Source: Escherichia coli (GTDB lineage: Bacteria > Pseudomonadota > Gammaproteobacteria > Enterobacterales > Enterobacteriaceae). Taken from it: a stretch of 64,000 nt of DNA. The stretch is from NCBI RefSeq assembly GCF_030384885.1, contig NZ_CP128613.1; one strand, 5' to 3'. Under the pieces are notes generated by a model. It did not search any database. It saw only the letters and a list, made by a program, of their open reading frames with translations, and was not told where the DNA came from. The position numbers and the translations under genes were made by a program. Shown piece after piece: positions 1 to 64,000 of the stretch. Every line of letters starts with the position of its first letter. The first letter of the stretch is position 1.

Positions 1-1404
1 GTGTCACTTTCGCTTTGGCAGCAGTGTCTTGCCCGATTGCAGGATGAGTTACCAGCCACAGAATTCAGTATGTGGATACGCCCATTGCAGGCGGAACTGA
101 GCGATAACACGCTGGCCCTGTACGCGCCAAACCGTTTTGTCCTCGATTGGGTACGGGACAAGTACCTTAATAATATCAATGGACTGCTAACCAGTTTCTG
201 CGGAGCGGATGCCCCACAGCTGCGTTTTGAAGTCGGCACCAAACCGGTGACACAAACGCCACAAGCGGCAGTGACGAGCAACGTCGCGGCCCCAGCACAG
301 GTGGCGCATGCGCAGCCGCAACGTGTTGCGCCTTCTACGCGTTCCGGTTGGGATAACGTCCCGGCTCCGGCAGAACCGACCTATCGTTCTAACGTAAACG
401 TCAAACACACGTTTGATAACTTCGTTGAAGGTAAATCTAACCAACTGGCGCGCGCGGCGGCTCGTCAGGTGGCTGATAACCCTGGCGGTGCCTATAACCC
501 GTTGTTCCTTTATGGCGGCACGGGGCTGGGTAAAACTCACCTGCTGCATGCGGTGGGTAACGGCATTATGGCGCGTAAGCCGAATGCCAAAGTGGTTTAT
601 ATGCACTCCGAGCGCTTTGTTCAGGACATGGTTAAAGCCCTGCAAAACAACGCGATCGAAGAGTTTAAACGCTACTACCGTTCCGTAGATGCACTGCTGA
701 TCGACGATATTCAGTTTTTTGCTAATAAAGAACGATCTCAGGAAGAGTTTTTCCACACCTTTAACGCCCTGCTGGAAGGTAACCAGCAGATCATTCTCAC
801 CTCGGATCGCTATCCGAAAGAGATCAACGGCGTTGAGGATCGTCTGAAATCCCGCTTCGGTTGGGGACTGACTGTGGCGATCGAACCGCCAGAGTTAGAA
901 ACCCGCGTGGCGATCCTGATGAAAAAGGCCGACGAAAACGACATTCGTTTGCCGGGCGAAGTGGCGTTCTTTATCGCCAAGCGTCTACGCTCTAACGTAC
1001 GTGAGCTGGAAGGGGCGTTGAACCGCGTCATTGCTAACGCCAACTTTACCGGACGGGCGATCACCATCGACTTCGTGCGTGAGGCGCTGCGCGACTTGCT
1101 GGCATTGCAGGAAAAACTGGTCACCATCGACAATATTCAGAAGACGGTGGCAGAGTACTACAAGATCAAAGTTGCGGATCTCCTTTCCAAGCGTCGATCC
1201 CGCTCGGTGGCGCGTCCGCGCCAGATGGCGATGGCGCTGGCGAAAGAGTTGACTAACCACAGTCTGCCCGAGATTGGCGATGCGTTTGGTGGTCGTGACC
1301 ACACAACGGTGCTTCATGCTTGCCGGAAGATCGAGCAGTTGCGTGAAGAGAGCCACGATATCAAAGAAGATTTTTCAAATTTAATCAGAACATTGTCATC
1401 GTAA
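1..1404 (+). CDS. dnaA: chromosomal replication initiator DnaA, complete, GTG start at window position 1
   Basis: 467-aa ORF beginning [22 protein letters not shown] with Walker [14 protein letters not shown]; matches E. coli DnaA as remembered. Confidence 0.97.
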
Positions 1405-1408
1405 ACCT

Positions 1409-2508
1409 ATGAAATTTACCGTAGAACGTGAGCATTTATTAAAACCGCTACAACAGGTGAGCGGTCCGTTAGGTGGTCGTCCTACGCTACCGATTCTCGG
1501 TAATCTGCTGTTACAGGTTGCTGACGGTACGTTGTCGCTGACCGGTACCGATCTCGAGATGGAAATGGTGGCACGTGTTGCGCTGGTTCAGCCGCACGAA
1601 CCAGGGGCGACGACCGTTCCGGCGCGCAAATTCTTTGATATCTGCCGTGGTCTGCCTGAAGGCGCGGAAATTGCCGTGCAACTGGAAGGTGAGCGGATGC
1701 TGGTGCGTTCCGGGCGTAGCCGTTTTTCGCTTTCCACCCTGCCAGCAGCAGATTTCCCGAACCTCGATGACTGGCAGAGCGAAGTCGAATTTACCCTGCC
1801 GCAGGCGACGATGAAGCGTCTGATTGAAGCGACTCAGTTTTCGATGGCGCATCAGGATGTTCGCTATTACTTAAACGGTATGCTGTTCGAAACCGAAGGT
1901 GAAGAACTGCGTACCGTGGCGACCGACGGTCACCGTCTGGCGGTCTGTTCCATGCCAATTGGTCAGTCTTTGCCAAGCCATTCGGTGATCGTGCCGCGTA
2001 AAGGCGTGATTGAACTGATGCGTATGCTCGACGGCGGCGACAATCCGCTGCGCGTGCAAATTGGCAGCAACAACATTCGCGCCCACGTCGGCGACTTTAT
2101 CTTCACTTCCAAACTGGTGGATGGTCGCTTCCCGGATTACCGCCGTGTTCTGCCAAAGAACCCGGACAAACATCTGGAAGCAGGCTGCGATCTGCTCAAG
2201 CAGGCGTTTGCTCGTGCGGCGATCCTCTCCAACGAGAAATTCCGCGGCGTGCGACTGTATGTCAGCGAAAATCAGCTGAAAATCACCGCCAATAACCCGG
2301 AACAGGAAGAAGCGGAAGAGATCCTCGACGTTACCTATAGCGGTGCGGAGATGGAAATTGGCTTCAACGTCAGCTATGTGCTGGATGTTCTGAACGCGCT
2401 GAAATGCGAAAACGTGCGCATGATGCTGACCGATTCGGTTTCCAGTGTGCAGATTGAAGATGCCGCATCACAGTCGGCTGCCTATGTTGTCATGCCAATG
2501 AGACTGTA

Positions 2509-2509
<1 letters not shown>
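1409..2509 (+). CDS. dnaN: DNA polymerase III beta sliding clamp
   Basis: 366-aa [24 protein letters not shown]... ending MPMRL; 4 nt after dnaA stop. Confidence 0.97.
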
Positions 2510-6025
<3,516 letters not shown>

Positions 6026-6046
6026 TGGCGTTAACAATGCGAGCGT

Positions 6047-6145
6047 GCATGATGCGCTACGCTTATCAGGCCTACGAGACTCCCGCAATATTTTGAATTT
6101 GCATGATTTTGTAGGCCGGATCAGACGTTAACGCCGCATTCGGCA
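6047..6145. repeat. pair of inverted REP (repetitive extragenic palindromic) elements downstream of gyrB
   Basis: tgcgctacgcttatcaggcctac and gtaggccggatcagacgttaacgccgcattcggca match the REP consensus. Confidence 0.5.
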
Positions 6146-6161
6146 AGAAGCTATAAGAAAA

Positions 6162-6190
6162 GGGCGGAGATCATCTCCGCCCTTTTTATT
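6162..6190 (+). terminator. rho-independent terminator after gyrB
   Basis: GC-rich hairpin gggcggagatcatctccgccc followed by ttttta. Confidence 0.55.
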
Positions 6191-6264
6191 TCTGCAATCC
6201 GCGATTATCATCCCGCAGATCTATACTTTTTGAGTCAACACGTAACGCTTTACAGGTGATTATC

Positions 6265-6663
6265 ATGGGGCTTTTTGATGAAGTTGTCGGCGCCTTTCTG
6301 AAAGGCGATGCGGGGAAATATCAGGCTATTTTGAGTTGGGTTGAGGAGCAGGGTGGCATTCAGGTGCTGTTGGAAAAACTGCAAAGTGGCGGCTTAGGTG
6401 CCATTCTCTCAACCTGGTTGAGTAATCAACAGGGCAATCAGCCGGTGAGCGGCGAGCAACTGGAGTCGGCGCTCGGCACAAATGCGGTGTCCGATCTCGG
6501 GCAAAAACTGGGTGTAGATGCCAGTACGGCTTCCAGCTTGCTGGCAGAGCAACTGCCAAAGATTATTGATGCTCTCTCACCGCAGGGTGAAGTGTCTTCG
6601 CAAACCAATAACGATCTGCTTTCCGCAGGCATGGAACTGCTGAAAGGGAAACTCTTCCGCTAA
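6265..6663 (+). CDS. yidB: DUF937 family protein YidB
   Basis: 132 aa from ATG at 6265 (MGLFDEVVGAFLKGDAGKYQ); ORF track starts 9 nt earlier at GTG. Confidence 0.9.
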   Translation: MGLFDEVVGAFLKGDAGKYQAILSWVEEQGGIQVLLEKLQSGGLGAILSTWLSNQQGNQPVSGEQLESALGTNAVSDLGQKLGVDASTASSLLAEQLPKIIDALSPQGEVSSQTNNDLLSAGMELLKGKLFR

Positions 6664-6777
6664 GCAAAAGGGGAGCATGCAACGCGCGTTGCATCCCCCT
6701 TTTCCCTCGGGTGTTGTACTGATTTTTGAGCGGAATCGCGTTAGCATGGGTCAGGAACCAATCTACCTGGGGAACTC

Positions 6778-7590
6778 ATGGCTATCAAACTCATTGCTAT
6801 CGATATGGATGGCACCCTTCTGCTGCCCGATCACACCATTTCACCCGCTGTTAAAAACGCGATTGCCGCAGCTCGCGCCCGTGGCGTGAATGTCGTGCTA
6901 ACGACGGGTCGCCCTTATGCAGGTGTTCACAACTACCTGAAAGAGCTGCATATGGAACAGCCGGGCGATTACTGCATTACTTATAACGGCGCGCTGGTAC
7001 AGAAGGCCGCCGATGGTAGCACCGTGGCGCAAACCGCTCTGAGCTATGAAGACTACCGTTTCCTGGAAAAACTCTCTCGCGAAGTCGGTTCTCATTTCCA
7101 CGCCCTGGACCGCACCACGCTGTACACCGCCAACCGTGATATCAGCTACTACACGGTGCATGAATCTTTCGTTGCCACTATTCCGCTGGTGTTCTGCGAA
7201 GCGGAGAAAATGGACCCCAATACTCAGTTCCTGAAAGTGATGATGATTGATGAACCCGCCATCCTCGACCAGGCTATCGCGCGTATTCCGCAGGAAGTGA
7301 AAGAAAAATACACTGTGCTGAAAAGTGCGCCGTACTTCCTCGAAATCCTCGATAAACGCGTTAACAAAGGTACAGGTGTGAAATCACTGGCCGATGTGCT
7401 GGGCATTAAGCCGGAAGAAATCATGGCGATTGGCGATCAGGAAAACGACATCGCAATGATTGAATATGCAGGTGTTGGTGTGGCAATGGATAACGCTATT
7501 CCTTCGGTGAAAGAAGTGGCGAACTTTGTCACCAAATCCAACCTGGAAGATGGCGTGGCGTTTGCTATTGAGAAGTATGTGCTGAATTAA
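6778..7590 (+). CDS. yidA: HAD-superfamily sugar phosphatase YidA
   Basis: 270 aa; HAD motif IAIDMDGTLL near N-terminus. Confidence 0.95.
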   Translation: MAIKLIAIDMDGTLLLPDHTISPAVKNAIAAARARGVNVVLTTGRPYAGVHNYLKELHMEQPGDYCITYNGALVQKAADGSTVAQTALSYEDYRFLEKLSREVGSHFHALDRTTLYTANRDISYYTVHESFVATIPLVFCEAEKMDPNTQFLKVMMIDEPAILDQAIARIPQEVKEKYTVLKSAPYFLEILDKRVNKGTGVKSLADVLGIKPEEIMAIGDQENDIAMIEYAGVGVAMDNAIPSVKEVANFVTKSNLEDGVAFAIEKYVLN

Positions 7591-7597
7591 TCAGTGG

Positions 7598-7628
7598 GCG
7601 GGCAAACTGCATAAATGCGTTTGCCCGC
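7598..7628. terminator. hairpin between convergent yidA and yidX, no clear U-tract
   Basis: inverted repeat gcgggcaaac ... gtttgcccgc. Confidence 0.35.
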
Positions 7629-7633
7629 AGCGA

Positions 7634-8290
7634 TTAACAATTTCTGGTCGTGCATAAAATCAGGAACTGGAGTGGTGATGTTACTATATCCAGCGTAAGA
7701 GTGACTGGTAGCAGCGCATTAGCGAGGCCGCGCGGAACGCCATCAGTTGCTTTGTACTTATAAAATCCCACCGTAAAGGGTTGATGGAAAACCATCACGT
7801 TTGAGTAATCCGCTTTTTTATTTTTCAGGTGGATAGAGCCTTTCAGGCCGTCAAGTGCCCAGGTACAACGCTGGGTATTACAAATAAAACCATATTGTGT
7901 CGCCAGTGCTTTATCTTCCTCATTATCCCAGTCGTAATAGAGCGTTATTAAACCAGAAAAATTAGTATCACTGCTGCTTAAAATAAATTTCGCGTTATCG
8001 GAAACGGTGATTCTTTCGCCATGAATTGCCGGATCGTTCAGCATTTTAACCACCTCGCCGCCGCCCGTGGTCAACAGATAGTCCAACGATTCACCAACAA
8101 AAACATAGCCTTTCGTACCGTTACTATCCTCTGCCAGCGATAACCCCTTAATCGAGTCTGACCGCCATTGCTCGGCATGTGGAGGACTTGCGGTATTGGA
8201 AACCAACCCCCAAGTGAGACAACCGGTCAACGCAAATGCCAAAGAACACAAACCGGCAGCCTTAAAAAATCCCTTAAAATTCAACTTCAT
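7634..8290 (-). CDS. yidX: predicted lipoprotein YidX
   Basis: 218 aa from internal Met [24 protein letters not shown] (lipobox LTGC); the longer ORF-track N-terminus is rejected. Confidence 0.85.
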
Positions 8291-8427
8291 GACTAATCCT
8301 TTAAACGAGTAGCTAAGCCGTTGAAAGCATACTCTTCTTTCCCTCCTGTTTAGCGCCTGATATCCCTTTTCAGATTTCTGCCCGACGCATGTCATTTTTT
8401 TATGCATTGTTCTTTTTGTGATCTAAA

Positions 8428-8503
8428 TTGTAGTACAACAATATAACTTTGTACTACATTACGCATACAGCAAACGCGAACGTCATCACGCTGGTACTAC
8501 AAA
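8428..8503. promoter_or_regulatory. three copies of a T(T/G)GTA(G/C)TACAA motif upstream of dgoR, candidate DgoR (GntR/FadR family) operators in the dgo promoter region
   Basis: ttgtagtacaa at 8428-8438, tttgtactaca at 8448-8458, tggtactacaa at 8493-8503; partially palindromic. Confidence 0.5.
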
Positions 8504-8567
8504 ATTGCCGCGTTATGCATCGATCGGGGTAAAGTAGAGAAGTACATACAGAGCACAAGGACTCTCC

Positions 8568-9257
8568 ATGACTCTCAATAAAACCGATCGCATCGTCATT
8601 ACGCTGGGCAAACAGATCGTTCACGGCAAATACGTGCCAGGCTCGCCGCTTCCGGCCGAGGCGGAACTTTGTGAGGAGTTTGCAACCTCGCGCAACATCA
8701 TCCGTGAGGTGTTTCGTTCGCTGATGGCGAAGCGGCTGATTGAAATGAAACGTTATCGCGGGGCGTTTGTGGCACCGCGTAACCAGTGGAATTACCTCGA
8801 CACTGACGTACTGCAATGGGTGCTGGAAAACGACTACGACCCACGGCTTATCAGTGCAATGAGCGAAGTGCGAAATCTGGTGGAACCGGCGATTGCCCGT
8901 TGGGCGGCAGAGCGCGCGACTTCCAGCGATCTGGCGCAGATTGAATCAGCGCTGAACGAGATGATCGCCAACAATCAGGACCGCGAAGCGTTTAACGAAG
9001 CGGATATTCGCTATCACGAGGCGGTACTGCAATCAGTGCATAACCCGGTGTTACAGCAACTTAGCATTGCGATTAGTTCATTACAGCGGGCGGTTTTTGA
9101 ACGAACCTGGATGGGCGATGAGGCCAACATGCCGCAAACGCTCCAGGAACATAAGGCGCTGTTTGATGCGATACGGCATCAGGACGGCGATGCGGCAGAG
9201 CAGGCGGCGCTTACCATGATCGCCAGCTCGACACGAAGGTTAAAGGAAATCACATGA
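8568..9257 (+). CDS. dgoR: D-galactonate operon repressor, GntR/FadR family
   Basis: 229 aa; N-terminal winged HTH followed by FCD-type domain. Confidence 0.95.
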   Translation: MTLNKTDRIVITLGKQIVHGKYVPGSPLPAEAELCEEFATSRNIIREVFRSLMAKRLIEMKRYRGAFVAPRNQWNYLDTDVLQWVLENDYDPRLISAMSEVRNLVEPAIARWAAERATSSDLAQIESALNEMIANNQDREAFNEADIRYHEAVLQSVHNPVLQQLSIAISSLQRAVFERTWMGDEANMPQTLQEHKALFDAIRHQDGDAAEQAALTMIASSTRRLKEIT

Positions 9258-10132
9258 CAGCTCGCTACATCGCAATTGACTGGGGATCGACCAATCTGCG
9301 CGCCTGGCTTTATCAGGGCGACCACTGCCTGGACAGCAGGCAATCAGAAGCAGGCGTCACGCGTCTGAACGGAAAATCTCCGGCTGCGGTGCTAGCGGAA
9401 GTGACGACCGACTGGCGTGAAGAGAATACGCCAGTGGTGATGGCAGGAATGGTCGGCAGCAATGTCGGCTGGAAAGTTGCACCGTATTTATCTGTTCCTG
9501 CCCGTTTTTCATCTATTGGCGAACAATTAACGTCTGTTGGCGACAATATCTGGATTATTCCCGGATTATGCGTTTCTCATGATGATAACCACAATGTGAT
9601 GCGCGGCGAAGAAACACAATTGATCGGTGCGCGTGCTCTGGCTCCTTCCTCTCTTTATGTCATGCCCGGTACGCATTGCAAATGGGTGCAGGCCGATAGC
9701 CAGCAAATCAACGATTTTCGCACCGTAATGACCGGTGAGTTACATCATTTACTGTTAAATCACTCATTGATTGGCGCAGGTTTACCGCAGCAGGAAAACT
9801 CTGCCGATGCCTTCGCGGCTGGCCTTGAGCGCGGCCTTAATGCGCCCGCAATATTGCCGCAGCTTTTTGAAGTTCGTGCTTCGCATGTGCTGGGAACACT
9901 TCCCCGTGAACAGGTCAGCGAATTTCTCTCTGGATTGTTGATTGGCGCAGAGGTCGCCAGTATGCGCGACTACGTGGCCCATCAACACGTCATCACCCTT
10001 GTCGCCGGAACATCGCTGACTGCACGCTACCAGCAAGCCTTTCAGGCGATGGGTTGCGACGTGACGGCGGTGGCGGGCGACACGGCATTTCAGGCTGGTA
10101 TAAGGAGCATCGCTCATGCAGTGGCAAACTAA
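9254..10132 (+). CDS. dgoK: 2-dehydro-3-deoxygalactonokinase
   Basis: 292 aa; overlaps dgoR stop (ATGA); operon context. Confidence 0.95.
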   Translation: MTARYIAIDWGSTNLRAWLYQGDHCLDSRQSEAGVTRLNGKSPAAVLAEVTTDWREENTPVVMAGMVGSNVGWKVAPYLSVPARFSSIGEQLTSVGDNIWIIPGLCVSHDDNHNVMRGEETQLIGARALAPSSLYVMPGTHCKWVQADSQQINDFRTVMTGELHHLLLNHSLIGAGLPQQENSADAFAAGLERGLNAPAILPQLFEVRASHVLGTLPREQVSEFLSGLLIGAEVASMRDYVAHQHVITLVAGTSLTARYQQAFQAMGCDVTAVAGDTAFQAGIRSIAHAVAN

Positions 10133-10733
10133 ACTCCCGCTGATCGCCATTTTGCGCGGCATTACGCCCGACGAGGCGCTGGCGCATGTTGGCGCGGTGA
10201 TTGACGCTGGGTTCGACGCGATAGAAATCCCGCTGAACTCTCCACTATGGGAACAAAGCATTCCCGCCATCGTTGATGCGTATGGCGACAAAGCGTTGAT
10301 TGGCGCAGGTACGGTACTGAAACCTGAACAGGTCGATGCGCTCGCCAGGATGGGCTGTCAGCTCATCGTTACGCCCAATATCCATAGTGAAGTGATCCGC
10401 CGCGCGGTGGGCTATGGCATGACCGTTTGCCCCGGCTGCGCGACGGCGACAGAAGCCTTTACCGCGATCGACGCGGGCGCTCAGGCGCTGAAAATATTCC
10501 CGTCATCGGCTTTTGGGCCGCAATACATCAAAGCGTTAAAAGCGGTATTACCGCAGGACATCCCGGTCTTTGCCGTAGGCGGTGTGACGCCAGAAAACCT
10601 GGCGCAGTGGATAGACGCAGGTTGTGCAGGGGCGGGCTTAGGCAGCGATCTCTATCGCGCCGGGCAGTCCGTAGAACGCACCGCGCAGCAGGCAGCAGCA
10701 TTTGTTAAGGCGTATCGAGAGGCAGTGCAATGA
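10116..10733 (+). CDS. dgoA: 2-dehydro-3-deoxy-6-phosphogalactonate aldolase
   Basis: 205 aa; KDPG-aldolase-like sequence; overlaps dgoK end. Confidence 0.95.
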
Positions 10734-11878
10734 AAATCACCAACATTACTACGTATCGTTTACCTCCCCGCTGGATGTTCCTGAAAATTGAAACTGATGA
10801 AGGCGTGGTCGGTTGGGGCGAGCCCGTGATCGAAGGCCGCGCCCGCACGGTGGAAGCGGCAGTTCACGAGCTGGGTGACTATTTGATTGGTCAGGATCCA
10901 TCGCGCATCAATGACTTATGGCAAGTGATGTATCGCGCCGGATTTTATCGTGGCGGTCCGATTCTGATGAGCGCCATCGCCGGGATCGACCAGGCGTTAT
11001 GGGATATCAAAGGTAAAGTGCTGAATGCGCCGGTCTGGCAACTGATGGGTGGCCTGGTTCGCGACAAAATTAAAGCCTACAGTTGGGTCGGCGGCGATCG
11101 TCCGGCGGATGTTATCGACGGCATTAAAACGCTACGCGAAATCGGCTTCGATACCTTCAAACTGAACGGTTGTGAAGAGCTGGGATTGATTGATAACTCC
11201 CGCGCGGTAGATGCGGCGGTCAACACCGTGGCACAAATTCGTGAAGCTTTTGGCAATCAGATTGAGTTTGGTCTTGATTTCCACGGTCGCGTCAGCGCGC
11301 CGATGGCGAAAGTGCTGATTAAAGAACTGGAACCGTATCGCCCTCTGTTTATTGAAGAACCGGTGCTGGCGGAACAAGCCGAATACTACCCGAAACTGGC
11401 GGCACAAACGCATATTCCACTGGCGGCGGGTGAGCGCATGTTCTCACGCTTCGATTTTAAACGCGTGCTGGAAGCTGGCGGTATTTCGATTCTGCAACCG
11501 GATCTCTCCCACGCAGGCGGTATTACCGAATGCTACAAAATTGCCGGAATGGCGGAAGCCTATGACGTGACCCTTGCGCCGCACTGTCCGCTCGGCCCGA
11601 TTGCACTGGCGGCTTGCCTGCATATCGACTTTGTTTCCTATAACGCGGTACTTCAGGAACAAAGTATGGGCATTCATTACAACAAAGGCGCGGAGTTACT
11701 CGACTTTGTGAAAAATAAAGAAGACTTCAGCATGGTCGGCGGCTTCTTTAAACCATTAACGAAACCGGGCTTAGGCGTGGAAATCGACGAAACCAAAGTC
11801 ATTGAGTTCAGTAAAAATGCCCCGGACTGGCGTAATCCGCTCTGGCGTCATGAAGATAACAGCGTAGCAGAGTGGTAA
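10730..11878 (+). CDS. dgoD: D-galactonate dehydratase (enolase superfamily)
   Basis: 382 aa [32 protein letters not shown]. Confidence 0.95.
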
Positions 11879-11997
11879 TTCCTGCCACGTAAGCCCCTCA
11901 TCGGGCACTAAAACAGCAATACAAAAATATAACCCTCTGTACATTACAGGGCATGGTGAGCGGCTTCGCTATGCCCAAAATCTGGAGAAAGCTCGCT

Positions 11998-13290
11998 ATG
12001 GATATTCCCGTTAATGCAGCAAAACCGGGGCGTCGGCGTTATCTGACGCTGGTGATGATCTTTATTACGGTGGTCATTTGTTATGTTGACCGCGCTAACC
12101 TGGCCGTGGCTTCCGCCCATATTCAGGAAGAGTTCGGCATTACCAAAGCGCAAATGGGCTATGTATTTTCGGCCTTCGCCTGGCTTTATACCTTATGTCA
12201 GATCCCCGGCGGTTGGTTTTTAGATCGCGTAGGTTCTCGCGTGACTTATTTTATTGCGATATTTGGCTGGTCAGTGGCGACGTTATTCCAGGGCTTTGCC
12301 ACGGGCTTAATGTCATTAATTGGTCTGCGTGCGATAACCGGTATTTTCGAAGCGCCCGCGTTCCCGACCAATAACCGGATGGTGACCAGCTGGTTCCCGG
12401 AACATGAACGCGCTTCTGCCGTGGGTTTTTATACGTCTGGTCAGTTTGTCGGTCTGGCGTTTCTGACTCCGCTGCTGATCTGGATTCAGGAAATGTTGAG
12501 CTGGCACTGGGTGTTCATTGTCACCGGCGGTATCGGCATTATCTGGTCGCTGATTTGGTTTAAGGTTTATCAGCCGCCGCGCCTGACCAAAGGCATTAGC
12601 AAAGCTGAACTGGATTACATTCGTGACGGCGGCGGTCTGGTGGATGGCGATGCGCCAGTGAAAAAAGAGGCGCGTCAGCCGCTAACCGCCAAAGACTGGA
12701 AACTGGTGTTCCATCGTAAACTGATCGGCGTCTATCTTGGGCAATTTGCGGTGGCTTCTACACTGTGGTTCTTCTTAACCTGGTTCCCGAACTATTTAAC
12801 CCAGGAAAAAGGAATCACAGCGCTGAAAGCGGGCTTTATGACCACGGTGCCATTCCTTGCGGCGTTTGTTGGCGTCCTGCTCTCAGGCTGGGTCGCGGAT
12901 CTGCTGGTACGTAAGGGCTTTTCACTGGGCTTTGCGCGTAAAACGCCGATTATCTGCGGTTTGCTGATCTCCACCTGCATTATGGGTGCTAACTACACCA
13001 ACGATCCGATGATGATTATGTGCCTGATGGCGCTGGCATTCTTCGGCAACGGTTTTGCTTCGATTACCTGGTCGTTAGTCTCTTCTCTGGCACCGATGCG
13101 GCTGATTGGTTTAACCGGTGGCGTGTTTAACTTCGCCGGTGGTCTGGGCGGCATCACCGTTCCGCTGGTGGTGGGGTACCTGGCGCAGGGTTACGGTTTC
13201 GCGCCTGCACTGGTTTATATCTCCGCCGTCGCGTTGATTGGCGCGCTCTCTTACATCCTGCTGGTGGGCGATGTGAAGCGCGTTGGATAA
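11998..13290 (+). CDS. dgoT: D-galactonate transporter, MFS
   Basis: 430 aa from ATG at 11998 ([22 protein letters not shown]); 12-TM-like hydrophobic profile. Confidence 0.9.
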
Positions 13291-14351
13291 TCTTTAAACT
13301 GTGGAATATGCGCCACACCACTGCGCATAATCCATTTTCTTAAAGCCGGTGCGGTCAGGCATCGGCTTTTTACTATTTTGCCGAAGAGTTTTAAACGCAG
13401 TTTGCGGGTGGCGCGCCAGTAAGCGGCGTTGCTCTTCTCCGGCTGCTTCAGTAACACCGAACGCAGAATCTCTGCACTATCCAGCGCATAGCTAATCCCC
13501 TCCAGCGAGCTGGCGCTGATAAATCCCGCCGCTTCACCAATCAGAAAGGCGTTGTCCTTACCGCAGACAAAATCCTGCCAGCGTGAGGGAAACAGCACCG
13601 TGCATTTTTCGCTTTTTACCGCCTTACCAAACTGAAACTGAAAGGCGCTCATTTTCTCTTTTAGCGCCGTGAAGCGCGCCTGGCCGTCTTTCATTGGATA
13701 GGCACCGCCAAAGATAAAATAACCGTCTTTGCTGATACTCCATGAATAACAGTCAGTTATCGCATTATCAAAGATGCAGGAGTAGAACGGCACCGGATGT
13801 TTCTCTGCGAACCACTGCTGGATAGCAACATATTTACGAATCTGATGATCCGGGTAGAGATGTCGCCGCACCATCGAGTTTGCACCATCGGCACCGACCA
13901 GATAGCGGGCGGTAATGTGTTGCTCCCAGCCGTCTGCGCGAAAAATGACATGCCATTTATCATCCTCATGCCAGATTTTCCGGCACAGGCTGTCGTGGTA
14001 AACCTCAACGCTGGTGGGAATGAGCGATTTCATCCATAAGTCGAAAGCATGGCGATTAATATTGATATAGCTTCGCTGGTAGTTACGTGTAAGCGATGCG
14101 GCGACGTCGACGGTTTTGACGCTGAAAATCTGCGGGTTGGCGATCACATCGACAGGAAGCGTCAGTCCATCGCGAATAAAAGAACGCTGCGCGTCCGGTG
14201 CCAGCAGACCGCCACAAGGCTTGCTGAAACCTTCAGTACCATGCTGGTGCTTTTTATCCAGCGCGATCACCTGCATTTTGCTGGCTAACTTTCGCGCCAA
14301 CGCCGAACCTGCCGGGCCGAGGCCAATAATCGCCACGTCGAAATGTTCCAT
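13251..14351 (-). CDS. cbrA: FAD-dependent oxidoreductase CbrA (colicin E2 tolerance)
   Basis: starts [22 protein letters not shown] (GxGxxG FAD fold); 3' end overlaps the dgoT 3' end by 40 nt on the opposite strand. Confidence 0.85.
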
Positions 14352-14415
14352 CTTTTCACTCACATTCATTACGATGGCAAAAGACTATTGTCTGAAAGTG
14401 AAGTCCTTGTGAAGT

Positions 14416-15666
14416 ATGATGGCGGGAACCGTTTTGTATCAGGACCGCGCCATGAAACAGATAACCTTTGCTCCCCGTAATCACCTGCTCACCAATACCA
14501 ACACCTGGACGCCCGACAGCCAGTGGCTGGTATTTGACGTGCGTCCTTCTGGGGCGTCGTTTACCGGTGAGACCATTGAGCGCGTGAATATTCATACCGG
14601 TGAGGTCGAGGTTATCTACCGTGCGTCACAGGGCGCACACGTCGGCGTGGTGACCGTTCATCCGAAGTCAGAGAAATATGTCTTTATTCACGGCCCTGAA
14701 AATCCTGATGAAACATGGCATTACGACTTCCATCATCGACGCGGCGTGATTGCTGAAAGCGGCAAGGTGAGCAATCTCGATGCAATGGATATTACCGCGC
14801 CGTATACGCCAGGAGCGCTGCGTGGCGGCAGCCATGTACATGTCTTTAGCCCGAACGGTGAAATGGTGAGCTTTACCTATAACGACCATGTAATGCATGA
14901 ACGCGATCCGGCGCTGGATTTGCGAAATGTCGGTGTTGCTGCACCGTTTGGCCCGGTCAACGTACAAAAGCAGCATCCGCGTGAATACAGCGGTAGCCAC
15001 TGGTGCGTACTGGTGAGTAAAACAACGCCCACGCCGCAGCCTGGCAGTAATGAAATCAATCGTGCTTATGAAGAAGGATGGGTAGGAAATCACGCGCTGG
15101 CGTTTATTGGCGACACACTTTCGCCAAAGGGCGAGAAAGTGCCGGAGCTGTTTATCGTTGAGTTACCGCAAGATGAAGCTGGCTGGAAAGCGGCAGGTGA
15201 TGCGCCGTTAAGTGGAACGGAAACAACCCTGCCCGCGCCACCGCGTGGCGTCGTGCAGCGACGTTTAACTTTTACCCATCATCGGGCTTATCCGGGATTA
15301 GTCAACGTTCCGCGCCACTGGGTGCGCTGTAATCCGCAGGGGACGCAAATCGCGTTTTTAATGCGTGATGATAACGGCATTGTGCAACTGTGGCTTATCT
15401 CACCACAGGGCGGCGAGCCGCGACAGTTAACTCATAACAAAACGGATATTCAGTCTGCATTTAACTGGCACCCTTCCGGGGAATGGCTGGGCTTTGTGCT
15501 GGATAATCGAATTGCTTGCGTCGATGCGCAAAGCGGCGAGGTTGAGTATTTAACCGAAAACCACGCCAATCCCCCTTCTGCGGACGCCGTGGTCTTCTCG
15601 CCGGATGGTCAATGGCTGGCGTGGATGGAAGGTGGCCAGCTGTGGATCACCGAAACTGATCGCTAA
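14416..15666 (+). CDS. yidR: YidR, DUF3748 family protein
   Basis: 416-aa ORF; start could be a downstream Met (MKQITFAPRN). Confidence 0.85.
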   Translation: MMAGTVLYQDRAMKQITFAPRNHLLTNTNTWTPDSQWLVFDVRPSGASFTGETIERVNIHTGEVEVIYRASQGAHVGVVTVHPKSEKYVFIHGPENPDETWHYDFHHRRGVIAESGKVSNLDAMDITAPYTPGALRGGSHVHVFSPNGEMVSFTYNDHVMHERDPALDLRNVGVAAPFGPVNVQKQHPREYSGSHWCVLVSKTTPTPQPGSNEINRAYEEGWVGNHALAFIGDTLSPKGEKVPELFIVELPQDEAGWKAAGDAPLSGTETTLPAPPRGVVQRRLTFTHHRAYPGLVNVPRHWVRCNPQGTQIAFLMRDDNGIVQLWLISPQGGEPRQLTHNKTDIQSAFNWHPSGEWLGFVLDNRIACVDAQSGEVEYLTENHANPPSADAVVFSPDGQWLAWMEGGQLWITETDR

Positions 15667-15667
15667 A

Positions 15668-16000
15668 TCAGTTATCAGGCATTCTGGCCGGTGGAATAAC
15701 CGCATTGGTGGCTTGCGCGTTGGCTTCGCTTTTTTCAACGCGTGAGCGCACCGAGCTGTCTTTGCGGAACACATCCCACGGCAGTAAAAGCGTGTCCATC
15801 ACAGCGGTAAACGGCATATCGAGAATCGCCAGCGACTTAGTGCCCCAGTTGGTTTCATCGTCGCCAATCATGGTGGCGCTGGCGCGGGTGCCGGGATACG
15901 TTCCTTCTTTTCCCCCGGTATGGGACATCACGCTGGAGCATCCTCCGAGTAATGTCATTCCGCTGCATATCATGAACGCTAACAACACATTTCTTATCAT
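15668..16000 (-). CDS. yidQ: small lipoprotein YidQ
   Basis: 110 aa from Met MIRNVLLAFMICSGMTLLGGC (lipobox); convergent with yidR. Confidence 0.8.
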   Translation of the reverse strand: MIRNVLLAFMICSGMTLLGGCSSVMSHTGGKEGTYPGTRASATMIGDDETNWGTKSLAILDMPFTAVMDTLLLPWDVFRKDSSVRSRVEKSEANAQATNAVIPPARMPDN

Positions 16001-16174
16001 AATAAATTCATCTGTTGATCGTGGGTGTTGGCCTGATGAGTTATAGCGATCCCTTGCTGAAAATAACATCATCATTACGTCGCACTGTGGCGGCTATCGC
16101 ACTTTAACGTTTCGTGCTGCCCCCTCAGTCTATGCAATAGACCATAAACTGCAAAAAAAAGTCCGCTAAAAAGA

Positions 16175-16204
16175 CTTGAAAAGTGCATTTCCAGACCCAT
16201 TTTT
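16175..16204 (+). promoter_or_regulatory. sigma32 heat-shock promoter of ibpA
   Basis: CTTGAAA at 16175-16181 and CCCATTTT at 16196-16204, 14-nt spacer, about 100 nt upstream of ibpA. Confidence 0.55.
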
Positions 16205-16305
16205 ACATCGTAGCCGATGAGGACGCGCCTGATGGGTGTTCTGGCTACCTGACCTGTCCATTGTGGAAGGTCTTACATTCTCGCTGATTTCAGGAGCTAT
16301 TGATT

Positions 16306-16719
16306 ATGCGTAACTTTGATTTATCCCCGCTTTACCGTTCTGCTATTGGATTTGACCGTTTGTTTAACCACTTAGAAAACAACCAGAGCCAGAGTAATGG
16401 CGGCTACCCTCCGTATAACGTTGAACTGGTAGACGAAAACCATTACCGCATTGCTATCGCTGTGGCTGGTTTTGCTGAGAGCGAACTGGAGATTACCGCC
16501 CAGGATAATCTGTTGGTGGTGAAAGGTGCTCATGCCGACGAACAAAAAGAGCGCACCTATCTGTACCAGGGCATCGCTGAACGCAACTTTGAACGTAAAT
16601 TCCAGTTAGCTGAGAACATTCATGTTCGTGGTGCTAACCTGGTGAATGGTCTGCTGTATATCGATCTCGAACGCGTGATTCCGGAAGCGAAAAAACCGCG
16701 CCGTATCGAAATCAACTAA
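16306..16719 (+). CDS. ibpA: small heat shock protein IbpA (alpha-crystallin family)
   Basis: 137 aa [29 protein letters not shown]. Confidence 0.97.
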
Positions 16720-16830
16720 TTCCCTAAGGCCGCCTGGCGCGGCCTGACATCTCCATGCTCGCCGTCAGGGAGCATATGCGAATCTTCGGATTTGCAGGTA
16801 CTTACTCGCTTCTTAGAAGGAGAAATGACT

Positions 16831-17259
16831 ATGCGTAACTTCGATTTATCCCCACTGATGCGTCAATGGATCGGTTTTGACAAACTGGCCAACGCACTGC
16901 AAAACGCCGGTGAAAGCCAGAGCTTCCCGCCGTACAACATTGAAAAAAGCGACGATAACCACTACCGCATTACCCTTGCGCTGGCAGGTTTTCGTCAGGA
17001 AGATTTAGAGATTCAACTGGAAGGTACGCGCCTGAGCGTAAAAGGCACGCCGGAGCAGCCAAAAGAAGAGAAGAAATGGCTGCATCAAGGGCTTATGAAT
17101 CAGCCGTTTAGCCTGAGTTTTACGCTGGCTGAAAATATGGAAGTCTCTGGCGCAACCTTCGTAAACGGTTTACTGCATATTGATTTAATTCGTAATGAGC
17201 CTGAACCCATCGCAGCGCAGCGTATCGCTATCAGCGAACGTCCCGCGTTAAATAGCTAA
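16831..17259 (+). CDS. ibpB: small heat shock protein IbpB
   Basis: 142 aa [24 protein letters not shown]; paralog of ibpA immediately downstream. Confidence 0.97.
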
Positions 17260-17274
17260 CTAGCTATTCTCTTT

Positions 17275-17302
17275 GCCCCACCATTCTGGTGGGGCTTTTT
17301 TT
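17275..17302 (+). terminator. rho-independent terminator after ibpB
   Basis: hairpin gccccaccattctggtggggc followed by ttttttt. Confidence 0.65.
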
Positions 17303-17454
17303 GTCTTTCTTCTTCAACAATGCGTTAATTTTCGCCTGTTTAAGATATTTCGGCACGTTCTTTCCCGTGATAATGTGCGCTATAAGGCAAATCTGCTTCA
17401 CCGATTCAGCCATAATCCGTAGCAATTAAAATGTTATCTCAAGAGAAATGGACG

Positions 17455-19116
17455 ATGAGTGATATAGCATTAACGGTCAGTATTCTGGCTTTGGTGGCAG
17501 TCGTCGGTTTGTTTATCGGCAACGTCAAATTTCGCGGCATAGGATTAGGTATTGGCGGCGTGCTGTTTGGTGGGATCATCGTCGGCCATTTTGTTTCTCA
17601 GGCGGGGATGACATTAAGTAGCGATATGCTGCATGTTATTCAGGAATTTGGCCTGATCCTGTTCGTTTATACCATCGGTATTCAGGTGGGGCCGGGCTTC
17701 TTTGCCTCATTGCGCGTCTCCGGATTACGCCTCAACCTGTTTGCTGTTCTGATCGTCATCATCGGTGGTCTGGTTACCGCCATCCTGCATAAACTGTTTG
17801 ATATTCCACTGCCGGTAGTACTGGGGATTTTCTCCGGTGCGGTAACCAATACGCCAGCACTGGGGGCAGGGCAGCAGATCTTGCGCGACCTGGGTACACC
17901 AATGGAAATGGTCGATCAGATGGGGATGAGTTACGCGATGGCGTATCCATTCGGCATTTGCGGGATTTTGTTCACCATGTGGATGTTGCGGGTTATTTTC
18001 CGCGTCAATGTCGAGACAGAAGCCCAGCAGCACGAGTCTTCACGCACCAATGGCGGCGCGCTGATCAGGACTATCAATATTCGCGTTGAGAACCCTAACC
18101 TGCATGATTTAGCCATTAAAGATGTACCGATTCTCAACGGGGACAAAATTATCTGTTCGCGTCTGAAACGAGAAGAAACCCTAAAAGTACCTTCGCCAGA
18201 TACTATTATCCAACTGGGCGATTTGCTGCATCTGGTGGGGCAGCCAGCGGATTTACATAATGCGCAACTGGTGATTGGTCAGGAGGTCGATACCTCGCTG
18301 TCTACGAAAGGCACTGATTTGCGCGTCGAGCGTGTGGTGGTCACCAATGAAAACGTGCTCGGAAAACGTATTCGCGACCTGCACTTTAAAGAACGCTATG
18401 ACGTTGTTATCTCGCGCCTGAACCGTGCCGGGGTCGAACTGGTCGCCAGTGGCGATATCAGCCTGCAGTTCGGCGATATTCTCAACCTGGTGGGGCGTCC
18501 GTCCGCAATTGATGCCGTTGCTAATGTGCTGGGGAATGCGCAGCAGAAACTGCAACAGGTTCAGATGCTGCCGGTGTTTATTGGTATCGGGCTTGGCGTA
18601 TTGTTAGGTTCTATTCCCGTCTTTGTGCCGGGATTCCCGGCGGCGTTGAAACTGGGACTGGCGGGCGGTCCGCTGATTATGGCGTTGATCCTCGGGCGTA
18701 TCGGCAGTATCGGTAAGCTGTACTGGTTTATGCCGCCAAGCGCCAACCTCGCGCTGCGGGAGCTGGGGATCGTACTGTTCCTCTCGGTAGTGGGGCTGAA
18801 ATCTGGTGGGGATTTTGTCAATACCCTGGTCAATGGCGAAGGGCTAAGCTGGATTGGATATGGTGCCCTGATCACCGCCGTTCCGCTGATTACTGTTGGT
18901 ATTCTGGCGCGGATGTTAGCCAAAATGAATTACCTGACCATGTGCGGAATGCTGGCTGGCTCCATGACCGATCCTCCGGCGCTGGCATTTGCTAATAATC
19001 TTCATCCAACCAGCGGTGCGGCGGCACTCTCTTATGCCACTGTCTATCCGTTGGTGATGTTCCTGCGCATTATCACCCCACAATTACTGGCGGTGCTCTT
19101 TTGGAGTATCGGTTAA
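17455..19116 (+). CDS. yidE: putative transporter YidE (AAE family, two TrkA-C domains)
   Basis: 553 aa from [22 protein letters not shown]; duplicated membrane domains with central soluble region. Confidence 0.9.
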
Positions 19117-19829
19117 CTCTTTTCCGGGTGGAGTCGCCGTAAATGGTACTCCACCTGGTATTCACTGGCATTTCTGAACATCACTGAATAATTCAAAAAC
19201 TCACCGCTCTCACTATATGACAACGAGGTGATCCGCAGCAGTGGTGTGTGTTCCGCTACCTTCATTTGCCGCGCCAGCAGTCTATCGGCGAGCACCGGCG
19301 TCAGGCTTTCATAATTACCGCCAATAAGAATCCCGCACTCTTGTTCAATATATTCAAACTTCGACCCTTCCAGATGTTGCAGCGAAAGGTTGCGGAACAG
19401 TTTTACCGGCATATAGCTATCTTCCAGCATCAGCGGTTTCCCTTCCACAAAACGAACGCGACGGGAGAAGTAGATCTGCTCGTTGATTTGAATCCGTAAT
19501 TGGCTGGCAATGGCCGGAGGCGCAGGCATGATTTCAAATATTAGCACCTGGCTGGTGACCGTTTTCCCCTGGCGTTTTAACACCTCCACCAGCCCGGTCA
19601 GGCTGGCAGTTTGATGCAGTACATCTTTGCGCACCAGATAAGTACCGCTGCCGTGGCGGCGGACCACCAACCCCCACGCCACCAGCAGGTCAATGGCTTT
19701 ACGGATGGTCATCCGTGATACCGCAAATTCTTCCGCCAGCTTTTTTTCACCGGGAAGAAGACTGTTTAGCGTGAAATCCGCGGAGTTAAGTCGAATTCTT
19801 AACCGCTCCGCAATGCTTTTGTAGATCAT
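19113..19829 (-). CDS. yidP: GntR-family transcriptional regulator YidP (HTH + UTRA)
   Basis: 238 aa from [14 protein letters not shown] motif [22 protein letters not shown]; stop overlaps yidE stop by 4 nt. Confidence 0.85.
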
Positions 19830-20124
19830 CTCTAGATCTCTTTTTTGCCTGCAAGCCCGGGTAAAGCGCCCACAAATTTCGATTAATCCGTTGAAAAAGC
19901 ATCTTTTTTTTAGTGATGTGTTCGATGCTGTGTACCCGTGTTCACAGATGTCTACTTTTTCGCGAAAACGTAGATCTCTACCGCTCAACGAAAAGCATGA
20001 AAGCGATCACGAATCCCACTGGGTCGTCATGTTCTGCCGATAGCATCTTCCTATCCTCGCTCCAGGCCTGCCGCATAACCAATCAGGCTTCCTACTTACA
20101 GAATTGAGAAAAGAGGATGTGGAA

Positions 20125-23953
<3,829 letters not shown>

Positions 23954-24119
23954 TTTAATATCCCTCCGGCGAATTATGCTCACAACCTGAACTTAACAGA
24001 AAACAATCCGTTCAGGGATACGACGTTTGTATTTTAAGAATCTGACTGCCTGACCCGACGCATTTTACCTCTCCCTATATTCATGCGTCCGGGACATAAA
24101 CATAAATAAGGGCTATGAG

Positions 24120-25835
24120 ATGAATTCGTTACAAATCTTGAGTTTTGTCGGTTTTACGCTGCTGGTGGCGGTCATCACCTGGTGGAAGGTCCGCAAAACA
24201 GATACCGGATCGCAACAAGGCTATTTTCTTGCCGGACGTTCACTAAAAGCGCCGGTTATTGCCGCTTCGTTAATGTTAACCAACCTTTCCACGGAACAAC
24301 TGGTTGGACTTTCCGGGCAGGCCTACAAAAGCGGCATGTCGGTGATGGGCTGGGAAGTCACTTCTGCGGTGACGCTGATCTTCCTCGCGCTAATCTTTTT
24401 ACCGCGCTATCTGAAGCGTGGCATTGCCACCATCCCCGATTTCCTGGAGGAACGTTATGATAAAACGACGCGTATTATCATCGACTTCTGCTTCCTCATT
24501 GCCACCGGTGTCTGCTTTCTGCCGATTGTTCTCTACTCCGGCGCGTTGGCGTTAAACAGCCTGTTTCACGTCGGGGAATCGTTACAAATTTCCCACGGCG
24601 CAGCGATCTGGCTACTGGTTATTTTGCTTGGCCTGGCGGGAATTTTGTATGCGGTGATCGGCGGACTGCGCGCAATGGCAGTGGCGGACTCCATCAACGG
24701 TATTGGGCTGGTTATTGGCGGGTTGATGGTGCCGATATTTGGCCTGATCGCGATGGGCAAGGGCAGCTTTATGCAGGGCATTGAGCAACTCACCACCGTT
24801 CACGCCGAGAAGTTAAACTCAGTCGGCGGCCCGACCGATCCCTTGCCGATTGGCGCGGCATTTACCGGTTTGATTCTGGTGAACACCTTTTACTGGTGTA
24901 CAAATCAGGGCATCGTGCAACGCACGCTGGCGTCAAAAAGTTTGGCGGAAGGGCAAAAAGGGGCGCTGTTAACGGCGGTGCTGAAAATGCTCGACCCGCT
25001 GGTATTGGTGCTGCCAGGGTTGATAGCGTTTCATCTGTATCAGGATTTACCGAAAGCTGATATGGCTTATCCGACGCTGGTCAATAACGTTCTGCCAGTG
25101 CCACTGGTAGGTTTTTTCGGCGCGGTGTTATTTGGTGCGGTGATCAGTACTTTCAACGGCTTTCTGAATAGCGCCAGTACGTTATTCAGTATGGGCATTT
25201 ACCGACGCATCATTAACCAAAATGCCGAGCCGCAGCAACTGGTTACCGTCGGGCGCAAATTTGGTTTCTTTATCGCCATTGTTTCGGTGCTGGTCGCGCC
25301 GTGGATCGCCAACGCGCCGCAGGGGCTGTATAGCTGGATGAAACAGCTCAACGGTATTTACAACGTGCCGCTGGTTACCATCATCATTATGGGCTTTTTC
25401 TTCCCCCGCATTCCGGCACTGGCGGCAAAAGTGGCGATGGGGATTGGCATTATCAGCTACATTACCATCAACTATCTGGTGAAGTTCGACTTCCATTTCC
25501 TCTATGTGCTGGCCTGTACGTTCTGCATCAACGTGGTAGTGATGCTGGTGATTGGTTTTATCAAACCACGCGCCACGCCGTTCACTTTCAAAGATGCGTT
25601 TGCGGTGGACATGAAGCCGTGGAAAAACGTCAAGATCGCGTCAATTGGCATCTTGTTCGCGATGATTGGCGTCTATGCCGGGCTGGCTGAATTCGGCGGC
25701 TACGGTACGCGCTGGTTGGCGATACTCAGTTATTTCATCGCTGCCGTAGTGATTGTCTACCTGATTTTTGACAGCTGGCGGCATCGTCACGACCCAGCCG
25801 TAACCTTTACTCCCGACGCGAAGGATAGCCTATGA
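24120..25835 (+). CDS. yidK: sodium:solute symporter family transporter YidK
   Basis: 571-aa polytopic membrane protein. Confidence 0.9.
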   Translation: MNSLQILSFVGFTLLVAVITWWKVRKTDTGSQQGYFLAGRSLKAPVIAASLMLTNLSTEQLVGLSGQAYKSGMSVMGWEVTSAVTLIFLALIFLPRYLKRGIATIPDFLEERYDKTTRIIIDFCFLIATGVCFLPIVLYSGALALNSLFHVGESLQISHGAAIWLLVILLGLAGILYAVIGGLRAMAVADSINGIGLVIGGLMVPIFGLIAMGKGSFMQGIEQLTTVHAEKLNSVGGPTDPLPIGAAFTGLILVNTFYWCTNQGIVQRTLASKSLAEGQKGALLTAVLKMLDPLVLVLPGLIAFHLYQDLPKADMAYPTLVNNVLPVPLVGFFGAVLFGAVISTFNGFLNSASTLFSMGIYRRIINQNAEPQQLVTVGRKFGFFIAIVSVLVAPWIANAPQGLYSWMKQLNGIYNVPLVTIIIMGFFFPRIPALAAKVAMGIGIISYITINYLVKFDFHFLYVLACTFCINVVVMLVIGFIKPRATPFTFKDAFAVDMKPWKNVKIASIGILFAMIGVYAGLAEFGGYGTRWLAILSYFIAAVVIVYLIFDSWRHRHDPAVTFTPDAKDSL

Positions 25836-27325
25836 AACGCCCCAATTTTTTGTTCATCATGACCGATACCCAGGCCACCAATATGGTCGGTTGCTATAGC
25901 GGTAAGCCGCTGAATACGCAAAATATTGATAGTCTGGCGGCGGAAAGTATTCGCTTTAATTCCGCCTATACCTGTTCACCGGTTTGTACACCAGCGCGCG
26001 CCGGGCTGTTTACCGGTATCTACGCTAACCAGTCCGGCCCGTGGACCAATAACGTCGCGCCGGGCAAAAACATCTCTACGATGGGGCGCTACTTTAAGGA
26101 TGCGGGCTATCACACCTGTTACATTGGCAAATGGCATCTCGACGGTCATGACTATTTCGGCACTGGCGAGTGCCCGCCGGAGTGGGACGCTGATTACTGG
26201 TTCGATGGGGCGAACTACCTTAGCGAACTGACGGAAAAAGAGATCAGCCTGTGGCGCAATGGCCTAAACAGTGTTGAGGATTTACAGGCGAACCAGATCG
26301 ACGAAACCTTCACCTGGGCGCACCGCATCAGCAATCGGGCGGTAGATTTTCTGCAACAGCCCGCGCGCGCCGAGGAACCCTTCCTGATGGTGGTTTCGTA
26401 TGATGAGCCGCATCACCCGTTCACCTGTCCGGTGGAGTATTTAGAGAAATACGCTGATTTTTACTACGAACTTGGCGAGAAATCACAGGATGACCTGGCG
26501 AACAAACCGGAACATCACCGCTTATGGGCGCAGGCGATGCCATCGCCAGTCGGTGATGACGGGCTTTATCACCATCCGCTCTATTTTGCCTGCAATGACT
26601 TTGTTGATGACCAAATCGGACGGGTCATCAATGCCTTAACGCCAGAGCAACGTGAAAATACGTGGGTCATTTATACCTCCGATCATGGTGAAATGATGGG
26701 CGCACATAAGCTGATCAGTAAAGGAGCGGCGATGTATGACGACATCACCCGTATTCCGCTGATCATCCGTTCGCCGCAAGGGGAGCGGCGGCAGGTCGAT
26801 ACGCCAGTCAGCCATATTGACTTACTGCCGACAATGATGGCGCTGGCAGATATTGAAAAACCAGACATTCTGCCGGGGGAAAATATCCTTGCCGTGAAAG
26901 AGCCACGCGGCGTAATGGTGGAATTTAACCGCTACGAGATTGAGCATGACAGCTTTGGCGGTTTTATTCCGGTGCGTTGCTGGGTGACGGATGACTTTAA
27001 ACTGGTACTCAACCTCTTCACCAGTGATGAACTTTACGATCGCCGTAATGACCTAAATGAAATGCATAATCTGATCGATGATATCCGTTTTACCGACGTT
27101 CGCCGCAAAATGCATGACGCCTTGCTGGATTACATGGACAAAATTCGCGATCCGTTCCGCAGTTACCAATGGAGTCTGCGTCCGTGGCGTAAAGATGCGC
27201 AACCGCGCTGGATGGGGGCGTTCCGTCCACGCCCACAGGATGGCTATTCGCCGGTAGTACGCGACTATGACACCGGCCTGCCAACACAAGGGGTGAAGGT
27301 GGAAGAGAAAAAACAGAAGTTTTGA
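25832..27325 (+). CDS. yidJ: sulfatase YidJ
   Basis: 497 aa; sulfatase signature CSPVCTPARAGLFTG (formylglycine cysteine context). Confidence 0.9.
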   Translation: MKRPNFLFIMTDTQATNMVGCYSGKPLNTQNIDSLAAESIRFNSAYTCSPVCTPARAGLFTGIYANQSGPWTNNVAPGKNISTMGRYFKDAGYHTCYIGKWHLDGHDYFGTGECPPEWDADYWFDGANYLSELTEKEISLWRNGLNSVEDLQANQIDETFTWAHRISNRAVDFLQQPARAEEPFLMVVSYDEPHHPFTCPVEYLEKYADFYYELGEKSQDDLANKPEHHRLWAQAMPSPVGDDGLYHHPLYFACNDFVDDQIGRVINALTPEQRENTWVIYTSDHGEMMGAHKLISKGAAMYDDITRIPLIIRSPQGERRQVDTPVSHIDLLPTMMALADIEKPDILPGENILAVKEPRGVMVEFNRYEIEHDSFGGFIPVRCWVTDDFKLVLNLFTSDELYDRRNDLNEMHNLIDDIRFTDVRRKMHDALLDYMDKIRDPFRSYQWSLRPWRKDAQPRWMGAFRPRPQDGYSPVVRDYDTGLPTQGVKVEEKKQKF

Positions 27326-27371
27326 CGATAATGCCCGCTGATGATCACCCGGCGGGCATTATTCAGGCTGC

Positions 27372-27821
27372 TTAAACCAGCGAACCGCCGGTCAGGAAGG
27401 AAAAGATAAGGAATATCAGCAAAATGCTGCACACGATGCCGATACCAAAAAGCAAGGTATGGAAAGCCAGCGTCCCGCCGCCAAAAACCAGCGCGCCGCG
27501 AATGCCCCAGCAATTTTCCTTACGCATACCGCCAATAAATGCGCAAAGTAGCGCGGCAATGGCCAGTGCGATACCGCTTTGATCGAGGATTTTATCGACA
27601 TCTACATCCTCTTTTTTCTCCACGGTGGTAATTTTTTCGCCTTTTATTCCGGCGAGAAGACCTCTTTTAATTTCAGCCGTTTTGTCCGCCACGATACTTT
27701 CAAGCGTTGGCGGTGGTGCGGAAAAAGGGCCGAATGAAAAGTGGATAATCCCCATTATTAAAGCGATGGCACCGAACAGCATGCCCAATGAACTGATTTT
27801 ATTTTGCGCTATGATACCCAT
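27372..27821 (-). CDS. yidI: inner membrane protein YidI
   Basis: 149 aa from MGIIAQNKISSLGMLFGAIALIMGI. Confidence 0.8.
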   Translation of the reverse strand: MGIIAQNKISSLGMLFGAIALIMGIIHFSFGPFSAPPPTLESIVADKTAEIKRGLLAGIKGEKITTVEKKEDVDVDKILDQSGIALAIAALLCAFIGGMRKENCWGIRGALVFGGGTLAFHTLLFGIGIVCSILLIFLIFSFLTGGSLV

Positions 27822-27928
27822 CTGACCTCCTTGTAGCGGATGGCAAAAGCATATCAGGAAACGGGCGGACGAAATTCTTAAAAAAACCGCTAAAGGTAGA
27901 GCGTTAGTGAAATTGCAAAGGAGCAACA

Positions 27929-28276
27929 ATGAAAATTTCCCGCCTCGGAGAAGCGCCCGATTACCGCTTCTCGCTGGCTAATGAGCGTACTTTTTTGGCG
28001 TGGATCCGTACTGCACTAGGATTTCTGGCGGCGGGGGTTGGGCTTGATCAACTTGCGCCAGATTTCGCCACGCCCGTCATTCGCGAACTGCTGGCGTTGT
28101 TGTTGTGTCTGTTTTCCGGCGGGTTAGCGATGTATGGCTACTTGCGCTGGTTACGCAATGAAAAAGCGATGCGTCTGAAAGAGGACCTGCCCTATACCAA
28201 CAGCTTATTAATCATCAGCGTAATATTGATGGTCGTGGCGGTGATCGTTATGGGACTGGTGTTGTATGCCGGATAG
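27929..28276 (+). CDS. yidH: DUF202 inner membrane protein YidH
   Basis: 115 aa with two TM segments. Confidence 0.85.
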   Translation: MKISRLGEAPDYRFSLANERTFLAWIRTALGFLAAGVGLDQLAPDFATPVIRELLALLLCLFSGGLAMYGYLRWLRNEKAMRLKEDLPYTNSLLIISVILMVVAVIVMGLVLYAG

Positions 28277-28628
28277 CCGTAAAGCCAGACGTATTGCCGA
28301 CCCAGGGCTACAGCCGGAACGCACATCACTGGCGTGGTTTCGTACCATGCTGGGCTACGGCGCGTTGATGGCGTTGGCTATCAAACACAATTGGCACCAG
28401 GCGGGCATGTTGTTCTGGATCTCGATCGGCATCCTCGCCATCGTGGCGTTGATCCTCTGGCACTACACCCGTAATCGCAATTTAATGGATGTCACGAATA
28501 GCGATTTTTCTCAATTTCACGTAGTCCGTGACAAATTTTTGATCTCCCTCGCGGTGTTATCTCTCGCAATACTGTTTGCTGTAACGCATATACATCAACT
28601 TATCGTATTTATTGAGAGAGTCGCATGA
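28266..28628 (+). CDS. yidG: DUF202 inner membrane protein YidG
   Basis: 120 aa; overlaps yidH end. Confidence 0.85.
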   Translation: MPDSRKARRIADPGLQPERTSLAWFRTMLGYGALMALAIKHNWHQAGMLFWISIGILAIVALILWHYTRNRNLMDVTNSDFSQFHVVRDKFLISLAVLSLAILFAVTHIHQLIVFIERVA

Positions 28629-29122
28629 CAGGAAGTCAGGTCATTGATGCTGAAGAGGACAGGCATAAACTGGTTGTAGAGTATAAGGATGCTCTGCAAC
28701 CTGCCGATTTTTATTACAATTTCAAACAGCGGGGCATCCGCTCCGTACAGCTTATTCCCCATCTTGAATTTGATGACCGGGGCGATCTGACGGCCGCTTC
28801 GGTGACAGCAGAGCTGTGGGGGAAATTTTTAATTGCCCTGTTCGAGTGTTGGGTACGGGCAGATATCAGTCGTATCTCGATTGAGCTTTTTGACGCCACC
28901 CTACAAAAATGGTGTGGCAGCGAAAACCCGCAACCGGGCCGTGGCTGCCAGGCGTGCGACTGGCATCGGCTGTGCCCGCACGCTCGGGAGGAGACGCCAG
29001 ACAACGTGCTTTGTGCGGGCTATCAGGCGTTTTATTCTTACTCCGCGCCGCATATGCGGGTGATGCGTGATCTGATAAAGCAGCATCGTTCTCCCATGGA
29101 GCTGATGACGATGCTGCGGTGA
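28625..29122 (+). CDS. yidF: YidF, putative sulfatase-maturase-related protein
   Basis: 165 aa; Cys-rich C-terminal region (CGSENPQPGRGCQACDWHRLCPH); overlaps yidG end. Confidence 0.8.
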   Translation: MTGSQVIDAEEDRHKLVVEYKDALQPADFYYNFKQRGIRSVQLIPHLEFDDRGDLTAASVTAELWGKFLIALFECWVRADISRISIELFDATLQKWCGSENPQPGRGCQACDWHRLCPHAREETPDNVLCAGYQAFYSYSAPHMRVMRDLIKQHRSPMELMTMLR

Positions 29123-29129
29123 CGTGAGC

Positions 29130-30314
29130 TTAAACGGGCTGCCCCTGATGCGACATCCGCGTCGCCAGCGGTAGCCAGCACAGCACGATCAACAATCCCA
29201 TTAAGGTCATCAACAACCCCAGGCTGCCCTGACCGGTTTGCGGCAACATCGCAGAGAGCGACGCAAGCACGCCGGAACCAATGTTTTGCAGACCGCCGAC
29301 CAGCGCGCCAGCCGTGCCCGCCAGGAAGGGGAACGGTTCCATTGCGCCGCTGGTCGCCAGCGGAAACAGCATCCCGGCACCGAAAAAGAACAGCGCGGCG
29401 GGAACGAGCAGCGTCCAGACATTCATCACGCCAAACCAGTCGGGGATCCACATCAGCAAGCCAGCCAGCAGGCAGCAGATAACCGACTGCCACATCAACG
29501 TCGGGAATCGTTTATTAGGACGCCCGGCAAACCATGCTCCAAAAAATGCCGCCGGAATTGGCAGAATAAACAAAATACTGACCGTCATACTGCTCAGCCC
29601 TAATACCGCACCCATCAGCACGCCGGAGCAGGCTTCAAAGGCGGCAATCCCGGCCAGACCGCCAATCAGCATCAGCAAATAACAGTTAAAACCGCTGTTA
29701 CCGAAAAGCGTTTTATAACTGGTAAGCAGGCGCGTGTGTGGTGCATCTACCGGACGCGTTTCCGGCATCCAGCGCGCCATACTGAAGGTCACACCGGCAC
29801 AAAGTACCAACAGGAAGAGATAACAGGCGCGCCAGTTCCACATCGTATCCAGCAGACCGCCGATTAACGGTGCGAGCAACGGACTGACAAGAATTCCCAT
29901 GTTTAACAGGCTGTTAGCGTGACGCAACTGTGTCCGTTCATATAAATCACGCGGCAATGTACGCGCCATCACGCCGCCTACGCCGGTGCCCATCCCCTGC
30001 ATCGCGCTGGCGGCAATCAACACCGTCAAACTGGAGGTCGTGACCGCGACCAGCGTTGCCAGCATAAAAATGGACATTCCGACGAGGATCACCGGTCGGC
30101 GACCCACACGGTCGGATATCGGGCCATAAAACAGTTGCGAGACACCGTAAGTCAGCAGATAAGCGCCCATTACGCTTTGCACCGCCCCTTCACGAACGTT
30201 GAGATCGCGCGCCATATCGGCAATAGCTGGAATATAAATGGTTTGCGCCATCTGACCGACGGCCACGAGTAATACCAACATCAATAACAAATTGACGTTT
30301 CTATGCCTTTTCAT
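29130..30314 (-). CDS. emrD: multidrug efflux MFS transporter EmrD
   Basis: 394 aa from MKRHRNVNLLLMLVLLVAVGQMAQTIYIPAIADMARDL. Confidence 0.95.
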   Translation of the reverse strand: MKRHRNVNLLLMLVLLVAVGQMAQTIYIPAIADMARDLNVREGAVQSVMGAYLLTYGVSQLFYGPISDRVGRRPVILVGMSIFMLATLVAVTTSSLTVLIAASAMQGMGTGVGGVMARTLPRDLYERTQLRHANSLLNMGILVSPLLAPLIGGLLDTMWNWRACYLFLLVLCAGVTFSMARWMPETRPVDAPHTRLLTSYKTLFGNSGFNCYLLMLIGGLAGIAAFEACSGVLMGAVLGLSSMTVSILFILPIPAAFFGAWFAGRPNKRFPTLMWQSVICCLLAGLLMWIPDWFGVMNVWTLLVPAALFFFGAGMLFPLATSGAMEPFPFLAGTAGALVGGLQNIGSGVLASLSAMLPQTGQGSLGLLMTLMGLLIVLCWLPLATRMSHQGQPV

Positions 30315-30542
30315 TATCACGGATGCTTTTATAAAAATAATTAGAATAAGTCACTACGCATTCCCATAAATGCGGGAGAGGAATCTATCACATTGATGAA
30401 TGTTAGCCAGATATACGCCAGGAATGGGGAATTGTTTAGCGGCAGAATATGTAAACAAAAGCGGCAATAAATGTTGCCGGGAGGGATGGTAGGTCGGATA
30501 AGATGCGTCAGCATCGCATCCGACACCAACCCACACGCTAAA

Positions 30543-30571
30543 TATAAAAGGGGAGCGGTTACCCGCTCCCC
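30543..30571 (-). terminator. rho-independent terminator of the tisAB transcript
   Basis: inverted repeat ggggagcgg/ccgctcccc; minus-strand reading gives the stem followed by a U-run. Confidence 0.5.
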
Positions 30572-30593
30572 TTTGGTGCGACTTGAATCTGAA

Positions 30594-30683
30594 TTACTTC
30601 AGGTATTTCAGAACAGCATCAAGCAGTTGCAGTGCTGCAACAATGAGTTTGAGGATAAGAATGGCGATATCCACCAGGCTCAT
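30594..30683 (-). CDS. tisB: type I toxin TisB (29 aa, SOS-induced membrane peptide)
   Basis: minus-strand translation MSLVDIAILILKLIVAALQLLDAVLKYLK; not in the ORF track because shorter than 60 aa. Confidence 0.9.
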   Translation of the reverse strand: MSLVDIAILILKLIVAALQLLDAVLKYLK

Positions 30684-30916
30684 ACGCGTCTCCTGTGGTT
30701 CAGGAGCACTGCCAGCTGACGTACCTTTCCGCTGCCTGTTGCCAGCTGTTATGCACGCGGCATCTCAAGGAGAAACGTTGTGCTGTTGACATAACACAGT
30801 GTGCTCACGCGGGGTTAAGGCGCTGACGGCACCACCCGTTTCAGCCAGGACTTAGTGCGCCGGGTAACGATGCGGCCCCCGCATAACACATTGCGTACAG
30901 TGATATTATAGAAGAG

Positions 30917-30937
30917 CACTGTATAAATAAACAGTAA
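30917..30937. promoter_or_regulatory. LexA box (SOS operator) between divergent tisAB and istR
   Basis: cactgtataaataaacagtaa matches CTGT-N8-ACAG. Confidence 0.75.

Positions 30938-64000: not shown

Follow-up and report, generated by a model that had tools for sequence, protein, structure and literature searches.

Three palindromic repeats upstream of dgoR in Escherichia coli: two established DgoR operators and a conserved, predicted third site

The D-galactonate regulator DgoR is described as a dimer that represses the dgo promoter of Escherichia coli, and two dimers likely bind at two operators termed IR1 and IR2 (PMC11705089). In the published model, which goes back to Singh et al. 2019 as related in PMC11705089 and PMC12288454, the dgo promoter is overlapped by two closely spaced inverted repeats, of which IR1 is perfect and IR2 carries one mismatch, and binding of D-galactonate at DgoR's C-terminal domain leads to release of the DNA. 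The IR1 sequence used to model DgoR-DNA complexes in both papers is CTAAATTGTAGTACAACAATAT. Independently, Sort-Seq combined with DNA-affinity mass spectrometry resolved a repressor footprint that depends on DgoR and extends from −140 to −110 relative to the dgoR ATG; this footprint disappeared in a dgoR deletion and in galactonate, and affinity purification with DNA covering −145 to −110 enriched DgoR (Belliveau et al. 2018, PMC6003448). The Reg-Seq study names an “upstream” and a “right” DgoR site, which we read as IR1 and IR2, and reports no undiscovered sites at this promoter.

A different count was given by comparative genomics. Suvorova, Korostelev and Gelfand (2015; PMC4494728, S1 File, FadR sheet) predict that E. 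coli b4479 has three DgoR sites, with CACGCTGGTACTACAAAGTTG as the third, and their table shows three sites in an unchanged order in seven relatives. These are E. fergusonii and Shigella flexneri together with Salmonella (third site TAGTACTACAA), Klebsiella pneumoniae (TAGTAGTACAA), Enterobacter 638 (TTGTACTGCAA), Cronobacter (TTGTACTTCAA) and Serratia (TTGTGCTGCAA). The FadR-subfamily consensus in that work consists of TKGT and ACMA boxes, and for DgoR the GT and AC are separated by 3 nt (PMC4494728). The table is a prediction, and it carries no discussion of the spacing, strength or role of the third site.

The locus considered here lies in a stretch of 64,000 nucleotides from E. coli (contig NZ_CP128613.1), referred to below as the window, with all positions counted from its first letter. 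The region that holds the repeats shows 100% identity to E. coli 2013C-4282 and, of 5426 complete E. coli genomes, 5424 contain it, annotated yidX/dgoR. RefSeq annotation of the window gives the gene order gyrB-yidB-yidA-yidX-like (minus strand), then dgoR-dgoK-dgoA-dgoD-dgoT (plus strand) and cbrA. The features to which the text refers are as follows.

7634 to 8290, minus strand: yidX-like divergent gene (RefSeq), with its start codon at 8290.
8415 to 8436, no strand assigned: class II CRP site with left half TGTGA at 8418–8422 and centre at 8425.5; its 22-bp extent is presumed.
8428 to 8438, no strand assigned: S1, the DgoR operator IR1, TTGTAGTACAA, a perfect 5+1+5 palindrome equal to the published IR1 probe.
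8449 to 8459, no strand assigned: S2, the DgoR operator IR2, TTGTACTACAT, with a single asymmetry at its last base.
8455 to 8460, plus strand: −10 element TACATT of the galactonate-inducible, CRP-dependent promoter, the same hexamer as the published weak −10 (PMC6003448).
8492 to 8502, no strand assigned: S3, the third, predicted DgoR site, TGGTACTACAA, with a single asymmetry at position 2.
8528 to 8536, plus strand: conserved GGTAAAGTA containing the −10-like TAAAGT (8530–8535), kept in 61 of 79 sequences.
8568 to 9257, plus strand: dgoR, first gene of dgoRKADT, encoding a GntR/FadR-family repressor of 229 aa (ORF list, RefSeq, Pfam).
9254 to 13290, plus strand: dgoK, dgoA, dgoD and dgoT, the structural genes controlled from the operator region (ORFs, RefSeq).

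The gene at 8568 had been named dgoR in an initial annotation made from the sequence, and this name is borne out by RefSeq and by the domains of the product. The open reading frame at 8568–9254 matches Pfam GntR (PF00392, 2.9e-14) and FCD (PF07729, 2.1e-27), and the combination of a GntR winged helix with an FCD effector domain places DgoR in the FadR subfamily. All three repeats lie in the 277-bp divergent intergenic region between the yidX start at 8290 and the dgoR ATG at 8568. The limits of the neighbouring genes show two peculiarities. The minus-strand open reading frame at 7634–8407 would encode 257 aa, compared with 218 aa for the RefSeq yidX-like gene that starts at 8290; the longer version, if real, would extend to a conserved TTGT at 8407, and the yidX-like protein gave no match in Pfam. 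Downstream, dgoT (plus strand, 11953–13290) and cbrA (minus strand, from 13251) share 40 bp at their 3′ ends, 13251–13290.

How do the three repeats compare with the published operators? The repeats S1 and S2 correspond to IR1 and IR2 in sequence, in their overlap with the CRP-dependent, galactonate-inducible promoter and in relief by D-galactonate. Window positions 8423–8444 equal the IR1 probe CTAAATTGTAGTACAACAATAT letter for letter, and the published footprint at −140 to −110 translates to 8428–8458, spanning S1 and S2. Relative to the dgoR ATG, S1 stands at −140, S2 at −119 and S3 at −76. The three sites in the window also equal the DgoR_ECO entries of the Suvorova table save for a single flanking base beside each of S2 and S3; the one at S3 is a difference between the K-12 entry (AAAGTTG) and the window (AAAATTG). 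By contrast, S3 falls outside the published two-repeat model. The proposal that these repeats form the DgoR operator set is thus upheld by the identical IR1 probe, by the fit of S2 to the description of IR2 and by the presence of all three sites in the 2015 table, and we consider it very probable that all three serve as the operators through which DgoR acts on E. coli dgoRKADT, S3 being assigned by prediction and conservation. Since S1 and S2 are experimentally established and S3 had already been predicted by comparative genomics, the set is a known one. A characterised regulatory region has been found again, and the value of the case is that of a positive control for reading operators from sequence alone.

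The details of the initial annotation needed some correction. It had placed the repeats at 8428–8438, 8448–8458 and 8493–8503, of which the first is exact and the other two are shifted by a single base, and it had given the motif as T(T/G)GTA(G/C)TACAA, which S1 and S3 follow whereas S2 ends in T instead of A. It had described the motif as partially palindromic; S1 is a perfect 5+1+5 palindrome, and S2 and S3 carry one asymmetric position each; the perfect-palindrome counterpart of S3 would read TTGTACTACAA. When compared with the FadR-subfamily consensus TKGT-N3-ACMA, S1 (TTGT AGT ACAA) and S3 (TGGT ACT ACAA) match completely, and S2 (TTGT ACT ACAT) matches except at its last base, which is part of the −10 element TACATT. 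Centre-to-centre distances are 21 bp between S1 and S2, 43 bp between S2 and S3 and 64 bp between S1 and S3, equal to 2.0, 4.1 and 6.1 helical turns, so that the three share a single helical face.

These repeats are more numerous than chance would give. With at most one mismatch, the motif has four matches in the 64-kb window, three of them inside these 75 bp, while 64 kb of dinucleotide-shuffled sequence contains 2.54 strand-matches on average; the Poisson probability of three sites in the 277-bp intergenic region, calculated from the shuffle rate, is ~1e-7. A position weight matrix trained only on the orthologous S1 and S2 sites from 79 upstream sequences ranks S1 (19.9 bits), S2 (17.8 bits) and S3 (14.7 bits) first to third in the window, followed by a next best score of 10.6 bits. 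That score belongs to TTGTAGAACAA at 35389–35399, inside a hypothetical-protein gene, which is the sole other near-match in the window; owing to its position in coding sequence and a mismatch in its core, we take it to be probably a chance match and not an operator.

The same shuffle rate bears on whether S3 itself could be a chance match, or a decaying relic without function, such that S1 and S2 alone matter. This would agree with a published model that requires just two repeats, and with reporter-based dissection by Sort-Seq and Reg-Seq, neither of which flagged S3. However, only ~0.006 chance matches are expected in the ~140 bp downstream of S2, and the argument against coincidence becomes stronger when other species are considered. 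For this comparison, 80 dgoR loci were fetched from Enterobacterales genomes, and 78 usable upstream regions were aligned with that of the window to give 79 sequences. The alignment contains five sharp islands of conservation, namely TTTTGTGATC together with S1, S2 together with the −10 element, S3, GGTAAAGTA at 8528–8536, and the ribosome-binding site. Exact TTGTAGTACAA is present at S1 in 73 of the 79 sequences, while S2 and S3 are found with at most one mismatch in 72 and 67, respectively. The columns of S3 average 1.62 bits each, as against 0.62 (maximum 1.0) in flanking 11-column windows, and S2 and S3 are both invariant among seven divergent E. coli alleles. Conservation of S3 extends across Enterobacteriaceae and Erwiniaceae, whereas the 30 bp to each side are not conserved, and its position is fixed within 1 bp. 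A chance match or relic is for these reasons improbable, and our comparisons support S3 as a real, selected element.

Spacing, too, is almost rigid. The distance from TGTGA to S1 is 10 bp and that from S1 to S2 is 21 bp in all 79 sequences; S2 and S3 are 43 bp apart in 70 and 42 or 44 bp apart in the others, and 38 bp separate S3 from TAAAGT in 77. The interval between S2 and S3 is poorly conserved in sequence and nearly constant in length. Only between TAAAGT and the ATG is length free, ranging from 36 to 69 bp.

These spacings can be set against the promoter architecture, for which positions rest on Belliveau et al. 2018 and on geometry. A consensus promoter and terminator scan of 8250–8650 returned no match, both promoters being too divergent for the tool. 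Belliveau et al. (2018, PMC6003448) place a TGTGA CRP half-site between −160 and −140 and assign class II activation; in the window, the degenerate right half of this CRP site overlaps both S1 and the −35 region. The −10 element reads TACATT in 58 of 79 sequences and TACTAT in 11. Given the geometry of this −10 and a CRP centre at −41.5, the inducible transcript would start near 8467, in which case the centres of S1, S2 and S3 would fall near −34, −13 and +30 of the inducible promoter, respectively.

Besides this promoter, RNA polymerase has a second site, reported at −30 to −70 from the ATG and active in glucose (PMC6003448). The conserved TAAAGT is probably the −10 element of this basal downstream site detected by Sort-Seq, and TTGCCG at 8505–8510, 2 bp past the end of S3, is likely its −35 element, so that S3 would be centred at about −45 of the basal promoter. 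The TTGTAC of S3 was considered as a −35 element and rejected, because TAAAGT, 32 bp away, is too distant and TATGCA, the other candidate −10, lacks conservation.

Two further features lie at the upstream end of this region. A conserved TTGT at 8407–8410, with a conserved T-run after it at 8414–8417, precedes the TTGT of S1 by exactly 21 bp, the S1-S2 period; it has the look of a DgoR half-site or may instead provide an alpha-CTD/UP contact at the class II CRP promoter. Within the CRP half-site TGTGA, a GATC at 8420–8423 lies 5 bp upstream of S1 with its adenine at −147 from the ATG, and GTGATC is present in 71 of the 79 upstream sequences. A hemimethylated GATC upstream of dgoR in Salmonella is also at −147 (PMC7708049), and blocking of Dam by bound CRP or DgoR would explain such undermethylation.

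According to the literature, DgoR dimers occupy S1 (IR1) and S2 (IR2) when D-galactonate is absent. With S1 lying over the −35 region and the CRP site's right half, and S2 over the −10 element TACATT, bound DgoR therefore excludes CRP and RNA polymerase, and the system is autoregulatory because dgoR is the first gene transcribed. What would a third site add to this arrangement? S3 is predicted to be a weaker DgoR site, lying downstream of both, four turns of the helix from S2 and six from S1. Its contribution to repression could be auxiliary in one of two ways: it may act on the inducible promoter, as a roadblock or through same-face cooperative binding with S1 and S2, or it may tune the basal promoter that supplies DgoR. 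The most likely reading is that S3 is a weak auxiliary operator, situated near +30 with respect to the inducible promoter and near −45 with respect to the basal one.

The pattern of mismatches in S3 allows a more specific version of this reading to be formulated. Across the 79 sequences S3 is never a perfect palindrome, and in 67 it carries exactly one mismatch. Variation is mainly at positions 2 and 8 and takes two forms. In the first (61 sequences), T at position 2 is combined with G or T at position 8; the second, with A or G at position 2 and A at position 8, is seen in 16 sequences, among them those of Escherichia, Salmonella, Citrobacter and Klebsiella. This pattern derives in part from shared ancestry, yet it would fit selection for a weak site. 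We hypothesize, tentatively and as a possibility short of an expectation, that S3 is a deliberately weak third operator, kept by selection one mismatch from perfect, that would serve mainly to throttle the basal promoter supplying DgoR and not to shut the inducible one. The rigid spacing between S3 and TAAAGT, together with the Sort-Seq result that the downstream polymerase site is the active one under repression (PMC6003448), suggests that such throttling would take place when DgoR is abundant. The result would be autoregulation in two tiers, in which the inducible promoter is controlled by strong sites and the constitutive one by a weak site with a homeostatic role; we found no experimental paper that proposes two-tier autoregulation with S3.

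An alternative hypothesis is that S3 is conserved for another reason, as the site of a different factor or as an upstream element of the basal promoter, and is merely DgoR-like. In favour of this is the rigid 38 bp to TAAAGT. Moreover, S3 in most genera is TTGTACTGCAA or TTGTACTTCAA, and this commonest form disrupts the AC box, which is the most conserved contact of the family (PMC4494728) and whose loss counts against a DgoR site. In Enterobacter, Lelliottia, Leclercia and many other genera, S3 is also the core of a longer, 23-bp symmetry, TCACGTTTGTACTGCAAAAGTGA, which S1 and S2 do not have; it is seen in loci L002 to L015 of our set and in many others, in the region aligned to window 8486–8509, and its flanks pair in 64% of cells compared with 28–49% in slid controls. 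The text of the Sort-Seq study points the same way, as the one repressor signal it reports is at −140 to −110, with nothing of the kind at −76 to −66 (PMC6003448).

Several observations speak for DgoR nonetheless. The core of S3 scores 14.7 bits on a matrix built from S1 and S2 only, third in 64 kb, and the positions at which it varies are not peculiar to it, since position 2 varies also at S2 in other species, and natural alleles of E. coli and Shigella vary at position 8 of S1. A palindromic protein site is expected to have C or G at its centre, and at the centre of S3, 78 of the 79 sequences have C or G and one has A. The spacing to S1 and S2 is conserved and in helical phase, and the extended symmetry TCACGTTTGTACTGCAAAAGTGA is missing from the E. 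coli window. On this balance we regard a function independent of DgoR as unlikely, and prefer S3 as a weak auxiliary DgoR operator. The TCACGTTTGTACTGCAAAAGTGA flanks themselves are better seen as an extension of the palindrome, which leaves room, at a comparably low probability, for a different protein or for extended contacts by DgoR in those genera.

The symmetry around S3 could also act at the level of RNA, with the DgoR-like motif displayed in the hairpin loop of an inducible leader of ~100 nt. Several Enterobacter-like genera carry an inverted repeat of the form CCTCAC...GTGAGG around S3, and the E. coli leader alone folds to −16.7 kcal/mol. However, RNAalifold found no consensus structure for 8462–8545 in the 79 sequences. 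In the flanking pairs, any of C, A, T and G may stand on the 5′ side while the G on the 3′ side is fixed, so the changes are not compensatory, and E. coli is without the stem. Rfam gave no significant match; its one weak hit, to a eukaryotic lncRNA model at 8512–8597 on the minus strand (E = 0.27; 18 bits versus a gathering threshold of 55), lies outside S3. For lack of a consensus structure, compensatory change or a significant Rfam match, the hairpin was rejected, and we consider a role of S3 as RNA very improbable.

What does the experimental literature say of a third site? The experimental DgoR literature found in our search, which had the full text of Singh et al. 2019 outside its reach, describes two inverted repeats and never three, and a full-text search for the S3 sequence returned no dgo-related paper beyond the Suvorova supplement. 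A recent EMSA probe for DgoR is 55 nt long and contains IR1 and IR2 only, being too short to reach S3. One constraint on mechanism also comes from this literature: because DgoR is reported as a dimer, looping between the sites would require a higher oligomer, and none has been reported. S3 was predicted in 2015 and is missing from the current two-repeat model, yet it is strongly conserved in sequence, in strength class and in spacing.

Abstracts that include that of PMC12288454 report that galactonate use and dgoR variation influence the fitness of E. coli in the gut. A complete operator map would therefore help in interpreting natural promoter variants and in building galactonate biosensors. 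Natural variants of the strongest operator do occur. E. coli GmM077 (L084 in our set) carries the S1 allele TTGTAGTGCAA, in which the AC box is disrupted, and S1 of Shigella flexneri is given as TTGTAGCGCAA in the Suvorova table (PMC4494728); both could derepress dgo in part. A separate peculiarity of the collected sequences is a record titled Chryseobacterium sp. 18061 (L056, CACSKA010000004.1), which holds an Enterobacteriaceae-type dgoR locus with the same layout of S1, S2 and S3 and a DgoR 90% identical to that of E. coli; the record is likely a contaminated or mislabelled assembly.

The closest parallels to a dgo region with three sites are found among related regulators. LldR, the FadR-subfamily regulator of E. 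coli lldPRD, resembles the dgo layout in having operators O1 and O2 upstream and downstream of the transcription start, and repression by LldR reportedly needs sites at the same angular orientation, with phase-dependent looping. It differs from the dgo system in having two sites instead of three, and the two strong sites of DgoR both lie on the core promoter. Like looping or cooperative auxiliary operators such as lac O2/O3 and LldR O1/O2, the dgo sites share one helix face at a conserved distance. A looser likeness exists to NanR of the GntR family, where, according to passages of PMC8012715, three dimers bind three repeats in the (GGTATA)3 operator, so that three repeats again serve one promoter of a GntR-family repressor. 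The NanR repeats, however, are contiguous direct hexamers that are bound cooperatively, whereas the DgoR sites are 11-bp palindromes placed 21 and 43 bp apart.

Follow-up and report, generated by a model that had tools for sequence, protein, structure and literature searches.

Convergent gene junctions without intergenic spacers around yidE in Escherichia coli and hairpins within the partners' 3' coding ends

Tail-to-tail genes with no gap, or with overlapping ends, are commonplace in bacterial genomes and have been catalogued before, and the case of a terminator embedded in the partner gene was described for E. coli in 2007 (PMC2174442). In that survey, Lillo & Krakauer 2007 count 58 convergent overlaps genome-wide in E. 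coli, and the tetramer [CT]TA[AG] marks the preferred 4-nt class. The terminators of such pairs necessarily lie within the partner's coding sequence, and about 20% of the convergently overlapping E. coli genes have a rho-independent one (PMC2174442). The locus analysed here shares the 4-nt class through TTAA at yidE/yidP and at glv/yidL, and dgoT/cbrA joins it in K-12, whose allele reads CTAA. It departs from this class at yidR/yidQ, where the coding sequences abut across a 1-nt gap without overlapping, and at cbrA/dgoT in the present strain, where the 40-nt overlap belongs to a longer class.

Convergent excludons form a second described group, in which convergent neighbours have overlapping 3' transcripts. 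In MG1655, ExcludonFinder names 165 of them, yidQ-yidR and cbrA-dgoT included, and the terminators overlap in 146 of the 165 (PMC12288877). The yidE-yidP and glvG-yidL pairs, in contrast, are absent from the MG1655 list, and the mutually exclusive expression that gives the class its name is only putative for all pairs.

A third comparison concerns the suppression of antisense and read-through RNA by Rho, with subsequent trimming of the RNA to stem-loops (Adams 2021, PMC7815308; Dar & Sorek 2018, PMC6061677). The locus resembles this system in its bicyclomycin-sensitive regions, which lie antisense in yidP and yidR, downstream of the partner's stop. It differs in that no 3' ends are reported at the junction hairpins, where trimming back is presumed here. 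Overlapping bidirectional terminators (Ju 2019; Wang 2022 bioRxiv 10.1101/2022.10.23.513370) likewise place a stem-loop, unlike a canonical intrinsic terminator, where convergent units meet. Those elements are intergenic and Rho-independent, whereas here the hairpins sit within coding sequence and the read-through is Rho-sensitive. This Rho sensitivity argues against membership of the bidirectional class in the yidE and yidQ directions.

Junction geometry and overlap length

The window is the whole 64,000-nt stretch of E. coli DNA (contig NZ_CP128613.1). The gene names agree with the RefSeq annotation of NZ_CP027579.1, whose sequence and the window are 100% identical. The genes and the shared stop tetramer are as follows.

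11953-13290, + strand: dgoT CDS, galactonate transporter (RefSeq annotation)
13251-14351, - strand: cbrA CDS, long allele, 366 aa; shares 13251-13290 (40 nt) with dgoT
14452-15666, + strand: yidR CDS (RefSeq annotation); TAA stop at 15664-15666
15668-16000, - strand: yidQ CDS, lipoprotein; stop TCA (= TGA) at 15668-15670, with a single spacer base at 15667
17455-19116, + strand: yidE CDS, putative transporter (RefSeq annotation); 3' end ...GGT TAA
19113-19116, both strands: TTAA tetramer common to the yidE stop (TAA, +, 19114-19116) and the yidP stop (TAA, -, 19113-19115)
19113-19829, - strand: yidP CDS, GntR-family regulator (RefSeq annotation); its end is the reverse complement of TTA
21741-23063, + strand: 6-phospho-alpha-glucosidase CDS, glvA/glvG-type, intact in this strain (RefSeq annotation)
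23060-23953, - strand: yidL CDS, AraC-type regulator; TTAA at 23060-23063 in common with the glucosidase gene

The initial annotation had described yidE and yidP as overlapping by 4 nt at their stops, dgoT and cbrA as overlapping by 40 nt, and the yidR and yidQ stops as lying 1 nt apart, and all three geometries are borne out by the coordinates above. The glv 6-phospho-alpha-glucosidase/yidL pair adds a fourth convergent junction of this kind, an overlap that it had not listed. Both open reading frames of each pair are real genes with conserved C-termini, as tblastn alignments run to the protein end at as many as 77 Enterobacteriaceae loci. The abutment of yidR and yidQ is kept between -11 and +5 nt in 77/77 Enterobacteriaceae loci, although the stop codons themselves vary.

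Eleven convergent junctions occur in the window, with gaps of 43, -40, +1, -4, -4, +46, +7, +123, +46, +115 and +51 nt. Roughly 600-650 convergent pairs exist genome-wide in E. coli, a figure estimated and not computed. Against a background of 58 overlaps in that estimated number of pairs, 3 overlaps among 11 junctions give a binomial P of ~0.08. The overlaps form a mild local cluster that is not significant after post-hoc selection.

The length of the cbrA/dgoT overlap is set by one polymorphic base.

13287: A in this strain gives a 40-nt overlap; C in K-12 gives a 4-nt overlap

With C, as in K-12 (GGC TAA), cbrA ends at a TAG stop and overlaps dgoT by the 4-nt CTAA. With A, as in this strain (GGA TAA), that stop is lost and cbrA gains 12 codons, a change that is synonymous in dgoT (Gly). 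Among 5,426 genomes, 1,301 carry A (the 40-nt form) and 3,397 carry C (the K-12 4-nt form), the K-12 allele being counted with a 30-mer query. The 40-nt state also occurs in E. albertii, E. whittamii, Escherichia sp. and three Citrobacter loci. Because these outgroups carry it, the K-12 TAG is the derived allele, and a strain-specific stop loss relative to K-12 is ruled out as the origin of the 40-nt overlap.

At yidE/yidP the coding ends overlap by 33 nt at 22 loci, by 44 nt at 5 and by 4 nt at 5. The gene yidP is missing from 21% of E. coli genomes, and 1,136 genomes are without both yidP and glv. Since the 4-nt/40-nt cbrA polymorphism is common and yidP loss is tolerated, the overlaps themselves look dispensable and appear to carry little function.

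Hairpins within the partners' coding ends

Downstream of the stops, hairpins lie within the codons of the opposite-strand genes.

13301-13335, + strand: first hairpin past the dgoT stop, within cbrA codons; dG -15.4 on both strands, conserved between Escherichia and Citrobacter
13342-13379, + strand: intrinsic-terminator-like element of dgoT within cbrA; 11-bp stem, 6-nt loop, then TTTTTACTATTTT
15553-15597, - strand: hairpin 71 nt past the yidQ stop, within yidR codons, then UUUUCGGUU; dG -24.0 (-) vs -11.1 (+)
15708-15752, + strand: hairpin 42 nt past the yidR stop, within yidQ codons; dG -22.1 (+) vs -16.0 (-)
19124-19158, + strand: stable hairpin 8 nt past the yidE stop, within the last 16 codons of yidP; 11+3 bp stem, no U-tract
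23066-23100, + strand: putative terminator hairpin of the glv operon, 3 nt past the stop, within the last ~13 codons of yidL, then TATTCTTC

The initial annotation had stated that no intergenic terminators exist at these junctions. This is correct for the intergenic space only and does not hold overall, as terminator-type hairpins are embedded in the 3' coding ends of the partners. The dgoT element at 13342-13379 is the predicted terminator with both a stem-loop and a U-tract, its stem containing 6 G-C pairs and its tail being TTTTTACTATTTT. Its dG is -18.4 on the dgoT strand vs -13.5 on the cbrA strand, and the cbrA strand is without a U-tract. K-12, E. whittamii and E. albertii have the element too, with stem differences limited to A-U to G-U and G-U to A-U.

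The glv hairpin has a dG of -20.6 on the glv strand vs -11.0 on the yidL strand. Its tail TATTCTTC holds 5 T in 8 nt, and the homologous hairpins of other genera have TTTTTT. A CCGGCA..TGCCGG hairpin follows the glvA stop by 9-14 nt in 25/43 loci; 19 of these 25 are without an abutting yidL and have a T-rich tail, and 5 have the 4-nt yidL overlap. By this sequence comparison, the glv hairpin is the same element that lies in intergenic DNA, as a putative terminator, in genera without an adjacent yidL.

The yidE hairpin, with a dG of -24.2 on the yidE strand vs -19.0 on the opposite yidP strand, ranks within the extreme 0.05% of the 45-nt windows and is present in most Enterobacteriaceae bearing yidP. 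It is followed by TATTCACTGGCA; because a U-tract is absent, it is not a canonical intrinsic terminator, and the terminator consensus scan makes no call at 19124-19158. In the 1,136 E. coli genomes without yidP and glv, the hairpin stays intact in an 89-nt spacer while the adjoining yidP remnant has diverged. Every substitution within it in E. whittamii and E. coli E69 is compatible with the structure. Genomes without yidP have REP elements or canonical terminators right after the yidE stop, from which we infer that yidE needs a 3' hairpin.

Across loci, 73% of cells in the yidE/yidP hairpin are paired, vs 28-47% when the partners are slid. The covariation score is 0.095 vs 0.078 for shuffles, with 3/500 shuffles reaching 0.095. 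Only 2/14 pairs have changed on both sides, compensatory types occur in one pair only, and the signal comes mostly from one single event in the Escherichia clade. The 3' arm hardly varies, since it codes for the YidP motif QV(D/E)Y. Covariation support for the hairpin is weak and does not amount to proof. In YidP, the residue combinations E/L (GAG/CTC), D/V (GAC/GTC) and D/I (GAT/ATC) preserve the complementarity of one stem pair.

The hairpins in the yidE, yidR and yidQ directions are stronger than 38/38 coding-sequence control blocks of the same locus, and the glv hairpin lies at the 5th percentile. All five hairpins are more stable on the read-in strand, a biased comparison of little weight, since they were chosen on that strand. 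In the cross-species comparison, hairpin enrichment downstream of cbrA or yidL is not found. An Rfam scan of 11000-25000 gives no match at the junctions, the only hit being the known ROSE_2 element at ibpA.

Read-in transcription and the action of Rho

Published K-12 coordinates were mapped onto the window, so that the transcript data refer to K-12 and not to this strain.

14641 (K-12 3869087), - strand: peak of a Rho-dependent termination region on the yidQ strand, antisense within yidR (Adams 2021)
15185 (K-12 3868543), - strand: Term-seq 3' end of yidQ-strand RNA, antisense within yidR, 483 nt into yidR (Adams 2021)
19260 (K-12 3864468), + strand: peak of a Rho-dependent termination region on the yidE strand, antisense to yidP (Adams 2021 supplementary file 2)

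With no spacer, each transcript must run on into the partner, as had been proposed from the sequence. The K-12 data support such read-in, with yidE-strand RNA present within yidP and yidQ-strand RNA within yidR. On the yidE strand, bicyclomycin-sensitive termination has its peak 144 nt into yidP with a Rho score of 3.97 (p = 2e-13), and the Rho region on the yidQ strand lies ~1,027 nt into yidR with a Rho score of 7.19 (Adams 2021, PMC7815308). The published yidQ-strand 3' end lies far beyond the hairpin at +71 of yidQ, which is leaky at best. In Adams 2021, one 3'-end data set, no Term-seq 3' ends are called at any junction hairpin; expression of the genes concerned is low in LB or glucose, and K-12 carries glv as a pseudogene. 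The initial annotation had offered 3' ends inside the coding sequences ahead of the overlap as a refutation; this is not meaningful, as such termination would precede the stop codon of the gene itself.

Within 400 nt downstream, the highest-ranking 80-nt C>G window, picked as the maximum of many, reaches the top 1% of the background or comes close to it in 6/8 directions. These C>G-rich stretches are plausibly compatible with Rho loading sites.

Interpretation of the junctions

These are probably ordinary tail-to-tail junctions from which the intergenic spacer has been lost, with the signals for each mRNA 3' end lying within the last codons of the opposite-strand gene. Because of the junction geometry, RNA polymerase would pass each stop codon and enter the partner gene. 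The ribosome would depart at the stop codon, and the RNA beyond would be untranslated and antisense to the partner. Part of this read-in RNA would be ended at, or stabilised by, the embedded hairpin (13342-13379 for dgoT, 23066-23100 for glv, 19124-19158 for yidE), and the remainder would be terminated further downstream by Rho. In K-12, Rho is shown to terminate both yidE- and yidQ-direction transcripts; what the hairpins do we infer. The reverse complement of the hairpins, or of the end of the partner's coding sequence, would encode the largely dispensable C-terminal tails of YidL, YidP and CbrA. The extent of each open reading frame (4, 33, 40 nt and so on) would be fixed by the chance position of the in-frame stop, so that overlap lengths vary among strains and genera. 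Complementary RNAs, the 'convergent excludons', would arise from the overlapping 3' ends, and any regulatory effect they may have is probably small.

The significance of such junctions is small, and the general point is textbook-level: loss of the spacer between convergent genes places termination signals inside coding sequence, and Rho clears the antisense read-through. Terminator predictors and annotation pipelines limited to intergenic DNA would miss the embedded terminators. It is probable that the tails of YidL, YidP and CbrA arose as by-products of 3' signals belonging to the neighbouring gene, and the length polymorphism of cbrA would therefore need testing before it is taken as functional. 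Deletion or recoding of one partner risks the loss of the neighbour's terminator.

It is possible, if rather doubtful, that the hairpins are dual-coding elements, in which selection on RNA structure dictates the C-terminal residues of the partner, and that the yidR/yidQ abutment is kept by mutual dependence for termination or antisense control. Besides the YidP combinations, the tail of YidL, encoded across the glv terminator, would be a second example under this dual-coding reading.

Selection of the zero-spacer arrangement for mutually exclusive expression, through RNase III cleavage of the duplex and polymerase interference (for example dgoT vs cbrA, or yidQ vs yidR), is unlikely. The MG1655 excludome includes yidQ-yidR and cbrA-dgoT, and synteny is higher for excludon pairs (PMC12288877), yet the partners have no evident functional link. 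The tight yidR/yidQ abutment across all 77 loci fits such selection, but deletion bias acting on unneeded spacer DNA would also yield it. A long antisense RNA over yidR is documented in K-12 (Adams 2021); the embedded hairpins and Rho, however, limit read-in and do not promote it. The overlap length is moreover polymorphic within E. coli, and yidP is dispensable in the 21% of genomes that are without it.

Termination by collision, on the model of Ju 2019 and Wang 2022, has a still lower probability. Here the junction hairpins would pause both polymerases, and head-on and trailing collisions would release them independently of Rho and of a U-tract. The yidE/yidP and glv/yidL junctions coincide exactly with hairpins that have no good U-tract and can fold on both strands, and convergent E. 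coli pairs whose transcripts overlap across a stem-loop are those for which the model was put forward (Wang 2022). The collision class is defined as Rho-independent, however, whereas yidE- and yidQ-strand read-through is Rho-dependent in vivo. Both partners would also have to be well transcribed, but low expression is likely for the regulators yidP and yidL. Furthermore, the same glv hairpin works, as a putative terminator, in genomes without a convergent partner.

An annotation artefact, with one gene per pair mis-called and the overlaps unreal, is rejected as extremely improbable: long annotated overlaps in prokaryotes are often mispredictions (PMC2478687), and several start codons are uncertain (dgoT has 445 aa here vs 430 aa in the K-12 annotation, with a further start discrepancy at yidR), but the overlaps concern stop codons, which are set by the reading frame independently of start choice, all eight proteins have conserved orthologues aligning to the C-terminus across Enterobacteriaceae, and dgoT and cbrA are, per their product names, experimentally characterised.

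Gene ends at the convergent junctions

Gene coordinates follow the RefSeq annotation of E. coli 2013C-4282 (NZ_CP027579.1; window position = record position - 3,590,180), to which window 17000-21000 is 100% identical; this region is found in 5,417 of 5,426 complete E. coli genomes. The window is oriented in reverse to K-12, and the gene names of the initial annotation agree with RefSeq.

Gene ends at four tight convergent junctions
17455-19116, + strand: yidE, ending ...GGT TAA
19113-19829, - strand: yidP, ending in the complement of TTA
end at 13290, + strand: dgoT
end at 13251, - strand: cbrA
15664-15666, + strand: TAA stop of yidR
15668-15670, - strand: stop of yidQ
end at 23063, + strand: intact 6-phospho-alpha-glucosidase gene of the glv operon
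end at 23060, - strand: yidL, sharing TTAA 23060-23063 with the preceding gene

The yidE and yidP ends place both stops within the palindrome TTAA at 19113-19116, confirming the 4-nt overlap on opposite strands described in the initial annotation; its 40-nt dgoT/cbrA overlap (13251-13290) and the single base between the yidR and yidQ stops are likewise borne out. The fourth junction, a second convergent TTAA between the 6-phospho-alpha-glucosidase gene and yidL (genes spanning 21741-23953), was absent from that list. Annotation artefact is excluded as the source of the overlaps.

Counted across the window, there are 11 convergent junctions, whose gaps are 43, -40, +1, -4, -4, +46, +7, +123, +46, +115 and +51 nt, and the four tight junctions are consecutive. 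With roughly 600-650 convergent pairs in E. coli by our estimate, and 58 overlaps among them, the binomial probability of three overlaps in 11 junctions is ~0.08; the overlaps form a mild cluster that is not significant. The count of 58 is a published one, as are the tetramers that let two opposed stops share 4 nt: CTAA, TTAA, CTAG and TTAG (PMC2174442). A further tight junction lies at 29122-29130, where yidF (+, ends 29122) and emrD (-, ends 29130) are 7 nt apart; a Rho region antisense to emrD is reported at K-12 3854772 (Adams 2021, PMC7815308).

The dgoT/cbrA overlap differs between alleles. In K-12, the junction reads GGC TAA, giving cbrA a TAG stop and a 4-nt overlap; the window strain reads GGA TAA. 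This change at base 13287 is synonymous in dgoT and converts the cbrA TAG to TAT, adding 12 codons, so that CbrA has 366 aa with the 40-nt overlap versus 354 aa with the 4-nt overlap. Seed-exact searches of complete E. coli genomes find the A allele in 1,301 and the C allele in 3,397; base 13287 is thus a common polymorphism, and the 40-nt overlap one of its alleles. The 40-nt state also occurs in E. albertii, E. whittamii, Escherichia sp. E1V33 and three Citrobacter loci, so the long overlap is ancestral and the K-12 form derived; in C. youngae the overlap is 76 nt. The 12-residue tail, which about a quarter of genomes have and most lack, is unlikely to be important.

Hairpins within the partner genes

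The initial annotation stated that no intergenic terminators exist. There is indeed no spacer to hold any, but the statement misleads, as terminator-type hairpins sit inside the partners' coding ends. Sliding 45-nt folds around each junction reveal strong hairpins near every one, and a consensus scan adds a terminator-like site on the dgoT strand.

Hairpins near the junctions
19124-19158, + strand: yidE hairpin, dG -24.2, starting 8 nt after the stop
23066-23100, + strand: glv hairpin, dG -20.6, starting 3 nt after the stop
15708-15752, + strand: yidR hairpin, dG -22.1
15553-15597, - strand: yidQ hairpin, dG -24.0, followed by UUUUCGGUU
13342-13369, dgoT strand: terminator-like site (graded good) followed by TTACTATTTT, within cbrA, 52 nt beyond the dgoT stop

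Only 0.05% of all 45-nt windows across the 64 kb reach -24.2. Compared with 38 control blocks of 130 nt from the interiors of yidE and yidR at the same locus, the hairpins of the yidE, yidR and yidQ directions are stronger than all 38, the glv hairpin and the dgoT element rank at the 5th and 16th percentiles, respectively. Every junction hairpin folds more stably on the strand in which a stop codon precedes it, an asymmetry of little weight because the hairpins were chosen on that strand. K-12, E. whittamii and E. albertii retain the dgoT element, with A-U to G-U and G-U to A-U as its only stem changes. No Rfam family matches at the junctions; the ibpA 5' UTR has the already known ROSE_2 RNA thermometer (16240-16312, RF01832, 100 bits).

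Across 80 Enterobacteriaceae loci anchored on yidE, the yidR/yidQ abutment is kept in all 77 with both genes (gaps -11 to +5 nt; +1 in 45, 0 in 18), despite interchange of TAA, TAG and TGA on both sides (loci L003-L082), and varies far less than do the yidE, glvA and dgoT junctions of the same loci. Of the 50 loci bearing yidP, 22 have a yidE/yidP overlap of 33 nt, 5 one of 44 nt and 5 one of 4 nt; a few have spacers. The yidE hairpin is recognisable in most genera bearing yidP, and yidP-less loci (Citrobacter, Salmonella, Atlantibacter) carry a REP-type hairpin or canonical terminator directly after the yidE stop. In an alignment of 49 sequences, 73% of cells pair, versus 28-47% with partners slid. 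Covariation is weak (0.095 versus 0.078 in shuffles, reached by 3 of 500); one pair occurs as CG, UG, UA and GC, the G-C form being limited to Escherichia.

Both yidP and glv (~19170-23090) are missing from 1,136 of the 5,426 complete E. coli genomes (~21%), and from E. whittamii and Escherichia sp. E1V33. There, yidE faces yidL across 89 nt (loci L085, L006, L003 and L005), a decayed yidP remnant with the hairpin intact. The remnant hairpin is identical to the window's in strain 2017.09.02CC, has a G-U to G-C change in E69, and shows only pair-preserving, bulge and loop changes in E. whittamii; the remnant beside it carries a 10-nt deletion and many substitutions. The natural yidP deletion is more telling evidence for the hairpin than covariation.

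Of 43 loci with glvA, 25 have a CCGGCA...TGCCGG hairpin 9-14 nt beyond the glvA stop. In 19 of these glvA has no adjoining yidL, and the hairpin is followed by a TTTTTT tail in several; in 5, the overlap with yidL is 4 nt and the yidL coding sequence continues across the hairpin. The last ~12 residues of E. coli YidL are thus the reverse complement, in translation, of the adjacent operon's putative terminator hairpin. The window strain carries an intact glv operon (20125-23063), including a single 538-aa PTS IIC-IIB gene (CDS 20125-21741) and a gene for a 440-aa 6-phospho-alpha-glucosidase; the K-12 operon has glvG as a pseudogene and glvB and glvC as split genes.

Transcription past the stops

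All transcript data used are from K-12, not the window strain. They support the earlier proposal that transcripts read into the convergent partner. On the yidE strand, a Rho termination region classed antisense to yidP lies at K-12 3864468 (score 3.97, p = 2e-13), where bicyclomycin raises the 800-nt window counts from 98 to 391 upstream and from 41 to 650 downstream (Adams et al. 2021, PMC7815308); it maps to window 19260, 144 nt beyond the yidE stop. For the yidQ strand, two sheets of the curated 3'-end table give a Term-seq 3' end at K-12 3868543, equivalent to window 15185 and 483 nt within yidR; a Rho region at K-12 3869087 (score 7.19) corresponds to window 14641 (PMC7815308). Both yidQ-yidR and cbrA-dgoT are among the 165 convergent excludons (neighbours with overlapping complementary transcripts) that ExcludonFinder lists for MG1655 in at least half of 58 transcriptomes; yidE-yidP is not on that list (PMC12288877).

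These data probably reflect read-in followed by ends at embedded hairpins and by Rho, with overlap lengths set by chance stops. By geometric necessity transcription continues past each stop into the partner, as seen in three directions. Part of the RNA may then end at the embedded hairpins, or be trimmed back to and stabilised by them, although none of the 3' ends reported in Adams 2021 (LB or glucose) lies at a junction hairpin. The remaining untranslated antisense RNA would be terminated by Rho, as observed in the yidE and yidQ directions; most directions also have C>G-rich stretches, a feature that would fit such termination. Overlap length would depend on where an in-frame stop chances to fall in a dispensable tail, as the polymorphisms suggest.

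The antisense interference raised in the initial annotation, as excludon-type regulation between partners, is possible but improbable. Collision-driven bidirectional termination, which fits the U-poor junction hairpins and is at odds with the Rho sensitivity, is slightly less probable still.

The initial finding of tight convergent gene ends is correct but ordinary: for E. coli, a 2007 study already described convergent overlaps, the favoured 4-nt tetramers and rho-independent terminators lying in the partner CDS (PMC2174442), and two of the three pairs noted initially are already named excludons (PMC12288877). The additions are small: a fourth junction, how often each cbrA allele occurs and which of them is derived, and, from comparison between loci, evidence that the tails of yidL and yidP overprint their neighbours' 3' hairpins.

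Other features of the window

Between ilvN and uhpA, two annotated genes for hypothetical proteins (1,266 and 1,530 nt) occupy 33695-36703; K-12 has ilvN and uhpA next to each other, so a strain-specific insertion may account for this segment. Genes for a RelE/ParE-family toxin and an HTH antitoxin are found at 45757-46417, flanked by yicN and nepI. The 48038-64000 segment resembles an ETT2-type island: it carries iatC, a 9.7-kb gene for an inverse autotransporter adhesin, eilA, a regulator gene of the HilA family, and genes for type III secretion translocon and tip proteins (IpaD/SipD-like, YopB/SseC-like).
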